Assembly: GCA_946486465.1 (NCBI GenBank)
Contig: CAMLTY010000002.1
Span: forward strand, 4,331 to 68,330
Reading direction: 5' to 3'
Length of the DNA: 64,000 nucleotides
Origin: an uncultured Mycoplasmatota bacterium
GTDB taxonomy: Bacteria > Bacillota_I > Bacilli_A > RF39 > UBA660
Shown here: piece after piece, positions 1 through 64,000 of the stretch
Numbering within the stretch: position 1 is the stretch's first letter
Layout of the letters: each line of letters starts with the position of its first letter
Translations under genes and position numbers: made by a program
The notes under the pieces: generated by a model
Databases searched by the model: none
Told to the model about the DNA's origin: nothing
What the model saw: the letters and a program-made list of their open reading frames with translations, nothing else

Positions 1-1074
1 CCAAAATGTTGGTATATCTCTAAGACCATCTTTACCACCTGCTACTGGTGTATTGATAATCTCATTATTGATAACTAAAGCACTAGAACTACCACCATCC
101 ATATTAGCAGCATTAACAGCACCATAGTTTTCCATTATCTCTGTTAAGTCTCCCATATCAGCACCAATAGATGTAGCAAGTCTTCCATTAATTACTAAGA
201 ATAAGACTATACCATCTTCTCTTTGGCCAATAGCAGTACGAGGTGCAATACCCCAACCACCATTACCTTTAACAAAACTACTCTTACCATTTACGATTAA
301 GAAAGGTCCAAACTCAATAGCATCTCTAATTCCCATAGCAAGAGCCTCATCAGCACTCATCTTACCAAGTACTAATTTATTATCTTTAGTAAAGCCAACA
401 AAGCCTCCACCCATCTGGGCATCTTCATAATCACTTACAATCTTTCCATCTTTAATGACAGTTCCATGAGGTAGGGCACCATTACTATTCCAATCAGGGT
501 CATAAAAGCCACCTGCGTTAATAGCAATAACAGCATTTTCTCTCTTTGCAACTGTAGTAATCGCTTCTCCTCTTTTACCAAGATAAGCCGTTGTCGCAAT
601 AGAAACACGAGACGGGTCATATATCGCTACTAAATAACCTTGATAGCCACTACCACTAACTTCAATAACTTTATATAAATCATTTCCTGGGTCTTTTGTT
701 AAAATTTGTTTCTCATATTCATTTTTATAAATCTTAGCATTAGTATCATAATCTTTAAAATTAATTAAATCAGGATTAGTATTTTCATCTACTTCAATTA
801 TATGATTATTAGATAACACTTCGTTAATAACATCATCATTATAAAACCAAGTAGCAAGGTATTGATGAGACATAGAAGTCATCGCTGAAGTTATCCAAAA
901 GTTACGAAAGCCACTTATCGGTCCATAAAAAAGAAATAAAGAAAGAGAACTTCCTATTATAAACAAAGCGATTATTATCTTTGTAATTAACTTTTTCTCT
1001 TTTCTTTTTTCTTTTTTTATTTCACTGGCAATACTAGGCATTAAAATTGTCTTATCCAAGTCATTTCTATTCAT
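1..1074 (-). CDS. phosphodiester glycosidase (NAGPA/DUF2233-like) family protein with N-terminal membrane anchor; 3' end runs off the window
   Basis: Own minus-strand translation (absent from ORF track because no stop lies in the window): MNRNDLDKTILMPSIASEIKKEKRKEKKLITKIIIALFIIGSSLSLFLFYGP...AINAGGFYDP...FGPFLIVNGK...GIAPRTAIGQREDG...VINGR...AANMDGGSSSALV. AGGAG lies 9 nt upstream of ATG 1074, and the ATG overlaps the stop of the upstream gene. Confidence 0.7.
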   Translation of the reverse strand, partial: MNRNDLDKTILMPSIASEIKKEKRKEKKLITKIIIALFIIGSSLSLFLFYGPISGFRNFWITSAMTSMSHQYLATWFYNDDVINEVLSNNHIIEVDENTNPDLINFKDYDTNAKIYKNEYEKQILTKDPGNDLYKVIEVSGSGYQGYLVAIYDPSRVSIATTAYLGKRGEAITTVAKRENAVIAINAGGFYDPDWNSNGALPHGTVIKDGKIVSDYEDAQMGGGFVGFTKDNKLVLGKMSADEALAMGIRDAIEFGPFLIVNGKSSFVKGNGGWGIAPRTAIGQREDGIVLFLVINGRLATSIGADMGDLTEIMENYGAVNAANMDGGSSSALVINNEIINTPVAGGKDGLRDIPTFW

Positions 1075-1705
1075 CTGGTACCACTCCTGTATTATCCTCT
1101 TCTTCATCACTTATTTCTTTTTCTACTTCTTTTTTACCATTATACTCTCTATCACCATTTATATCTATATAATCTCTATCTGACTTTATCTTTTCCAATT
1201 TAGTATCACTACTATTAGTATCAGTTAACCATTTATTATAAGAAGTAATTAAATTATTATAACTATTAACATCACTTACATAAGTATTAACTACCTCTTC
1301 ATAAGAAGAAATAATCGCTTCACACTTATTATTAACATCCGCTTCAGGATGTAAAACATTAATACATTTATCTTTTACTCCATTATAATCTTTATCAATT
1401 TTCTCTAAACTATCCTTATAATTATTAAATATCTCTTTATAACTAGCATCATTATCTTTTAAAGTTTGATAATACATATTATCAGTAATAACATTAGTAT
1501 AGATATCTTCTCTAATACTATTAAAGCTCTCTACATCAGTTTTAAAAGTCTTATAAGACTCTCTTACTTCATCCATTCGTCTTTTAACTTCAGCTTGGTC
1601 ACTATTATAATTAATAACTATATAAGAAACAATTCCAATAATAATTAATAAAAAACCAATAAATATTAAAATACCTAGATGTTTATTATGACTTTTCGCT
1701 TCCAT
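1067..1705 (-). CDS. hypothetical membrane-anchored coiled-coil protein
   Basis: 212 aa with a single N-terminal TM (LGILIFIGFLLIIIGIVSYIVI), then a K/E/D-rich coiled-coil-like region and an acidic tail. No family recognised. Tightly packed in the operon. Confidence 0.5.
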   Translation of the reverse strand: MEAKSHNKHLGILIFIGFLLIIIGIVSYIVINYNSDQAEVKRRMDEVRESYKTFKTDVESFNSIREDIYTNVITDNMYYQTLKDNDASYKEIFNNYKDSLEKIDKDYNGVKDKCINVLHPEADVNNKCEAIISSYEEVVNTYVSDVNSYNNLITSYNKWLTDTNSSDTKLEKIKSDRDYIDINGDREYNGKKEVEKEISDEEEDNTGVVPDE

Positions 1706-1717
1706 AAAACTACACTC

Positions 1718-3043
1718 CTAATCTTTTAAGAAATCATTCTTCTCTTGTTTTAATCTTTTTTTTATTTCTCTTTTAGTCTTTCTTTTACTACTATTCTTAG
1801 TATGTAATGCGATTAAGAAAATTATTAATAATAAAACTATTAAACAAGTAAGACCAACTATTATATATGAATTAATTTTCAACTCATCATTTAGGCTCTC
1901 TACTTCTTCAGTATAATATCTTTGGACACTCTTATCAACACTATCATATAAGTATAAACCTTTCTTACCTGTTTCAACATTCTCGCCATAGACTAAATAA
2001 TATTTAGATTTTTTATTTAATTTATAGACAGTATATTTTTCTCCATCTATAGTAACGGTATATTTCTTATAATTGGCAGGATATTTTCCTTTATCTAAAA
2101 GATGAATTATAAGGTTTCCACCACTTAACTCTTGGTATAAAGAATATTTTCCATCATCATAAGTATAAAACTTAATATTACCTTTATCATCTTTTAAAGC
2201 GACTAAAGTAAGGTCTAAGGCTTCTATTTTATAAGCAGGAACTTCTTCATCATTTATTTTAATAGTAGTCTCCACATAATAATCTTTAACTAAGTCTTTT
2301 AACTCATCACTTTTTCTAACTACACTTAAATCTTCTTTATCTACTTTTACATTAATAGGGTCTTTTTCTTTAACATTAACAACTATTGTATAAGTCTTAG
2401 TAAAACCATTTTCAGCTTCCACCACCACATTTATAGTATTAGCACCTTCTCCTACTTCTATATCACCAATACCACTAATCCTTGCCTTACTATCATTTGC
2501 CGTCGCTTTAACATTAACACTAGTAGTATCACTATCTACTTCTACTTTATAATTGGTAGTATTTTTATTAAACTCTGGGCTTAGGGAATAACCTTCTACT
2601 TCTAAACTAGCAAGGTTATTGTCACTACTATAGTTTTTCTCTACTTCCCCACGACTAATTAAATTAATTGTTGTACTATCCGTTGGACTAGTAACTACTT
2701 CATCCCAAGAAGCGATAGCCGTATTAACAACAGATATAGTAGTAGAACCAGTACCTTTAACTCTAAAAGTATAAGTATAACTTTGACTAGTTTGTCCTTC
2801 TCTATCTACATAACCAACGACATGAGTATTACCACTTAAAAGTTGTAGTTTACTACTATCATAATCTAGACTATATTCCCAACTACCTAGTCCGCTCGCT
2901 TCACTTATAGTAACTCCTACTGTAATATTACCTCCAACTGTCCCCGTTGATGTTGTCCCTGCTACTGAGATTGAAGCAGCATCAACAACAGATGGGCAAA
3001 AGAAAAGGAAGCTAAGTCCTAATATAAATAATATTTTCTTCAT
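1718..3043 (-). CDS. cohesin-domain surface scaffold with cadherin-like beta-sandwich and C-terminal TM anchor
   Basis: Signal peptide MKKILFILGLSFLFFCPSVVDA. Cohesin-like GGNITVGVTISEASGLGSWEYSLDYDSSKLQLLSG. Cadherin-like module NLASLEVEGYSLSPEFNKNTTNYKVEV...TYTIVVNV. C-terminal TM plus KR-rich tail. Confidence 0.6.
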   Translation of the reverse strand: MKKILFILGLSFLFFCPSVVDAASISVAGTTSTGTVGGNITVGVTISEASGLGSWEYSLDYDSSKLQLLSGNTHVVGYVDREGQTSQSYTYTFRVKGTGSTTISVVNTAIASWDEVVTSPTDSTTINLISRGEVEKNYSSDNNLASLEVEGYSLSPEFNKNTTNYKVEVDSDTTSVNVKATANDSKARISGIGDIEVGEGANTINVVVEAENGFTKTYTIVVNVKEKDPINVKVDKEDLSVVRKSDELKDLVKDYYVETTIKINDEEVPAYKIEALDLTLVALKDDKGNIKFYTYDDGKYSLYQELSGGNLIIHLLDKGKYPANYKKYTVTIDGEKYTVYKLNKKSKYYLVYGENVETGKKGLYLYDSVDKSVQRYYTEEVESLNDELKINSYIIVGLTCLIVLLLIIFLIALHTKNSSKRKTKREIKKRLKQEKNDFLKD

Positions 3044-3049
3044 AAAGCA

Positions 3050-4870
3050 TCATCCCTGTTCTATAACATTATTTCCTAGTAATTGTTTTTGAACTCTTAA
3101 TAAGTCAACGACATCAATCTTACCATCTCTATTAGTATCACTAGCTTTTTTATCATAAGTAGATAGACTACTACTTCCTAAAATATCTTTTTGTACTCTA
3201 AGTAAATCAAGAATACTAACTTTACCATCACCATTATTATCACCATAGATAACTACTTTATAAGACTTCGTAGTAGAACCATTAGTAATTACTAAAGTAT
3301 CCCCTGTACCAACATTACCACTAGCTTTATTTCCATATCTATCTAAATAACTAGTAACTTTCAAATTAGCATTAACACTACTTAACTTACTATTAATTAC
3401 ATCAACATTAGTATTAAAGGAAATATTAGAAATAACATCACCATCTATCTTAAAGCCTGCTCCAACCACACCTGTATTAATATCAATCTCTGGAGTTGTA
3501 ACGATTTCTTCTTCCTTATCTTCATCATCTGGAAGTATTACTTCATTATCATTAGGCATATTATTATAAACCGGTATTAAAAACTCATAACTATTTCCTA
3601 ACAAGTCATTATCTCTATAACTCTTATAAGTACTATAAGCTTCACTTGAAGCTGCTCTTATATTAGTCATATACTGATGAGTATAAGTAGGATAGACTGC
3701 ATCAGGTGCGACATTAAACTTCTGATAATATAAAGTGTTTTGACCATTATTTACATAAGCACCTACAATATAGTCAACACCACCCATAATCGCTTTTTCT
3801 TTACTATTCCAAGGCCTATTATAAGTATTAACAGAAGCATCAAAACCACCATTCGCCCAAATCAAGCCTCTAATTTGGGGAGACTTATAAGAACCATAGG
3901 CCCCAATATTAAAGTAATTATAAATGCCACTGTAAACTCTACCACTACCACAAGAGTTAAGTGCATTCCACCTATTAGGATTACTAGCATAACCTAAATT
4001 ATTTAAACAATTATTATCAACTTCATAAGTAAAAGTTTCTCCTGTAGTAGAAATACTATCGCTTGAACCTTTTTCTTGTCTAATTCTACTAGCTATATAA
4101 ACAGGACTAATATTATATGTTCTTGCTGTTTTCATTAAAATATCTAAGTATTCATTAGTATTTAAAAATGTTCCCTTAGTAACTCCTCTAACTGCATCTT
4201 CAGTATGAATAGAAGCATTATATTTAATATCTTCAAACATAAAGATATATTCTTCAGATAAAAAGTTTCTAGGGTCCAAATAATATGATACAGTATCTCT
4301 ACTAGCCACATACCAACCTGGTTCTATCTCTTGATAAACTCCATTTTGATAATATGGCCATTCTTTACTTCTCAAGCTCTCATCAGTTCCATCTACTAAA
4401 CTAATCTCCCCATAACTCTCATTAGTAACAGCAGTATCAAAATCAATATTAGTTCTCACTGCCTTAAAATTCCAATTAGGATGTTTTTCATGCAACGCCT
4501 TTAAATAAGGTAAATAACTCTCTGTAAAACCCCTACTAATCATTTCTTTTTCAAAGTCTCCATTAAGGTCAACATCAGCGGCATCTATAACTACTTGGTC
4601 ACTTGAACAAATATAACCTTCTTTTCCATTATAACTAACCTTATACCAAGAATTCTTACAACCATGACCACTGCCACCATCTTTACTAATTAAATCTACT
4701 TTCGTACCTGCAAGTAAAACTCCATCCGTAATACCATCTACAAAATCTCCTCCTGGTACTACTCTAAAATATTTATTAGTATTTAGTACTATATAACTAC
4801 TTGCATTAACATTAGGAATAAAAGTAAAAAGCATAATAAAGATTAATGAAATACAAAAAAGTTTCTTCAT
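3050..4870 (-). CDS. secreted SH3b + N-acetylglucosaminidase-type peptidoglycan hydrolase with C-terminal type I dockerin
   Basis: Signal peptide. SH3b-like SWYKVSYNGKEGYICSSDQV. Glucosaminidase-type core PVYIASRIRQEKGSS...YNYFNIGAYG. Two dockerin Ca-binding repeats DNNGDGKVSILDLLRVQK and DTNRDGKIDVVDLLRVQK. AGGAG RBS. Confidence 0.7.
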   Translation of the reverse strand: MKKLFCISLIFIMLFTFIPNVNASSYIVLNTNKYFRVVPGGDFVDGITDGVLLAGTKVDLISKDGGSGHGCKNSWYKVSYNGKEGYICSSDQVVIDAADVDLNGDFEKEMISRGFTESYLPYLKALHEKHPNWNFKAVRTNIDFDTAVTNESYGEISLVDGTDESLRSKEWPYYQNGVYQEIEPGWYVASRDTVSYYLDPRNFLSEEYIFMFEDIKYNASIHTEDAVRGVTKGTFLNTNEYLDILMKTARTYNISPVYIASRIRQEKGSSDSISTTGETFTYEVDNNCLNNLGYASNPNRWNALNSCGSGRVYSGIYNYFNIGAYGSYKSPQIRGLIWANGGFDASVNTYNRPWNSKEKAIMGGVDYIVGAYVNNGQNTLYYQKFNVAPDAVYPTYTHQYMTNIRAASSEAYSTYKSYRDNDLLGNSYEFLIPVYNNMPNDNEVILPDDEDKEEEIVTTPEIDINTGVVGAGFKIDGDVISNISFNTNVDVINSKLSSVNANLKVTSYLDRYGNKASGNVGTGDTLVITNGSTTKSYKVVIYGDNNGDGKVSILDLLRVQKDILGSSSLSTYDKKASDTNRDGKIDVVDLLRVQKQLLGNNVIEQG

Positions 4871-4981
4871 ATACTACCAACTCCTATCCTTCTTATTACA
4901 TTATAACAGAATATTAGACAAATTTCTCTTAAAATGCTATAAATAACCGTCAACTTTACAATACAAACAAAAGTACAGTGG

Positions 4982-5010
4982 TTGAAAGATAATAAATAAT
5001 AGTCTATAAT
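4982..5010 (+). promoter_or_regulatory. sigma-70-type promoter candidate for the LCP gene
   Basis: TTGAAA (4982-4987), 17-nt spacer, TATAAT (5005-5010), about 40 nt upstream of GGAGG RBS and ATG 5050. Confidence 0.4.
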
Positions 5011-5049
5011 GATAGGGTATAGTTTTATGTTTAACGTGGAGGTCATTCG

Positions 5050-7107
5050 ATGAGAAAGAATAAAGAGAAAACTGAAGAAAAAAAAGATAAGAAAAAGAAA
5101 AAATGTAGATTATGGCTAGCGATACTTAGTATCCTTGTAATACTGACTAATATATTCGCTATTTATAACATCCTATTATTAGGACCAGTTGAAGAAGTAA
5201 TTAGATATATTATTATAGGAGTATTTGTTGTCTTAGACTTAGTTATAATTTTTAAAGTTAGGTCTAAAAGAAGACACAAAGAAAAAAAGTCAAGGCTTCT
5301 TACCTTCTTTTTAATACTCTATTTACTTATAAACTGTGCAATTAGTGGCTTAATAATGTATGCCTATGGAACTTTATCTAGTATTAATAGAGAGACAGTT
5401 ACTTATTCTAGTAGCCTAATAGTACCAAGTAGTAGTGAAATAGAGAATATAAAAGATATAAAAAATGATAAAGTAGGAATTCTTTCTGATAAAGCATCAC
5501 CAGAAGGAAATATTATTCCTAATGAAGTCATTAAAGAAAATAAATTAAAAGATGATAATGAAATAGTAGAATATGATGATTACTTTACAGCTATGGCTGA
5601 TTTATATGATGGTGAAGTTGATTCAATCTTCGTTCCAACAGATTATCCATCTATGTTTGTAAGTATGGAAACATATCAAAATATTGAAAGCGATACAAAA
5701 ATTATCTTAACCAAAGAGAAAGAAATGAAAAAAGCAAGTACTAGTAATAGAAGTTCATCTAAAGGTAAATCTGTAACAGAACCATTTACAATTCTTCTAA
5801 TGGGAGTTGACTCTGCTGAAGAAGGTTTATCAAAAAATACTGTTGCCAATGGTGATAGTTTAATACTAGTTACTTTTAATCCTAATACTTTAAATGCAAC
5901 AATGTTAAGTATTCCAAGAGATAGTTATGTACCAATCGCTTGTTGGAGTGGTACACCTGAAAATAAAATAACTCATGCGGCAGCATATGGTACTGATTGT
6001 ATGATGGATACGATTGAAAATTACTTTGATGTTACGATCGATTATTATGCTAAGATTAATTTTAAAGGTTTAGTTAGTTTAGTTGATACTCTAGGAGGTA
6101 TTACCGTTGATGTTCCTCAAGACTTATGTACAGATAACTCTAACCGCGAAGGACAAGTTTGTATAAATAAAGGCGTTCAAACATTAAATGGTGAACAAGC
6201 CCTAGTCCTTGCAAGAAACAGAAAGCAACTTGCTGCAGGAGACTTAGATAGAGGTTTAAATCAACAATTAGTTATTCAAGGAATAGTAAATAAAGCTAAA
6301 GATATGAAAAATATTAATCAAGTTATGGATGTTTTAAATACAATTACTAATAATCTTGATACTAACTTTACAGAACAACAAATTTTATCTTTCTATGACA
6401 TTGCTAAAGATATAATGAGTAATGCCTTACAAAAAGATGATGCTGACCTTATTAACATTGAACAATTATATTTAGATGGTACTGGTCAAATGATTTATGA
6501 TGAGAGAAGTAGAATGGTTTTATGGGACTATGTTCCTAATACTAAGAGTCGTGATGATATTATAAAGGCAATGAAAATAAATCTTGGTGAGAAAGAGCCT
6601 GACATGATTAAAGAGTTCTCCTTCTCTATCAATTATGAAGATTATGAGAAAACTGTAACAGGAACTGGTCCTTACAAAACAGCGTTTACTTATGATTTAT
6701 TACCTGATTTTACAGGAGATAGTGAAAGTGCGGCAAGAAGTTATGCCAATGCTCATGGTATAAATGTTACATTTAAAGGAACTGGTGGCTATGTAGTAGC
6801 ACAAAGCTATCCTGCTAATAAAAGAATAGATTTAATAAGTGGTAGTGTTGTATTAACGTTATCTGGCAGTAGTAGTTATAAAGAACCTGAAGATGAACCT
6901 AGTTATACTCCACCTACTGATAACATCGAAGAAGATGATGAACAGAAAGATGATCCTAGTAGTGAAATACCTGTTGTACCGCCATCTGGTGGCGAAGATG
7001 GAAGTAGTCAAGGAGGAAGTTCTGGAGGTACTGATAACAGTGGAACAGATGGTGGAGAAAATCCTCCTGGCACTGATACTAATCCTGATGGTGCCACTAC
7101 AGAATAA
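5050..7107 (+). CDS. LCP (LytR-CpsA-Psr) family wall-polymer ligase with C-terminal PASTA-like module and low-complexity tail
   Basis: Motifs ILLMGVDS, GDSLILVTFNP, LSIPRDSYV, FKGLVSLVDTLGGITVDV, LNGEQALVLARNRK. N-terminal TMs. PASTA-like LPDFTGDSESAARSYANAHGINV...VVLTLSG. G/S/D/T-rich tail. Confidence 0.85.
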   Translation: MRKNKEKTEEKKDKKKKKCRLWLAILSILVILTNIFAIYNILLLGPVEEVIRYIIIGVFVVLDLVIIFKVRSKRRHKEKKSRLLTFFLILYLLINCAISGLIMYAYGTLSSINRETVTYSSSLIVPSSSEIENIKDIKNDKVGILSDKASPEGNIIPNEVIKENKLKDDNEIVEYDDYFTAMADLYDGEVDSIFVPTDYPSMFVSMETYQNIESDTKIILTKEKEMKKASTSNRSSSKGKSVTEPFTILLMGVDSAEEGLSKNTVANGDSLILVTFNPNTLNATMLSIPRDSYVPIACWSGTPENKITHAAAYGTDCMMDTIENYFDVTIDYYAKINFKGLVSLVDTLGGITVDVPQDLCTDNSNREGQVCINKGVQTLNGEQALVLARNRKQLAAGDLDRGLNQQLVIQGIVNKAKDMKNINQVMDVLNTITNNLDTNFTEQQILSFYDIAKDIMSNALQKDDADLINIEQLYLDGTGQMIYDERSRMVLWDYVPNTKSRDDIIKAMKINLGEKEPDMIKEFSFSINYEDYEKTVTGTGPYKTAFTYDLLPDFTGDSESAARSYANAHGINVTFKGTGGYVVAQSYPANKRIDLISGSVVLTLSGSSSYKEPEDEPSYTPPTDNIEEDDEQKDDPSSEIPVVPPSGGEDGSSQGGSSGGTDNSGTDGGENPPGTDTNPDGATTE

Positions 7108-7138
7108 AGAGATAAGCAAAATAACTTATCTCTTTTCT
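7106..7138 (+). terminator. intrinsic terminator after the LCP gene
   Basis: AAAGAGATAAG (7106-7116) pairs with CTTATCTCTTT (7125-7135) around an 8-nt loop, with a T-rich 3' side. Confidence 0.6.
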
Positions 7139-7173
7139 TATATCTATAAATACAAATGAACACTTTTTAAGAA

Positions 7174-7217
7174 TTTCATTCGGTGACTTTTTATTTTTTT
7201 AAACTTTCTAAATACTC
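7174..7217. repeat. left copy of a 43-44 nt direct repeat (relic of the ylbL 3' end) bounding a 2.2 kb cassette
   Basis: TTTCATTCGGTGACTTTTTATTTTTTTAAACTTTCTAAATACTC. Differs from 9341..9383 by 2 substitutions and 1 single-base indel. Confidence 0.75.
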
Positions 7218-7261
7218 TACTATTCATATAATCTTCACTTTTAAAATTTCTTATTTATTTA

Positions 7262-7292
7262 ATAGAAAGAATCATGAATTTTATCATGATTC
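7262..7292 (-). terminator. intrinsic terminator after the COG1373 ATPase gene
   Basis: Minus-sense GAATCATGA-loop-TCATGATTC followed by TTTCTATT, 27 nt downstream of the stop at 7319. Confidence 0.5.
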
Positions 7293-7318
7293 AATATTAT
7301 TTACTAGATATCATCAAT

Positions 7319-8620
7319 TTAATTTTTTAAAGCTGTAATAGGAACAACATATACTCCATCAGGCCTTTTATAAGCAGCATTACTCATACCACATATAACA
7401 CATAAAACTGAAGGAGCTTTACCATTTTCCTTTTTTATTGAATCTCTTATGTTAATTAAATTTTTTGCTGCAGCATCTATGGCATTTACGCCAAGTTTTA
7501 TTTCAAAAGCACACCAATTACCATCTTCTAATTCTATTACTGAATCTATCTCTCTATTTAAATAATCTTGATAGTGATAACATTTAGCATCAAAAGAATC
7601 AGCATATATTTTTAAATCATGCTCTACCAATGCTTCAAATAAAAAACCAAAGGTTTCCAAGTCATTAATAAGCTTTTCTTCTGTTAAATTCAAAAGTGCA
7701 CAGGCTATAGAAGGATCAGCAAAATGTCTTTTTTCTGCTTGTTTAACTCTTATACTTGATCTAATATTAACTGAAAAAGGCTCATCATTGTCTAACAAAA
7801 ATAATTTATCTAAAGCATTTAAATAAGATGCTACTGTATCTGTATCAATATCTTCATTGTCAACTTCTTTTATATCTTTCTTTAAGGTAGTATTAGTAAC
7901 AGTTGTACTTTCATTTCTAGCAAGAGATTTTAATAATAATTTCACTTTATGTTTATCTCTATTAATGCCCTCTAATCTAGATAAATCATCATCTATTATT
8001 AAATTAATATACTCATTTACTGATTTTCTTGCATCATCACTAGAATAATTTATATTACCAGGCCACCCACCTCTTATAATTAAATTAGCAAGTTTCCTTA
8101 AACTAACTTTTCCAGTATTTTTAGATATTTTTTTACCATCACATATATCTTTTAATGATATATCGCCTGTTGAATCACCTGTTTCATATAAAGACATTGT
8201 TCTTAAATGAATTTTACCAAACCTTCCCGCTCCACTATGAGATATACCATCTCTCCTGGGAGTAGATGAACCAGTTAATATATATTGCCCCTTTAAACCT
8301 GTTCTATCAACATCATATCTTATTTCATCCCATAAGTTTGTTGCTTCTTGCCATTCATCAATAAGTTTTGGTTTTTCTCCTTCTAAGATTATTTCAGGAG
8401 ATGTTTTTGCAAGTTCTACTTCATTAGATTTTTCACCAGTTTTAGTATAAAGCAAAGTTTCGCTTTCAGCATGATATCTACCAGACCAAGTCTTACCACA
8501 ATATTTTGGACCTTCAATACATATAGCCCCAAATAATTTTAAATACCTTTCTATTTTTTCATCAACTATCCTTTTTTTATAATTTTTTATTTCCATTGCA
8601 TCCTCCAAATTAAATTTCAT
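7319..8620 (-). CDS. COG1373-type ATPase (AAA_14-like N-terminus, DUF4143/PD-(D/E)XK-like C-terminus), copy 1
   Basis: 433 aa. Walker A GPKYCGKTW, Walker B-like KLIDEWQ, C-terminal CYHYQDYLNREIDSVIELEDGNWCAFEIK. The start overlaps the end of the HD gene by 11 nt. Confidence 0.7.
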   Translation of the reverse strand: MKFNLEDAMEIKNYKKRIVDEKIERYLKLFGAICIEGPKYCGKTWSGRYHAESETLLYTKTGEKSNEVELAKTSPEIILEGEKPKLIDEWQEATNLWDEIRYDVDRTGLKGQYILTGSSTPRRDGISHSGAGRFGKIHLRTMSLYETGDSTGDISLKDICDGKKISKNTGKVSLRKLANLIIRGGWPGNINYSSDDARKSVNEYINLIIDDDLSRLEGINRDKHKVKLLLKSLARNESTTVTNTTLKKDIKEVDNEDIDTDTVASYLNALDKLFLLDNDEPFSVNIRSSIRVKQAEKRHFADPSIACALLNLTEEKLINDLETFGFLFEALVEHDLKIYADSFDAKCYHYQDYLNREIDSVIELEDGNWCAFEIKLGVNAIDAAAKNLINIRDSIKKENGKAPSVLCVICGMSNAAYKRPDGVYVVPITALKN

Positions 8621-9238
8621 TTTCTTTCAAATAATCAATTATTTCAATAAAGTTTTTATCATCCTCATACTTACTTCTATCAAATTCAATCCAAGCATTA
8701 GATATACTTTTTTCACTATCTAATACTTTTTTGACACTAGGATTATTAAGAATTGGATTATTTGGTTGATTATTCAAATCAAAACAACCTTCTTGATCAT
8801 ATAACTTCATTTGAATATCACATTCTAATTTATCACAGTGATAAGCAAATATTGCCTCATCTGTTTTTCTTTCATTGTATTCATCTATAAAGCTGATACT
8901 TCATCTTTTCCAAGAAAATCTTTTAATATATAATCCGTTGCTTTTTTACCTTTAATTAATTTTTCTTCTTTAGTGATTTCATAAAATGCTAAATCACCAA
9001 TTTCAATTTCTTCTAACTCATGAATTGCCAACATAAAAATAACTTTCATAATATCTAATTTATAGCCTAATTGATAATAAATAGATAATGCTAACATTTG
9101 AGTTCCATATATATGTTCAGCTACACTTTCAATTCTTTCTCTTTTAGCATTCCAAACAATAGGAACAGTTCTAATAGTATCCTTTAATTTAGTACATAAC
9201 TTATAATATTTAATTGCTGTCTCAATTTTCTTATTCAT
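8610..9238 (-). pseudogene. YfbR-like HD-domain phosphohydrolase, frameshifted
   Basis: N-terminal part (ATG 9238, AGGAGA RBS) carries the HD motif SVAEHIYGTQMLA...AIHELEEIEIGD and stops at TAG 8885. Another frame, open from 8900 to 8610, reads SISFIDEYNERKTDEAIFAYHCDKLECDIQMKLYDQ..., the expected C-terminal half. Total length is not a multiple of 3. Confidence 0.55.
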
Positions 9239-9297
9239 AGTTAAGTTTCTCCTTATATAAGTATAATTATACATTAATTAGTTAATTAAATCAATTG

Positions 9298-9360
9298 CAT
9301 TCGGTGAGATTTTGCGATTTCATTCGGTGAGATTTTGCATTTTCATTCGGTGGCCTTTTA
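9298..9360. repeat. three tandem ~23-nt units sharing CATTCGGTG
   Basis: CATTCGGTGAGATTTTGC at 9298 and 9321, CATTCGGTGGCCTTTTA at 9344. A fourth copy of the motif is at 7178. Confidence 0.7.
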
Positions 9361-9383
9361 TTTTTTTAACTTTCTAAATACTC
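9341..9383. repeat. right copy of the 43-44 nt direct repeat (includes last codons and stop of ylbL)
   Basis: TTTCATTCGGTGGCCTTTTATTTTTTTAACTTTCTAAATACTC. Overlaps the ylbL C-terminus ...VEYLES*. Confidence 0.75.
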
Positions 9384-10379
9384 CACCGCTTCATCAAAAG
9401 TTCCTATCGCCTTAATTTCAATATCATAATCATGCTCTTCTTTCTCTTTTAAAGCTTCTTTATAATTATCACCTTTAGGCACCAAAAATAAGTCAGCTTT
9501 AGCTTTTAGCGCTCCATTTAACTTATATTTAACACCACCAATCTCCCCAACAGTACCATCACTACTAATAGTACCAGTTCCAACTATCTTTAAACCATTA
9601 GTTAAGTCACCTTTAGTTAATTTATCATATATTGCAAGAGTTAACATCAAGCCTCCACTAGGACCACCTTCACTTTCTTTAAAGTTAAGTTCTACTTTAG
9701 GATTAGTCTTATATTCATAAATTGTACTAACAGAAACGCCTGTTACTTTATAATCGTCACCTTCTTTAACTGTTGCAATCACATCTTGTTCTTTATCATC
9801 TCTAATAACAGTTACCTTAATCTTATCCCCTACTTCATGATTTTGTACCTCATTAGTATAATCTTCCACATTTTCAATATCCTTGCCATTAACTTTTAAA
9901 AGCTCATCCCCAACTCTTAAGCCATCTTCTTCTTTATCTTCTACATAAATAATATAAAAGTGTTTATTCTTTATCCTAACCTCTTTTCCTGCTTTCTGAT
10001 ATGCTAGCATGATAGCAGTTTGATTAGCATTTTCTAAGTATATTTTATTTCTAAACATAATATCTTCACTCGTCTCATCTTCATTTAACTCTACATCTTC
10101 TTGCTTCTCTATATCATAGCCAGGAATAATATTACCTAATATGAATGATGCCACATTACCTTCTAATTCTTTTACATAAGCAAAGTTAAGAGAACCTTTA
10201 CTCTTATCTTTATCCCCATCTATTACTACTCTATCATCAATATTAATAGTACCTCCCCCAGCATATATATAATAAGGCAAAGGAAAAGTAAAAACAAAGT
10301 AACATATCACTAGAAATATAATAGTTTTATAGTAATCTTTCATAATTTTTTTTAATCTTAAATAAACTTTATTAAGCAT
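9366..10379 (-). CDS. ylbL: YlbL/SepM-type membrane-anchored PDZ + Lon-like (S16) serine protease
   Basis: N-terminal TM, PDZ (LRVGDELLKVNGKDIENVEDY), Lon C-terminal proteolytic domain (GPSGGLMLTLAIYDKL...GTGTISSDGTVGEIGGVKYK). Confidence 0.8.
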   Translation of the reverse strand: MLNKVYLRLKKIMKDYYKTIIFLVICYFVFTFPLPYYIYAGGGTINIDDRVVIDGDKDKSKGSLNFAYVKELEGNVASFILGNIIPGYDIEKQEDVELNEDETSEDIMFRNKIYLENANQTAIMLAYQKAGKEVRIKNKHFYIIYVEDKEEDGLRVGDELLKVNGKDIENVEDYTNEVQNHEVGDKIKVTVIRDDKEQDVIATVKEGDDYKVTGVSVSTIYEYKTNPKVELNFKESEGGPSGGLMLTLAIYDKLTKGDLTNGLKIVGTGTISSDGTVGEIGGVKYKLNGALKAKADLFLVPKGDNYKEALKEKEEHDYDIEIKAIGTFDEAVEYLES

Positions 10380-10424
10380 ATCATCATTCCTTTACTATTA
10401 AATTATATCAAAGAAGGTAATATT

Positions 10425-11336
10425 ATGAAAAGAAAATATCAAGAATTATTAGCAGTACTTATTATATTATTTCTCTACTTAGGTATTTTTATTAACCCTT
10501 CCCTAATTATAGAAAGTGGTATTAGTAGTATTAATATCTTTAAAACAAAACTCTTCCCTTCTATATTCCCCTTCTTTGTCCTTGCATCACTTCTTTTAGA
10601 ACTAGGACTTGCTACTAAAATAAGTATAAAATTAAATCCCCTAATAAGAAAGATATTTCATGTTGAAGGTAATAGTTCTTTTATTATTTTAGTTAGTCTT
10701 ATATCAGGTTTTCCTAGTGGCTCTAAATATATTGTAGAAAGTCTAAAGACTAAAAGCATTTCTAAAGATACTGCGAATTACCTCTTAACCTTTACCCACT
10801 TTGCTAATCCCCTTTTTGTTCTAGGAACCTGTGGGCTTATCTTAAATAGTCTATCTCTTGCCTATAAAATATTAATCATTCAGATACTATCTAACCTAAT
10901 TCTTGGTATTATCCTAAGACCTAAAGAAATTATTTCTTCAAAAATAACTAATAATCATCAAAACAAGTCTTTTTTAGAAGCACTTCCTAAAGCGATAAAT
11001 GATGCGATTAAAGTCCTTTTATTTATGCTAGGAAGTATTACTTTCTTTATGTTCTTTAGTAAATTACTTACAAGTACTCTTTCCCTAAATCCTTTTTTTA
11101 ATACCATACTTACAGGTATTCTTGATATGACTAGTGGTATTAGTCTAGTAAATACTATTGATATAACTAATTACATAAAAGGTTTACTTGTCCTAACCTT
11201 TATCACCTTTGGTAGCTTTTCAGTCCATCTACAAGTATTAAACAACATAAAAGAAGTAGATATAGACTATAAATACTTCTTTTTAGGGAGAATAATTCAA
11301 ACTTCCATCGCTTCTCTCCTTTATATTTTATTCTAA
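10425..11336 (+). CDS. nucleoside-recognition (Gate) domain membrane protein, YlbJ-like
   Basis: 303-aa polytopic membrane protein, divergent from ylbL as in Bacilli. Shorter than B. subtilis YlbJ, so the assignment is tentative. Confidence 0.5.
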   Translation: MKRKYQELLAVLIILFLYLGIFINPSLIIESGISSINIFKTKLFPSIFPFFVLASLLLELGLATKISIKLNPLIRKIFHVEGNSSFIILVSLISGFPSGSKYIVESLKTKSISKDTANYLLTFTHFANPLFVLGTCGLILNSLSLAYKILIIQILSNLILGIILRPKEIISSKITNNHQNKSFLEALPKAINDAIKVLLFMLGSITFFMFFSKLLTSTLSLNPFFNTILTGILDMTSGISLVNTIDITNYIKGLLVLTFITFGSFSVHLQVLNNIKEVDIDYKYFFLGRIIQTSIASLLYILF

Positions 11337-11833
11337 TATACATAATTAACTGGACAGTTTATCATAAAGGAATAGGTCTCATCTTCAAAATTCGGATGAG
11401 TTAAAATTATATTTATTTTTATATAACTATTAGAATCGGGTATATAAGTAATAGAAGAATCAGGGGATAGCATTAAATCAGCGATATTAGGTATCTCATA
11501 GTCTATTACTTCTCCACTTTTACCATAACTAATAACTCCACTATCGGGATCAATTTCTATTGTTGTTGTATAACTATTAGGATTATCAAAAGTAAAAGTA
11601 GCACTGTACCCATCATCGCTTACATTACTATCAACTAAATGTCCCATAATAAAATCAGATTGAATTACTTCTTGTAAATTATTAGAAAAAGATACTACTT
11701 CATTATTAATTTCCTCTATTTGTTCTCTATTTCGATAATTTAGTATTAGATTATACATACTAACAACTATAGTTGAAATGATAATAAAACATACTAACAA
11801 TTCAACTGAAGTTATACCTTTTTTATTCAACAT
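11333..11833 (-). CDS. prepilin-type N-terminal cleavage/methylation domain protein (minor pseudopilin)
   Basis: MLNKKG|ITSVELLV with Glu at +5 and a hydrophobic helix; 166 aa. Confidence 0.5.
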   Translation of the reverse strand: MLNKKGITSVELLVCFIIISTIVVSMYNLILNYRNREQIEEINNEVVSFSNNLQEVIQSDFIMGHLVDSNVSDDGYSATFTFDNPNSYTTTIEIDPDSGVISYGKSGEVIDYEIPNIADLMLSPDSSITYIPDSNSYIKINIILTHPNFEDETYSFMINCPVNYVY

Positions 11834-11841
11834 AAAATCAC

Positions 11842-12384
11842 CTATCCCTTAAAAACTTCTATATTGCCGTATTTATAACTATTGTTAGAAACATACTCTA
11901 CTATTATTCTGTAATATCTTGTCTCAGGTGTCTTAACTGCATTTTTATTATATGTAGGTAGATATGAGATATATTCTCTAAAACTTCTACTAAAACTATT
12001 ATTATCCTTAACAAAATTTTTAAAATTAGATGTTGAATATGTTGTTAAATAAATTTTAGAAACATTATTTACAGTCATAAACGCAGAACAGTTTTGTTGA
12101 GCAGAAGAAACAGTGTATAACGAGCAATCTGATATATCAAGATATCCGGTATTTTTAACATTTGTATAACTTGAATCTGGCAAGCCTTTCAATGCTATCA
12201 TCCGAGCCCAATGGGCAATATAAGTAGATTCCACTGTATCATAGTTTTTATATCGTTCATACTCACCTATCAAAGGAAAAAAATTAGTATAAAGCAAAGA
12301 AAATATACCCATAATAAAAACACCAACAATTAATGTTTCTACTAAAATAAAACCTGTATTATTTATTATTTTTTCCCTTTTCAT
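11842..12384 (-). CDS. prepilin-type N-terminal domain protein (minor pseudopilin)
   Basis: ...NNTG|FILVETLIVGVFIMGIF with Glu at +5; 180 aa. Confidence 0.5.
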   Translation of the reverse strand: MKREKIINNTGFILVETLIVGVFIMGIFSLLYTNFFPLIGEYERYKNYDTVESTYIAHWARMIALKGLPDSSYTNVKNTGYLDISDCSLYTVSSAQQNCSAFMTVNNVSKIYLTTYSTSNFKNFVKDNNSFSRSFREYISYLPTYNKNAVKTPETRYYRIIVEYVSNNSYKYGNIEVFKG

Positions 12385-12462
12385 TTTAAAGCTCCCTCTT
12401 GTAATTAAGTTATTATTACTATATAATATATTATAGTAGAATAAATTAGGAAAGTAAAGGGG

Positions 12463-13791
12463 TTGATACTTTTGGTAACTTATGATATGACAAAAACACC
12501 AATAGTTAATGTTGTAGATGATATAATTGCTAACGCTTCAAAAAAAGGAGCTAGTGATATTCATTTTGATCCTAGAGAAGACTCTTTAATGGTTAGAATT
12601 AGAGTTGATGGAGATTTACAAGATTATACACAAATTCCTAAGATATATGAAAGAAATCTGATAACAAGAATAAAACTTATCGCTAATATGAATATAACTG
12701 AAAGTAGATTACCACAAGATGGTTCAATAAAAGGTAATATAAAAGGACTTAACCTTGAAACTCGTGTATCTACCCTACCTACTAACGAAGGCGAGAAATG
12801 TGTTATTCGTATTCTAGATTATACTAGAAGCTTACAAGGAATTGACGCTTTAGGATTTAATGAAGATAACTTTAAAAAACTTAAGAAAATGATCGCTGAA
12901 CCTAATGGGATTATTTTAATAACAGGAGCGACTGGTTCTGGTAAAAGTACTACAGTTTACTCTATTTTACAAGTTTTAAATAAGAAAGAAACAAATATAA
13001 TTACAGTAGAAGATCCAATAGAAATGAATCTAGAGGGATTAAACCAAGTACAGGTTAATAGTGAAATAGGACTTGACTTTGCAACTGTTTTAAGATCTAT
13101 TTTAAGACAAGACCCTAATGTTATCCTTATTGGTGAAATTCGTGATAGTGAAACAGCTAAAATCGCTGTACGTGCTTCTATTACAGGTCACTTAGTATTA
13201 TCTACAATCCATACTAATAACTCTTTAAGTACTATTGAAAGATTACTTGATATGAATGTAGAAAGATATTTGTTATCAAGTGCCTTATCAGGTATTATTT
13301 CTCAAAAACTTGCTAAGATGGTATGTCCTCATTGTCGGATAAAAGAAAAAACTACTCCATATCAGAAGAAAGTATTTAAGCTAGCTTTAGGTAAAGATGT
13401 TGATGAATTATACAATGCTAATCCTAAAGGATGTGATAAATGTAATAAAGGTTATCATGGACGTATTGCAATTCAAGAAGTATTAATGATTAATGATGAG
13501 ATAAGAAATGCCTTAAATGAAGAAAACTTAGAAAAGGATGATTTAAATAAAATGGTTTATACATCAGATGTTATTACAATGCTTCAAGACGGGCTTTTAA
13601 AAGTATTAGATGGTTCTACAACTTTTGATGAGATATATAAGATAATTGATGTTGATGATGACTTGGATGTTTATTGTAAAATTAGAGGTATTAATTATAA
13701 TGAAAACAATAACATTGAAAAAAAGTATGAAGAAACAGAAAATAAAGTTATTGAAATTGAAAATAAAGAAAAAGAGGATGAAATTTTATAA
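12463..13791 (+). CDS. GspE/PilB/ComGA-family type II/IV secretion ATPase
   Basis: Walker A GATGSGKST, Asp box ITVEDPIE, Walker B VILIGEIRD, His box GHLVLSTIHTN, tetracysteine CPHC...CDKC. Start uncertain (TTG 12463 or ATG 12487). Acidic C-terminal tail. Confidence 0.85.
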   Translation: MILLVTYDMTKTPIVNVVDDIIANASKKGASDIHFDPREDSLMVRIRVDGDLQDYTQIPKIYERNLITRIKLIANMNITESRLPQDGSIKGNIKGLNLETRVSTLPTNEGEKCVIRILDYTRSLQGIDALGFNEDNFKKLKKMIAEPNGIILITGATGSGKSTTVYSILQVLNKKETNIITVEDPIEMNLEGLNQVQVNSEIGLDFATVLRSILRQDPNVILIGEIRDSETAKIAVRASITGHLVLSTIHTNNSLSTIERLLDMNVERYLLSSALSGIISQKLAKMVCPHCRIKEKTTPYQKKVFKLALGKDVDELYNANPKGCDKCNKGYHGRIAIQEVLMINDEIRNALNEENLEKDDLNKMVYTSDVITMLQDGLLKVLDGSTTFDEIYKIIDVDDDLDVYCKIRGINYNENNNIEKKYEETENKVIEIENKEKEDEIL

Positions 13792-15552
13792 TAACTTGAT
13801 TTCTCCTCTTTTGTTTATTTCAATTAAATCTCCATTTTTTAAAACTTTAGTTGCCTTTTTACATCCTACTACACAAGGAACTTTTAACTCTCTTGAAATT
13901 ATAGCAGCATGAGACAAAACACCACCTTCATCAGTAATTATTGCCCTTGCCTTTTTTATAATGTCCATATATTTAGGAGTTGTCATAGGAGTTACTAGTA
14001 TATCTCCTTCTTTAAATTTTCTTAAATCAGTATCATTAAATACTTTAGATACTTTTCCTTTAATATTATCATTTATTGGAGATGTTATCTGCCCTTTTAA
14101 ATCATTAATATTTACTTCTTCTAAATAGATGTTATGTTCTTTAAAGAAAGCATCATAATTATCAGAAGTATATAAATTACCATTATAATAAATATAGCCC
14201 TTTTTTCTTTTTTCTATAGTATCTTTATCTGGGATTTTATTAGACATAAGTTCATCTAAAGTTATAAAATCTATATCATGATACTCTTTATTTTTTAATA
14301 GTATATAATCAACAGCTTTATAAATAATATAATCATACTTTTCTCTAAATTCAATAAGTATTTCTTTTATTCTTGGACTTACATTTTTAAATTTACCTGC
14401 TATTTGTCCTAAACTAGTAAATGGATATATATCAATTAATTTTGCGATATACTTTTTATAATCAATATCTAAATTATTATCAATAACATTATTTAAATAA
14501 TTAATATCTTCTAATACTAAATTATACATAGCTTCTGTTTTAGCATAGTCTTTATCTAAGTAATAATACATAGGACCTGGATGTTCTTCTAAATCAACAT
14601 TATTATAATATACATCTACGACATTATCTTTTTTATTATAAACAAATAAAGGCTTAAAATAGTATAAATTTCTAGTTAGTCTTTTAATTCCTTCATATTC
14701 TCCTTTATAATATATTTCTATATCTATAATAGATTTTTGTCTCGTAATAGATAAAGTAAATGGTTTAGGTAAAGGAGTAACTGATGTTATAGGACGAGCT
14801 TGAAGAATATAACATTTATTATCCTTTATTGCATACTCTATATCCATTGGTTTACTATATAACTTCTCTATTTTTAAAGCTTCATCCATTATATTATTAA
14901 CTATATTATTTCTTAACTTAATAGGCCCTTCAGCAAAGTCTATTTTTTTTGTTTCTTTTCTAATTAAATACTTAGTAGGTGTAACTTTTCCTGAAACTAA
15001 CTTTTCACATAATCCCTCTACTATTTCAACAACACTATAATTATTAGTATCACTAGTAGGATCTATTGTAAATATAACTCCTGAATAATCTGGTAATATC
15101 ATAGTTTGTATTATTACATTCATACCATATAAATCAAAATCACTACTATAATCAATAACATTATTATTATAAAGAGAACACCAACATTTTTTTATATTAT
15201 TAAATATATCTTCTTTATCTACATTTAAAAAAGATTCAAATTGTCCTGCATAAGACTTAGTTGTTCCATCTTCCTCAAGAGAAGAAGATCTAACTGCAAA
15301 TTTAGTACCATTTAGTAATGGTAATTCTCTATCTATTTTGACTTCTAATTCTTTATTTATATCCTGCTTCATAATTAGTTCTTTAATGCTTTGATATTTC
15401 TTTTCTAAACTTAGATCTCTTATAGTTGTATAAATTTTATTAGCTTTCAAAAACATTATATAGTCATCTTTACTTATAATAAAAAATTTAGGTACTAAAA
15501 TATTATTACTAGCTAAATATAATAAGGAATTAGCTTTACCACCATATTTCAT
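13786..15552 (-). CDS. PEP-utilising-enzyme family phosphotransferase (ATP-grasp N-domain + C-terminal swivel phosphohistidine domain, no TIM-barrel domain)
   Basis: N-terminus KYGGKANSLLYL...VPKFFII (PPDK_N-like). C-terminus ILVTPMTTPKYMDII...ITDEGGVLSHAAIISRELKVPCVVG. Confidence 0.65.
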   Translation of the reverse strand: MKYGGKANSLLYLASNNILVPKFFIISKDDYIMFLKANKIYTTIRDLSLEKKYQSIKELIMKQDINKELEVKIDRELPLLNGTKFAVRSSSLEEDGTTKSYAGQFESFLNVDKEDIFNNIKKCWCSLYNNNVIDYSSDFDLYGMNVIIQTMILPDYSGVIFTIDPTSDTNNYSVVEIVEGLCEKLVSGKVTPTKYLIRKETKKIDFAEGPIKLRNNIVNNIMDEALKIEKLYSKPMDIEYAIKDNKCYILQARPITSVTPLPKPFTLSITRQKSIIDIEIYYKGEYEGIKRLTRNLYYFKPLFVYNKKDNVVDVYYNNVDLEEHPGPMYYYLDKDYAKTEAMYNLVLEDINYLNNVIDNNLDIDYKKYIAKLIDIYPFTSLGQIAGKFKNVSPRIKEILIEFREKYDYIIYKAVDYILLKNKEYHDIDFITLDELMSNKIPDKDTIEKRKKGYIYYNGNLYTSDNYDAFFKEHNIYLEEVNINDLKGQITSPINDNIKGKVSKVFNDTDLRKFKEGDILVTPMTTPKYMDIIKKARAIITDEGGVLSHAAIISRELKVPCVVGCKKATKVLKNGDLIEINKRGEIKLL

Positions 15553-15581
15553 AATATCACTACTTTCTAATCTTGGAATAA

Positions 15582-15917
15582 TTACTTTTTGTTATTTTTT
15601 AATTCCCTACTCCATCCCATTACTTTAATATAACTAATAATGCTAATTACTATCATACCTATATTAAGGATAAGAACTAGTATTGCAAATAGATTAAAAT
15701 TGGTAAGACCATTAATAAGGCTTTCTGATTCATTTTCTACCACTACATTACGGCTTCCAAAATAACTTAAAGTAAGTATTAATGTAATAAGAAAATAAAT
15801 GGTTGAAAATATACCTAACTTAATCTTTTTTAATCTAAAAAACTTATATGCACAAACTGCTTCTATAGCCATAAATAAAAATATAACTACTAAAAATAAA
15901 TAATTACCCATAATCAA
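15582..15917 (-). CDS. small membrane protein (3 TM), unknown function
   Basis: 111 aa and hydrophobic; sits between ldh and the PEP-utilising enzyme on the same strand. Confidence 0.4.
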   Translation of the reverse strand: MIMGNYLFLVVIFLFMAIEAVCAYKFFRLKKIKLGIFSTIYFLITLILTLSYFGSRNVVVENESESLINGLTNFNLFAILVLILNIGMIVISIISYIKVMGWSRELKNNKK

Positions 15918-15923
15918 TACCTC

Positions 15924-16838
15924 CTAATACAATTCTTTTGGTAATATTTTATCAAGTGCTTCACTAATTACTTCACTTGATTCCTCTAATTTTTCTTCTT
16001 CTTCATCAGTTAATTTTATATTAATAACTTTCTCTATTCCATTTTTACCTATAATACAAGGTGTAGAAAGATATACATCATAAGTTGTATTGTAATTAGA
16101 TACAGGATATACTTTTTTTAAATCTTTAAGAATACATAATGTAAGTTCTAAAAGACAAGATGCTACTCCATCATTAGTATAACCTTTATGTTTAGTAATT
16201 GTTCCACCCATATGCCGTGTTTCATACTCAAGTTCTTCTTTTTCATCAAGGGATAAAAATCTATTTAAGTTTTCTAAACCTATATTAGCATTACTCCAAG
16301 CGACAAACTGACTATTACCATGTTCTCCTAAAACATAAGCATTTATATCACTAGGTTTTACCTTAATCTTTTTACTAATTAATGACTTTAATCTTGCTGT
16401 ATCAAGCATTGTCCCAGTACCTATTACTTTATTATAGGAATAATCTGTATAATGAGCGATAAGTTCAGTAATAACATCTAATGGATTACAGGCAACTAAT
16501 ACAATAACATTAAAAGAAGTTTCTCTTAATTTATTAGTAATATTTACTACTATCCCATTAGCTTTCTCTAAATCACTCATTCTATCTTTAGTAGACTGGG
16601 GAACACCTGCGGTTATAACAACTATATCAGCATTATCACAGTCACTATAATCACCAATTTTTAAACTGATATTGCTATTTCTATAGACTAAAGATTGTTC
16701 TAAATCAAGTATTTCACCTTCAAGCCTCTCTTCATCTTCATCAATTAAACTTATATCAACATTTATATCAGTCATACATAGTTTTTTTAAGTACGCAAGT
16801 CCTACATTACCACAACCTATAATAACAATACTCTTCAT
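15924..16838 (-). CDS. ldh: L-lactate dehydrogenase family (L-2-hydroxyacid dehydrogenase)
   Basis: IVIIGCGNVGLAY, DIVVITAGVPQ, LDTARLK, GEHGNSQF. Start moved from track 16913 to ATG 16838 (GAAGGA 9 nt upstream). Confidence 0.75.
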   Translation of the reverse strand: MKSIVIIGCGNVGLAYLKKLCMTDINVDISLIDEDEERLEGEILDLEQSLVYRNSNISLKIGDYSDCDNADIVVITAGVPQSTKDRMSDLEKANGIVVNITNKLRETSFNVIVLVACNPLDVITELIAHYTDYSYNKVIGTGTMLDTARLKSLISKKIKVKPSDINAYVLGEHGNSQFVAWSNANIGLENLNRFLSLDEKEELEYETRHMGGTITKHKGYTNDGVASCLLELTLCILKDLKKVYPVSNYNTTYDVYLSTPCIIGKNGIEKVINIKLTDEEEEKLEESSEVISEALDKILPKELY

Positions 16839-16923
16839 CTTCATCAATCCTTCTATAATTAGTCTATCACAGTTTTTAATAATTATAAAGAAAAAAGACG
16901 AATGTAAATTCATCTTTTGGGAT

Positions 16924-18117
16924 TTATTTTTCTAATAGCCACTCTATTATATTCTTATGTATAATTCCATTCCTTGACAAATCTTCTTTATCTAAAGAAA
17001 GAACATACTTAGGTACATCATCATTTAATTCTTCAAAAGCACAGAATTCTCTTTCAATTACTTTATCACTATCTAATAAGTAAGCTACTTGAATATACAT
17101 TTTTTCATCAGTTTTATTGGCAATAAAATCTATCTCTCCTTTTTTAGTTTTTCCTATATATACATCATATCCTCTTTCTAATAATTCATTATATACAACA
17201 TTCTCAATAGCAAAACTCTTATTTATTTCAAAGTTATTATTTTTTATCTGAGCTATTCCTAAATCAGTCATATAATATTTATTTAGGGTTTTTAATATTG
17301 CCTTACCATGAATATCATATCTATAAATTTTATTAATTATTAAAGCTTTACATAAAGCATCTAAATAAATATATAAAGTCTCAGTAGAAATACTCCTTCC
17401 TTCATTTTTTAAATATTTTATAACATTATCTGCTGAGAATTCTCTTCCTGTTGTATCAACAACATATTGTAATAATAGGTTAAACAAAACTATATCTTTA
17501 AGCCCCAACCGTTCTACTACATCTCTTAAAATAATTGAATCAAACACACTATGAAGATAATCTTTTATATTGACTTCATCAGTAAACTGAACTCTATTGG
17601 GAAGTCCTCCCCATTTTACAAAATTCCAAAATGTTTCTTCACTTCTAGGATTTTTTAATGATAGTTCAGTAAATTCTTTGTAACTTAAAGGATAAATATT
17701 AAACAGAACATATCTACCAGATAAAACTGTAGAAAGTTCATTAGATAAAAGCTTACTATTAGAACCAGTTATAAATATACTTATATTAGAAAGAGATGCA
17801 CGTAGTGAGTTTACAACCGTTTCAAACTTTTCAACTCTTTGTATTTCGTCTAAAAATATATAATAAATTTTATCATCTTTAATATTATCTTTAATATATT
17901 TATTTAACTTTCTATAGTCCTGTAATTCTTCATATTCTACAAGTTCAAAGTTAACATATATAATATGGTCATCTTCAATACCTTTTTCTTTTATTTCATC
18001 AACTATTTGATTAAGTATTACAGATTTGCCACATCTTCTAATTCCAACGAGTATTTTTACTAAATCAGAATCATAAAAGCCTCTTATTCTTGATAAATAA
18101 ACTTCCCGTTTTAACAT
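16924..18117 (-). CDS. COG1373-type ATPase (AAA_14 + DUF4143), copy 2
   Basis: Walker A GIRRCGKSV, Walker B IFLDEIQ, C-terminal GKTKKGEIDFIA...YIQV. Confidence 0.8.
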   Translation of the reverse strand: MLKREVYLSRIRGFYDSDLVKILVGIRRCGKSVILNQIVDEIKEKGIEDDHIIYVNFELVEYEELQDYRKLNKYIKDNIKDDKIYYIFLDEIQRVEKFETVVNSLRASLSNISIFITGSNSKLLSNELSTVLSGRYVLFNIYPLSYKEFTELSLKNPRSEETFWNFVKWGGLPNRVQFTDEVNIKDYLHSVFDSIILRDVVERLGLKDIVLFNLLLQYVVDTTGREFSADNVIKYLKNEGRSISTETLYIYLDALCKALIINKIYRYDIHGKAILKTLNKYYMTDLGIAQIKNNNFEINKSFAIENVVYNELLERGYDVYIGKTKKGEIDFIANKTDEKMYIQVAYLLDSDKVIEREFCAFEELNDDVPKYVLSLDKEDLSRNGIIHKNIIEWLLEK

Positions 18118-18136
18118 TTTTTCATCACCTATATTT

Positions 18137-18191
18137 ATTTTAAAATTATATTATGGTTTTGTCAAGTTATTTCGCAAGAACGAAATAACTT
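18137..18191 (-). promoter_or_regulatory. promoter candidate overlapped by an 11-bp-arm palindrome
   Basis: Minus-sense TTGACA (18165-18160), 17 nt, TAAAAT (18142-18137). Palindrome AAGTTATTTCG-N6-CGAAATAACTT (18164..18191) abuts the -35. Confidence 0.35.
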
Positions 18192-18208
18192 TTTTTGCTT
18201 AAAAACTA

Positions 18209-18242
18209 TAAAAAAGTTACTTCTAATCTTTGAAGTAACTTC
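18209..18242 (-). terminator. intrinsic terminator after the ABC permease gene
   Basis: Minus-sense GAAGTTACTTC-loop-GAAGTAACTT followed by TTTTT. Confidence 0.6.
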
Positions 18243-18255
18243 GAGTACATAATAC

Positions 18256-19572
18256 CTACACATCTTTACTTTTAAAGGCCTTAAAGAATTTACTCCATGC
18301 TTTTTCATTAGAATAATTAAGTATTCCTACTTTATATACTTTAATACCAAAATGTAACATTAAATAGATAAAGATAACAAGTACTATGATAGAAATAACT
18401 ATATCAATTAAACCTATCTCTCCCATCATAAAAAGACTAGGACTAACAAAAGATGATAGGAATGGTACATATGAAAGTATTCTAATTAATAAAGAGCCAT
18501 TAAACATACCTGCCATCATCGCTAAGTAATAACCTCCTAAAGAAAGGAATACTAATGGTGTTTGTAACTGTGAAAAGTCTTCCATATTAACAGTCATAGA
18601 GGCTAGAATTCCTGCTACTATTGAATAAGCAAGGAATGATAAAACTATTAAGATTAAAGTTAGTGGTATTACATAAATTAACTTTTCAATAAAACCAGAT
18701 GCTACTAAACTATCTAAGATAGATGTAACTTCACTAGGTAGTGACATTCCACTACTTAACATATTAGTACTTATTAATAGACCAAGCACAGCATAAACTA
18801 CTAAAAGTAGCCCTTGAACGATAACAAAGATATTACTAGCAAGTATCTTAGACATTAAGTGTTGTTTAGGAGAAACATTAGATATAATTATTTCCATACT
18901 CCGAGTAGTTTTCTCTTCACATATTTCTCCTCCTACCATTTGGATTAAAACCATAGTTAACATAAAGAATGGTAATATAATAGTTGGAAATACACTACTC
19001 ATAATAAGCCCCATATTTTCATCAACATTATTATCTTCATTAAGAACTACTCTATCTATTGTTACAGGACTAGAAATACTATTTAACGTATTAGCATCTA
19101 TATTATTAACAGCCATACCAATAGTAGTTTTAGTAGAGTTTAGGCTCTGAGATAAAACCTGATAAGTTAGTGTATCTATTTTCTCATTAGATGTAACTTT
19201 CGCTTTTAAGTATTCTTTATTATCACTATTTAACTCCACTAATATCTCATCATCTTTTAGATTATCTTTTAACTCTTTAACATCTTTTTTACTCTTTTTA
19301 ACTGTTACTTTCACTTCATCTTTATCACTATTTAAACTATTAGAATAGCTCTTTATATTTTGTTTAAATAAATCATAACTATTAGTATTATTATCTATAA
19401 CAATTATATTAGTCTTACTGTCAAAATCTCCTCCAAAGAAAGATACAATAGAATTTATATTTAAAAGAAGAATAATCGCTACTGCAAGTATTATATTAGT
19501 AATAACAAACCATTTAGTTTTAAATTTTTTTCTTAAACTAACTTTAGTTAGATACAGGAACTTCTTATTCAT
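18256..19572 (-). CDS. ABC-2-type transporter permease
   Basis: 438 aa: N-terminal TM, large extracytoplasmic loop, 5-6 C-terminal TMs. Overlaps the ATPase gene. Confidence 0.65.
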   Translation of the reverse strand: MNKKFLYLTKVSLRKKFKTKWFVITNIILAVAIILLLNINSIVSFFGGDFDSKTNIIVIDNNTNSYDLFKQNIKSYSNSLNSDKDEVKVTVKKSKKDVKELKDNLKDDEILVELNSDNKEYLKAKVTSNEKIDTLTYQVLSQSLNSTKTTIGMAVNNIDANTLNSISSPVTIDRVVLNEDNNVDENMGLIMSSVFPTIILPFFMLTMVLIQMVGGEICEEKTTRSMEIIISNVSPKQHLMSKILASNIFVIVQGLLLVVYAVLGLLISTNMLSSGMSLPSEVTSILDSLVASGFIEKLIYVIPLTLILIVLSFLAYSIVAGILASMTVNMEDFSQLQTPLVFLSLGGYYLAMMAGMFNGSLLIRILSYVPFLSSFVSPSLFMMGEIGLIDIVISIIVLVIFIYLMLHFGIKVYKVGILNYSNEKAWSKFFKAFKSKDV

Positions 19573-20461
19573 GGATACCCCCTACTTTCGCAATAAATAT
19601 TTCATTAAGTGTAGGTTCAACTACATCATACTTAGTAATATTACAGTTCTTAACTAAAGAGAATATCTTAGGAGCGACTGTTTTATCTTCTATTTTTACT
19701 TCTATTTCTCCTCTTACTTTAGAAACATCTAATACCCCTTTTACTTTCTTTATTTTATCAAGAGGTAAATCATCTCCTCTTAACATAATATTTTTAATAC
19801 CAAATTCTTCTTTAATATCTTTTAACATTCCACTAACAACAGGCTTTCCTTTTACAAGGATAACTAACTTTTCACAAAAGTCCTCTATATATTCCATCTG
19901 ATGTGATGAAAAGATAATAGATGTACCTTCTTTTTGTAAATCATATATAGCATCTTTCATTAATTTAACATTAATAGGATCAAGCCCTGTAAAAGGTTCA
20001 TCTAATATTAATAGTTTAGGATGATTGATAATAGCAGAAATAAACTGTATTTTTTGTTGATTACCTTTAGAAAGTTCTTTAATTTTTCTATTCTTATAAC
20101 TAGAAATTTCAAATCTTTCTAACCATTTATCTATATCTTTTTCTATAGTTCTCTCATCAAGACCTTTTAATACTCCATAAAAAGTAAGTTGTTCTAAGAC
20201 TGTAAGTTTAGTAAGTAAACTTCTCTCTTCTGTAACAAAGCCTATTTCATCAGTTAAGTTATAATCAATTTTCTCTCCATCAAGTAAAACTTCTCCACTA
20301 CTCGCTTCAATTAATCCCATTATAATTCTAAAAGTAGTAGTCTTACCAGCTCCATTTTCACCAAGTAATCCAAATATTTCTCCATCTTTAACAGTAAAGG
20401 ACAGATCATTAACTGCCCTATTATTTCCATAATATTTTGTAATATGTTTAACTTCAAGCAT
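19565..20461 (-). CDS. ABC transporter ATP-binding protein
   Basis: Walker A GENGAGKTT, signature LSKGNQQK, Walker B LLILDEP. Start set at ATG 20461 (GAGGAG RBS). Confidence 0.85.
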   Translation of the reverse strand: MLEVKHITKYYGNNRAVNDLSFTVKDGEIFGLLGENGAGKTTTFRIIMGLIEASSGEVLLDGEKIDYNLTDEIGFVTEERSLLTKLTVLEQLTFYGVLKGLDERTIEKDIDKWLERFEISSYKNRKIKELSKGNQQKIQFISAIINHPKLLILDEPFTGLDPINVKLMKDAIYDLQKEGTSIIFSSHQMEYIEDFCEKLVILVKGKPVVSGMLKDIKEEFGIKNIMLRGDDLPLDKIKKVKGVLDVSKVRGEIEVKIEDKTVAPKIFSLVKNCNITKYDVVEPTLNEIFIAKVGGIHE

Positions 20462-20476
20462 AAAAACTCTCCTCAA

Positions 20477-21517
20477 TTACCATTTTATATCTATTTTTAA
20501 TTTATCTATCATAAAGCGATATACCACTAAGAATGCTCTAAATAAATGTAATTTATAAATAATTTTTACAATCCATAACTTAAAATTACTTTTATTCTTT
20601 ATAACATAACCTAATTTAATAAACTTACTACTTCTCCATGTAGGAAAATAATCATCTAAAAATTTATTATTATCTTTTATAGCAGCCTTTAAATTACAGT
20701 TTTTGTCATATGATAATCTAAACATCAAAGACACACCTAAATGTAAGAAAGCCATAGCATCCAATATTTTTAACATATTAACTCTATTTTCACTTTCTTC
20801 ATAAACTCTTCTTACTTCTACCATTGCTCTATAAGTAGACTCTACTTGCTCTTTTTTAATAGTTGTAATAATAGAACCTTGTCTAACCATATAAAATACC
20901 AAACTTCTATTAACAAAAACTACTTTCTTAGCATTTATATAGATTAATAATAGAAACATCATATCATCTAATATTCTAGGAGGGTGTTCTAAATCTGCTT
21001 GTTTCTTTAAAAGCTCAGCTTTATAAATCTTATTCCAAGGAGCCCCATTTAACTCTAACAATCCCCCAGGATTTTTTTCAATTTCAATAACTTTATCTTC
21101 ACTTTTACACATTTCTCTTGAATAAAGCTTACCTGTATCTAAATCTATTCTATCAAAACCACAAACTGATATATCAGCATTCTCTTTTTTCGCTTTATTA
21201 TATAAAAGTTCAGCATAGTTCAAGTCAACATAATCATCACTATCAACAAAGCCAATAAATTCTCCAGTCGCTTTCTTTATACCATCTTTTCTTCCTTTCC
21301 AAACTCCCTCATTTTTCTTATCAATAATAACTATTTTATCCTTATATTTCTTTTGATAATCTTTTAATATTTTTAAACAATTATCGGGAGAACCATCATT
21401 AATACATATTATTTCAATATCTTTTAGAGTTTGATTAACTAAAGAATCTAGACATCTAGGCAAATATTTCTCTACTTTATAACATGGTACTATTATACTT
21501 AACTTCTTCTTACTCAT
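20477..21517 (-). CDS. family 2 glycosyltransferase
   Basis: SIIVPCYKVEKYLPRCLDSLVNQTLKDIEIICINDGSPD...VDSDD. Confidence 0.8.
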   Translation of the reverse strand: MSKKKLSIIVPCYKVEKYLPRCLDSLVNQTLKDIEIICINDGSPDNCLKILKDYQKKYKDKIVIIDKKNEGVWKGRKDGIKKATGEFIGFVDSDDYVDLNYAELLYNKAKKENADISVCGFDRIDLDTGKLYSREMCKSEDKVIEIEKNPGGLLELNGAPWNKIYKAELLKKQADLEHPPRILDDMMFLLLIYINAKKVVFVNRSLVFYMVRQGSIITTIKKEQVESTYRAMVEVRRVYEESENRVNMLKILDAMAFLHLGVSLMFRLSYDKNCNLKAAIKDNNKFLDDYFPTWRSSKFIKLGYVIKNKSNFKLWIVKIIYKLHLFRAFLVVYRFMIDKLKIDIKW

Positions 21518-21518
21518 C

Positions 21519-22679
21519 TTACTTTACTCCTTCTATTTCTTTAAATAAATCTAATGCTCTTCTAACAACAGCATCCATATTATAATATTTATATTCAGCA
21601 AGTCTACCGCATAAATAGAAATTATCTATATCTTTAACACTATCATAATATTTCTTATATAAAGCAAGATTTGTATCATTAAATATAGCATAATATGGAA
21701 CATGTTCTTTATTTTTATAATCATAAGTTAAAGGATATTCTTTTAATATTGTTGTATTATCTTTAACTACTTGATTAGATAAATATTTAAACTCTGTAAT
21801 TCTTGTAAATTTCTCACTTACAGTATAATTAACAACAGAACTTGGTTGATAATAGTTTTCATCTCTATCTTCAAATACTAAATCTAGGGAACGATATGGC
21901 AAAGGACCATACTGATACTCTAACAACTCATCTAAAGGTCCACTATATATTACTATACCTTTAAATTCTTTATTATCATAATATATTTTTTTATTATCTG
22001 TATCTATTCTTAATAAGTCTTTAGCATTAGTATCTAATTTTACTTCAATATTTTTATTGTCTAACATATTTTCAAAAATTTCATTATAACCATTCTTGGG
22101 CATCGCTTGATACGTATCTTGAAAATATCTGTCATCATATCCTAATATTACAGGAACTCTATTAATAACTGAACTATCAACTTCACTAATTGGAACATTC
22201 CATTGTTTAGCAGTATAATGAACAAATACTTTTTCATAAACATATTTACCAAATTCTCTAATAACATCATCACTATCATTTAATAAATCTAATATTGAAA
22301 CTTTCTTTTGTTCACCATATGTCTTTAAAAGTTTTTCCTTTATTAATTTTACTTTATCGCTTGGAAATAAAAGTTCTAAAGATTTAAAGTTAAAAGGAAT
22401 AGGAACATATTCTCCATCAATATAACCTATAACTCTATGTTCATAAAAGTAAAAACTAGTAAATTTTTGTAAATATTCAAATACCTCTTTATCATTTGTA
22501 TGAAAAATATGAGGACCATATTTATGAACTCTAACGCCATTATCTCTAGTCTCTTCATACATATTACCACCTATATGGTTTCTTTTATCAATTACTAATA
22601 CTTTTTTATTAATATTTGCAAATAAATTTGCTAAAGTACTACCCGCAAAGCCAGCACCTACAATAATTACATCTTTCAT
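21519..22679 (-). CDS. glf: UDP-galactopyranose mutase
   Basis: VIIVGAGFAGS, HIGGNMYE, HKYGPHIFHT. Length of 386 aa is typical. Confidence 0.9.
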   Translation of the reverse strand: MKDVIIVGAGFAGSTLANLFANINKKVLVIDKRNHIGGNMYEETRDNGVRVHKYGPHIFHTNDKEVFEYLQKFTSFYFYEHRVIGYIDGEYVPIPFNFKSLELLFPSDKVKLIKEKLLKTYGEQKKVSILDLLNDSDDVIREFGKYVYEKVFVHYTAKQWNVPISEVDSSVINRVPVILGYDDRYFQDTYQAMPKNGYNEIFENMLDNKNIEVKLDTNAKDLLRIDTDNKKIYYDNKEFKGIVIYSGPLDELLEYQYGPLPYRSLDLVFEDRDENYYQPSSVVNYTVSEKFTRITEFKYLSNQVVKDNTTILKEYPLTYDYKNKEHVPYYAIFNDTNLALYKKYYDSVKDIDNFYLCGRLAEYKYYNMDAVVRRALDLFKEIEGVK

Positions 22680-22743
22680 TCTAAACCTCCAATAATATAA
22701 ATCATCTAATAAGATTATAACATTATTTATCTTCTACATATAG

Positions 22744-23094
22744 TTATTTTTTTATTGATATTAAAATAATTCCAACAATTACAAAAATTATACCTGTTAA
22801 ATTAGTGAGTGTTATCGCTTCTTTAAAAATAAAATAACTTACTAACAAGACTACTACTTGAACAATTCCCGTTGTAATAGGTACAATATAACTCAAATCA
22901 TAAGTAGTAAGTAATTTCTGCCACATTAAAAAGCTACCAATATAAAGAATAAAACCCAAAAGAGTAATATACCCTATTTTAAAATTAATACCGCTCTTAA
23001 AAGAAAGTCCTAATGAACTACCGCCTAATTTTAAGCAAACTAAACCACCAGTTGTAAATAAAACATAAACTGCTGTTAAGATATATTTAATCAT
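22744..23094 (-). CDS. small EamA/SMR-like 4-TM protein (candidate lipid-linked sugar flippase subunit)
   Basis: 116 aa, 4 TM, overlaps the next gene; sits in a GT2 + DUF2304-type module. Confidence 0.45.
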   Translation of the reverse strand: MIKYILTAVYVLFTTGGLVCLKLGGSSLGLSFKSGINFKIGYITLLGFILYIGSFLMWQKLLTTYDLSYIVPITTGIVQVVVLLVSYFIFKEAITLTNLTGIIFVIVGIILISIKK

Positions 23095-23431
23095 TTTTTT
23101 TCACCTCTGCTTTCAAAAGAGATAACTCTTGTATTAATAAGGTTGTTTTTTTCTTTTGTCCCGCCATCATTACTGTTAATATTAAAGTTAAAAACATAAG
23201 AATAGCAATGAATAAACATAGTACCATGTTAGATAATAGTTCAAAACCTAATAATTTAGCTAGTTTTTCCATCAAATTTGGAATTAAAGCTATAATGATG
23301 ATAACAATAGTAGAAAATAACCAAACTAAAGCATATTTTACAGGAATTCTATTTTTTAATAATAAATATAAAACGGATACTCCTAATATAATGGCAAAAA
23401 TAATAACCGTAATTATTAAACTATTTGACAT
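23087..23431 (-). CDS. DUF2304-like small membrane protein
   Basis: 114 aa, 3-4 TM, translationally coupled to the upstream GT2. Confidence 0.45.
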   Translation of the reverse strand: MSNSLIITVIIFAIILGVSVLYLLLKNRIPVKYALVWLFSTIVIIIIALIPNLMEKLAKLLGFELLSNMVLCLFIAILMFLTLILTVMMAGQKKKTTLLIQELSLLKAEVKKND

Positions 23432-24150
23432 TATTTATACCTCCTCATACCAGTAATAATAATTGATAAGCAAACATTTAACATATAATAAATATTTTTC
23501 CAAGTATGAATGGAAGACTTTCCTCCTTCACGCTCTTTCATATTTACTCCTACTTCTTTAATACGATATTTCTTTTTAGCAAGTTCTACAGTTGTAATCG
23601 GTTCAGGATATTCTAAAGGATAACTATTTGCAAATAAAGATATTATCTCTTTATTACAAGCTCTAAAGCCACTAGTAGTATCATAAATTTTAACACCACT
23701 ACAAAGTTTTATAAAAAAGGATATTACCTTAATTCCAGCCCTTCTAGCACCACTAGTTTTAAACTTACTCACATTACCAATAAATCTACTACCAACAACA
23801 AAGTCTGCTTCTTGTTTAATAATAGGCTCTATAATATTCTTAACATAATTTACATCATGCTGTCCATCTCCATCGAATTGTATAGCAATATCATAATTAT
23901 TATAATAAGCATATTTATATCCCGTCTGAACCGCTCCACCAATTCCTAAATTATGAATTAAATCGATATGAGGTATATTCTCTTTATCTAATATTTCACC
24001 AGTCCTATCTTTAGAGCCATCATTAATAACAATAACATCATAATTTATTTTATTTTCTTTATTATAATTTTTAATAGTGTTATAAGTTTTCAAAATATTC
24101 TCTTCTTCGTTATATGCTGGTATAATTAATAATACTTTTAATTTTTTCAT
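23431..24150 (-). CDS. family 2 glycosyltransferase (polyprenol-phosphate glycosyltransferase type)
   Basis: LIIPAYNEEENI, VINDGSKD, QFDGDGQHD. Confidence 0.8.
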   Translation of the reverse strand: MKKLKVLLIIPAYNEEENILKTYNTIKNYNKENKINYDVIVINDGSKDRTGEILDKENIPHIDLIHNLGIGGAVQTGYKYAYYNNYDIAIQFDGDGQHDVNYVKNIIEPIIKQEADFVVGSRFIGNVSKFKTSGARRAGIKVISFFIKLCSGVKIYDTTSGFRACNKEIISLFANSYPLEYPEPITTVELAKKKYRIKEVGVNMKEREGGKSSIHTWKNIYYMLNVCLSIIITGMRRYK

Positions 24151-24202
24151 TTCTCCTACTCCTTTAATTAAACTTCAATATTATTATAACATAAGCCTTA
24201 CA

Positions 24203-25360
24203 TTAATTACTATTAGGACTAAAAAATTTATTATAAATTTTATTTGTCCAACTACCCGTAAGCTTTAATATTTTTTCACCGAGATAATAAGAAACAACAA
24301 ATATTATTAACATGGATATAACAAACATAATTAGAAAAGCAAATTTATAATCTAAATATCTAATCAATAAATTTATTAATGGCATAGATATAACATTAAT
24401 TATTAACCAATGAAACATATAAACTTCAAAAGATAAATTTTTAAATTTAGTAAATATTCTAAAAGACAAAATCTTTTTAATCAATGGAGAATAAATAAAT
24501 GAAAGAATAATTAACATAGATCCTATTGTATGATAAAAAATATTAGCATCTCCTACTTCTAAAGGAAGAAAATGATAATAATTAGTTCCCCATGCAACGA
24601 AAGTAAACCCACAGAAATAGAAACCTAAAGCAAAGCAAAAAAGCTTAACATATATTTTGCTAAAAACTTTTTCAAATTTATCATTAGCATACATATCACA
24701 TAAAACCATTCCTAAAATAAATGGTAACATTGTAGTCTTAAATAATAATACTATTAAAATAATATAGATAAATTTTCTGTTCTTATTTTTACCTATGAAA
24801 TATAATAAAGCTAAAACAAGAAAGGAACCTATCAACTCCCATTTCATTGTCCATAGAACAGGGTTAACTGAAACATTTCCATCTATAAAGAATCCAAATA
24901 AAGATTCATAAATAACTTTTATTATGTTTAAGTCAAAATTGCAATATGATCCTGTTTTACCTAAAGTCTCAAAACAGGCTCCATTACTTCTAAATAAAGA
25001 TATTAAATATAGAACAATACAATAAACTATACTACTAAGTAACATTGGTATAGCCAACTTAAAGTATCTTTTAATAAAGCTTTCTTTTAAATTAGGCTCT
25101 TTTTTACTTGTAAAAAACTTATAAGATAATAAAAAACCACTAATAATAAAGAATATACACACGCACACATTTCCACCCCAAGAAAGCACATCAAAAGGAG
25201 TCTTAGAAAACCATACTTCTATTCCACTAGAAGTTCTTAAATCTCCTAAGTCTCCCGTAATAAAAGCTGGATAAAAGAAAAGTGCAAAATGATGTACAAT
25301 AACTAACAAAGCAGCTAAAAGCTTAAACCCATATATCCAATCAGTATCCTTCTTAATCAT
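24203..25360 (-). CDS. acyltransferase family 3 (O-acyltransferase) membrane protein
   Basis: 385 aa, about 10 TM, N-terminal LLAALLVIVHHF motif. Confidence 0.65.
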   Translation of the reverse strand: MIKKDTDWIYGFKLLAALLVIVHHFALFFYPAFITGDLGDLRTSSGIEVWFSKTPFDVLSWGGNVCVCIFFIISGFLLSYKFFTSKKEPNLKESFIKRYFKLAIPMLLSSIVYCIVLYLISLFRSNGACFETLGKTGSYCNFDLNIIKVIYESLFGFFIDGNVSVNPVLWTMKWELIGSFLVLALLYFIGKNKNRKFIYIILIVLLFKTTMLPFILGMVLCDMYANDKFEKVFSKIYVKLFCFALGFYFCGFTFVAWGTNYYHFLPLEVGDANIFYHTIGSMLIILSFIYSPLIKKILSFRIFTKFKNLSFEVYMFHWLIINVISMPLINLLIRYLDYKFAFLIMFVISMLIIFVVSYYLGEKILKLTGSWTNKIYNKFFSPNSN

Positions 25361-27464
25361 AAACTACCCTTTCTAACTTAATATTATCATTTTCCTTTTT
25401 AATTTTAAACAAATCCCCATTTTTGATTTTTTTTGTTCCTTCTATAATATCATCTAATTTATCATTCAACTCATCAGTTGTGCTATAAAAGAACACATAA
25501 TCAAAGTCGTAATCTATTAAATGATTAATAAATGTCTTTTTAGTTAAGCCCCAGTCTTGTAAATCCCACTCATTAGAAGGAGTTTTTATTTTCCAAGTTA
25601 TAGCATAAGGATTAGCATTAACAACTCTAGGATAAGTATAATACCTAGCATACCATAAAGGCATTATAGAATTTTCATCACTTTGATTAATAACGAATAT
25701 TTTGGAATCTTCACTAGTTTTCTCATTTATTATTGCAAAATCGGCTTGTCTAGCTTCACTTATATGCATAGTTTCCCTTCTTGCTTTTATATCAGTAAGA
25801 AAATAAGTAATATTAGAAAAACCTACCAATACAATAAGAGAAATAGATAAAATATGAATAGTTGTAACTTCCTTACTATTACTTAATCTATATAATACAT
25901 AAATCATTAATGCTATATTAATAGGTGCTAAATATCTTCCAAAAGAAGCAAGAGTGGATGCTTCATACTTAGAAAACATTACAAATAATGATAAAGCTGT
26001 TAAACAAAAGAAAACTGCATAAGAAATAATATATGGTAAAAGAAACCAAAATATATTCTTTACTTTACTTTCTTTATAATCAACTCTATAAATGAGGAAA
26101 AGCATAACTACTAAATAAGCAAATAAAGGAATGTTTATAAATCCATAAACTATAGTTTCATCAACAGATGATAAAACACTATTATAAAAATTAAGTATAA
26201 ATTGTGGTTCTAATTTAGGTAATAAATCAGGTTTTAACGTATCTGGCATTAAAGAATAATCATACGCAACAGACTCTATAATAGATGAACTTGCAAATAA
26301 TCTCCATGCTATAAAGAAAACTAAGATAAGAACACCAGGCAAAATATAAGGCAATAATGTATTCCATATATTTTTTATTGATAACTTTTTAGTAGATAAT
26401 TCTCTTAAATAGAATAATAACAACAAAGACAATGAAAAAACAAAACCATTTGCTTTTAACATAGTTATAATTAATAAGATTAAAATAACAGGCCATCTTT
26501 TCAAATTGTGTTTTCCACAATAATGTTCTAATATAATTGCACATCCACATAATACTCCTAACAACAAATCAACATATAACAAAGTATAAGTAATAGAGCC
26601 ATTAAATATTAAAGGAAAAAATACTGCTGCCAATAAAAAGACAACTATTGTAAAACTTTTTTTATTTATAATATACATAAAAATAGGCATAAGATAAGTA
26701 AAAGTTAAAATTGTTAAACCAATATATAAATTAGGTTCACTATATCCACTAAACACACTTACTATATAGTGCCAAATAGTAGAAACAGGTGGATAAGCTC
26801 TAGTAGCTCCCAAATTACTAATAACTGCATATAATGAATCTTGATCAATTGCAACCTTAGCAGCATAAGCCCAATATGAATATTCATCATATGAATGAAC
26901 ATATCTACCTACTCCACCTAAAATTGCAACTAAAAATAAAACAGAAAAAATAATAATCGTTTTTGTATCAATAATTTCTATCTTTTCAAAGAAAGAGTTA
27001 CTATTACGATAAATATAATATAATAAAGCTAAAGATACAATAAGTAAAAAAATTAATGATATAGATAAAATATTTAAAAGACCTAAAATAATAAAACTAA
27101 AAATTAATATTGATATAGAAATAACTAAAGAAACCTCAAATCTAAAATTAGTTTTAATCATACAAGCAAAAGTAATTAATAAAATAAAAGCATAAAGTAA
27201 AAGAAAACCACTACCACTATAAGAATTAAAAATTAAAGCCAGTAAAGCATTAATAACTAAAACACAGTTAATAACATTATAAAATCTTCGTTCTCTTTTT
27301 AAGACTTTAATGTTTAAAATAAAGAAAACTAAAGTTAACAAAAAGCTTAATCCATAATCAAAATAATTTATTCCTACACTAAACATAATTTGTTTAGATA
27401 ACATCAATAAAAACAATAAAATAATAACAATAAAATTCATAATACCTAATTTATTTTTTTTCAT
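25353..27464 (-). CDS. large polytopic membrane protein (candidate glycopolymer polymerase or GT-C-like transferase)
   Basis: About 704 aa with more than 15 TM. Start set at ATG 27464 (AGAGAGG RBS). No family recognised. Confidence 0.45.
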   Translation of the reverse strand: MKKNKLGIMNFIVIILLFLLMLSKQIMFSVGINYFDYGLSFLLTLVFFILNIKVLKRERRFYNVINCVLVINALLALIFNSYSGSGFLLLYAFILLITFACMIKTNFRFEVSLVISISILIFSFIILGLLNILSISLIFLLIVSLALLYYIYRNSNSFFEKIEIIDTKTIIIFSVLFLVAILGGVGRYVHSYDEYSYWAYAAKVAIDQDSLYAVISNLGATRAYPPVSTIWHYIVSVFSGYSEPNLYIGLTILTFTYLMPIFMYIINKKSFTIVVFLLAAVFFPLIFNGSITYTLLYVDLLLGVLCGCAIILEHYCGKHNLKRWPVILILLIITMLKANGFVFSLSLLLLFYLRELSTKKLSIKNIWNTLLPYILPGVLILVFFIAWRLFASSSIIESVAYDYSLMPDTLKPDLLPKLEPQFILNFYNSVLSSVDETIVYGFINIPLFAYLVVMLFLIYRVDYKESKVKNIFWFLLPYIISYAVFFCLTALSLFVMFSKYEASTLASFGRYLAPINIALMIYVLYRLSNSKEVTTIHILSISLIVLVGFSNITYFLTDIKARRETMHISEARQADFAIINEKTSEDSKIFVINQSDENSIMPLWYARYYTYPRVVNANPYAITWKIKTPSNEWDLQDWGLTKKTFINHLIDYDFDYVFFYSTTDELNDKLDDIIEGTKKIKNGDLFKIKKENDNIKLERVVYD

Positions 27465-27478
27465 AACTAACCTCTCTA

Positions 27479-28651
27479 TTATTTCCACTTAAATAATCTC
27501 TTTATAACTTTTCTAATTCTAAAATCCAAAGTTTTGTTTAATCTATTATCTAAATATTTATTTTCTTCTATGATTCTATCATAATCTTCTTTTAAATGTT
27601 TATACTTATATTGAAGTTCTTCTATATTGTCATGCATTTTTGCACTCTTAATACACTCTTTCTCATAAATACGTTGCAATTTTCTTAATAAGTTAATAGG
27701 AAGAATCCTCATATTTCTACTTCTAAATATTGATTCTTTATAATCATCAATAATAGGTAAAACATTGTTATCTTTACATTTTTTTTTCAAAAAACCTATA
27801 CATTTTTCTTCTAGTTGTTTTCTAAGATTTAAATACTTTTCACTATTTTGCTTTGGATTATCAAAATCTATATTACTAGTTAAAAAGTCTTCTCTATTAA
27901 TATAATTTAGATATGGTAAAAATGTACCAATTCTATCTTTATTTTCTGCAAAAGAAGTATCATATAAAAGCAAAACAGGAGTTTCTAAAGCTAGGCAGGG
28001 CAAAGAACAATGTAATTTAGTTGTAATTACCATATGAGCCCCTTGATATAATTTTAAGGTATTTTCTACTCTCTTCTTTCTTTCATCCCAAGACTCATTA
28101 GAAAAACTACCTTTTTTTACATCTTGAACAAACTTTATCACCTTACGATTAGTTCTTTTTTTTATATAATTAATCTCTCTATCATTTAAGCCAACCGCTA
28201 CGATATAATCTTCCTCTTTCACGCCTTCAAATTTATTTAAAGTTAGAGTCATGCAACCAGAAAAATAGTTAGGCACTTTCAACTGATCTAATATCTTTTT
28301 TGTATGCATATCGCGAGTCCCAACTGGTCCATATTTCTTAAAACTTTCCAAAATATTAGTGTTAAGATAATCAGTGCCAATTGTAATTCCACCCTCATAT
28401 GGAATCTTCTTTAAAAACATTGATATATATAAAGGTTCAATATAAGGAGATATATTAAAGTTAAAAATATCATGAATATACCAAGCATTCATAATTAATT
28501 TTACTTTCTCTTTTTTATCGGGAACAAAAAGCTCTAAATTCTCACGATCTATTAAATAATCAACTCTTGGTAAAAATCTTTCTTGAGCATAAGTTTGAAT
28601 ATCATCACCAATATTGTCGGTATCTTTATAATATAATAAACCATATTTCAT
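27479..28651 (-). CDS. polysaccharide pyruvyl transferase family protein
   Basis: N-terminal YYKDTDNIGDDIQTYAQERFLP-type motif; 390 aa with a coiled-coil tail. Confidence 0.6.
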   Translation of the reverse strand: MKYGLLYYKDTDNIGDDIQTYAQERFLPRVDYLIDRENLELFVPDKKEKVKLIMNAWYIHDIFNFNISPYIEPLYISMFLKKIPYEGGITIGTDYLNTNILESFKKYGPVGTRDMHTKKILDQLKVPNYFSGCMTLTLNKFEGVKEEDYIVAVGLNDREINYIKKRTNRKVIKFVQDVKKGSFSNESWDERKKRVENTLKLYQGAHMVITTKLHCSLPCLALETPVLLLYDTSFAENKDRIGTFLPYLNYINREDFLTSNIDFDNPKQNSEKYLNLRKQLEEKCIGFLKKKCKDNNVLPIIDDYKESIFRSRNMRILPINLLRKLQRIYEKECIKSAKMHDNIEELQYKYKHLKEDYDRIIEENKYLDNRLNKTLDFRIRKVIKRLFKWK

Positions 28652-28663
28652 AATATCATCCTA

Positions 28664-29599
28664 TCATTTTAAAAATTTATTTACTAAGTTCGTGCTTTTT
28701 TTTGTATACTCTTTCCTATACTTATCATATTCTGTTAAAATAGTATCTCTATTTTCTCTAATGCAATTTATCTTATTAGCAATCTCACCAATATCATCAT
28801 CACTATCTAAAAGTAAATACTTCTTTAAGTTGGGATAATCATCAAAAATATCTGTATTTCCCAATAAACAAGGTATACCTAAATCTAAACTTTTTAATAT
28901 TAACTCCATATTATTAAAAGTAAAATTACAATATAAATTAATTTCATTATCAACCATAGCCTCTTCTGTACTACTAACTTCTTTTGCGTTTATTTTAAAG
29001 AAATTAATAAAGTGTTTAGTAGCAAGCATATTAGGAACTATTTTACAATAATCATAATCTATTAGTTTTAAAGCGCTTAATTGATTATAAGTATTATGAT
29101 TAGGATTGTAATCATCTCCTATTAAACCAATAGATTTTTCTATAGTGTTTTTTCTTGATTTAGTCTTAACATCTAACAAAAGATGACTTGCTCTATATCC
29201 TGCTTTTTTTAATACTTCAGAGGTTGCTTTATCAAGACAAGCGATTTCTTTTATTATATTACGATCATAAAACTCCATAATTCTTGTGTAAGTGCCCCTT
29301 ACACCACTGTTTGTTAACTGAGCCAAATTATTTTTGTAAACAAATTTAATATCTCTTTTTTTACCAATATAAGGTAAGATTAAGCGATAAGATTCACACC
29401 AATCAAAAATTATTAACTTACTACCCTTATTATTAACAAAATCGACAATTTTATTAGCATCTTCCGCACTTAGTTCAAAATCTAAATATATAACATTATC
29501 AAAACTAAACTCTACACTATCTTTTATGTCATAATCAGCACCAGGTAATAAAACGAGATAAGAATCTTTTTTTAATTTATTTAATTCTTCTATTGTCAT
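28664..29599 (-). CDS. hypothetical protein with GT-B-like C-terminal half
   Basis: 311 aa, soluble. LDLGIPCLLGN resembles the GT1/GT4 C-domain. Weak call. Confidence 0.35.
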   Translation of the reverse strand: MTIEELNKLKKDSYLVLLPGADYDIKDSVEFSFDNVIYLDFELSAEDANKIVDFVNNKGSKLIIFDWCESYRLILPYIGKKRDIKFVYKNNLAQLTNSGVRGTYTRIMEFYDRNIIKEIACLDKATSEVLKKAGYRASHLLLDVKTKSRKNTIEKSIGLIGDDYNPNHNTYNQLSALKLIDYDYCKIVPNMLATKHFINFFKINAKEVSSTEEAMVDNEINLYCNFTFNNMELILKSLDLGIPCLLGNTDIFDDYPNLKKYLLLDSDDDIGEIANKINCIRENRDTILTEYDKYRKEYTKKSTNLVNKFLK

Positions 29600-29608
29600 A
29601 CTTACCTC

Positions 29609-31402
29609 CTACATTTCCAAGAAGTGTTTAACACTTTCTTTACTTTTTCTATCATTTTCTTTTTTCCACTCTTTATACCATTTCATTACTTTATCTTTAT
29701 TGTCTAAACATTTTTTTACCTGTTCAGCAATCAAAACTGGATTCTCTTCATTATTTAAAATAACATAATCTTTTAATTCGGTATTTTTAAAATAATGATG
29801 GTTATTACCAGAAATACAAGGAACGCCTACTTCAAAGCTTTCTAGTGGTAACATTGGTGCGCATTCAGAATATGTAACATATAAATTAATTGTATTCTTA
29901 CTCATTCTAAGAAGTAACTCATCCCTTGGAATTGGTTTATCTAACCCTTCTAATTTTATACCTAAATCATTTGCAAACTTTTTAGCTTCAGCATTTAATG
30001 GTACCATATCAATAACAGCATTAGGTATTAAAGTAGCGCTAGCAAGTTGGGCAAACATATTTTTACGCCAATCATCACATTTTGCAGCATATATACCAAG
30101 TCTAACTACATCCTTTGGAGGATTTGGCTTAATTTTTTTAGGTAAAATAACGTTATTTAATATAAGAGTTGTTTTATAAGCTTCATGTTCATAAAAAGGA
30201 ATAATATTTTCTTTACATGTTGCAAAAACATCAATAATACCTTCTTTATGAAGTTCAATAATCTCAATATTTCTTTTCCACCCATATGGTTCTGATACTT
30301 GAGAGTTTGAACCATGCCAAAATACTTTAACTTTTATTTCAGGATTCTCATCTTTTAAATATATAGCAAGGTCTTTCCAGCCTAGACACATAGCACTAAA
30401 TACTACTTGCTTAACTTTGCTCTCTAAAATTGCATTACCTACTTTTTTTACATCTTTATCTCTTAATAACTCACCACATCTAACCCTACTATCAAAAAGT
30501 TCTATTGTTGCACTAGTTACACCTAACCATTCAGGATTATGCATAACTAAATAATCACTTTTAATATTAGAAATATCATCTAAAGCATTACTTAAATTTT
30601 CTAAATATTTAGGACTAATCTTTCTTTTATGACGTCTATATAAAACTACAGGAAATAAGCACAATTTAGCACCTCTTTTAACATTTCTTTTTATAAAACG
30701 ATATGCTTTTAAAATACGTGCCGTATTTTTAGCTCCAAATTTTCTTACCATTTTCATTTCTATTTGTTCATATTTAGGAATCCAAGTAGCATCAAAATAA
30801 TGAATCATACAAGTGTTTTCTGTAAATTTATTATTTTTAAAATTAAATGATAAAGGGTAAAAATACTCTCTTGGATAAACATATATATTTTTATGCAAGA
30901 CTTGAATTTCATTCTTAGTAGGATCAAAATCAAACTCATCTAAAATCTTTGTAATTATTCTTGGTATAGATATTTTATAAAGATCATCCGTTTCAAAATG
31001 TTCTAAACTTCTATAATAATCAAGCATTCTTTTGGCAAAATATGTCTTAGGTTTAGAAGCTCCCCATACAGCAGCATTAACCATCATAGAATCTTCAACA
31101 CCAAGAAATGTTTCTTTATCAAGTAAAAAATCTATATTCTTAGTAATCATCATATCCGTATCTAAATAAATTCCACCCATCTCATAAATTGCTTTCGTTC
31201 TAACATAATCAGCTACAAAAGCCCACTTTTTATTCTCATAAGCTTCTTTAATAAATGGACATTCATTTAAATCTACATTGTTTTCATTCCATTCGATAAT
31301 TTCAAAATCAGGAAGATATTTCTTCCAACTTTTAATACATTTTTTAGTTAATTTTGTATATGGCTTACCACCAAACCATACCAAATGTATATATTTTTGC
31401 AT
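29609..31402 (-). CDS. bifunctional-looking glycosyltransferase (GT32/DXD N-domain + GT-B-like C-domain)
   Basis: IHLVWFGG...IEWNENN...GGIYLDTDM (DXD), plus C-terminal FEVGVPCISGN. Confidence 0.6.
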   Translation of the reverse strand: MQKYIHLVWFGGKPYTKLTKKCIKSWKKYLPDFEIIEWNENNVDLNECPFIKEAYENKKWAFVADYVRTKAIYEMGGIYLDTDMMITKNIDFLLDKETFLGVEDSMMVNAAVWGASKPKTYFAKRMLDYYRSLEHFETDDLYKISIPRIITKILDEFDFDPTKNEIQVLHKNIYVYPREYFYPLSFNFKNNKFTENTCMIHYFDATWIPKYEQIEMKMVRKFGAKNTARILKAYRFIKRNVKRGAKLCLFPVVLYRRHKRKISPKYLENLSNALDDISNIKSDYLVMHNPEWLGVTSATIELFDSRVRCGELLRDKDVKKVGNAILESKVKQVVFSAMCLGWKDLAIYLKDENPEIKVKVFWHGSNSQVSEPYGWKRNIEIIELHKEGIIDVFATCKENIIPFYEHEAYKTTLILNNVILPKKIKPNPPKDVVRLGIYAAKCDDWRKNMFAQLASATLIPNAVIDMVPLNAEAKKFANDLGIKLEGLDKPIPRDELLLRMSKNTINLYVTYSECAPMLPLESFEVGVPCISGNNHHYFKNTELKDYVILNNEENPVLIAEQVKKCLDNKDKVMKWYKEWKKENDRKSKESVKHFLEM

Positions 31403-31410
31403 AATTCCTC

Positions 31411-32151
31411 CTACTTTTTCATTTGTGAATCATAATATTCTTTACATATTTTATCAGTATCACCAATCTTTACAATTTTACCATGTTCAAGCCAAATAAC
31501 TCTATCACATAATTGCTTAATAGATTCAAGTGAATGTGATACATATAAAACAGTAGTACCGCCTTTAATCATTTCAAGCATTTTTTTCTTACTTTTCTCT
31601 TGAAACTTAATATCACCAACTGACAAAATCTCGTCAACTATTAATATTTCTGGATTAACAATAGTAGCGATAGAAAAAGCAAGTTTCGCAGTCATACCTG
31701 AAGAAAAGTTCTTAACAGGTACATCTAAAAAGTCTCTCAACTCTGAAAACTCAACTATCTCTTCAAATTTGGACTCCAAAAATTCTTTAGAATAACCTAA
31801 TATAGCACCATTCAAGAAAATGTTTTCTCTTGCAGTCAACTCTGAATCAAATCCTGCTCCAAGCTCAATCATTGGCGAAATAACACCATTAACAGTTACT
31901 TTTCCTTTAGTAGGTTTCATAACACCACTTACTACTTTTAATAATGTAGACTTACCAGCACCATTACTACCAATTAATCCTACAACTTCTCCTTTTTTTA
32001 CACTGAATGAAACATCCTTAAGTGCCCAAAATTCCTCTTTTTTCTTCTTAGGTTTATTAAAACTAAAGAAATTAACAAATGCTTGTTTAATAGAGAACTC
32101 TTTTTCAATACCTAAATTAAATTTCATTGATACATGTTCTAACTTAATCAT
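31411..32151 (-). CDS. tagH: TagH/Wzt-type polysaccharide/teichoic-acid ABC exporter ATPase
   Basis: Walker A GSNGAGKST, signature FSSGMTAK, Walker B ILIVDE. Confidence 0.85.
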   Translation of the reverse strand: MIKLEHVSMKFNLGIEKEFSIKQAFVNFFSFNKPKKKKEEFWALKDVSFSVKKGEVVGLIGSNGAGKSTLLKVVSGVMKPTKGKVTVNGVISPMIELGAGFDSELTARENIFLNGAILGYSKEFLESKFEEIVEFSELRDFLDVPVKNFSSGMTAKLAFSIATIVNPEILIVDEILSVGDIKFQEKSKKKMLEMIKGGTTVLYVSHSLESIKQLCDRVIWLEHGKIVKIGDTDKICKEYYDSQMKK

Positions 32152-32162
32152 AAACTTCCTCC

Positions 32163-32975
32163 TTATACATAGTAGATAAATTTATCTTGATTTTTCTTAA
32201 ATACAATTGCCCCTATTGCTAAAGTAACTAAAGCAATAACACCTAATAATACCAAGACCAAAATAGAAGGTGCCCTACCATATAAAACTATTTCTCTTGC
32301 AGCAGTTAAAAACTGATATAGAGGATTAAATTTAAATAAGGTTTGTAAAGTAGCAGGTAATATTTCAATGCTATAAAAAACTGGGGTTAAATAATTCCAC
32401 ATAGTTAAAACAATTCCATAAATATAAAATACATCTCTTAAAAATACAGAAACACATGATAAGAATAAACTTACTCCAACTGTAAATATAAAGAAACATA
32501 AAAATATATAAGGTAAAAGTAAATAATAAACATTAAAACTACATGGATATTGTCCAAGACCAAAATTTGATAAAACAATGATTGCTAACCAGGGAATTAA
32601 TGTTAAAACAAAGTTAATACCTACAAAGATACATTTCGCTACAGGGAAAATATATTTAGGTATATATACCTTATTTATAAGTGAAAAATTAGAAACAACA
32701 GATGTCATCGCTGTATTAGATGCTTCACTAAAATAATTCCACATAATGATACCTGTCATTAAGTAAACAATATAATTTACCCCTTCTACTTGGAATCTAA
32801 ACATCTGAGAAAAAACAATAGCCATTACTGTCAATAGTAATATAGGATATAAAAGACTCCATACTACACCTAAAACAGATCTTTTATATTTAACTTTAAA
32901 ATCTCTAGATATTAATTGAGTCATTAAAAACCAATAATGTTTAAAATTTGCAATTATATTTTTCATATTTGTCAT
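32163..32975 (-). CDS. tagG: TagG/Wzm-type ABC-2 exporter permease
   Basis: 270 aa, 6 TM, adjacent to the tagH-like gene. Confidence 0.8.
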   Translation of the reverse strand: MTNMKNIIANFKHYWFLMTQLISRDFKVKYKRSVLGVVWSLLYPILLLTVMAIVFSQMFRFQVEGVNYIVYLMTGIIMWNYFSEASNTAMTSVVSNFSLINKVYIPKYIFPVAKCIFVGINFVLTLIPWLAIIVLSNFGLGQYPCSFNVYYLLLPYIFLCFFIFTVGVSLFLSCVSVFLRDVFYIYGIVLTMWNYLTPVFYSIEILPATLQTLFKFNPLYQFLTAAREIVLYGRAPSILVLVLLGVIALVTLAIGAIVFKKNQDKFIYYV

Positions 32976-33073
32976 TTAACTACACCTCACAATAATAATA
33001 ACATATATTATTAATTATTTCAAAATAAAGCTGGATATTAGATAAATTATTTAATATCCAGCGATCGCTTTTA

Positions 33074-35629
33074 TTAAAACCAAACACTTGCATCAACATT
33101 ACCTTCAATGCCTGGAATAGATTCACTTGATGAATATTGCCAACCAATATAATTACCATCATAATAACAATAATGATTATATTGGGCTATCCAAGTAATT
33201 AGACTTCTTAAATAATCTGAATTTAATACCGTATCAGCATAATCCTTATATGTATATATTTTAGATATAGAACCATACCCTGCATTAGTCATAGTATTCA
33301 TGAATCCTCTTGTTACTTGCTCATACTCATAAGTACCCATATAACTTGTAATACCATTACTTTCTAAATCAAGAAAAATTCCTAAAGTTGGGTTCATATT
33401 ATATTTTCTTATCATCTCTAATGTAAAATTGGCATACAATACTCCCTCATTATAATTTTCTGCATAACTGTATATATAGATGCCATATGGTATTCCTAAT
33501 CGTTGTAACTCTCTTATATTTCTAGCAAGCATAGCGTCTTCTTCTTCACAACCAGCTGCTATTCTTAAAATTACACCGTCTACTCCACCTTGACTTATGA
33601 CAGTATCCCAATCAATAACACCTTGGTAAGCAGAAACATCGATTACTTTCTTTACATTTTCTCCAATCATAATCCCGAGAGAATTAAAGAAATACTTCTT
33701 ACCAGTAATAGTTACCCAATCATTAGCATAGGTACCATCAGGATAATAATATCTGATATTACCATCAGTATCAGTAACAAAGCCATCACGTAATTTGCCA
33801 TCAGCATTAAAAACATAATTAACATTATCTATTGTTTTTTCTCCAACTGTCATCTCTCCAGTACTGAGGTCAAAATAATACATATATCCATCAATTAAAA
33901 CCCAACTGGTACGCATATGTCCATCATCTCTACTAAAAAATCTAGTTATTCCGTCTACAACTTGAAAACCTGTTTGCATTATACCAGACTCATTAAAATA
34001 ATAATACTTATCATCTATCCAAATAAATCCTATTCTCATTTCATGATTATTAATACGACTAAAGAAATAAGTATTTTTTTCATATACTATAAACCCGTAT
34101 TCTTGTATGCCATCATTATTGAAATAATATTTATTATTATCTATTTGCACAATACCTATTTGCATTTTACCAGTTGTAGCATCAAAATAACGAGTTCCTT
34201 CTTTCATATTAATCCAACCAGTTTGCATTATACCTTCTGTATCAAAATAATAGTAATAATCATCTATCCAAAAAAAACCTGTCCTTAATCTTCCATCATC
34301 TCTACTAAAGAAATAAGTATTTCCATCTATTACTTGAAAACCAGTCAACATTACACCAAAACTATCAAAATAATAAGTTTCTTTACCTATATTTTGTAAG
34401 CCTATTTTAGCAATGCCAGTTTTAGAATCAAAATAATATGTTTTATTATCAATTTTTTGCCACTTAGTTAACATATTTCCATATTCATCAAAGCCATAGA
34501 AATCTTGACCAATTTGGGTTAAAGATGTAGCCATTTTACCATCAGGAAGAAAATACCTATCATTACCTTTTATCTTATGCCAACCAGTTTGCATTATTCC
34601 TTTATTATCAAAATAATAGTAATAATTGTCTATCCAAAAAAAGCCTGTTTTCAATGGATTATCATTATCTCTACTAAAAAAATAGGTATTACCGTCTATT
34701 GTGCGAAAACCTTTCGCACGGTTGCCATCTGTATCAAAGTAATATTTATTATTTCCTTCACTATACCAACCAGTTTGCATTATACCATCTGTACCAAAAT
34801 TATAATACTCATCATCTATCCAAGTAATTCCTACTTTCATCTCATTATTACCTTCTCTACTGAAGAAATAAGTATTACCATCTATTATTTGAAACCCTTT
34901 TACTCTTTTACCATCTAAACCAAAATATGATTTCTTGCCATTACTCTCATACCATGTATTAACTTTCATTATACCATCTGTACCAAAGTTATAATATTCA
35001 TCATCTATCCAAGTAATCCCTACTTTCATCCCATTATTACCTTCTCTACTGAAGAAATAAGTATTACCATCTATTGTTTGAAAGCCTTTTACTCTTTTAC
35101 CATCTAAACCAAAATATGATCTCTCTCCATTACTCTCATACCATGTATTAACTTTCATTATACCATCTGTACCAAAGTTATAATATTCATCATCTATCCA
35201 AGTAATCCCTACTTTCATCCCATTATTACCTTCTCTACTGAAGAAATAAGTATTACCATCTATTGTTTGAAAAGCTTTCACTCTTTTACCATCCGAACCG
35301 AAATAACTTCTTTCTCCGTTTGCGTCATACCAACTGTTAACTTGCATAATACCATCAGAGCCAAAGTTATAATATTCATCATCTATCCAAGTAATTCCTA
35401 CTTTCATTTCATGATTACCTTCTCTACTAAAGAAATAAGTATTTTCATCTATCACTTGAAAACCAGTTTGTTTAACGCCATTAACATAATAGTATGTATA
35501 ACCATTTTCAGTCACCAAGCCATTCAATGCACTATATGTACTTTCTACATTATTTATTTCATCTGCATTAACTGTAAATGGAAAAACCATAAATAATGCC
35601 ACTAAAAATACAAATATCCTTTTCTTCAT
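33074..35629 (-). CDS. secreted cell-wall-binding-repeat protein with C-terminal GH25 muramidase
   Basis: Signal peptide. More than 15 CW_binding_1-type repeats (TYFFSREGN..., YYNFGTDGIM..). GH25 region VIDVSAYQGVIDWD...GVILRIA...GIYIYSYA. Confidence 0.8.
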   Translation of the reverse strand: MKKRIFVFLVALFMVFPFTVNADEINNVESTYSALNGLVTENGYTYYYVNGVKQTGFQVIDENTYFFSREGNHEMKVGITWIDDEYYNFGSDGIMQVNSWYDANGERSYFGSDGKRVKAFQTIDGNTYFFSREGNNGMKVGITWIDDEYYNFGTDGIMKVNTWYESNGERSYFGLDGKRVKGFQTIDGNTYFFSREGNNGMKVGITWIDDEYYNFGTDGIMKVNTWYESNGKKSYFGLDGKRVKGFQIIDGNTYFFSREGNNEMKVGITWIDDEYYNFGTDGIMQTGWYSEGNNKYYFDTDGNRAKGFRTIDGNTYFFSRDNDNPLKTGFFWIDNYYYYFDNKGIMQTGWHKIKGNDRYFLPDGKMATSLTQIGQDFYGFDEYGNMLTKWQKIDNKTYYFDSKTGIAKIGLQNIGKETYYFDSFGVMLTGFQVIDGNTYFFSRDDGRLRTGFFWIDDYYYYFDTEGIMQTGWINMKEGTRYFDATTGKMQIGIVQIDNNKYYFNNDGIQEYGFIVYEKNTYFFSRINNHEMRIGFIWIDDKYYYFNESGIMQTGFQVVDGITRFFSRDDGHMRTSWVLIDGYMYYFDLSTGEMTVGEKTIDNVNYVFNADGKLRDGFVTDTDGNIRYYYPDGTYANDWVTITGKKYFFNSLGIMIGENVKKVIDVSAYQGVIDWDTVISQGGVDGVILRIAAGCEEEDAMLARNIRELQRLGIPYGIYIYSYAENYNEGVLYANFTLEMIRKYNMNPTLGIFLDLESNGITSYMGTYEYEQVTRGFMNTMTNAGYGSISKIYTYKDYADTVLNSDYLRSLITWIAQYNHYCYYDGNYIGWQYSSSESIPGIEGNVDASVWF
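34709..35464. repeat. four near-identical tandem 189-bp (63-aa) intragenic repeats
   Basis: TGAAGAAATAAGTATTACCATCTATT recurs at 34861, 35050 and 35239. Protein unit: GFQTIDGNTYFFSREGNNGMKVGITWIDDEYYNFGTDGIMKVNTWYESNGERSYFGLDGKRVK. Confidence 0.8.
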
Positions 35630-35632
35630 AAT

Positions 35633-36574
35633 TTACCTCCTATATAAATCACAGTATAATTTACTTAATGTCTTACTCTTTTCTATAAATGATTTTAACA
35701 TACTTCTTTCTTTAAAGTAAATATTACTCTTATAATTAGGAATATTTTTTTCTATATAAGAAAAACTCTTATTAATAAATTCATTTCTCATATTTTTATT
35801 CTTTATGTATCTTTGTTGTATATTATAATTAACTAATATTTTAATAGTTAAAGTATCAATAACTTCTCTACTCCAATCATCATCTTTAAAATAATTTCTA
35901 ATAATATCAACTATCTTTATAATATCAAAAACTCTTTTATCCCTAACTGTAGTCTCACTACTATCATGAATAGTATAATTAATTAAAGTTTTATCTACTT
36001 TACCTATTTTTTTAGATTTTAATAGAGATAATGCTACAAAAGGAGCATCCTCATACTTTAAATCTTCTATAAACTTAATATTATTATCTTTAAGTAAATC
36101 ACTTCTATAAATCTTATTCCAAGGAGCAAGATTAATATTTAATAACAAATTAGGATTATCTTTTAAATTAGTATTTTTAAAACTAATAATTTTTTCTACT
36201 TCTTTAGAATTACTATCTACTCTATAAAAATCACATACAACAACATCCAACTTTTCTTTTTCTATCTTTTTATATAATACTTCACAAGCATTCTCTTCTA
36301 AATAATCATCACTATCTAAAAACATAATATATTTACCGCTAGCATTATTAATACCAAAGTTCCTTGTCTTACCAATACCATGATTACTTCTTTTATAGTA
36401 TTTAATTCTATCATCACTATAACTCTTAATAATAGATTCACTATCATCAGTAGAACCATCATTAATAAGAATAAATTCTAACTCTTTTTTAGTTTGATTA
36501 ACTAAAGAATCTAAACACTTCTTTAAATATTTACTAGCATTATAAATTGGTACTATTATACTTATATCAACCAT
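35633..36574 (-). CDS. family 2 glycosyltransferase
   Basis: ISIIVPIYNASKYLKKCLDSLVNQT...INDGSTD...LDSDD. Start set at ATG 36574 (GGAGG RBS). Confidence 0.8.
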   Translation of the reverse strand: MVDISIIVPIYNASKYLKKCLDSLVNQTKKELEFILINDGSTDDSESIIKSYSDDRIKYYKRSNHGIGKTRNFGINNASGKYIMFLDSDDYLEENACEVLYKKIEKEKLDVVVCDFYRVDSNSKEVEKIISFKNTNLKDNPNLLLNINLAPWNKIYRSDLLKDNNIKFIEDLKYEDAPFVALSLLKSKKIGKVDKTLINYTIHDSSETTVRDKRVFDIIKIVDIIRNYFKDDDWSREVIDTLTIKILVNYNIQQRYIKNKNMRNEFINKSFSYIEKNIPNYKSNIYFKERSMLKSFIEKSKTLSKLYCDLYRR

Positions 36575-36587
36575 AACTACCTCCAAA

Positions 36588-37076
36588 TCATTTCTTCTCA
36601 TAAACATATTTATTACCATACTGATAATAATCTATCGCATCCATAATTCTCTCATTATCAGGGTTTTCTTTTAAAATAGTTTCTATCTCATCACTCATAA
36701 GCTTATACCCCATAATAAACCGTTCTACCCTAAGAGGATTAGCATTTTTTATATAATTAATTATCTCTTCTCTTGTCAAGACATGTTCAATATAAATATG
36801 GTCTGTTACATACAAATCATAATAACCATAATAATCATCGTATGATTCTAATACATCACCTAAAGCCATTACTTTAGCAATTTCAATTTCTTCCTCAAAA
36901 CCATTATAATATCTTAAACAGTCCTCTAACCTTTCTGCAAAGTGAAAACCATAACCATAAATACCATATTTCAACTCTTGTTCCCTAGTATCAACTTTAT
37001 AATCTTTATGCTCTTCAAATTTCATTCCATAAGCATTAACAAGTCCTTTACTAAAACCTTTATACCCTTCTATCAT
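36588..37076 (-). CDS. hypothetical soluble protein embedded between two GT2 genes
   Basis: 162 aa, MIEGYKGFSKGLVNAYGMKFEE...GYGFHFAERLEDCLRYY. ATGA overlap with the upstream GT2 stop at 37076. Confidence 0.4.
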   Translation of the reverse strand: MIEGYKGFSKGLVNAYGMKFEEHKDYKVDTREQELKYGIYGYGFHFAERLEDCLRYYNGFEEEIEIAKVMALGDVLESYDDYYGYYDLYVTDHIYIEHVLTREEIINYIKNANPLRVERFIMGYKLMSDEIETILKENPDNERIMDAIDYYQYGNKYVYEKK

Positions 37077-37996
37077 TAGAATCTCCTATAATATAGTCTA
37101 GGGCTAATTTTAACTAAAGTATTTTTTATTTTTCTTCCTAAACTATCACTTAGCAAATTATCAAAGACTTTATCTTTCTTTAATTTAGTTAAAGCCTCTT
37201 TATAATCTTTTCCCTTTAACTCCGTTATCTTTAAAATTAAACTATTACTAATAAAACTCATAAAATAAGTTTTATCTAATTTAGTTTTATTTATCTCTTC
37301 AGTTAAATATAAATAATGATTATAAAAGTCTTTAACTTTCTTTTTAGTCTTATCATAATCATTATCATTCATTATACTACCACTTCTTTGATAATAACAA
37401 TATCCTACATAATTAATACTATTAACTACTTTAGATTTAATAATAACTAAAGGTATAAGTCCAAAATCTTCATGATAAGTATTTTTTTTAAAAGAAAACT
37501 TTTCTTTTAAATAATACTCTCTTTTAATGGCATAAGCCCAAGCATTTTCTACAAAGTGATATTTAGTAATTAATTTAAAAGCCTCTACTCCATTTTTATT
37601 ATAAAAAGGAACTTCTTCATAGTTAACATCATCTTTATCATCAAATACTTCTTTTATTTGATATCTTACTAAATCAGGATTATTAAATAATGATTTATCT
37701 ATTTCTTTTAATAAATCCTTTTCTATATAATCATCACTATCTAAAAATATTAGATAATCTCCACTAGATGCCTTAACCCCATTATTACGAGCCACACTTA
37801 GTCCCTGATTTTCTTGATTTATAACTTTAAAAGGATATTTACTAATAATAGAACTACTCTTATCAGTAGAACCATCATTAACAATAATAACTTCATAATC
37901 TTTAAAACTCTGACTCTTTATACTATCTAAACATCTTTTAAGATATTTTTCTGTATTATAAACAGGAACAATAATACTAAACTTAGGCTTTTTCAT
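37076..37996 (-). CDS. family 2 glycosyltransferase
   Basis: FSIIVPVYNTEKYLKRCLDSIKSQS...VNDGSTD...LDSDD. Confidence 0.8.
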   Translation of the reverse strand: MKKPKFSIIVPVYNTEKYLKRCLDSIKSQSFKDYEVIIVNDGSTDKSSSIISKYPFKVINQENQGLSVARNNGVKASSGDYLIFLDSDDYIEKDLLKEIDKSLFNNPDLVRYQIKEVFDDKDDVNYEEVPFYNKNGVEAFKLITKYHFVENAWAYAIKREYYLKEKFSFKKNTYHEDFGLIPLVIIKSKVVNSINYVGYCYYQRSGSIMNDNDYDKTKKKVKDFYNHYLYLTEEINKTKLDKTYFMSFISNSLILKITELKGKDYKEALTKLKKDKVFDNLLSDSLGRKIKNTLVKISPRLYYRRF

Positions 37997-40320
37997 TAAA
38001 ACTCACCCCCATCAAAGATAGTCTCTAACTTTTTCATCCGTTTATCTTGTATTTCTTCTATATCTAAAGATACTTCTCTCTTTTCTTTACTTTTTAATAT
38101 TTCCTTAACTTTTTCTATCATCTTCTTTTCATTAAAAGGAATAACTTCTCCATAATTTTTACCTATCTTTATCATATCATCACTAACTTTAATTGTTGTA
38201 ATAAGTTTTTTCTTTAAAGCAAGTCCTTCTAAATAAACAACAGGGAATCCTTCATAATTAGAGGTTAATATTAAATAATCGCACTTTTTAATATAAGGAT
38301 AAGGATTTATTTTAGAACCTATAAAAACAACTCTATCTTTTATTTTAAGCCTCTTAACTTCTTTAACATAATCATCTTTACTAGGACCATCTCCTACTAC
38401 CCAAAGTACAACATCATCAATACTTTCCACTAATTTAAAAGCTCTACCTAACTTCTTAGAAACATCATCAAGCCTTCCTACAAAGACAAATAAAGTCTTA
38501 CCTCTTGGTTTAGTTAGAGAAATCTTCTCTTTACTTAAAAATTCTATTTTCTCTACATCAATAAAATTATTAAAGACTAAACATCTATCTTTTAATCCAG
38601 GATATATCTTAGTAAACTTACGACAAGCTTCATTAGAAACAAAGAATATTGTTTTAAAATAATAGATATCTCTTGTATCAAAGAACCTTCTAAAGTCTTC
38701 TAAATCAGGATAAATATAACTATAATCACTATGAATATAAATAGAATTATTTAAAGATGCTATTCTTGCTATTTTATTACCACTATAACTATAAGTAGCA
38801 TAACAACAACTAAAGTCATAGGTATGATAATTAAAGATTGAATAAGCACATCTTCTTAATAGATTAATAACTTTTCTAATAACTTTATTTTTATTATTAG
38901 AAACCTTAAACTCTTTTACTTCTATAGATTTATCTAACTTCTCTAAAAGTTCTCCTTCTTTTTCTTCTAATATTATAGTTACTCTATATTTATCTTTATC
39001 TATTCTATTAACTAAATTAACTAAAGACTTTTCAATTCCCCCAATATTTAAATTAACACCAGTAAATAACAACTCCTTTTTATCTTTTTTAGTAAGTGAT
39101 AAAAGAAGAAAACAAACTATAAGACTAACAGAAGGTGCAGTTATAATATGACCTGTAAATAATGATAATACAATTACTAAGAAAAGACTTAAATATAACA
39201 TTAATTGTCTAAATGAAAAACTATTTCGTTCTTGTAAGACTGATATTAAAATGTATAAATATGGTACAAAGAAAATAATAAACCCTACTATACCTTGATT
39301 ATAATAAACATCGAAATAATCCATCTCTATACTTTTTAACTCTTTACCATTATCTTTATAATAGCCAATTCCAAATAACTTTTGATAAGGATTAGCATTA
39401 TCATAAAGCCTATCTTTATTGTGTAAGAAAGTTAATCTTTGACTAAAGATAAAATGATCTACTAATCTCTCCTCTTTAAAGATATCAAAGATATTATCAA
39501 CCTTTAAATAATCAAGATGTACTTCTATATTCTTATAGAAACTAGTTCTAGGAGCGATTACAATAACTACTAAAGATAATGCTACTATAATAGCAGTAAA
39601 AGTTGTAACAACATGATATTTTTTATCTTTAAAGGCTTTATATAGTATATAAATAAAGACAACACAAAGACTTATTATTAAAGCAAGTAAAGGGGTCTTT
39701 GTCCCTACACTTAATATTACAACAAAATAGATAAAAGTAATAAATAGTTTAAAAATTACATTTTTACTCTCATAAAAAATAATAAATAAAATAGGTGTTA
39801 AAATAGCGATAATTGCACTAATCTCATTAGCAGAATTATAAAAACCAAGTGTCCCTTCTTTAGTAATTGCATAACTTTCAAAACCTATGCCTAATGCTAG
39901 AGGTATAAATATAAGTATTAAATATAAACAAAGAGTTATAACTAAACTAATATTACTAATCTTAATCTCTTTTCTTATACTAAATAAAGATAATAGTAAT
40001 AAAGGAAAATAAAACATTCTAACTGTATTTTGAATCTCTCTAAAGTAATTAGGATTATCTTTAAAAAGAGCCAAGCCTAAGATAAAGAGCAACAGATAAA
40101 TACCAAATATTCCATAGTATAATAAATTATTCTTTTTATTATAAATAAAAGTTGTAACGTAAAAAATAAAGAATAAGAAAAGTATTCTTAAAATTAGTCC
40201 TAAAGTTAAACTAACATCAAAAATATGTAACATTACTCCTGTTACAAAATCAATTATAGGGCCACTTAAAAGAAATAACATACATATTATACTTATATTT
40301 TTTTTTATAAAAGAAGACAT
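37996..40320 (-). CDS. fusion of O-antigen ligase/polymerase-like membrane domain and GT4 (GT-B) glycosyltransferase
   Basis: About 400 aa with 10-12 TM, then a GT-B domain ending ...SNYEGFPVVYLEGLALKKKLI. Confidence 0.6.
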   Translation of the reverse strand: MSSFIKKNISIICMLFLLSGPIIDFVTGVMLHIFDVSLTLGLILRILFLFFIFYVTTFIYNKKNNLLYYGIFGIYLLLFILGLALFKDNPNYFREIQNTVRMFYFPLLLLSLFSIRKEIKISNISLVITLCLYLILIFIPLALGIGFESYAITKEGTLGFYNSANEISAIIAILTPILFIIFYESKNVIFKLFITFIYFVVILSVGTKTPLLALIISLCVVFIYILYKAFKDKKYHVVTTFTAIIVALSLVVIVIAPRTSFYKNIEVHLDYLKVDNIFDIFKEERLVDHFIFSQRLTFLHNKDRLYDNANPYQKLFGIGYYKDNGKELKSIEMDYFDVYYNQGIVGFIIFFVPYLYILISVLQERNSFSFRQLMLYLSLFLVIVLSLFTGHIITAPSVSLIVCFLLLSLTKKDKKELLFTGVNLNIGGIEKSLVNLVNRIDKDKYRVTIILEEKEGELLEKLDKSIEVKEFKVSNNKNKVIRKVINLLRRCAYSIFNYHTYDFSCCYATYSYSGNKIARIASLNNSIYIHSDYSYIYPDLEDFRRFFDTRDIYYFKTIFFVSNEACRKFTKIYPGLKDRCLVFNNFIDVEKIEFLSKEKISLTKPRGKTLFVFVGRLDDVSKKLGRAFKLVESIDDVVLWVVGDGPSKDDYVKEVKRLKIKDRVVFIGSKINPYPYIKKCDYLILTSNYEGFPVVYLEGLALKKKLITTIKVSDDMIKIGKNYGEVIPFNEKKMIEKVKEILKSKEKREVSLDIEEIQDKRMKKLETIFDGGEF

Positions 40321-40331
40321 ACTATCACTTC

Positions 40332-41600
40332 CTACCTTAACTTATATATAATATCTCTTGAATTACCTTGTTTTAAAATAATATTTCTATCTAACATTTC
40401 ATTTAACACAGATAAAGTAGCAACTTTTTTCATCCCCAAAATCTTTTCTATTTCTTCTCTAGTAGCATAATCTTTTTCTTTTAAATAATCTATAATTTCA
40501 ACATATTCTTTTTTTAAAGACATTTTAGGCAAAACTACTAAAAAACTGTTAGGAGCCACTTTAATCTCTGGTAACTTAGGAGAATTTCTATATAACTCAA
40601 GCATTCTAGGTATACCACTGCCATATGCTTCTACTAATCCTAATCTATGAAATATACTTATTAGTCTAGGATTTCTAGACGATGAAATACCCAACTTAAT
40701 ATCATCAATAGTTAATCCTTTAACAAGTCCCCCTAAACTTAAAAATTCCATTCTATCTGTAAAAATATTTACTATGGTACTACCTGGTATTTCATAATTA
40801 CGATGTCCAATACAATTTAATAAAACTTCTCTAATACTTTCTTCTGGATAATCATAAGTATCTATCCTTTCCATCCCCTCAATTTTTCCACTAATTCTAT
40901 TATTTAATTTTAAATAAATTAAAGCTTCTTCTAATTGTTGTAAAACACTTCCAACACTAGTTATTTTTCTATCAATAAATTCTTTTTTTACACCATCTTT
41001 ATATACAGCCATTTTTATTAAATAAGGACACTGATCTGATAATAGTAATCCTAAATTTGTATATTTATCTTTATCATTAATTATTCCTAAGGTCTTTTGT
41101 TCTCTAATACCAAAGGCAATATTTTTTTCTTTAAAAATACGTTCTGTATACATAAAAGTTAAATTTTGAGTGATACTAATATTCTTTTCAAAAGTAATTC
41201 CAGATGATTCTACAATCATATCTCTAATAGAATCTCTATTAGCAGGTTGACTAGTAGCACCTAATCTTACATAAACACCTTCACTTGTCATTCCTTTTGA
41301 TTTAATATAGTAAGGTTTATTTGTTCCTTGTAACACCTCAATAATGATAATGTCTTTCCCATCTTCTTTTTCTATTCTTGGTGCAACTAAAAAGCTAATA
41401 TCTGGTTCAATACTATCATGAAGTTTATTACTAATTTTATCTAAATCTTCTTTAGCGTTTTCTAAACCACATACACTACCATCATCATTATATCCAATAA
41501 TTATAGTACCTCCAGAGGAATTGCAAAAAGCAATAACTTCTTTTACTAAGGAATTACTTATTTCTCTTTTAAACTCTATTTTTTCATTTTCATATTTCAT
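40332..41600 (-). CDS. AlbA_2 (Schlafen-like) + HATPase_c_4 + wHTH protein (COG2865-type)
   Basis: EKIEFKREISNSLVKEVIAFCNSSGGTIIIGYNDDGSVCG, plus a C-terminal HTH-like region. Start probably ATG 41600 (GGTGA RBS); the track start is GTG 41609. Confidence 0.7.
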   Translation of the reverse strand: MKYENEKIEFKREISNSLVKEVIAFCNSSGGTIIIGYNDDGSVCGLENAKEDLDKISNKLHDSIEPDISFLVAPRIEKEDGKDIIIIEVLQGTNKPYYIKSKGMTSEGVYVRLGATSQPANRDSIRDMIVESSGITFEKNISITQNLTFMYTERIFKEKNIAFGIREQKTLGIINDKDKYTNLGLLLSDQCPYLIKMAVYKDGVKKEFIDRKITSVGSVLQQLEEALIYLKLNNRISGKIEGMERIDTYDYPEESIREVLLNCIGHRNYEIPGSTIVNIFTDRMEFLSLGGLVKGLTIDDIKLGISSSRNPRLISIFHRLGLVEAYGSGIPRMLELYRNSPKLPEIKVAPNSFLVVLPKMSLKKEYVEIIDYLKEKDYATREEIEKILGMKKVATLSVLNEMLDRNIILKQGNSRDIIYKLR

Positions 41601-41618
41601 AACATTCACCTTACATTA

Positions 41619-41726
41619 AATATATCATCATAATTTCAATAAATCAACTTTTCGTTCATTTTCGTTCATTTTTGCCATCCTTTTTCCTTATTTATTAATG
41701 TTTTTCGTTCATTTTCGTTCATTTTT
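41619..41726 (-). promoter_or_regulatory. promoter candidate preceded by two pairs of the decamer TTCGTTCATT
   Basis: Minus-sense TTGATT (41647-41642), 17 nt, TATATT (41624-41619). Decamers at 41651, 41661, 41704 and 41714 (plus-strand spelling). Confidence 0.4.
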
Positions 41727-42659
41727 TGACTTTTTTTCAGTTTCTCTAATTATATAAATAGGCCTACCTTTAACTTCTGTATATGTTTTAGAAATATAAG
41801 CTCCACTAATTCCAGTACAAAATAGTTGAATTCCACTCAAGAAAAACATAATACATACTAAAGATGGCCATCCTGCTACTGGATCTCCAAATATTAAAGT
41901 TCTAACTATTATAAAAATAATTGCTATTAAAGATATTAAACAAAATAATACTCCCACAAATACCGCAATTGTTAAAGGAACAGTAGAATACCCTATAATA
42001 GCATCAATAGCATAAGTAAATAATCTAGGGAAACTCCATTTACTAGTTCCTGCTACTCTTTTAGGAACTTTATATGTTAACCATTCTGTCTTAAAACCAA
42101 CAAAACTAAATATCCCTTTACTATAGCGGTTATATTCTTTTAATTCTAATATAGCATTAACTACTTGCCTTTTCATTAATCTAAAATCTCTTGCCCCAGG
42201 TACCATCTCTACTTTAGATAATTTAGATATTAATATATAATAACAACGTGTAAAAAATCTTCTAAATATTCCATATTCTTTATGAGCATCTGTCTTAAGA
42301 GCAACTATATCAACATCTTTAGTAGTAATAATTTTATACATTTTCTCTATAAGTTTAGGAGAATCTTGTAAATCAACATCAAGAAGTGTTACATAGTCCC
42401 CCGTACTATAAAGAAGTCCTGCATAAATAGCCGCTTCTTTACCAAAATTTCTTGAAAAAGAAATATATCTAACATTACTATCAATTTCTCTATATTCTTT
42501 AATAATATTAAGAGTTCTATCCCTACTACCATCATCTACAAAGATAAGTTCAAAAGAAACATTACTCATCTTTTTAATTACTTTATTAATTTCTTTATAA
42601 AATAAAGGTACTGCTTCTTCTTCGTTGAAACATGGTACAATAACTGATATCTTATCCAT
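41709..42659 (-). CDS. GtrB/CsbB-type family 2 glycosyltransferase (bactoprenol glycosyltransferase)
   Basis: ISVIVPCFNEEEAV, FVDDGSRD, DVDLQD, two C-terminal TMs. Confidence 0.8.
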   Translation of the reverse strand: MDKISVIVPCFNEEEAVPLFYKEINKVIKKMSNVSFELIFVDDGSRDRTLNIIKEYREIDSNVRYISFSRNFGKEAAIYAGLLYSTGDYVTLLDVDLQDSPKLIEKMYKIITTKDVDIVALKTDAHKEYGIFRRFFTRCYYILISKLSKVEMVPGARDFRLMKRQVVNAILELKEYNRYSKGIFSFVGFKTEWLTYKVPKRVAGTSKWSFPRLFTYAIDAIIGYSTVPLTIAVFVGVLFCLISLIAIIFIIVRTLIFGDPVAGWPSLVCIMFFLSGIQLFCTGISGAYISKTYTEVKGRPIYIIRETEKKSKNERK

Positions 42660-42668
42660 AATATTCCT

Positions 42669-43121
42669 CTATTCTAAAAATATTTTTCTAGTCACAAAGT
42701 TAAATACCATAACTATAACTGTTGCAATTACTTTAGCAAGTAAATAATAAATACTTAAGAAATCTACTGTTATCCACATAATTATATTATTTAGTATTAA
42801 CCCTATAACACTAAATATAATAAATATCACAAATTGTTTTTTAGCATTTTTTTCTTTATTAACATCAAATACCCATTTAACACTTGCAATATAATTATAT
42901 ATAACAGAAATACAAAATGATAATGTATTAGAAACAAGCACAGGAAAATGACAAAATTCTCTAAATACATAAAGAAAAACAAAGTCAATAATTGTTGCAA
43001 TACCACCAACAATAGCAAATTTAAATATTTGAATTAATAATTTTCTTGTTTTAGGCTTAAACTTTAAATGTAAAATACCACATACTTTATCAAATAACCA
43101 TTCTAATTTATCTTTTTTCAT
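42669..43121 (-). CDS. GtrA-family membrane protein
   Basis: 150 aa, 4 TM, FKFAIVGGIATIIDFVFLYVF motif; upstream partner of the GtrB-like gene. Confidence 0.75.
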   Translation of the reverse strand: MKKDKLEWLFDKVCGILHLKFKPKTRKLLIQIFKFAIVGGIATIIDFVFLYVFREFCHFPVLVSNTLSFCISVIYNYIASVKWVFDVNKEKNAKKQFVIFIIFSVIGLILNNIIMWITVDFLSIYYLLAKVIATVIVMVFNFVTRKIFLE

Positions 43122-43163
43122 ACTTTTCTCCTTAACAACTATAGTATAACACGAATTATATAA

Positions 43164-43976
43164 CTAGTCTAAATATTTCTTAATCTCCTCAGTAATAACT
43201 TCATATCCCCTACTATTAGGATGTAAGCCATCATCAGTAAACTCTTCATTAAAGTTGCCATCATCATCAAGCAATTTATTATAAATATTTATATAAGTAT
43301 ATCCTTTTTCATCACAATACTTCTCTAGTAATTTATTAACTTCTATAACACTATTATTATCCTTTACTTTAATTAAATCTTCGTCAATATTTTTGTTTAT
43401 TGGAAAAATACTCTCTATATAAATTTCTGCATTGGGTTTATTATTGTTTATATTTGTTATTATTTCTTTAATATTAGAGACTATTTCGTCAGCACTTTTT
43501 TGATTTCCTAAATCATTAATACCGATTAATAAAAACACTTTAGATGGATTATAATCATACACTCTAGCTTTCATATCATCTAAAATATCATCTGTTGTAT
43601 TCCCAGAAATACCACTATTTACAATAGGTAGTCCTTTATAATATTTATCTAAGTCATAAAAATCAGTAATTGAATCTCCTAAAAATAAGTAATTAGTATA
43701 TTCATCCTTTAAACTTTCTATCTCTTTTTCATAATCTTTTTTATTCTCTTCAATAGTTGTATTTAGACTATCAACTGATGAATCTAAATTATTAACTCTT
43801 AACAAAAAAAAGGCATTAACAAACAAACTAATTACTAAAACAATTAAAATAAGTTTATTATTACTTTTTTTATGACTATCTTTAACTGAATTATTTTTAT
43901 AATAAATTCTTTTATTTTTTTCAAGTCTGGTAGTATACTTTTTCTTTTTTGCTTTTTTACTCGTAGTCTTACTCAT
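43164..43976 (-). CDS. membrane-anchored SGNH/GDSL hydrolase
   Basis: LFLGDSITD (block I), GINDL, DGLHPN (block V). Start set at ATG 43976 (AAAGGGGAAG RBS). Confidence 0.75.
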   Translation of the reverse strand: MSKTTSKKAKKKKYTTRLEKNKRIYYKNNSVKDSHKKSNNKLILIVLVISLFVNAFFLLRVNNLDSSVDSLNTTIEENKKDYEKEIESLKDEYTNYLFLGDSITDFYDLDKYYKGLPIVNSGISGNTTDDILDDMKARVYDYNPSKVFLLIGINDLGNQKSADEIVSNIKEIITNINNNKPNAEIYIESIFPINKNIDEDLIKVKDNNSVIEVNKLLEKYCDEKGYTYINIYNKLLDDDGNFNEEFTDDGLHPNSRGYEVITEEIKKYLD

Positions 43977-44053
43977 AACACTTCCCCTTTTCATGTCAAT
44001 AAAAGTATACCACAAATATTAATAGTTTAATATTAAAAGAAAAAGACTTGACA

Positions 44054-44524
44054 TTATTTGCCAAGTTCTTCATGCATCATTTCTTTTATTTTATCAATAT
44101 CAGTGAAAAACAAATTAATTCCTTGTTTCTTTAAAGCTAATAATGAATTAAAATTTTGTAAAATCTCATCTTTTAAATTATCAGCAACTCTAGCAGGAGC
44201 ACCATTTATTGTATGTGGATGATCTATATATTTTTCTAATGTAGGAAAAGCATTTTGCAATAATATAACAGATTTCTTTTCGGCAATTTCTCTTATCATT
44301 ATAGAACGACAATCTCCATATTTCTTAACCTTTTTATCTATTATAGGTTGATACTTAGAAACTTTACTACTTAATGGAATAAACCATAATATATCCTTAT
44401 CTTTAATCGTAAAGTAAGTAGGTCTTGCTCGTCCATTTTCATGATTTATCATTAAACCTTTGTCATTAATCTTATCAAAAAATTCATCTTTAATATGATA
44501 AATATATCCCGTTTTAACTCTCAT
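44054..44524 (-). CDS. type III toxin-antitoxin toxin, ToxN/AbiQ superfamily (CptN-like) endoribonuclease
   Basis: 156 aa. ILWFIPLSSKVSKY resembles the ToxN YLAPLTSPKK core. GGGGGTG RBS. Lies directly downstream of the RNA repeats and terminator, the canonical type III layout. Confidence 0.75.
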   Translation of the reverse strand: MRVKTGYIYHIKDEFFDKINDKGLMINHENGRARPTYFTIKDKDILWFIPLSSKVSKYQPIIDKKVKKYGDCRSIMIREIAEKKSVILLQNAFPTLEKYIDHPHTINGAPARVADNLKDEILQNFNSLLALKKQGINLFFTDIDKIKEMMHEELGK

Positions 44525-44614
44525 TTTATAAACACCCCCAATAACAAATATAACTTGTAACTAAAATATATCAAATTATAACTTTGTTTGCAAGTACAAA
44601 AGTTCTATTTTTAG

Positions 44615-44650
44615 AAAAAAGAAAACTTTATTCAAAAGAATAAAGTTTTC
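44615..44650 (-). terminator. intrinsic terminator between antitoxin repeats and toxin
   Basis: Minus-sense GAAAACTTTATTC-TTTT-GAATAAAGTTTTC (perfect 13 bp) followed by TTTTTT. Confidence 0.75.
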
Positions 44651-44651
44651 A

Positions 44652-44757
44652 AACATTTTCGACCGAGATCATTTATAACTCGCACCACTCGGAAGCGACT
44701 AACATTTCGCGATTGGAATCATTTATAACCCGCACCATCCATAAGCGGCTAACATTT
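44652..44757 (-). ncRNA. type III antitoxin RNA repeat array (2 full ~50-nt units + partial)
   Basis: Contiguous units 44701-44750 and 44652-44700, then a partial unit. No spacers, non-coding, GC-enriched, and placed between promoter and terminator. Confidence 0.75.
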
Positions 44758-44785
44758 ACATATTACATTTCTTAAATGCAATAAT

Positions 44786-44825
44786 AATATACTATATATT
44801 GACATAAATGTCAATATATAGTATA
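44786..44825 (-). promoter_or_regulatory. TA-locus promoter embedded in a perfect 17-bp-arm palindrome
   Basis: Minus-sense TTGACA (44814-44809), 17 nt, TATATT (44791-44786). Palindrome TATACTATATATTGACA-TAAA-TGTCAATATATAGTATA spans 44788..44825. Confidence 0.55.
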
Positions 44826-44876
44826 CACTGTTATTGTATGCAATTTTCCAAATATTTATAAAGATTTTTGAGATTA

Positions 44877-45127
44877 TTATTTGCCAAGTTCTTCAAATAT
44901 CATTTCTTTAATTCTATCAATATAAGTGAAAAATAAACTAATACCTTGTTTCTTTAAAGATAATAAGTAATAAAATTGCTAGTTATTTCATCTTTTAATG
45001 TATCTATTACTTTAAGTGGTTTACCATTTGTTATATGGGGATGATTTATATATTTTTCTAATGTAGGAAAAGCATTTTGTAATAATATAACCGATTTTTT
45101 ATTAGCAACTTCTCTTGTCATTATAGA
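44877..45127 (-). pseudogene. 5'-truncated, frameshifted second copy of the type III toxin gene
   Basis: Reads SIMTREVANKKSVILLQNAFPTLEKYINHPHITNGKPLKVIDTLKDEITSNF, then shifts frame. Homology to copy 1 stops at CATTATAGAA and joins directly to the terminator. Confidence 0.7.
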
Positions 45128-45162
45128 AAAAAGAAAACCCTATTCAAAAGAATAAAGTTTTC
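45127..45162 (-). terminator. degenerate copy of the TA-internal terminator
   Basis: GAAAACCCTATTC/GAATAAAGTTTTC: same hairpin with 2 mismatches in the stem, plus an A6/T6 tract. Confidence 0.45.
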
Positions 45163-45163
45163 A

Positions 45164-45269
45164 AACATTTTCGATCGGAATAATTTGTATCCCGCACCAT
45201 CCGAGAGCGGTTAACATTTCACGATTGGAATAATTTATAACCCGCACCATCCAAGAGCGGCTAACATGT
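45164..45269 (-). ncRNA. second antitoxin RNA repeat array (2 units + partial), now without a functional toxin
   Basis: Units 45213-45262 and 45164-45212 are homologous to those of locus 1. Confidence 0.6.
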
Positions 45270-45297
45270 ACATATCACATTCCTTAAATGCAATAAT

Positions 45298-45326
45298 AAT
45301 ATACTATACTTTAACAAAAATGTCAA
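45298..45326 (-). promoter_or_regulatory. promoter of the second (orphan) antitoxin array
   Basis: Minus-sense TTGACA (45326-45321), 17 nt, TATATT (45303-45298). The palindrome arm is degenerate. Confidence 0.4.
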
Positions 45327-45408
45327 TAAGTATACATTTATATTATATTCGTAGGTTTAAGAAATATAACTGTTTTTATAGTTAAAATAATAACCAAAAG
45401 ACTTGATA

Positions 45409-45846
45409 TTATTTACCAAGTCCCTTTGCTTCCCTAAACAGGCTTTCATCAATTGTTATATCTTTATCACTACCAGTTACCTTACTCAAATAGTAACGGT
45501 ATTTATCATTATCTATCTTTTCATAACCATCATTATATAATTTATTTAGCACTTCATCATCTGTACCAAATTGTTTATAGGTTAAATCTGCTAAATAATA
45601 ATTACCATCATCATCTGGTACTAAAACAAATCTATGTTTATAATGAAATTCTAAATCATCAGTATCTACTATATAAGCAAGACATGACATGTCTTTTAGA
45701 TTCTCATATAAGTACCAATTATATACTAAACACATTCTCTCATACTCTAATCCATCTAAGTCACTTTTAGTATTTTCTATTGCTTTTCTAATAATAGATT
45801 CTTTATCTATATTAGCAATATTAAGCATTCTATCATATAATGACAT
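45409..45846 (-). CDS. hypothetical protein co-transcribed with ppdK
   Basis: 145 aa. The start lies 1 nt after the ppdK stop. Ordered Cys...His...Asp (ERMCLVY, YKHRFVLV, YLADLTY). Confidence 0.5.
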   Translation of the reverse strand: MSLYDRMLNIANIDKESIIRKAIENTKSDLDGLEYERMCLVYNWYLYENLKDMSCLAYIVDTDDLEFHYKHRFVLVPDDDGNYYLADLTYKQFGTDDEVLNKLYNDGYEKIDNDKYRYYLSKVTGSDKDITIDESLFREAKGLGK

Positions 45847-45847
45847 A

Positions 45848-48466
45848 TTAATTCTCTAATTTAGCCCTTGCAGCAGCAAGTCTTGCCACAGGTACTCTAA
45901 ATGGACTACAAGAAACATAGTTAAGACCAACTTTATGACAAAAAGCTATACTCTTAGGATCTCCTCCATGTTCACCACAGATACCTAGTTTGATATCGCC
46001 TCTTGTACTTCTACCAAGTTCAGCAGCCATTTTTACTAATTTACCTACACCAACAGTATCTAGGCTTGCGAAAGGATCATTTACAAATATTTTTTTATCA
46101 TAGTAATCACTCAAGAACTTAGAAGCATCATCTCTTGAGAATCCATAAGTCATTTGGGTTAAATCATTAGTACCAAAACTGAAGAACTCTGCTTCTTCTG
46201 CTATTTTATCTGCTAGAATGGCAGCTCTTGGTATTTCTATCATAGTACCTACTTTATATTTTAAATCACTGTTATTATCTTTAATAATAGCATCAGCTGT
46301 TTCAACTACTATATTCTTAACATATTTTAATTCATTAACATCTCCTACTAAAGGTATCATAATTTCAGGTGTTACTTTAATACCCTCTTTTTCTACTTCT
46401 AAAGCAGCATTTATAACAGCTTTTGTTTGCATAACAGCAATTTCAGGATAAGTAACAGCAAGACGACATCCACGATGACCCATCATTGGATTAAATTCTT
46501 TTAGTGAATCTACCTTATTCTTTAAAGAAACAAAGTCCATATCAAGGTCTTTAGCAAGAGCTTTAATCTCATCATCAGTATGAGGCAAGAACTCATGTAG
46601 TGGTGGATCTAAGAATCTAATAGTAACTTCATAACCGTCCATTACTTTAAATAACTCTTTAAAGTCATCTTTTTGATAAGGTAAAATCTTATCTAGTGCT
46701 TCTTCACGTTTTTCTAATGTTGGAGCGACTATCATCTTTCTAAAGTTAAAGATTCTCTCACTATCAAAGAACATATGCTCTGTACGACAAAGTCCAATAC
46801 CTTTAGCACCAAAATCTCTTGCAACTTTAGCATCTCTTGGATTATCAGCATTAGTTCTAACTTCTAAATCTGCTACTTCATCAGCCCAGTTCATGAATGT
46901 TTCAAAATTTCCACTAATAGATGCAGGAACTGTCTTTATCTCTTCTCCATAAACATTACCAGTTGAACCATCTAAACTAAGGTAATCACCTTCTTTAAAG
47001 ACTTTACCATCTTTAGTAGTTAAAGTTTTCTTATTAACATCAACTACAACATCAGAACAACCTGATACACAACAAGTACCCATACCACGAGCGACAACAG
47101 CAGCATGGGAAGTCATTCCACCTCTAACTGTTAAAATACCACGAGCGATATTCATACCTTCAATATCTTCTGGAGATGTTTCTTCTCTTGCTAATATTAT
47201 ATCTTCTACACCATTTTCATGAGCTTTCATAACGTCATCGGCACTAAAATATAAGTGTCCAGTCGCTGCTCCAGGAGAAGCAGCTAAACCTTTACCAATA
47301 ACTTTCGCTTTAGATAAGGCATCTTTATCAAAAGCAGGATGTAATAATTGTTCTAGTTGTTTAGGTTCTACTCTTAAAAGCGCTTCTTCTTTAGTAATTT
47401 TACCTTCATTAACAAGTTCTACAGCAATTCTAAGAGCAGCTTCTGCCGTTCTTTTACCACTTCTAGTTTGAAGCATAAATAACTTACCATTTTCAATAGT
47501 AAACTCCATATCTTGCATATCTTTATAATGGTCTTCTAGAGTTTTACATATTTTAACAAACTCATCGTAACACTCTGGCATCACTTCTTTTAAAGTATCA
47601 ATAGATTGAGGTGTTCTAATACCTGCAACTACATCCTCTCCTTGAGCATTAATTAAATACTCTCCATATAACTTAGCTTCTCCAGTAGCAGGATTTCTAG
47701 TAAATGCAACACCAGTACCACTAGTATTACCCATATTACCATAAACCATCTCTTGAACATTAACAGCAGTACCCCAATCACCTGGAATATCATTAAGACG
47801 TCTATAAGTAATCGCTCTATCATTATTCCAACTTCTAAAGACAGCTTTAACCGCTTCTATTAGTTGCACTTTAGCATCTTGTGGAAACTCTTCGCCTGCA
47901 TGCTTTCTATATTCTTCTTTGTATCTATCTACAACTTCAACTAAGTCATCAGCAGTTAAATCAGTATCAAGTTCTACATTTTTCTCTTTTTTAATATCTT
48001 CAAATAAATATTCAAAAGAACTCTTTGGGAAGCCCATAACTACATCTGCAAACATTTGAATAAAACGACGATAACAGTCATAAGCAAACCTTTTGTTATC
48101 TGTAAGTCTTGCAAGTGTTTCTACTACTTCATCATTCATACCAAGATTAAGGATTGTATCCATCATTCCTGGCATAGAGCTTCTTGCCCCACTTCTAACT
48201 GATACTAATAATGGATTTTTATTATCTCCCATAGTCTTACCAGTTAACTTTTCAAGATTAAATAATTCTTTAAAGATTTCTTCTTTAATATCCTCACTAA
48301 TCTCTTCATTATCATCATAGTATTTTAAGCAAGCTTCAGTTGTTACAGTAAACCCACGAGGTACAGGTAGTCCAATTCTTGTCATCTCGGCAAGATTAGC
48401 TCCTTTTCCTCCTAACAACTCTCTCATATCCTTATTGCCTTCACTAAAGGCATAAACATATTTCAT
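45848..48466 (-). CDS. ppdK: pyruvate, phosphate dikinase
   Basis: GGKGANLAEM, phosphohistidine loop GGMTSHAAVVARGMG, C-terminal CGEHGGDP; 872 aa. Confidence 0.95.
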   Translation of the reverse strand: MKYVYAFSEGNKDMRELLGGKGANLAEMTRIGLPVPRGFTVTTEACLKYYDDNEEISEDIKEEIFKELFNLEKLTGKTMGDNKNPLLVSVRSGARSSMPGMMDTILNLGMNDEVVETLARLTDNKRFAYDCYRRFIQMFADVVMGFPKSSFEYLFEDIKKEKNVELDTDLTADDLVEVVDRYKEEYRKHAGEEFPQDAKVQLIEAVKAVFRSWNNDRAITYRRLNDIPGDWGTAVNVQEMVYGNMGNTSGTGVAFTRNPATGEAKLYGEYLINAQGEDVVAGIRTPQSIDTLKEVMPECYDEFVKICKTLEDHYKDMQDMEFTIENGKLFMLQTRSGKRTAEAALRIAVELVNEGKITKEEALLRVEPKQLEQLLHPAFDKDALSKAKVIGKGLAASPGAATGHLYFSADDVMKAHENGVEDIILAREETSPEDIEGMNIARGILTVRGGMTSHAAVVARGMGTCCVSGCSDVVVDVNKKTLTTKDGKVFKEGDYLSLDGSTGNVYGEEIKTVPASISGNFETFMNWADEVADLEVRTNADNPRDAKVARDFGAKGIGLCRTEHMFFDSERIFNFRKMIVAPTLEKREEALDKILPYQKDDFKELFKVMDGYEVTIRFLDPPLHEFLPHTDDEIKALAKDLDMDFVSLKNKVDSLKEFNPMMGHRGCRLAVTYPEIAVMQTKAVINAALEVEKEGIKVTPEIMIPLVGDVNELKYVKNIVVETADAIIKDNNSDLKYKVGTMIEIPRAAILADKIAEEAEFFSFGTNDLTQMTYGFSRDDASKFLSDYYDKKIFVNDPFASLDTVGVGKLVKMAAELGRSTRGDIKLGICGEHGGDPKSIAFCHKVGLNYVSCSPFRVPVARLAAARAKLEN

Positions 48467-48530
48467 TTAATCACTATCCTTTCGCTATACTTAAAGTATA
48501 ACAAAGATAATTTATTTTTTAAAGAAAAAA

Positions 48531-48559
48531 TTGCTACTAAAAATACGACATGATATACT
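48531..48559 (+). promoter_or_regulatory. promoter candidate for pyrH
   Basis: TTGCTA, 17 nt, TATACT, about 20 nt upstream of the AGGAAG RBS. Confidence 0.4.
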
Positions 48560-48579
48560 AATACCAAGGAAGTGAGACT

Positions 48580-49278
48580 ATGAAGAACAAAAGAATTTTA
48601 TTAAAGGTATCAGGAGAAGCTTTAAGTAGTTCTAAAGATAATGGTATTGACTTTGAAAGAGTTATAGAAATTGCTAAAGAAGTTAAAGATTGTCTTGATA
48701 TGGGCTTTTCTATTGCAATAGTTGTAGGAGGAGGAAACTTCTGGAGAGGTAAAGCGAATGACTTTATGGAGCGACAAACATCTGATTATATCGGTATGCT
48801 TGCAACTACTATGAATGCTCTAGCTTTGCAAGATGCTTTTAGACAAATAGGTGTTCCAGTTCGTGTTGAAACTGCTATTGAAATGAGAAAAGTTGCCGAG
48901 TTCTATCTACGTGAAAAATGTGAGAAACATCTTGAAAAAGGTAGAGTTGTAATATTTGGTTGTGGAACAGGTAACCCATTCTTTTCAACTGATACGGCAT
49001 CAGCTTTAAGAGCAGCAGAAATCAATGCCGATATTTTAGTAAAAGCAACTAATGTAGATGGTATTTATGATAAAGATCCTAAAAAGTATAAAGATGCTAA
49101 ATTAATTAAAGAAACAACATATAATGATGTGTTAAATAAAAAGTTAAAAGTAATTGACTTAACAGCAATTACTCTATGTATGGAAGAGTCAATTCCTATT
49201 ATTGTCTTCAATATAAATAAACCTGGTATGTTAAAACAAGCTCTTATTACTGATGATATAGGTTCTATTGTAAAGTAG
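48580..49278 (+). CDS. pyrH: UMP kinase
   Basis: RILLKVSGEAL, VVGGGNFWRG, GTGNPFFSTDT. Confidence 0.9.
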   Translation: MKNKRILLKVSGEALSSSKDNGIDFERVIEIAKEVKDCLDMGFSIAIVVGGGNFWRGKANDFMERQTSDYIGMLATTMNALALQDAFRQIGVPVRVETAIEMRKVAEFYLREKCEKHLEKGRVVIFGCGTGNPFFSTDTASALRAAEINADILVKATNVDGIYDKDPKKYKDAKLIKETTYNDVLNKKLKVIDLTAITLCMEESIPIIVFNINKPGMLKQALITDDIGSIVK

Positions 49279-49285
49279 GTGTATT

Positions 49286-50875
49286 ATGTATCCATTTAAA
49301 ATATTAAATAAAAAGAAATATGCTTTATGTTTTCTTAATGCTTTTATAGAAAATTTGTGTCTTTATCTAATGCCTGTCATCTTATCAATTTACTTAACTG
49401 TACCATTTACCATAGATAAATTTAAAATGCTAATTATTTTTACTATTGTTCTTAAAGTTATAGAAATATTCTGTAATGTGTTGTGGAATACAAAAGTAGT
49501 GGTATTTTTAGAAAATACTAAAAAAGATTTACAACTATCTTATTTTAAAAGACTTTGTAATCTGAAAATATCTAAACTTAATAATAGTCATACTGGTTTT
49601 TTAAAAAGCCAGATAGACACCATCAGTAATGAAACATATAATCTTTTAAATGAATTGATGCTAACTATCAACGGAGTTATAGTTGCCATTACTATATTTT
49701 TAATTCAAGTTTTTAATCAAAGTAAACTTGTGTTCATAATTTGTATTATCTTTATTATTTTCATTATAATTTATAATGTTATTATTTCTAAATACAATGT
49801 TAAATTACAAGAAAATTATAATGACATCTATGCCAAATACACTGCTACTAATGTTGATTTTATAGAAAATGTAAAAGTAGTTAAAAATTATGATGCTCTT
49901 ACTTTTGCCACTAATAAAATAAACGAAAAGTTTAGTTATATTAAAAAGCCAATGAGAAAAAACACTATTTATGCTTCTCTAAGATGGGATGGTATTAATG
50001 CTTTAATTTATATGTTATATGCCATACTTTTAATAAGTTTATTTATAAGTATGAAAAATGGTAATGATGTCTTTAGTTATATAGTTTTCTATTCTTCTAT
50101 GTTTAGTGGCCTTAGTACTGAATTAAGAGGTGTTGGTAGATTATTTGTTAATTTAAATAAATATAAGTCTGCTAATAATCAAATAGAAAAAGTTTTAACC
50201 CAAGAAGAAAAACAACCTAAATTTAAAAACTTTAATAATATTACTTTAAAAGATATAGAGTTTAAATATAGTAAGAAAAGTAAAAATGTTATAAATATAC
50301 CTTACTTCAAGGTAGATAAAAAAGATAAAGTAAGTATAATGGGAGAATCTGGTCAAGGTAAATCTACTTTTCTTAATCTATTCTGTAGATTTTATAAGAT
50401 AGATGATAATAAATATTTAGTTAATGGTAAAGAAAGCAGTAAAGCTCCAGATGTCGCTTATATTTCTCAAGAAACAGACCTCTTTGATTTATCTATTAGA
50501 GATAATCTCTTACTAGGTAAAAATATAAGTGATAAGAAATTAAATGAATATCTAAACCAAGCAGGACTTCTTGATTGGATTAATAGTCTAGAACATGGTC
50601 TTGATACTATAGTTGGTGAAAAAGGTATAAGACTATCTACTGGTCAAAAACAAAGATTAAATATTATTAGAGGAATTCTTTTAGATAAAGAAATATACAT
50701 TTTAGATGAACCAACTTCTAATTTAGATATTTTATCTGAAGAAAAGATTTATGATATGATAAATAAGTATTTAAATGATAAAACTCTAATTATCGTAACT
50801 CATAGACCTAAATTAAAAAATATCTGTAATAAACATTATTATTTTAAAGATAAAGAAATGATTTTAGAAGATTAA
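49286..50875 (+). CDS. fused ABC transporter permease/ATP-binding protein (exporter type)
   Basis: N-terminal 5-6 TM. Walker A GESGQGKST, signature LSTGQKQR, Walker B IYILDEPTS. Confidence 0.8.
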   Translation: MYPFKILNKKKYALCFLNAFIENLCLYLMPVILSIYLTVPFTIDKFKMLIIFTIVLKVIEIFCNVLWNTKVVVFLENTKKDLQLSYFKRLCNLKISKLNNSHTGFLKSQIDTISNETYNLLNELMLTINGVIVAITIFLIQVFNQSKLVFIICIIFIIFIIIYNVIISKYNVKLQENYNDIYAKYTATNVDFIENVKVVKNYDALTFATNKINEKFSYIKKPMRKNTIYASLRWDGINALIYMLYAILLISLFISMKNGNDVFSYIVFYSSMFSGLSTELRGVGRLFVNLNKYKSANNQIEKVLTQEEKQPKFKNFNNITLKDIEFKYSKKSKNVINIPYFKVDKKDKVSIMGESGQGKSTFLNLFCRFYKIDDNKYLVNGKESSKAPDVAYISQETDLFDLSIRDNLLLGKNISDKKLNEYLNQAGLLDWINSLEHGLDTIVGEKGIRLSTGQKQRLNIIRGILLDKEIYILDEPTSNLDILSEEKIYDMINKYLNDKTLIIVTHRPKLKNICNKHYYFKDKEMILED

Positions 50876-50888
50876 AGACCCTAATATA

Positions 50889-51272
50889 TCAATTATTAAG
50901 GTCTTCTTTACTTTTTAATTTATCTATTTTCTTTTTCGATAACGGATAAAAAGTAGAAACAAAATATTCTTTTTTATCTAGTCTAACTACTACACATACG
51001 TATTGATCTACTTTTCCATAATACTTAAGACTATTTCGCTTTTCATCATATTCTACATAATAAGGACTAGAAATAATTTTATCTATATTCATTAAAGTAT
51101 TATGATAACTATCTAATGTGATGAAATCGTTAGCATGTTTATTAGTATGAATGTCCAATTTATTTGATTGTACTATTTCTTTTGAAACCACTTTTTCTAT
51201 ATTAAAACATTTTATAATATTTTCATCTAAATATCCAATTATTTTTGAAGTAAAATTTTTATTTCTAGTCAT
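50889..51272 (-). CDS. small stand-alone PBECR-like (Barnase-EndoU-ColicinE5/D-RelE fold) putative nuclease
   Basis: 127 aa from ATG 51272 (AGGAGGG 7 nt upstream). Motifs LDIHTNKHANDF...IISSPYYVEYDEKRNSLKYYGKV...VCVVVRL...FVSTFYPL. Call made from motif memory only. Confidence 0.4.
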   Translation of the reverse strand: MTRNKNFTSKIIGYLDENIIKCFNIEKVVSKEIVQSNKLDIHTNKHANDFITLDSYHNTLMNIDKIISSPYYVEYDEKRNSLKYYGKVDQYVCVVVRLDKKEYFVSTFYPLSKKKIDKLKSKEDLNN

Positions 51273-51297
51273 TAACAAACCCTCCTGTAAATTAATA

Positions 51298-51447
51298 GAG
51301 CCCACATTCAAAGAATGTAGGCTCAAGAGTAACACGGTAGGTCTCCCAGTCCCTACTTGTATTCTTTCAGGATATAACCTTACTCAGACTCACTAGTAAA
51401 TAGTAAGCGTCAGTGCAAGAAGATAATCTACACCCTCAATGTTACTC
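51298..51447 (-). promoter_or_regulatory. candidate structured 5' leader / cis-regulatory RNA
   Basis: GC-enriched island. An 8-bp closing helix (51327-51334 with 51440-51447) encloses two hairpins, followed in RNA sense by a 12-bp hairpin (51298..51324), a U-rich stretch, then the RBS. Confidence 0.3.
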
Positions 51448-51669
51448 AAATATAATATACAATGCTCATATCAATAATAATGTCAAAATATGCATTGTAA
51501 TTATCTCTTTTGAGGACTAACCTCGAGATGTATGAATTATTATAAATCATACTTTATAAGAAGTCAATACAAAATTAACTTTCTTATACTTAATATTTTA
51601 ACATATAAAACTCATCACTATAATATTTTTTTTATATTTTACACTAAAATTGTAAAATTTTAAGGAAAT

Positions 51670-52554
51670 CTATATCTTATAAACTTTGTTCTTACCCTGT
51701 CTTATTCTTTGAAACTGTTCTTTTAAAGTACTCTTTGTATAAAATACAGCCCCTTTTAAATCAACTTCATCATCTAAAAACTCATAGTGTCTCTTATTAC
51801 TTTCCCATACACTTTCATGCTTTTATATAAAATCATTATTAAGATAATCAGTATTTAGATTATAAATATCTCTAACTTTTCCTCTATCTTGAAGCATCTT
51901 TTCAAAATAATAAGAAAATTTATCTAAGTCATAATCTCCACCATGCAAGTGATAAATATCATAGAAGTCTTTTGTTCTTGTATTTAAAACATCTGTCTTG
52001 GTAGACTCAGCGATAATACATAATTTTTCTGCTAAAGTCTCTTCCATAGAAGGTACTACTACTTCATATTCTTCATCTTTTGAAAATATTTTAGGTACTA
52101 ATTTTAATTGTTTCTCATAAATACAAGGATGATTTTCTCTATAATCAATACCTATTGGATGATTAATCTTTCCATATTTAGCAGCGATTGGAAACTTAAT
52201 AATACCTGTATTAGGTCTTCTAGGAGCACCTCTTAAAATATAATCAAAATCATTATTTTCCTCTTTAACACACATTGCATTTACTAAAAGTATTAAAGGG
52301 TTATGATGGTCTATTGTACTAGTTAAATCTATATCGGTAATCGGTCTAACTATTTTACCTAAATGTACTGCTTGAGCAAAACTTCCTTTAACTATTATAT
52401 CCATACTTTTATCTATTTTACTTAAACGATAGAGTAAATCTCTTGAAAAGAAAGTGTTATAAACATTAGTTATACTAATATTAAGCCTTTTAGATTCTTT
52501 ATTTAAATATGACTTTAAGCTATCACAATTCTTGAATTTATTCATTAGAACCAT
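51670..52554 (-). pseudogene. AbiEii/AbiGii-family nucleotidyltransferase toxin with in-frame TAA
   Basis: IIVKGSFAQAVHLGKIVRPITDIDLTS (NTase core). TAA at 51823-51825 is followed in the same frame by 50 more codons (KHESVWESNKRHYEFLDD...GKNKVYKI*), restoring a typical length of about 294 aa. Confidence 0.6.
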
Positions 52555-52610
52555 CCCCCTTTAGATGGCTAAATTATACCATAATGTATACCAAAAGTCA
52601 AAATTACTAA

Positions 52611-52639
52611 TTGTATTCTCACTAATTTTCCATTATAAT
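52611..52639 (+). promoter_or_regulatory. promoter candidate for the membrane protein / LtaS-like operon
   Basis: TTGTAT (52611-52616), 17 nt, TATAAT (52634-52639). It lies inside the 5' part of the track ORF 52565..53062. Confidence 0.4.
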
Positions 52640-52666
52640 ATAAAATACTTAGAAAGAAGTGGTAAT

Positions 52667-53062
52667 ATGTTTTTTATATGTATGTTAATGCCTGCTAGTA
52701 TTTCTATTCTTATAGAAAAAAGAATAGACAAAACTAACAAAAGTACAAGTGATTTAATATTAAAGTATTTACTTTATACTTTTCTAATTACAACGATTAT
52801 GAATACTTTTGTATATATCTTTAGTAGTGAAAAGATGTTTCATTATGCTGAATATACATTTAGTTATGACTTTTGTTTAAAATATATGTGGCTTAGCTTA
52901 GTAGTTGCTGTTATCTTACCATATATATTAAAAGTAATAAGTACTAATGTTGATATTAAATTAGAGTTAAAAGAGAAAAAAGATACCAAGAAAGATAAAG
53001 CAGTAAAAAATGTTAAAAAGATTAAAGAAGTTAAAAAAAGAAAAAATAATAAGAGCAATTAA
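52667..53062 (+). CDS. small 3-TM membrane protein with Lys-rich tail
   Basis: In-frame ATG 52667 downstream of the promoter candidate (the track start 52565 would precede the promoter). MFFICMLMPASISILIEKR... Confidence 0.4.
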   Translation: MFFICMLMPASISILIEKRIDKTNKSTSDLILKYLLYTFLITTIMNTFVYIFSSEKMFHYAEYTFSYDFCLKYMWLSLVVAVILPYILKVISTNVDIKLELKEKKDTKKDKAVKNVKKIKEVKKRKNNKSN

Positions 53063-54578
53063 ATGGATATTAGCTTTTCTCTTAATCTTTTTAGCTCTCA
53101 TTATTATCTTTAGTACACACTGGTCTTTAATTAATTTTCAGTTTAATAATTTTGACCAAATATTATTTACATTAACTAGTTCAGTAGCATCTGCTAGTAA
53201 TGATTTAATAGAAGAATTTATTAAAGAAAATGTTTTAATACCTCTTATTATTACTATTGTAATCATAGTGATTGTTATAATCTTTAAACATTTATTTAAA
53301 CATCTAGAGGCATACATTACTATTAAAATTAGAAGTAAGTCTTTTAAATTAAGGTTTTATAATGTTATTAAATATTTACTTTTACTTAGCTTAGTAAGTT
53401 ATTCCCTTTATTATGCTTTAAGTAACCTATATATAATTGACTATATTAAGTATAGTTATATAGAATCTAATTTCTTAGAAGTAAATTATGTAGAACCAGA
53501 AGAAGTTAAATTAGAATGGCCTGATGAAAAAAGAAACTTAATTTATATTTTTCTAGAATCAATGGAATCTACTTATGCTGATAAAGAAAACGGTGGGGCA
53601 TATGATATTAATTACATGTCTGAATTAACAGAGCTTGCTAAAGATAATATTAATTTTTCTTCTAATAATTTAGTTGGTGGTGCTCATATGGGATATAATG
53701 CTTCATGGACAATGGCTGCTATGGTAGCACATACTGCAGGTATTCCTTTAAAAACTATTTTTAATCAAGATGATGTAAGTACTTATGAAGCAGGTACTAC
53801 TCTTCCAGGGGCATATTCTATAGGAGACATACTAAAAGATGCAGGATATAGGCAGTATATTATGGTAGGCTCTGATTTAACCTTTGGTGGAAGAAGAAAT
53901 TATTTTAAAAATCATGGTGATTATACTATGTATGATTATTATACGGCAATAGATGATGGAATAATTGATGAAGATTACTATGTATTTTGGGGTTATGAAG
54001 ATGCCAAGTTATTTGACTATGCTAAAGAAGAGTTAACAAAAATATCTAAAAGTGATGAACCATTTAATTTCACAATGCTAACTGTTGATACTCATTTTGA
54101 AGATGGATATTTAGATGATTCTTGCAAAGATATATATGATAATCATTATTTAACATCTATTGATTGTTCTAGTGAAAAATTAGATGATTTTGTTAATTGG
54201 ATTAAAGATCAAGACTTTCATGAAAATACTACTGTTATACTAGTAGGAGACCACCTTAGTATGAATACCTATTCTTTTGATGAAATAGATCCTACTTATC
54301 AAAGAGGTGTTTATAATGTTTTTATAAATTCAGCAGTTGATACTGATTGTAATAAGAATAGAAACTTTACAACCTTTGATTATTACCCTACTACCCTAGC
54401 TGCTTTAGGAGTTAAAATTGATGGTGAAAGACTAGGGTTAGGAACTAATTTATTTAGTTGTAAAGAAACATTATCAGAAGAATATGGTAATGATTATATT
54501 GATGAAAGACTTATGGAAAAATCTCTTTATTATGATGCCTGTATTGGAAAAAAATGTGATATTAAAAAGGATAAGTAA
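53010..54578 (+). CDS. LTA synthase (LtaS)/sulfatase-family phosphoglycerol transferase
   Basis: 3 N-terminal TMs, then a sulfatase-type domain (IYIFLESMESTY, TVDTHF, LVGDHLS). Confidence 0.75.
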   Translation: MLKRLKKLKKEKIIRAIKWILAFLLIFLALIIIFSTHWSLINFQFNNFDQILFTLTSSVASASNDLIEEFIKENVLIPLIITIVIIVIVIIFKHLFKHLEAYITIKIRSKSFKLRFYNVIKYLLLLSLVSYSLYYALSNLYIIDYIKYSYIESNFLEVNYVEPEEVKLEWPDEKRNLIYIFLESMESTYADKENGGAYDINYMSELTELAKDNINFSSNNLVGGAHMGYNASWTMAAMVAHTAGIPLKTIFNQDDVSTYEAGTTLPGAYSIGDILKDAGYRQYIMVGSDLTFGGRRNYFKNHGDYTMYDYYTAIDDGIIDEDYYVFWGYEDAKLFDYAKEELTKISKSDEPFNFTMLTVDTHFEDGYLDDSCKDIYDNHYLTSIDCSSEKLDDFVNWIKDQDFHENTTVILVGDHLSMNTYSFDEIDPTYQRGVYNVFINSAVDTDCNKNRNFTTFDYYPTTLAALGVKIDGERLGLGTNLFSCKETLSEEYGNDYIDERLMEKSLYYDACIGKKCDIKKDK

Positions 54579-54600
54579 TGTTAATAATTACCTATCCTTT
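54567..54600. terminator. bidirectional hairpin between the convergent LtaS-like and htpG genes
   Basis: AAGGATAAGTAAT / ATTACCTATCCTT (one mismatch), flanked by A and T runs. Confidence 0.4.
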
Positions 54601-54603
54601 ATT

Positions 54604-56484
54604 TTATTTAGCAAGTAATTCACTAATTAAATTACTTATCTCAGTTGGATTATCTAAAGTCATTCCTTCAATAAGTCTAGCTTCAGCATAAAGTATTTTA
54701 CTATATTTTTCTAATGTCTCATAATCTTTCTTTTCATATAAAGATTTTAATTTAGTAGCAATAGGATGATCTTCATTAATCTCCATTACAGTACTAGCTT
54801 TTACACCAGTATCAGTTGGCATAGCATCCATTACTTTTTGCATTTCTACTGATACAGCACCTTTACTAGTTAAGCATACAGGATGATTTTTAAGTCTATG
54901 AGTAAATGCTACTTCATTAACACCATTATTTAGAGCATCATGCATTTTAGTAAACATGTCTTTATACTCTTCATTAGTTTTCTTTAACTCTTCCTTCTCT
55001 TCATCACTTTCAAAGTCTGCTTCTTCACTTGCTACATTGACAAAGTTCTTCTCTTTATAATTCATCATTACTTTAAAGACAAATTCATCTAAGTAATCAG
55101 TTAAATATAAGATATCTATCCCCTTTTCTTTAGCAGCTTCCACCTGTGGTAATAAATCTATTTTATCTATAGTCTCACCACAAGCATAGTAAATTATCTT
55201 ATCATCATCACTCATCTTAGAGACATATTCTGAAAGTGTAACCATTTTCTTTTCTTTAGATGAATAGAAAAGTAATAAATCTTGTAATATTTCTTTAGCC
55301 ATTCCATAAGACTCATAAATACCTACTTTAAGTTGCATTCCAAAGTCTTTAAAGAATTTCTCATAGTTTTCTCTATCATTTTTAAGCATTTTTTCTAGTT
55401 CTTTTTTTATCTTAGATTCAAGACTCTTAGCGATAGATTTAATTTGATAGTTCTCTTGTAAAGTCTCTCTTGAAATATTTAAAGATATATCTTCACTATC
55501 AACAATACCTTTAACAAAACTAAAGTAATCAGGTAAAAGGTCAGCACATTTATCCATGATTAGAACACCCTTAGAATAAAGTTCAAGTCCTTTCTCATAG
55601 TCTTTAGAATAATAATTATATGGAGCATGACTTGGTATAAATAGTAAAGCTGTATAAGAACATCTACCTTCTACTTCACTACGAATTACTTTTAAAGGAG
55701 CTTCATAGTCATAGAATTTATCTGTATAGAAAGAGTTATAATCTTCATCTTCTACACTACTCTTTTGTTTCTTCCAAATAGGAACCATACTGTTTAGAGT
55801 TTTATCTTCAATCGTTTTCTCTTCCTTATCATCTTTCTTAGTAGTTGTTTCTACTTTCATCTTAATAGGATATGCTATATAGTCAGAATACTTCTTAACT
55901 AATCTTTCAAGAGCATAATCTTCTAGATATTCATCATAGTTATTATCTTCATTATTCTCTTTTAGATGAAGGATAACTTTAGTACCAATATTTTCATAGT
56001 CACACTCTTCGATAGAATATCCATCAGCACCTCTTGATACCCAACGATATGCTTTATCACTATCATAGGCTTTACTAATTACTTCTACTTCATCACTTAC
56101 CATAAAGCTAGAGTAAAAACCTACACCAAACTGTCCAATAATTGCCATATTTTTATCATCAGACATCTTCTCTTTAAATAAAAGAGAACCACTCTTAGCG
56201 ATAGTACCTAAGTTATTTTCAAGTTCTTCCTCATTCATACCAATACCATTATCAACGATAGTTAAGGTACGATTATCTTTATCAGGAATAAGTCTAATCT
56301 CTAAGTCTTTTTTCTTAACTTTAATACTTTTATTAGTAAGTGATTCATAATAAAGTTTATCAATAGCATCACTTGCATTAGAGATTAACTCTCTTAAAAA
56401 TATCTCCTTATTAGTATAAATAGAATTAATCATTAAATCTAATAGCTTTTTAGATTCAGCTTTAAATTGTTTTTTCTTCAACAT
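54604..56484 (-). CDS. htpG: molecular chaperone HtpG (Hsp90)
   Basis: KQFKAESKKLLDLMINSIYTNKEIFLRELISNASDA, DNGIGM. Start at ATG 56484 (the track start is GTG 56490). Confidence 0.95.
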   Translation of the reverse strand: MLKKKQFKAESKKLLDLMINSIYTNKEIFLRELISNASDAIDKLYYESLTNKSIKVKKKDLEIRLIPDKDNRTLTIVDNGIGMNEEELENNLGTIAKSGSLLFKEKMSDDKNMAIIGQFGVGFYSSFMVSDEVEVISKAYDSDKAYRWVSRGADGYSIEECDYENIGTKVILHLKENNEDNNYDEYLEDYALERLVKKYSDYIAYPIKMKVETTTKKDDKEEKTIEDKTLNSMVPIWKKQKSSVEDEDYNSFYTDKFYDYEAPLKVIRSEVEGRCSYTALLFIPSHAPYNYYSKDYEKGLELYSKGVLIMDKCADLLPDYFSFVKGIVDSEDISLNISRETLQENYQIKSIAKSLESKIKKELEKMLKNDRENYEKFFKDFGMQLKVGIYESYGMAKEILQDLLLFYSSKEKKMVTLSEYVSKMSDDDKIIYYACGETIDKIDLLPQVEAAKEKGIDILYLTDYLDEFVFKVMMNYKEKNFVNVASEEADFESDEEKEELKKTNEEYKDMFTKMHDALNNGVNEVAFTHRLKNHPVCLTSKGAVSVEMQKVMDAMPTDTGVKASTVMEINEDHPIATKLKSLYEKKDYETLEKYSKILYAEARLIEGMTLDNPTEISNLISELLAK

Positions 56485-56529
56485 AATCACTCTTCTTTCT
56501 TATTTACATAATGTAGAATAACACTAGAG

Positions 56530-56556
56530 TTAGCAATTGTCAATAGTGAGTGCTAA
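56530..56556 (-). promoter_or_regulatory. CIRCE (HrcA operator) upstream of htpG
   Basis: Gene-sense TTAGCACTC-ACTATTGAC-AATTGCTAA versus consensus TTAGCACTC-N9-GAGTGCTAA. A TTGACA-17-TATTCT promoter overlaps the element. Confidence 0.6.
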
Positions 56557-56563
56557 AAAACTA

Positions 56564-57445
56564 TTACTTTTTTGATAATAGTTCTATATAATTAATAACT
56601 TCATTTATTGTTTTATTAAAGTCATCATAATTAGTATTAAACCACCTAAGTTTAAACTGATGATTAAAGAAAGTATATTGTCTTTTAGCATAATGTCTTG
56701 AGTTTTTCTTGATATCATCCTTTACTTCATCTAAAGTTTTTTCATGATTAAAGTATGGAATAAACTCTTTATAACCTATCGCCGTATTTAAAGCTTTAGA
56801 AGTATTAAACTCATCTTTTAAAGATTCTACTTCTTCTAATAGACCATTATTAAACATGATATCTACTCTTTTATTAATCTTATCATATAGAGTATTTCTA
56901 TCAGTAGTTAATCCTATAAAAATAGTATCTTTATATAAAAGGTTATTCCCATTATTAGTAATAGTCTCATTGTTTTCTAGTTTATTTAAGAGCCTTACTA
57001 ATCTTTTTCTATTGTTTACATGAGGTAGTTCTTCTACATTATAAGATTTTATTTTATTAAGTATCTCTTCATTAGTTAAATCATTATATTCTTTATAAGT
57101 TGTACCCTCTGTAAAATTATAATCAAAAAGTACTGCTTTTAAATATAGACCTGTCCCTCCTATTAAGATAATATTTTTATTTTCTTTTAGAAGTTTATCT
57201 ATTAAACATCTTGCATCTTTTTGATAATCATAAACAGAATAGTTTTTATCAAGTGATACATTACTAAGTAAATGATGAGGTACTCCTTCCATTTCTTCTT
57301 TAGTTACTTTAGCAGTACCTATATCCAACTTTTCATACACTTGCATAGCATCAAAATTAATAACTTCAGCATTGTATTTTTTAGCTAAAGCTATACTTAA
57401 AGCAGTTTTACCAACAGCAGTTGGTCCTAATATGGCAATTATCAT
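56564..57445 (-). CDS. miaA: tRNA dimethylallyltransferase
   Basis: IIAILGPTAVGKTALSIALAKKY, and more. Confidence 0.9.
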   Translation of the reverse strand: MIIAILGPTAVGKTALSIALAKKYNAEVINFDAMQVYEKLDIGTAKVTKEEMEGVPHHLLSNVSLDKNYSVYDYQKDARCLIDKLLKENKNIILIGGTGLYLKAVLFDYNFTEGTTYKEYNDLTNEEILNKIKSYNVEELPHVNNRKRLVRLLNKLENNETITNNGNNLLYKDTIFIGLTTDRNTLYDKINKRVDIMFNNGLLEEVESLKDEFNTSKALNTAIGYKEFIPYFNHEKTLDEVKDDIKKNSRHYAKRQYTFFNHQFKLRWFNTNYDDFNKTINEVINYIELLSKK

Positions 57446-57452
57446 AATATCA

Positions 57453-58772
57453 CTATCTTTCTATATTATCTTTATTAAGGCAAAATACAGCATACAAAGG
57501 AACAGACTTTATATTATTTTTAAAGCCAAAATTTTTGGAAGATATTCTAATAGCATACTTAGGATTATATAATTTAATATAATTATTTAAACTTCTAGAT
57601 TTAACGTGATTACTAGATTTTACTTCTAAAGGGATAATACTTCCTTTTTCTCCTTGTAAGATAAAATCAACTTCACTTTCATAATCGCCTTTCCAATAAT
57701 TTAAATTAAGATTATTAATGATTAAAGAAGTAGCAACATAATTTTCAGTTAACATTCCTATCATAACTTCATTAACTGCTTCTCTATTTTTTATTAAATA
57801 AATTGGATATTCACTTAAGTTTGTTAAAAGTCCTACATCATTCATATATAATTTAAAAGAATCTAACTCTTCATACATTTTAAGAGGAACACCTATTTTT
57901 GTCTTAACACATTTATTTACAATACCTGCATTAACTAACCAATTAATAGCATCTCCAAAAATAGAACTAGAACCACCACTTTTAATTAGTTTATATTGAA
58001 ACTTTTTGTTATCTTTAGCAAGTTGTACTGGAATAGAGTCAAACGTCGCCAAAATTTTATTCGCTTCATTTCCATCTTCACAATATTTTGTAATATCATT
58101 TTTATAAGACTCTATTATACTTTTTTGATAATCAATAGCATTAATAAAAGAATTACTATTAATATACTCTTTAACTACTTCTGGCATACCACCAACTACT
58201 AAGTAATCATAATATAAATCAAGGGCTTTCTTATGTTGTACTTCTGGCATTTCTTTATTACTATCAAAATGTTCTTTTATAGAATCTAGTAATAAAGAGT
58301 TACCTGTATTAATTAAAAACTCATCAAAAGACATAGGATATATTGTTAGAAAATCTACTTTACCCACTGGAAAAGAAAAGTCTTTTTTATTTATATGAAC
58401 ACCAAGCAAAGAACCTGCTCCTATTACATAATATTCACTTGCTTCCTCGCAGAAATATTTTAAGGAAGTTAAGGCTCTTGTATTCTTTTGTATTTCATCA
58501 AAGAATATCAAAGTATTATCTTTATCTATTTTTTTATTAAAGACAATCTCTAAATTTTTAATAATATAATCTGGTTCAATATTTTCATCAATAATATTAC
58601 TAACAATATTATTAGTCTCAAAATTAACATAGATAATATCTTTAAAATATCTATTACCAAACTCTTTTACTAAATATGTCTTACCTACTTGTCTTGCTCC
58701 ATATAGAAGTAAAGGTTTTCTATTCTTTTTATTTTTCCAATTAATAAGACTTTGCATAGCATTTCTTTCCAT
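57453..58772 (-). CDS. COG1373-type ATPase (AAA + DUF4143-like), copy 3
   Basis: Walker A GARQVGKTY, Walker B IFFDEIQ. Start set at ATG 58772, because the track start 58805 abuts the mutL terminator hairpin. Confidence 0.8.
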   Translation of the reverse strand: MERNAMQSLINWKNKKNRKPLLLYGARQVGKTYLVKEFGNRYFKDIIYVNFETNNIVSNIIDENIEPDYIIKNLEIVFNKKIDKDNTLIFFDEIQKNTRALTSLKYFCEEASEYYVIGAGSLLGVHINKKDFSFPVGKVDFLTIYPMSFDEFLINTGNSLLLDSIKEHFDSNKEMPEVQHKKALDLYYDYLVVGGMPEVVKEYINSNSFINAIDYQKSIIESYKNDITKYCEDGNEANKILATFDSIPVQLAKDNKKFQYKLIKSGGSSSIFGDAINWLVNAGIVNKCVKTKIGVPLKMYEELDSFKLYMNDVGLLTNLSEYPIYLIKNREAVNEVMIGMLTENYVATSLIINNLNLNYWKGDYESEVDFILQGEKGSIIPLEVKSSNHVKSRSLNNYIKLYNPKYAIRISSKNFGFKNNIKSVPLYAVFCLNKDNIER

Positions 58773-58805
58773 ATTATCACCTTCTTTAGCAAGATTATAT
58801 AACAT

Positions 58806-58846
58806 AACTCCAAAAAAATCAATTATTTTAGTATTTTTTTGGAGTT
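58806..58846 (-). terminator. hairpin after mutL
   Basis: AACTCCAAAAAAA-N15-TTTTTTTGGAGTT (13-bp arms). Confidence 0.45.
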
Positions 58847-58850
58847 ATAG

Positions 58851-60647
58851 TTAATTCATCGCTCTTTTAAAGAGTCTTTCTAAGTCATAATTACTATATG
58901 TAATAATAGTTGGTCTTCCATGAGGACAAGTAAAAGGATTATCACACCGTCTTAAGTTATCCAAAAGGATTTTAGCAGTATCTAAGTCTAAATAATCATT
59001 GGCTTTTATACTCATTTTACAAGCCATAGTAGATGCTGTCTTATAAATGAATTTTTCTTTATCGAATTCACCTTTTTCTAGGGTGATAGCAATTATCTTT
59101 TCAATGGCTTCTCTCTCATATCCTTCAAAGAACCAAGTAGGATGACTTCTAACAATGAAAGTATTATCACCAAACTCTTCTAAAGAAATACCAATACTCT
59201 TTAGAATATCCATATGTTCTTTAATTCTAATAAACTCATCTTTAGGATATTCTAATCTAATAGGTACTAATAAATCTATAATTTTATAATCGTCTTTTAA
59301 TAATGCATTTAAGACTTTTTCATAATTAATACGTTCTGCCGCTGCATGTTGGTCTATTATATACATACCACTTGAGTTTTCTGCAATTATATAAGTCTTA
59401 TGAACAATACCTACAGGTATCATTTCTTTGATACGATAGTCATCTTTTTTCTCTTTTGCATCTTCAACTACTTCTTCAGTCTTAGTACCCGTTATCTTAT
59501 TATCATTATCAAAGTCAAAAGATAATTCTTCTAGATTAGGAGATGTTTCTTTAACAAGTTCTTCTTCATCATCTAGTTCATAGTTTATAGTATTAACTGG
59601 AAGAGAATCTTCTACTTCATAAATAGTATTTAAATCTCTAATATTAGCATGAGGTACTAGTAATACTTCTTTTAGTTTAGAACTAATTACTTTCGTAATT
59701 AACTCTTTTAGACTATCTAATTTAGAGAACTTTATATCCATCTTTTGCGGATGTATATTAATATCTATCAGGATAGGGTCGACATCTATATTTAAAACTA
59801 TCATAGGAAACTTATCTTTAGGTATATAAGTGTGATAACAGTCTATTAGACATCTATTTAAATCTAAATTTTTAATAACTCTACCATTTACTAAAGTAGT
59901 AATAACATTACGAGAAGTCTTGGCAATTTCTGGATAACCAATATAACCTGATATTACATAGTCATCGTTTTCACCACTTATCTCTATCATTTTTTTAGCA
60001 ACATCTATGCCATAGACAGCATAAATTACTTTTAATAAATTACCATCACCACTTGTATTTAATAACTCTTTTTCATTATTAGTTAAAACAAATCTAATAG
60101 ATGGATATGATAGAGCCATTTTATTAATATATTCGATTATTAAAGCAAGTTCTGTATAAAGATTCCTTAAATACTTTAATCTTACTGGAGTATTATAGAA
60201 TAAATCTCTTACTTCAATAGTTGTACCCACACTTAAATCACTATTTTCTACACTCTCTATTACCCCGCCATTTAAAGAAATACTTGTTCCTACTCCATCT
60301 TTACTAGTCTGTAAATAAACATGAGAAACTGAAGCGATAGATGGTAGGGCTTCTCCTCTAAAACCTAATGTTTCGATATTAAATAAATCATCTAAGTTTT
60401 TTAATTTACTAGTAGCATGACGTGAGAATGCAAGCATCGCATCTTCTTTATTCATACCAATACCATTATCACTTATTACTATTTTTTTAGTACCAGAATC
60501 TATTAAGTTAATCTTAATTTCCGTAGACTCAGCATCTATAGAGTTTTCTACTAATTCTTTAACAACATTTAAACATCTTTCTACTACTTCTCCTGCTGCT
60601 ATCTTATTAGCAAGTATTTCATCCATTACTTTAATAGTTGCCATCAT
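58851..60647 (-). CDS. mutL: DNA mismatch repair protein MutL
   Basis: IKVMDEILANKIAAGEVVERCLNVVKELVENSIDA, DNGIGM, C-terminal CPHGRPT. Confidence 0.95.
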   Translation of the reverse strand: MMATIKVMDEILANKIAAGEVVERCLNVVKELVENSIDAESTEIKINLIDSGTKKIVISDNGIGMNKEDAMLAFSRHATSKLKNLDDLFNIETLGFRGEALPSIASVSHVYLQTSKDGVGTSISLNGGVIESVENSDLSVGTTIEVRDLFYNTPVRLKYLRNLYTELALIIEYINKMALSYPSIRFVLTNNEKELLNTSGDGNLLKVIYAVYGIDVAKKMIEISGENDDYVISGYIGYPEIAKTSRNVITTLVNGRVIKNLDLNRCLIDCYHTYIPKDKFPMIVLNIDVDPILIDINIHPQKMDIKFSKLDSLKELITKVISSKLKEVLLVPHANIRDLNTIYEVEDSLPVNTINYELDDEEELVKETSPNLEELSFDFDNDNKITGTKTEEVVEDAKEKKDDYRIKEMIPVGIVHKTYIIAENSSGMYIIDQHAAAERINYEKVLNALLKDDYKIIDLLVPIRLEYPKDEFIRIKEHMDILKSIGISLEEFGDNTFIVRSHPTWFFEGYEREAIEKIIAITLEKGEFDKEKFIYKTASTMACKMSIKANDYLDLDTAKILLDNLRRCDNPFTCPHGRPTIITYSNYDLERLFKRAMN

Positions 60648-61102
60648 TCTACCTCACAACTTGCATCTTTCGTTAATCTTTCTATCCCTGCTATTGAATT
60701 AGAGCATGCTGGGCTTTCATATCCTGAACATTTTAAACAAGCAGAATATTCTATATCCATATTAAAGCCTGTATTATTATTTCTTTTTACAATAGCATAA
60801 CTTTCTAAATTACAAGTTCTATTAGAAATATTAGGATCTTCAAGATTATTTACATATCCTTCACAGATTAACTTAGATACATCAACTACTAAAGATTCAC
60901 CTTCTAAAGGAATATATCCTGTATGATCTATTAAATAGTTAGTAACTCCATCAGTAATATTTTTTTCATAATCCTCATAAACTGCAGATTTTGTTCTATC
61001 TAAATACTGTGACACTCCCATATAAGCAAGAGTTACTAAAATACCAAGTATAATTATGACGGCAAGTAATTCTAGCATTGTAAATCCCTTTTTATTTATC
61101 AT
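60644..61102 (-). CDS. type IV pilin / pseudopilin-like protein (prepilin N-terminal cleavage/methylation motif), Cys-rich
   Basis: MINKKG|FTMLELLAVIIILGILVTLAY. GGAGGA lies 8 nt upstream of ATG 61102. Six Cys in the C-terminal half. ATGA overlap with the mutL start, and 11-nt overlap with the uvrC end. Confidence 0.65.
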   Translation of the reverse strand: MINKKGFTMLELLAVIIILGILVTLAYMGVSQYLDRTKSAVYEDYEKNITDGVTNYLIDHTGYIPLEGESLVVDVSKLICEGYVNNLEDPNISNRTCNLESYAIVKRNNNTGFNMDIEYSACLKCSGYESPACSNSIAGIERLTKDASCEVE

Positions 61103-62870
61103 TATTTTCATCCTCCTCATGCAAGACATTATAGAGATTTAATGCTACAGTATCTCCTACTATTTTACTTAAATCTTCTATACTTGCTTCCCTCATTTTT
61201 TTCATAGAACCAAATTTCTTTAATAGTTCTTTACGTCTAACTTCTCCTATTCCTGGCACTAAATCTAGATAACTTGATAGTAGTCCTTTACTTTTAATAT
61301 TACGATGATAAGTTATAGCAAAGCGATGAACTTCTTCTTGAATTTTTGATAGATAAAGGAATAGGTTACTATCACTTTTAATATCTAAGACTTTATAATT
61401 ACTATCTATAACAGTATTAGTTCTATGATGAGAATCTTTCTTAAGACCTATTATTGGTATTGATAGGTTTAAACTAGAAAGTATCTCTTTACAGACATTT
61501 ACTTGAGTTTCTCCTCCATCCATAATGATTAAATCTGGTAAGACTTCATTATCCATAATCGCTTTATAATATCTTCGATATAATACTTCTCTCATCGCTC
61601 CTAAATCATCTTTAACATCAGTACTTATTTTATATTTACGATAATCATTCTTTAAAGGTTCAAAGTCACGAAAAACAACCATCGCCCCTACATAGTATGT
61701 TCCAAATAAATGAGAGTTATCAAAGCTTTCCATACGAGATACACTATCTACATTAAGAAGAGTTTTTAACTCATTTAAAGCTTCCATCTTTTTATTATCA
61801 TCTTTCTTAAGTGTTTCTAACTCTTCGTTTAAGACTACTTTAGAGTTTTCTTCGGCAAGATCAACTAATTTCTTTAACTCCCCTCTTTTAGGAACATGAA
61901 CTTTAACTTTTAAATATTCACTAAGTAATTCAGCATTTAAAGTATCGGGTATTAATATCTCATGGGCAAGAATATTTTTATCATAGAATTTAATAATGTA
62001 CTCTTCCATATCATCAACAACATTATCTAGTGTCTGTAATGTTTCATGGTGTCTACCAAAAAGTATTCCTTCTCTTATAAAGAAAACTGTTATGGATAAA
62101 TAGTTATCTACTACTGTATAATTAAAGATATCAAAGTTATAATTTTTCTTTAAATCTATCTTTTGCTTAGTAAGTGTTATATCTATATCGGTTAACATTT
62201 CTCTTAATTCTAAAGCTTTCTCATAATTTAAAGCATTACTTGCTTTTTCCATTTCTTTTGTAATTTTCTCTTTAATAAAACTACTATTCCCTTTAAGAAA
62301 GCTTGTTATCTCATCAGTCATAGATTTAATAGTATCTTTATCGATTTCTTTAATACAGTAACCTAAGCATTCATTTATATGATAATATAAGCATTCTTTT
62401 TTAGGTAGTTTTTCACACTTTCTTAAGGGATATAAACGATTAATCATATTAACTGTCTTTCGGGCTGAGCCTACATTAGGATAAGGTCCAAATAATTTAT
62501 GGTCTTTTTTCTTTCTTTTAACATTTCTAACTACTCTAAGTCGAGGATACTTTTCATTAGTTAGTTCAATATAAGGATAACTCTTATCATCTTTAAGTAA
62601 GATATTATATTTAGGGTCATATTTTTTAATTAGGTTTATTTCAAGTATTAAACTCTCTAACTCACTATCAGTTACAATATATTCAAAGTCATCTATATCT
62701 TGAACTAACATTGCAGTCTTACCTGTTACATTACCTCTAAAGTAACTACTGACACGCCTCTTCAAATTCTTAGCTTTACCTACATAGATAATATAACCAT
62801 TCTTATCTTTCATCTGATAACTTCCAGGTAGTTCTGGAACAAGTTTTAATTTTTCCTTAAAGTCTTTCAT
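61092..62870 (-). CDS. uvrC: excinuclease ABC subunit C
   Basis: GIY-YIG N-terminus (GSYQMKDKNGYIIYVGKAKNLKRRVSSYF), C-terminal (HhH)2. Confidence 0.95.
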   Translation of the reverse strand: MKDFKEKLKLVPELPGSYQMKDKNGYIIYVGKAKNLKRRVSSYFRGNVTGKTAMLVQDIDDFEYIVTDSELESLILEINLIKKYDPKYNILLKDDKSYPYIELTNEKYPRLRVVRNVKRKKKDHKLFGPYPNVGSARKTVNMINRLYPLRKCEKLPKKECLYYHINECLGYCIKEIDKDTIKSMTDEITSFLKGNSSFIKEKITKEMEKASNALNYEKALELREMLTDIDITLTKQKIDLKKNYNFDIFNYTVVDNYLSITVFFIREGILFGRHHETLQTLDNVVDDMEEYIIKFYDKNILAHEILIPDTLNAELLSEYLKVKVHVPKRGELKKLVDLAEENSKVVLNEELETLKKDDNKKMEALNELKTLLNVDSVSRMESFDNSHLFGTYYVGAMVVFRDFEPLKNDYRKYKISTDVKDDLGAMREVLYRRYYKAIMDNEVLPDLIIMDGGETQVNVCKEILSSLNLSIPIIGLKKDSHHRTNTVIDSNYKVLDIKSDSNLFLYLSKIQEEVHRFAITYHRNIKSKGLLSSYLDLVPGIGEVRRKELLKKFGSMKKMREASIEDLSKIVGDTVALNLYNVLHEEDENNDK

Positions 62871-62882
62871 GACACATCACCT

Positions 62883-62918
62883 AACTAAAAAAATAAGTTA
62901 TTTTACATAACTTATTTT
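62883..62918 (-). terminator. intrinsic terminator upstream of uvrC
   Basis: Minus-sense AAAATAAGTTAT-loop-ATAACTTATTTT followed by a T run. Confidence 0.5.
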
Positions 62919-63028
62919 AGACTACATTCACTATTTTTACAAGTTTAAATAATATAATTATGAAATATTAAAGCACCATTTAAAGGATTCTTAAAGTAAT
63001 CTTTTTTAAACCCATTTAATAGACAAAC

Positions 63029-63382
63029 TTATGAATAATCAATTCCACTAAATGCACAAAATATTTTAAATCCTTTAATTCTAAAACTATAATTCTTCCA
63101 ATACTTACAATCTCTACTAAGTAAATAAGCAAGATTTTCAGGATCATAATAATTATGTTTCTCTCGTATTATTTTATCAGGTTCTTCCATATTAACAATG
63201 TTTTCATCCTTTTCGTCAAAATAAACTTTCCATTTTTCTTAAAGATTTAAATCAACAATTTTACCTAAAGAATCTATAATATTTTTAATATCTCCATCAC
63301 TAAAATAACCATCTTCAAAAAGGCCTAAAGGCCTTGTAACTCTAAGAGAAATAGCTACACTACAATCCATTATACCAGTCAT
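63029..63382 (-). pseudogene. small hypothetical gene interrupted by in-frame TAA
   Basis: Own translation: MTGIMDCSVAISLRVTRPLGLFEDGYFSDGDIKNIIDSLGKIVDLNL*EKWKVYFDEKDENIVNMEEPDKIIREKH...FSGIDYS*. The TAA is at 63239-63241. Confidence 0.3.
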
Positions 63383-63389
63383 AATCCAC

Positions 63390-63659
63390 CTACATAAGTC
63401 TTGTAATTTGAGTTTCACTTAAACCAGTAGCTTGCATTATACTTTCTTTAGGTATACCTATTTCAAGAAGATTCTTAGCAATAGATTTTTCTCTTTCTTT
63501 AGCACCTTGTTTAATGCCCTTTTTAATGCCCCTTTTCTCTCCTAGCATTTCTCCTTCTTCTTTAAGACTATTCATCATCTTTTCCATCTCTTCCGCTTCA
63601 TCATAAAACCCTACTGTATTAATATCAAGACTTAATCTCTTTGAAGCACAACCTTCCAT
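63390..63659 (-). CDS. stand-alone Rpn-family C-terminal-domain-like small protein
   Basis: 89 aa ending IAKNLLEIGIPKESIMQATGLSETQITRLM, preceded by a GIKKGIKQG repeat. AAGGAG RBS. Confidence 0.4.
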   Translation of the reverse strand: MEGCASKRLSLDINTVGFYDEAEEMEKMMNSLKEEGEMLGEKRGIKKGIKQGAKEREKSIAKNLLEIGIPKESIMQATGLSETQITRLM

Positions 63660-63675
63660 TAACTCAACATCTCCT

Positions 63676-64000
63676 TTACATCAACATTGTTATTTGATTC
63701 TTACTTAACCCTGTCGCTTTCATAATATCTTTTATTGGCATACCCATACTAAGAAGATTTTTAGCAATAGAATTTTTTTCATTACTAACACCTTGTTTAA
63801 TTCCTTGTTTAATTCCTTGTTCAATTCCTTGTTTAAGACCTTGTTCTTTAGCAGTAATTTTTATACTGTTTTCTATTCTTCTTCTTTCCTCTTCTTCATC
63901 ATATAGTCCAATAGTATATGCATCATTAGTTAATCTTTTTAATTCTTTAGCAACTTCCATAAGTTCTTCGTCTCCTTCCGCTAATTTGTCAATCTCATCA
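63676..64000 (-). CDS. C-terminal part of an Rpn-family (YhgA-like) recombination-promoting nuclease/putative transposase; 5' end outside the window
   Basis: The frame stays open upstream of the track Met to the window edge (DEIDKLAEGDEEL-MEVAKELK...). GLKQGIEQGIKQGIKQG...IAKNLLSMGMPIKDIMKATGLSKNQITMLM. Confidence 0.5.
   Translation of the reverse strand, partial: DEIDKLAEGDEELMEVAKELKRLTNDAYTIGLYDEEEERRRIENSIKITAKEQGLKQGIEQGIKQGIKQGVSNEKNSIAKNLLSMGMPIKDIMKATGLSKNQITMLM

Follow-up and report, generated by a model that had tools for sequence, protein, structure and literature searches.

The minus-strand locus at 44054-44825 is very probably a chromosomal CptIN-family type III toxin-antitoxin module. 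It lies in a stretch of 64,000 nucleotides (the window) from an uncultured gut bacterium of a reduced-genome Bacilli lineage, and its elements follow one another in the order promoter, two repeats and a partial unit, terminator, Shine-Dalgarno sequence and 156-aa ORF. The assignment draws on the family membership of the toxin, on the homology and covariation-backed fold of the RNA units, and on conserved promoter, terminator and boundary motifs. The system itself is already known (the family was defined in 2012 and the structure solved in 2015), so that the locus alone is one more CptIN system, an ordinary further member with modest differences from those described. The features of the module are as follows.

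44814..44786, minus: cptI promoter, TTGACA (44814..44809), 17-nt spacer, TATATT (44791..44786); promoter scan, 11/12 consensus positions
44763..44781, minus: predicted 5' stem-loop of the cptI transcript, 19 nt, UUGCAUUU-AAG-AAAUGUAA; minimum-free-energy fold
44757..44708, minus: cptI unit 1, 50 nt, AAAUGUUAGCCGCUUAUGGAUGGUGCGGGUUAUAAAUGAUUCCAAUCGCG; profile match, covariation
44707..44659, minus: cptI unit 2, 49 nt, AAAUGUUAGUCGCUUCCGAGUGGUGCGAGUUAUAAAUGAUCUCGGUCGA; profile match, covariation
44658..44652, minus: partial third unit AAAUGUU, 7 nt, predicted to give unit 2 its 3' processing site
44650..44615, minus: intrinsic terminator separating the array from cptN, perfect 13-bp stem with 4-nt loop (44650..44621), T6 (44620..44615)
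44614..44525, minus: leader, 90 nt, from terminator to toxin ATG
44565..44593, minus: candidate toxin promoter TTGCAA-17-TATATT with extended -10 TG (TGATATATT); promoter scan
44539..44533, minus: Shine-Dalgarno sequence GGGGGTG, 8 nt before the ATG; read directly from the sequence
44524..44054, minus: cptN toxin gene, 156 aa, predicted endoribonuclease; NCBIfam, PDB and BLASTP homology
44046..44066, minus: terminator-like hairpin over the toxin stop codon, then a T-rich run

The sequence-only reading of this DNA had proposed a type III protein-RNA system in which promoter, repeats, terminator and toxin follow in that order. This is borne out, with every element within 1-2 nt of its proposed position, and the TTGACA-17-TATATT promoter, the perfect 13-bp terminator with T6, the GGGGGTG ribosome-binding site and the 156-aa ORF are all present as described there. 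Two of its figures change: the leader exists but measures 90 nt instead of 89 nt, and the 2.2 contiguous ~50-nt repeats are an array of about 2.15 units that match at only 38 of 49 positions.

The toxin

Family membership of the toxin is settled by its sequence match to CptN of PDB 4RMO, the sole significant PDB match (E 1.1e-18 for the sequence by itself, 2e-22 for a profile). BLASTP against this protein, CptN_Er, gives 36% identity over 149 aa (E 4e-23), and the NCBIfam CptIN equivalog NF047359 scores 157.1 bits (cutoff 90; E 2.7e-46) across model positions 1-150 of 150. By comparison, the toxin matched no Pfam-A family at E <= 0.1, ToxN_toxin (PF13958) included, and no PADLOC family at E <= 1, and even a profile search of the PDB at E <= 10 returned no ToxN or AbiQ chain.

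The sequence-only reading had likened the locus to the cptIN family, had allowed for a distinct subfamily and had placed the protein in the ToxN/AbiQ superfamily; it had also proposed a profile search of the protein and a scan of related genomes with a model of the repeat. The relationship to cptIN is borne out by the equivalog, by the 4RMO match and by the CptI-homologous pseudoknot described below. Distinctness holds at the level of the clade (36% identity to CptN_Er, units of 49-50 nt), which nevertheless stays within the CptIN family. The superfamily placement stands through the published structural similarity of CptN and ToxN alone: the profile search passed the CptIN equivalog cutoff, but no Pfam or PADLOC model of ToxN or AbiQ matches.

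The 156-aa ORF contains WFIPLSSKVSKY. When it is aligned to CptN_Er, which gives the putative position of the Ser-Ser-Arg triad (residue roles from PMC4627078), Ser52-Ser53 (the PLSS motif) and Ser85 are kept, and Arg53->Lys54 and Asp81->Glu82 are conservative substitutions. Tyr104 is replaced by His104, which is invariant throughout the clade. In CptN_Er, Tyr104 stacks on and specifies the scissile adenine (PMC4627078), so the cleavage specificity of the toxin, and in the worst case its activity, could differ. His104, Lys54, Ser52 and Ser53 are invariant or nearly so among 36 homologues of 81-98% identity. An AlphaFold2 model built with 36 close homologues was too poor for a fold search (mean pLDDT 42.9, pTM 0.29), which leaves sequence homology to 4RMO as the sole basis for the fold; we infer it to be ToxN/Kid-like. 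The ORF is intact here and in 344 species-level genomes, and the exact protein is present on 129 contigs. It begins with an ordinary ATG, and NCBIfam has a curated model for it.

The antitoxin array, its transcription and a decayed copy upstream

Units 1 and 2 differ at 11 positions (38/49 identical, ~78%), and 10 of these fall in stem pairs where pairing persists. The pseudoknot stems are S1 CCGC/GCGG and S2 UGGA/UCCA in unit 1, and S1 UCGC/GCGA and S2 CCGAG/CUCGG in unit 2. Tandem Repeats Finder reported nothing at the locus, even at a minimum score of 30, because the units are only 78% identical. Run on related toxin loci in gut Bacilli MAGs, a profile made from the window units found a matching array of two units before the toxin gene in 77 of 80 (E 1e-8 to 1e-16), and a chance match was rejected on this count. 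Within the 64-kb window, a profile of 119 units matched only four (unit 1, unit 2 and the units A1 and A2 described below; E 1e-14 to 1e-17). Unit length in the clade is 49 nt in 64 cases and 50 nt in 44, with a few of 46-51 nt. The AAATG that follows the last full unit recurs in essentially all of 72 distinct arrays, with A at position 2 in 72/72 and at position 3 in 70/72. Rfam, which holds no cptI family, gave sub-threshold chance matches alone.

The H-type pseudoknot is backed by covariation across the 119 distinct units. Overall, 84% of cells pair, compared with 27-47% when the partners are slid, and double-sided changes number 193 against 77 in shuffles, with none of 500 shuffles reaching 193. 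Key pairs switch cleanly (U-A 65 / C-G 53; C-G 69 / U-A 43; A-U 82 / G-C 34), and the loops and tails stay constant against freely varying stems. This compensatory evolution of the RNA stems argues for ongoing selection on both partners.

Upstream of the relatives' arrays, TTGAC(A/T)-N17-TATATT followed by ATTATTGCATT is kept, although the toxins concerned are only 70-100% identical. In the window the cptI promoter sits in a perfect 18-bp palindrome (44788-44805 / 44808-44825). An inverted repeat around the -35 was rejected as a general feature of the clade: the mean best stem is 4.9 compared with 4.5 in shuffles, and clear stems of >=7 bp flank the -35 in only about 10 of 58 loci. The predicted 5' stem-loop is joined to unit 1 by a 5-nt linker, and relatives have equivalent hairpins of other sequence (GCATT/AATGC, GCACT/AGTGT and ACATTT/AAATGT, as judged by eye). 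The terminator hairpin is retained in all relatives, with compensatory stem changes.

The toxin gene probably also has its own weak extended -10 promoter. Between the terminator and the start codon, TRTGnTAnnnT occurs in 48 of 72 distinct relatives (4.2 expected), and the shorter TGnTAnnnT in 62 of 72 (17.8 expected); this conserved element after the terminator is what suggests a candidate promoter for the toxin. In the window, transcription from it is predicted to begin near 44558. Two canonical cptIN loci on plasmids lack the element; their gap between terminator and ATG is ~20-25 nt.

Just upstream of the module lies a second, decayed tandem module (45328..44876), absent from the sequence-only reading, which has kept its RNA and lost its toxin. 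We refer to it as copy A.

45121..45328, minus: intact part of copy A, with promoter (45326..45298), 5' hairpin, array and terminator; promoter scan, repeats, profile
45269..45220 and 45219..45171, minus: units A1 and A2, then a partial unit, the array as a whole spanning 45269..45164; profile matches
45162..45133, minus: terminator of copy A, then a T-run
44876..45139, minus: toxin remnant of copy A, residues ~70-156; repeat spacings, tblastn, alignment

Over 208 nt, the intact part matches its counterpart in the complete module at 87% identity, and intact single-module loci of other species (among them L009, L011 and L016) carry units with exactly the sequences of A1 and A2. The toxin remnant is without a leader and some 73 N-terminal codons. 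The deletion, of ~310 nt, is seen in the repeat spacings (512, 822 and 823) and in alignment with the intact A-type locus L016, of which positions 2414-2718 are missing, and its junction at 45128-45124 has ~5 nt of microhomology. Additionally, there is a 1-nt frameshift near 44975, and tblastn returns the remnant as two pieces in different frames. Both deletion and frameshift are also present in four other strain contigs. Copy A represents a second paralogue; a deletion destroyed its toxin and left an orphan antitoxin array that is apparently expressible. Conservation of array A was considered as a sign of selection and rejected; the whole cassette is ~100% identical among the compared strains, and conservation of the array proves nothing about selection because the dead toxin remnant is equally ~100% identical.

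Mechanism and biological role

Homology suggests how cleavage, inhibition, stoichiometry, toxicity and triggering would work at this locus. The strong sigma-A-type promoter would drive a short non-coding precursor made up of the 5' stem-loop, two pseudoknot units, the 7-nt partial unit and the intrinsic terminator, and the 49-50-nt units would each fold as an H-type pseudoknot. Read-through of the terminator would supply CptN, with a weak extended -10 promoter of the toxin gene probably contributing as well. It is predicted to cut the precursor at the A-rich unit boundaries, the likely site being (A/C)A^AUGUU by alignment with CptI_Er (a sequence reconstructed from a primer in PMC4627078). The processed pseudoknots would then keep CptN in a closed, inactive protein-RNA ring; that of CptIN_Er is a 2:2 heterotetramer (PMC4627078). 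If the supply of labile RNA dropped, as it could once transcription stops, a phage infects the cell or the locus is lost, free CptN would cleave cellular or phage RNA and growth would arrest.

Two readings would deny the locus this activity. The repeats could instead be a structured leader acting in cis, like an attenuator or riboswitch, on the downstream gene; they do lie 5' of the toxin gene, end in an attenuator-like terminator and match no Rfam family. Yet the units share topology, loop and tails with CptI_Er, which was crystallised on CptN as a processed 45-nt RNA (PMC4627078), arrays with their own promoter and terminator persist where no toxin gene follows, and the predicted fold contains no anti-terminator pairing between the terminator hairpin and the units. 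We consider a cis-acting leader very unlikely indeed. It is also highly improbable that the locus is an inactive relic with a functionless RNA, its toxin having lost catalysis through changes such as Tyr104->His and Arg53->Lys. Two residues of the CptN_Er active site are substituted and neighbouring copy A shows that toxins do decay in this region, but the substituted residues and the serines beside them are invariant or nearly so among the homologues, the ORF stays intact in hundreds of species-level genomes, and the compensatory stem changes indicate continuing selection on toxin and RNA.

If the locus is an active CptIN module, its role may be addiction or phage defence, which are not mutually exclusive. 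An abortive-infection role is an extrapolation carried over from ToxIN, AbiQ and TenpIN. cptIN loci tested in E. coli conferred no phage resistance, and CptIN_Er stabilised plasmids (PMC3401426, PMC4627078). It is quite possible, short of an even chance, that the module, instead of defending against phage, is a selfish element for addiction or stabilisation, maintained through post-segregational killing and passed on by recombination. Strains that match at only 84-97% in the flanking genes share the cassette at 99.5-100% identity, which indicates recent horizontal spread; toxin-less arrays are frequent beside intact modules, as expected of addiction-type decay; and PADLOC has no matching model. 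Against this, the negative phage tests used a heterologous host and unrelated coliphages, and other toxin-antitoxin or defence-like genes (AbiEii, a PBECR3 nuclease and a Schlafen/AlbA_2 protein) lie within 7 kb. The weak PADLOC match of a neighbouring 145-aa ORF to Cas8b (E 6e-4) was treated as spurious. Toxin-less cptI-like arrays in predicted viral contigs also count against a purely selfish role, being most easily explained as counter-defence. Three distinct arrays of this kind were found in IMG/VR. Two of the three lie directly upstream of tRNA clusters, at their head, and one has an HNH endonuclease as its neighbour; in one array, units of the 45-nt and 50-nt types occur together. A second, looser pattern yielded no additional true arrays in IMG/VR, and the INPHARED phage collection gave no protein or DNA match.

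A joint reading of these observations is that CptIN is anti-phage in gut Firmicutes and is engaged in an RNA-decoy arms race, with phage arrays on one side and host counter-features on the other; we put it forward tentatively and think it rather unlikely as a whole. Under an arms race, the viral pseudoknot arrays could be broad-spectrum antitoxin mimics. The host answers may include deliberately non-identical units, an uncoupled toxin promoter and retained orphan arrays, and orphans such as copy A could buffer or cross-neutralise related toxins. Should the arrays at viral tRNA clusters prove to be decoys, CptIN would have its first evidence of an anti-phage role, together with a direct route to testing it.

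The clade is more useful than the locus. Its arrays can be aligned across hundreds of species of gut MAGs, its 119 distinct units amount to a mutational scan, done by nature, of a pseudoknot that binds protein, and it shows repeated loss of the toxin with the RNA kept. With only ~78% identity between the two units, such loci would escape standard repeat-finder pipelines.

Comparison with known systems

ToxIN of Pectobacterium atrosepticum and Bacillus thuringiensis has the same genetic layout and the same proposed logic. There the repeat RNA is cut by its cognate toxin at A-rich sites (AA^AU for ToxN_Pa), the resulting pseudoknots inhibit that toxin and the terminator sets the ratio of RNA to toxin, as we propose for the module described here. 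The systems differ in that no sequence similarity is detectable (no Pfam or PADLOC ToxN match), ToxI has 5.5 near-identical copies of a 36-nt unit where this array has about two non-identical units, and the ToxIN complex is a heterohexameric triangle whereas that of CptIN is a heterotetramer. Abi activity has been demonstrated for ToxIN, unlike CptIN.

AbiQ/antiQ of Lactococcus and TenpIN of Photorhabdus are type III systems with short arrays of ~2-3 units and an endoribonuclease toxin, as here, and some tenpI arrays also have non-identical repeats (PMC12283969). Their toxins belong to different families with no sequence match to this one, and both have been shown to confer phage resistance while CptIN has not. 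The repeats of pseudo-ToxI in phage PhiTE (PMC3475682) mimic ToxI, not CptI, and the viral arrays reported here are known from sequence alone; PhiTE is nonetheless the precedent for a phage whose antitoxin-like repeats counteract a toxin of type III, and a model for reading toxin-less cptI-like arrays in predicted viral contigs.

The closest system is CptIN_Er (PDB 4RMO; PMC4627078), whose toxin is homologous over its full length at 36% identity. The hosts differ, this one being an uncultured, reduced-genome gut Bacilli lineage, but both loci are chromosomal and both come from gut Firmicutes. Tyr104 of CptN_Er corresponds to an invariant His, and Arg53 to Lys. The units are 49-50 nt long, compared with 45 nt in CptI_Er, and fall just outside the 40-48 nt reported for the family (PMC3401426), a range that is descriptive rather than mechanistic; the excess of 1-2 nt is due to a longer 5' tail and junction. 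The two units are ~78% identical with compensatory stem changes, whereas the cptI repeats in the literature are nearly identical (PMC12283969). The gap from terminator to ATG is ~45-100 nt in the clade, with a conserved extended -10, in contrast with ~20-25 nt in the two plasmid cptIN loci. The layout is shared with CptIN throughout (promoter, about two tandem units and a partial one, terminator, toxin), and the RNA resembles CptI_Er in its H-type pseudoknot, 4-bp GC-rich first stem (CC-C/G-GG), very short first loop, A-rich loop UAUAAAUG (UAUAAAU), single-stranded tails and ...GA|AA... junctions. Truncated toxins beside complete arrays have already been reported in the cptIN family, and copy A is a parallel case.

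The intact module and its toxin

The locus is a complete CptIN-family type III toxin-antitoxin (TA) locus from an uncultured gut Bacilli lineage. All the parts that the sequence-only reading had claimed (promoter, repeats, terminator, leader, ribosome-binding site and ORF) are found on the minus strand, and it was right to recognise a complete type III locus near cptIN, as the toxin belongs to the CptIN equivalog and the units are homologous to CptI.

Features of the intact module
44814..44786, minus: cptI promoter TTGACA-17-TATATT (promoter scan)
44757..44708, minus: cptI unit 1, 50 nt (direct repeat)
44707..44659, minus: cptI unit 2, 49 nt, then a partial unit AAATGTT (direct repeat)
44650..44615, minus: terminator, perfect 13-bp hairpin and T6 (hairpin and inverted-repeat scan)
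between terminator T-run and ATG, minus: toxin leader, 90 nt
8 nt before the toxin ATG, minus: Shine-Dalgarno GGGGGTG
44524..44054, minus: cptN ORF, 156 aa (ORF read)

The toxin has no match in Pfam-A or PADLOC. It matches end-to-end the NCBIfam equivalog NF047359, 'type III toxin-antitoxin system CptIN family toxin' (157 bits, cutoff 90), and the sole significant solved structure is CptN of Eubacterium rectale (CptN_Er, 4RMO; E 1.1e-18 from the single sequence, 2e-22 from a profile), to which it is 36% identical over 149 residues (BLASTP). Active-site residues were transferred by alignment from the description in Rao et al. (PMC4627078). Both PLSS serines (Ser52, Ser53) and Ser85 of the CptN_Er active site are retained, whereas Arg53 is replaced by Lys54, Asp81 by Glu82 and Tyr104 by a His that is invariant across 36 homologues. 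In CptN_Er, Tyr104 specifies the scissile adenine and stacks on it (PMC4627078). The AlphaFold2 model from the same 36 close homologues is too poor for use (pLDDT 43), so the fold rests on sequence homology. The exact toxin sequence is present on 129 contigs, the longest of 1.52 Mb, and distant relatives (30-39% identity) are found on 17 plasmids; a phage genome collection gave no match.

The repeat units and their fold

Units 1 and 2 are identical at 38 of 49 positions and Tandem Repeats Finder reports no array at the site, even at score 30, but the cptI repeat is genuine. A scan with a single genome for each species gave 344 relatives, of which the best 80 were analysed; all 80 are MAGs from the gut, under the labels uncultured Bacilli or 'Tenericutes', Clostridium sp. 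CAG:302/914/628 and Candidatus Onthousia. Searched with a profile made from the window units, 77 of these 80 loci show the same array ahead of the toxin gene, and nearly all have exactly two units and a partial unit. Within the 64-kb window, a 119-unit profile gives only four matches (E-values 1e-14 to 1e-17).

The 119 distinct units were aligned and tested for an H-type pseudoknot with stem 1 (S1) formed by columns 11-14 with 28-31 and stem 2 (S2) by columns 17-21 with 44-48. Pairing is seen in 84% of cells, and sliding the partners by 1-3 columns lowers this to 27-47%. Another two S1 pairs at the flanks (columns 9-33 and 10-32) were tested as well and are mostly unpaired. Double-sided changes number 193 (77 +/- 8 in shuffles, with 0 of 500 as high), and individual positions alternate cleanly between two pairings (U-A 65 / C-G 53, one exception; C-G 69 / U-A 43; A-U 82 / G-C 34).

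The E. rectale unit, CptI_Er, was reconstructed from a cloning primer in PMC4627078 as AAGUUUACCACUGACCGAUAUGUGGUAUAUAAAUGGUCGGGUUGA. It has the same order of elements as the window units, the same CC-C/G-GG first stem, a first loop of one to two nucleotides, UAUAAAUG within the long A-rich loop, single-stranded tails and the same ...GA|AA... junction. Taken side by side, these features indicate that the window units are homologous to CptI. The window units differ in having 4-5 extra nt, located in the 5' tail, the inter-stem junction and the long loop, and at 49-50 nt they are slightly above the 40-48 nt given for the family in the 2012 survey (PMC3401426). At internal and trailing unit boundaries, position 2 of AAAUG is A in 148 of 149 cases and position 3 is A in 146 of 149; C is allowed at position 2 solely at the 5'-most boundary. 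CptI_Er is cut after A45 (PMC4627078), and gapless alignment to it places the likely CptN cut at (A/C)A^AUGUU.

Ten of the 11 substitutions between the two window units lie at paired positions, and pairing is preserved. Across 65 distinct two-unit arrays, the 18 stem columns hold 357 inter-unit differences and the other ~27 columns hold 130, and S2 has the same sequence in both units in only three arrays. Recent literature calls toxI and cptI repeats nearly identical (PMC12283969). Two plasmids encode CptN homologues (~36% identity), annotated as hypothetical proteins, with clear upstream arrays; the 2012 survey placed cptIN on chromosomes only (PMC3401426).

Plasmid arrays
~385-640 of L166: cptIN array, C. 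perfringens plasmid pCP346-91
~520-615 of L165: cptIN array, Megamonas funiformis plasmid

The Megamonas array has two almost identical 44-nt units, whereas the C. perfringens array alternates two unit types, so heterogeneous units are not unique to the window clade. The difference between units may simply be tolerated, or it may be favoured by selection, which could act against mispairing or inter-unit recombination, or towards rings containing each of the two units once.

Transcription signals, the decayed copy and genomic context

Relatives conserve both the cptI promoter and a short 5' hairpin that closely follows it. The promoter of the intact copy sits inside an 18-bp perfect palindrome (44788-44825), and 7-10-bp inverted repeats of differing sequence bracket the -35 hexamer in L017, L022, L024, L050/L054, L069 and L078. 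Such a repeat was rejected as a clade-wide feature (mean stem 4.9 vs 4.5 in shuffles).

TRTGnTAnnnT is the Gram-positive extended -10. In 48 of 72 distinct relatives it lies in the gap from terminator to toxin start codon (4.2 expected by chance), and TGnTAnnnT does so in 62 of 72 (17.8 expected). In most loci the extended -10 stops 17-28 nt short of the ATG; in a long-gap class, which includes the window, the distance is ~40 nt. The window has a full TTGCAA-17-TATATT with TG at 44593..44565 on the minus strand. In contrast, the plasmid loci have only ~20-25 nt from terminator to ATG, leaving no room for a promoter. From this comparison we infer that the toxin in the window clade has its own weak promoter, predicted to act besides read-through.

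A second, diverged module lies directly upstream of the intact one.

45328..44876, minus: copy A, decayed cptIN module

Copy A keeps its promoter, its two units, the partial unit and the terminator intact, with 87% identity to the downstream copy. Right after the terminator the sequence continues at toxin codon ~74: ~310 nt (leader and N-terminal half) are missing, with ~5 nt of microhomology at the junction and a 1-nt frameshift beyond it. Intact single-module loci of other species (L009, L011 and L016) have exactly the two units of copy A, and their toxins are 93% identical to its toxin remnant; the neighbouring intact gene is only 82% identical to that remnant. The site, flanked by ppdK plus a 145-aa ORF on one side and a GDSL-lipase gene on the other, holds a single module in these species and in others carrying the B-type allele (L005, L006). 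Since single modules of either allele occupy this site, the window species carries two tandem alleles, the older toxin having been destroyed.

The same deletion and frameshift recur in four other strain contigs (L083-L086). The tandem cassette, including the dead remnant (44037-45349), is 99.5-100% identical to theirs, while the flanking GDSL, 145-aa and ppdK genes are just 84-97% identical, suggesting that the cassette recently spread horizontally by recombination. As the whole cassette is near-identical among strains, conservation of the orphan array is uninformative about selection.

Among the best 80 of 344 relatives, 19 have an extra cptI array (four being the window's own species), with no toxin gene after it in at least 12. 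Toxin-less extra arrays lie beside intact cptIN in L021, L029, L032, L040, L050, L054, L056, L061, L062, L063, L066, L068 and L071. They comprise 1-4 units and a terminator, some followed by unrelated genes (e.g. murC-like or greA); L056 has a single unit, a terminator, an extended -10 and then an unrelated 481-aa ORF. Truncated toxins with full arrays were already noted in cptIN by Blower et al. (PMC3401426).

The last codons of the 145-aa ORF and its terminator hairpin (45382-45421) match the end of the toxin gene (44027-44066) at 83% identity across 40 nt, the common sequence being ...CTTGG(T/C)AAATAAT(A/G)TCAAGTCTTTT. This may be the footprint of module insertion or duplication at the site. 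In L084, two extra minus-strand genes (1715-3099; 371 and 78 aa), with no Pfam matches on record, separate the 145-aa ORF from the decayed module; they resemble an insertion element, and the site is apparently a hot spot.

The neighbours are mainly housekeeping or cell-envelope genes (ppdK, glycosyltransferases, GtrA, GDSL lipase), with three defence/TA-like genes within 7 kb. The 145-aa ORF belongs to no Pfam or NCBIfam family.

Neighbouring features
40332-41609: Schlafen AlbA_2 + HATPase_c_4 (ATPase-like) protein, defence/TA-like
45409-45846: 145-aa ORF between ppdK and the modules, position conserved in related species
50889-51335: PBECR3 (Barnase/EndoU/RelE-like) nuclease, defence/TA-like
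51823-52554: AbiEii nucleotidyltransferase toxin, defence/TA-like

Biological role, arrays in predicted viral contigs and known systems

Homology allows the molecular mechanism to be stated with confidence, but not the biological role. The cptIN loci tested in E. coli gave no phage resistance (PMC3401426, PMC4627078), so 'abortive infection' is an extrapolation; the E. rectale system, CptIN_Er, stabilised a plasmid (PMC4627078).

In IMG/VR, cptI arrays accompany a CptN gene in seven predicted viral contigs and a decayed toxin in another two. On four predicted viral contigs, representing three different sequences, there are cptI-like pseudoknot units but no CptN gene anywhere in the DNA examined.

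Toxin-less arrays in predicted viral contigs
L095, ~1745-1860, minus
L102, ~1800-1911, minus
L125, ~2700-2800, minus
L106, ~330-560, plus

The L095/L102 array is directly upstream of a cluster of 4-5 tRNA genes, and that of L125 directly upstream of a 14-tRNA cluster, on the same strand in each case. Homing or HNH endonucleases are neighbours of L125 and L106 (HNH in L106); one unit of L106 is of the 50-nt type, and another is nearly the same as CptI_Er. By analogy with the pseudo-ToxI of phage PhiTE (PMC3475682), these arrays, a small sample of four predicted-viral contigs, could be antitoxin decoys of phages. If so, CptN would act against phages. Compared with the locus itself, the RNA units collected across the clade and the orphan arrays of predicted phages are of somewhat greater interest. 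In summary, the CptIN family was already known, and what is new is one further member, from a clade with several modest peculiarities, together with its decayed tandem partner.

Follow-up and report, generated by a model that had tools for sequence, protein, structure and literature searches.

The sequences analyzed here indicate that the second of two tandem cptIN cassettes in a gut bacterial genome, designated copy 2, is most likely a type III RNA antitoxin that was orphaned when its toxin was lost at a hot spot of cassette shuffling. The window, the whole stretch of 64,000 nucleotides that was analyzed, carries the two cassettes on the minus strand between positions 44054 and 45326. The antitoxin determinant of copy 2 was structurally intact, with promoter, repeats, both stems and terminator, and had no cognate toxin at the locus.

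Organization of the locus

The cassettes were flanked upstream by ppdK and a 145-residue ORF, and downstream by a cell-wall polysaccharide cluster (GDSL-lipase, GtrA, glycosyltransferase). Judged by the matches in Table 1, the cassette at 44054-44814 on the minus strand, copy 1, constitutes a complete type III toxin-antitoxin locus of the CptIN family, of which it is an ordinary new member. Its toxin scored 157.1 bits against the NCBIfam model NF047359 (type III toxin-antitoxin system CptIN family toxin; cut-off 90) and matched CptN of Eubacterium rectale (PDB 4RMO) over residues 5-150 with E = 1.1e-18. Residues 50-54, IPLSS, aligned with the IPLSS of the E. rectale toxin, CptN_Er, the catalytic triad of which is Ser-Ser-Arg (Rao et al. 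2015, PMC4627078). The toxin ORF was preceded by a ~95-nt leader that contains an RBS. Pfam had no family for the copy-1 toxin, the copy-2 remnant or the 145-residue ORF, and PADLOC reported nothing relevant; at gathering thresholds Rfam gave no family anywhere in the 64-kb window, and ARAGORN found no tRNA.

The organisms bearing the locus are uncultured low-GC (~25%) gut Bacilli that were deposited as 'uncultured Bacilli/Tenericutes bacterium'. Names attached to the relatives include Candidatus Onthousia, Clostridium sp. CAG:914, CAG:302 and CAG:628.

Table 1. Features of the two cptIN cassettes (positions are those of the window)
Feature	Position	Strand	Evidence and remarks
Copy-2 promoter, -35 TTGACA, 17-nt spacer, -10 TATATT	45326..45298	minus	11/12 match
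Copy-2 CptI-like array, class B, two ~50-nt repeats	45267-45218 + 45218-45169	minus	nhmmer E = 1.6e-16, 3.3e-16
Copy-2 intrinsic terminator, 13-bp hairpin and T-run	45162..45133 (element 45124..45162)	minus	-13.9 kcal/mol, z = -6.2
Deletion junction, TTCTA (gene sense) / TAGAA (plus strand)	45124-45128		end of the copy-2 terminator element; copy 1/copy 2 alignment
Class-B CptN remnant, codons ~74-156	44877..45123	minus	frameshift ~44971-44977; stop codon 44879-44877
Copy-1 promoter, TTGACA-17-TATATT	44814..44786	minus	11/12 match; inside an 18-bp-stem palindrome, 44826..44787
Copy-1 CptI antitoxin array, class A, two ~50-nt repeats	44756-44707 + 44706-44657	minus	nhmmer E = 1.2e-16, 1.6e-15
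Copy-1 terminator, 13-bp hairpin and T-run	44650..44621	minus	-14.6 kcal/mol, z = -7.3
Copy-1 left TTCTA/TAGAA motif, end of the terminator T-run	44612-44616	minus	
Copy-1 CptN toxin gene, intact, 156 aa, class A	44524..44054	minus	NF047359 and 4RMO matches
Copy-1 right TTCTA/TAGAA motif, within toxin codons 72-75	44302-44306	minus	

Structure of copy 2

Alignment of copy 2 (44870-45345) with copy 1 showed unbroken homology from the promoter to the terminator, followed by a single gap of 310 columns and the last 83 toxin codons. The copy-1 equivalents of the junction pentamer, one at the end of the terminator T-run and the other within the toxin gene (Table 1), were 310 nt apart. As a result, the copy-2 toxin lacked the leader, the RBS and codons 1-73, including the residues aligned to IPLSS in CptN_Er. 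What remained were toxin residues 74-156 in two reading frames that switched at 124/125, the consequence of a 1-nt deletion after ...DEITSNF. The remnant covered only positions 77-149 of NF047359, with a score of 47.8 bits that is under the cut-off of 90, and its tblastn match had E = 1.6e-28. Given this value and the repeat matches of 1e-15 to 1e-16, the similarity of copy 2 to cptIN loci is not due to chance. However, copy 2 falls short of a complete type III system, as the toxin downstream of the array is cut to codons ~74-156 and frameshifted. No CptN other than the copy-1 toxin, and no class-B toxin, was found in the 64-kb window, which together with +/-5 kb of related contigs was the sequence covered.

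Most of this anatomy had been described in a first-pass annotation made from the sequence alone. The promoter hexamers were found intact where it had placed them, each of the two full repeats that it had reported was recovered with nhmmer and kept both pseudoknot helices, and its frameshifted 3' toxin fragment was confirmed. The alignment gap also bore out the proposed loss of ~73 codons, the RBS and the leader between two TAGAA motifs, both of which were located. The site of the deletion was thus correct, but its length was measured as 310 nt rather than the ~307 nt claimed, and the coordinates assigned to 'CATTATAGAA' were off by one.

Folding of the repeat RNA

Nested MFE folding of single repeats gave no signal (z about 0). 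Such folding is uninformative here because the fold is a pseudoknot, so covariation was counted instead. An nhmmer profile yielded 268 repeats, 132 of them distinct, from 111 loci, and pairs were scored for an H-type pseudoknot with stem 1 in columns 8-12/26-30 and stem 2 in columns 15-19/42-46. In the 132 distinct repeats, 88% of the cells paired, and pairing fell to 24-49% when the partners were slid by one to three columns. There were 226 double-sided changes, compared with 86.7 +/- 11.8 in shuffles, and none of 500 shuffles gave a count as high. Pair 9-29 was U-A in 71 distinct repeats, C-G in 60 and unpaired in one; pair 16-45 was C-G in 70 and U-A in 52, and pair 19-42 was A-U in 85 and G-C in 42. 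On these counts, the repeat RNA of both arrays folds as an H-type pseudoknot. All of the core pairs were formed in the two copy-2 repeats (9/9 and 9/9), while the copy-1 repeats formed 8/9 and 9/9. Tandem Repeats Finder detected the copy-2 array alone (period 50, 2.2 copies) and missed that of copy 1, because the two repeats of the latter are too unlike each other.

Two classes of toxin and RNA

Comparison of 71 non-redundant intact loci separated two classes. In class A, the toxin loop reads T-I-N-G-A-P-x-R-V-x-D-N, as in copy 1, and the RNA has G at column 39 and 'UA' in loop 1 (34/36 loci). The class-B toxin loop is I-I-N-G-K-P-L-K-V-I-D-T, as in the copy-2 remnant, and is accompanied by a residue other than G (mostly U) at column 39 and by 'CU' (26/27 loci). 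Thus, column 39 and loop L1 of the RNA co-vary with toxin residues 105-116 across the 71 loci, a correlation that is confounded by shared ancestry. The class-defining residues flank toxin positions 104/106, which are aligned with Tyr104 and Ile106 of CptN_Er; these two make up interface 2, where the toxin touches the 3' end of the RNA and the base of its stem 2 (PMC4627078). The two toxins share 74% of residues (61/82) in the 82-residue C-terminal region kept by the remnant.

The first-pass annotation regarded copy 2 as a diverged duplicate of copy 1. It is indeed a second cptIN cassette, but it was closer to the class-B loci of relatives than to its neighbor. The copy-2 array unit was 98.5% identical to those of two other loci (L046/L065) and 87% identical to that of copy 1, from which it differed at 26 positions over ~200 aligned nt; the remnant was 92.9% identical to L041/L046 and 82% identical to copy 1. 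Copy 2 is accordingly assigned by sequence to toxin/RNA class B and copy 1 to class A, and no simple duplication in situ appears to account for the pair. The repeats of the two arrays were ~92% identical and shared both single-stranded tails, 5' and 3', as well as the arrangement of the stems. Intact class-B relatives had TTCTA at both end-points of the deletion, 310-312 nt apart, so a microhomology deletion is fully consistent with a class-B ancestor.

Alleles at the site

The same two-cassette structure, junction and frameshift were present in nine metagenome contigs encoding the identical toxin and in two further MAG contigs, all from different samples; the set of 11 includes a contig of 1.5 Mb, s19725.ctg025008c of ERZ21564551. 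The first-pass annotation had named an assembly artefact as one finding that would overturn its reading. Apart from the general risk posed by repeats in metagenome assemblies, nothing speaks for copy 2 being an artefact or a collapsed or mis-joined repeat; at least 11 independent assemblies, from differing samples and assemblers, agreed on architecture, junction and frameshift, and two copies that differ at ~13-18% of positions would not collapse. Copy 2 is therefore no artefact, and the contrary can be given next to no weight.

Several other arrangements were found among relatives. The nearest single-copy relatives (L035/L036), with flanks ~96% identical, had a class-A cassette and lacked copy 2. 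Their sequence was of the copy-2 type from the flank up to the -35 box and of the copy-1 type from there on, and looks like the product expected of a promoter-promoter recombination that deleted the copy-2 array and the remnant. Related species had a single, intact class-B cassette at the ppdK-flanked site (L041, L039, L042), and at the same site L046 had a class-B locus with a stop codon in the toxin. In L027-L030, the deletion allele stood alone, with the same junction, no frameshift, an 81-aa ORF and no intact toxin, and was followed directly by the lipase genes. One cassette, its toxin interrupted by a stop codon, was present in L024-L026, and two in L010, where the first toxin had a stop codon.

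An intact two-copy ancestor at this site, which the annotation had suggested seeking in related strains, was found in none of ~110 loci; single-copy A, single-copy B and the deletion allele alone were found instead. The only tandem states among these loci were L010 and L069, the latter from another species and at a site that was not compared. The deletion allele was present in lineages with flanks merely 84-91% identical. Copy-2 polymorphisms among window-type haplotypes, in the promoter spacer, leader and terminator, formed patches matching other alleles, and exactly one copy-2 repeat had been lost in the L009 haplotype. From these patterns the site appears to be a hot spot of recombination and cassette shuffling, and the locus is visibly mosaic. 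Since L035/L036 have no copy 2 and L009 has one repeat fewer, the unit is dispensable at least sometimes. The arrangement is, as far as the alleles reveal, stable in the lineage yet can be lost.

Drift of the remnant and constraint on the RNA unit

Over the 3' 243 nt, omega was 0.04-0.15 among intact class-B toxins and 0.31-0.50 when the window remnant was compared with those toxins. Polarization of the changes with eight class-B relatives assigned 11 to the remnant lineage in 243 nt, nine of them non-synonymous and two synonymous, in addition to the frameshift. The adjoining unit of promoter, array and terminator had one lineage-specific change in 205 nt, located in the terminator stem. The difference between 1/205 and 11/243 gave P = 0.008 by the Fisher test and P = 0.001 by the Poisson test, at a locus where recombination is evident. 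Among window-type haplotypes, the 100 nt of copy-2 repeats and both promoter hexamers were invariant, while the spacer, leader and terminator loop varied. The unit of L029, one of the loci with the deletion allele alone, had 11 derived changes, most of them in the promoter spacer and upstream region, and both hexamers were unaltered. By these measures the remnant is a drifting pseudogene. The pattern suggests that the orphan antitoxin unit is still under constraint, although recombination with intact class-B alleles could give the same result.

Toxin-less arrays in the clade

An additional array without an intact toxin was found within 3 kb of 19 of 77 species-representative cptIN loci, a toxin-anchored sample consisting of loci with arrays from GTDB representatives. 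Upstream orphans in four of them (L071, L090, L093, L104) were complete promoter-array-terminator units with no trace of a toxin, ~150 nt ahead of the promoter of an intact locus. Downstream orphans ended in a terminator, after which came housekeeping genes, namely a murC-like gene at L082 and at L086, and greA at L019/L095. The class of the orphan differed from that of the neighboring intact array in ~14 of 17 cases, by our own inspection of the repeat sequences.

A second, array-anchored sample was obtained by scanning metagenome contigs with the repeat pattern, giving at least 120 loci with 109 classifiable arrays. Among the matches listed, the toxin after the array was intact in 59 of the 109 cases, broken in 17 and 5'-truncated in two, and no CptN homologue followed the other 31 arrays; 28 of these 31, again among the matches listed, were without any CptN in the fetched locus. 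Frameshifted or stop-bearing toxin pseudogenes behind intact arrays were also common. Viral contigs were scanned for phage-borne orphan arrays that might act in counter-defence, and the strict repeat pattern had no matches there. A looser pattern gave eight viral loci. The array was followed by a full-length CptN homologue in six of these, by a fragmentary toxin in one and by no toxin in the last (L114).

Most orphan repeats retained the pseudoknot, though some had lost pairing. Fewer than 8/9 pairs were formed by 6 of 28 distinct orphan repeats and by 0 of 98 toxin-linked repeats (P = 8e-5), and in the second sample, among the matches listed, at least 8/9 pairs were formed by 31/34 orphan and 68/68 toxin-linked repeats. 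Relative to their nearest toxin-linked repeats, orphans had 10 compensated changes, 6 one-sided changes that preserved the pair and 12 broken pairs, a mixed picture as regards selection on orphans in general. The losses of pairing indicate that orphans range from pristine to decaying.

Database proteins of ~80 aa corresponding to the C-terminal part of CptN were considered as a possible conserved truncated protein and rejected; in most cases they represent one half of a toxin that a frameshift or stop codon has divided.

Proposed origin and function of copy 2

The history that best accounts for the locus begins with a class-B cptIN cassette at the ppdK hot spot. A deletion of 310-312 nt between the TTCTA motifs in the terminator T-run and in codons 72-75 removed the leader, RBS and codons 1-73, after which the remnant drifted and acquired its frameshift, while the promoter-array-terminator unit remained almost unchanged. 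The unit is probably still transcribed from its own sigma-70-type promoter and ended at its own terminator. The two-repeat precursor could then be cut in trans at the conserved boundaries (...GAA|AUGUU...) by the neighboring class-A CptN, since the repeat boundaries and single-stranded tails are the same in both arrays, and the processed H-type pseudoknot RNAs would act as a toxin-less antitoxin. Because the RNA and toxin classes co-vary, the preferred partner of the copy-2 RNA should be a class-B CptN. The unit may thus chiefly make the cell immune to class-B cptIN cassettes that come into the genome or recombine with it, a form of 'anti-addiction', with the adjacent class-A toxin buffered at most partly. 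We are highly confident of the structural history of copy 2 taken by itself. Whether its RNA has antitoxin activity at present is about evenly balanced on sequence grounds, and the complete scheme, a remnant of a class-B cassette with an active antitoxin matured in trans, likewise stands at about the midpoint between acceptance and rejection.

Three functions of copy 2 were suggested in the first-pass annotation. The one in which copy-2 RNA cross-neutralizes the adjacent class-A CptN, raises the antitoxin:toxin ratio and damps the activation of copy 1 is the least favored of them, because the classes co-vary strongly and the CptI RNAs studied so far failed to inhibit toxins other than their own (PMC4627078). 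In favor of cross-neutralization, the RNA classes are ~92% identical, with equal tails and stem architecture, and the 74% identity of the toxins well exceeds the 35-44% of the pairs that failed to cross-react (PMC4627078). Nevertheless, the RNA positions that co-vary with toxin residues 105-116 are column 39 and loop L1, CptI RNAs are reported to be highly selective (PMC4627078), and the orphans elsewhere mostly differ in class from their neighbors, which is unexpected if the gain were in dosage of the same specificity. Such a buffer is consequently unlikely.

A neutral relic is a stronger contender, though still the less probable account. Copy 2 would then be a functionless scar of cassette turnover, its array owing its intactness solely to a recent loss of the toxin or to repeated recombination with intact class-B alleles, and it would in time decay or disappear. 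The clean loss in L035/L036, the missing repeat in L009 and the broken stems of orphan arrays in other species fit this view, as do the promoter spacer, leader and terminator polymorphisms that match other alleles and so point to recombination. It is harder to reconcile with the 11 substitutions and frameshift that the remnant gained while the adjoining unit gained one change, with the untouched hexamers of L029, where the spacer and upstream region hold most of the 11 derived changes, with the persistence of the deletion allele across lineages with such divergent flanks, and with the orphan arrays that occupy the same genomic position in different species, before the murC-like gene or greA. 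A role for the truncated toxin ORF, which would encode 81 aa unless frameshifted, as a functional small protein served by the array, for example an RNA-binding decoy, is very improbable. The ORF is uninterrupted in L027-L030 and in P0121, and databases predict many ~80-aa C-terminal CptN proteins; yet all window-type haplotypes have the frameshift, non-synonymous changes predominate in the lineage (nine to two), there is no RBS upstream, where the terminator T-run abuts the ATG, and most of the ~80-aa entries are downstream halves of split toxins, not products of 5' deletions. On the sequence comparisons, the data lean toward class-B immunity or a long-lived relic, and away from dosage support of the class-A neighbor.

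An RNA antitoxin left by toxin loss thus remains the preferred account of copy 2, and similar events may recur in gut Bacilli as a cycle in which a cassette enters, its toxin is lost first, and the RNA antitoxin persists until it decays or is recombined away. A broader proposal, offered tentatively and with less conviction than the scheme for copy 2, is that toxin-less CptI arrays constitute a maintained, heterotypic repertoire of 'immunity RNAs', kept by selection once their cassette has been displaced or has had its toxin deleted, and matured in trans by any CptN present, that would protect the cell from re-addiction or from killing by cptIN of the same class that arrive through mobile elements or recombination. 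If true, it would be the first orphan-antitoxin, or anti-addiction, system based on a type III RNA antitoxin, and specificity classes of type III systems would compete at chromosomal hot spots.

The main value of the observations lies in the recurrent pattern and in a testable A/B specificity pair. Toxin-less arrays make up about a quarter of the arrays in one gut bacterial clade, among the matches listed, and the window offers a clean, datable intermediate, with a visible junction, a drifting remnant and a preserved RNA unit, for which earlier and later states can be seen in relatives. Should the orphan RNAs prove active, the anti-addiction idea would extend to processed RNA antitoxins, an antitoxin would rely on a non-cognate nuclease for its maturation, and the natural class A/class B pair would lend itself directly to mapping the determinants of CptI-CptN specificity. 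Should they prove inert, the locus would nonetheless record the order of decay, toxin first and RNA later, and recombination-driven turnover of cassettes at a fixed site.

Comparison with known systems

Full-text literature searches turned up no account of orphan arrays of type III RNA antitoxins on chromosomes. The words 'orphan', 'truncated' and 'pseudogene' are absent from the survey that defined the family (PMC3401426) and from PMC4627078, the 2016 review PMC5086642 does not mention orphan or truncated loci, and loci of any of the three kinds go unmentioned in a 2025 tenpIN survey (PMC12283969). Catalogues of type III systems usually start from the toxin, so that toxin-less RNA antitoxins escape notice.

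The reference CptIN systems are those of Coprococcus catus and E. rectale (Blower et al. 2012, PMC3401426; Rao et al. 2015, PMC4627078, PDB 4RMO). The published CptI RNA folds into an H-type pseudoknot; its long loop is A-rich, and its single-stranded tails enter the toxin (PMC4627078). Copy 1 is built in the same way, with a promoter, tandem repeats, an intrinsic terminator, a CptN toxin and an RNA that forms an H-type pseudoknot with a long A-rich loop, and copy 2 has the same RNA half. However, the repeats here are ~50 nt long, as compared to 45 nt in E. rectale and the 40-48 nt given for the family in the literature. Moreover, the first and second repeats of an array are consistently distinct, and copy 2 is without a functional toxin.

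Among protein antitoxins, the chromosomal ccd of Erwinia chrysanthemi reportedly protects against F-plasmid ccd, in work from 2008 ascribed to Saavedra De Bast and colleagues. Orphan antitoxins and anti-addiction are established for the type II/IV systems (PMC7192599, PMC10790755). Copy 2 resembles these orphans in that an antitoxin persists without its cognate toxin among related toxin-antitoxin loci, and in the proposed role of neutralizing incoming toxins. It differs in that the antitoxin would be a processed repeat RNA, its function being deduced from sequence. As such an RNA needs to be cut by the CptN nuclease, the orphan would depend on a heterologous toxin for maturation.

A free-standing counterpart is the pseudo-ToxI of phage phiTE, a set of toxin-less ToxI-like repeats by which phage escape mutants evade ToxIN (summarized in PMC5086642). 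Both are toxin-less arrays resembling type III antitoxins, and pseudo-ToxI can neutralize the toxin in trans. Pseudo-ToxI, however, is a phage-borne counter-defence, whereas copy 2 is chromosomal, appears to be derived from a decayed resident cassette and retains the remnant of its toxin.

Cassette arrangements at related loci

The 145-aa ORF upstream of copy 2 (the toxin-less array unit) and the intact toxin of copy 1 had nearly identical 3' ends, consisting of the last codons and the terminator hairpin (ACTTGGTAAATAATATCAAGTCTTTT and ACTTGGCAAATAATGTCAAGTCTTTT, respectively), and both proteins ended in LGK. The spacer 3' of the toxin remnant of copy 2 was located directly 3' of the 145-aa ORF in two related loci, L041 and L009. 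Together, the similarity of the modules and the placement of the spacer suggest that cassettes were gained and lost in the past through the 3' module common to the ORF and the toxin. In another species (L069), an intact cptIN cassette with a two-repeat array and a toxin 82% identical to that of the window was followed in tandem by a second intact cassette, of a different class, with a four-repeat array and a toxin that was 65% identical. A two-copy state of this type could give rise to the arrangement in the window. In some haplotypes, the interval separating the 145-aa ORF from the promoter of copy 2 contained an inserted pair of genes on the opposite strand; neither has a Pfam match on record.

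Many of the CptN genes located behind intact arrays contained a frameshift or stop codon that interrupts the gene, often in the region of codons 33-75 (L011-L026, L046, L095). The product of one such pseudogene, P0134, was listed in 134 index blocks, so that the pseudogene is fixed in a common gut species. Other CptI-like units stood alone, with CptN absent throughout the fetched locus (L197, L213, L127, L148, L155, L144 and L152). L197 had two such units in tandem, differing in class from each other, followed by an ATPase-like gene. In at least five contigs (L127, L148, L155, L144 and L152) the array and terminator lay immediately 5' of a DNA-3-methyladenine glycosylase gene, the site at which a broken toxin was still present in L011-L015. 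The cptIN loci on predicted viral contigs (IMG/VR, L111-L118) had a full-length CptN homologue downstream of the array in six of eight cases; L115 had toxin fragments only, and L114, on a 136-kb contig, had a repeat match with no toxin within the approximately 1.4 kb available downstream.

Positions of the features described
Feature	Position	Strand	Detail
Two-cassette tandem	L069 2828-4333
Two-gene insertion	L002 2715-4099; L006 2-420; L034	opposite	371 aa + 78 aa
Shared 3' end module	45396-45426 (145-aa ORF); 44046-44066 (intact toxin)	minus	near-identical sequence
Solitary CptI-like units	L197 1678-2011; L213 256-354		no CptN in fetched locus
Near-perfect palindrome enclosing copy-1 promoter	44787-44826	minus	18-bp stem; GTATACTATATATTGACAT TTA TGTCAATATATAGTATAT
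Promoter-like sites, copy-1 leader	44547-44593	minus	TTGATA-16-TATATT; TG-extended TTGCAA-17-TATATT
Promoter-like site, deletion junction preceding copy-2 remnant	45120-45147	minus	10/12 match
Repeats compared	44657-44756; 45169-45267

Promoter regions

The palindrome at the copy-1 promoter mirrors the -35 box, and may be an operator or simply a recombination-prone structure. It was imperfect in copy 2 and in L035 because of a 3-nt deletion.

Two promoter-like sites were observed in the stretch that separates the terminator of copy 1 from the start of the toxin gene. Judged from these motifs, for which chance matches are frequent at 25% GC, terminator read-through may not be the sole source of toxin expression. 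At the copy-2 junction, the deletion brought TTGAAT of the terminator loop to a position 16 nt 5' of TATAAT, a motif contributed by the coding part of the toxin gene, thus creating a promoter-like site ahead of the remnant.

Repeat differences within an array

Repeats 1 and 2 of the same array differed consistently in both arrays and in the multi-locus repeat alignment, and the pattern was kept across species. In class A, for instance, repeat 1 had CCGC/GCGG in stem 1 and UGGA/UCCA in stem 2, while the corresponding pairs in repeat 2 were UCGC/GCGA and CGAG/CUCG. Should toxin and RNA assemble as a 2:2 heterotetramer, as in CptIN_Er, the complex may contain two non-identical RNAs.
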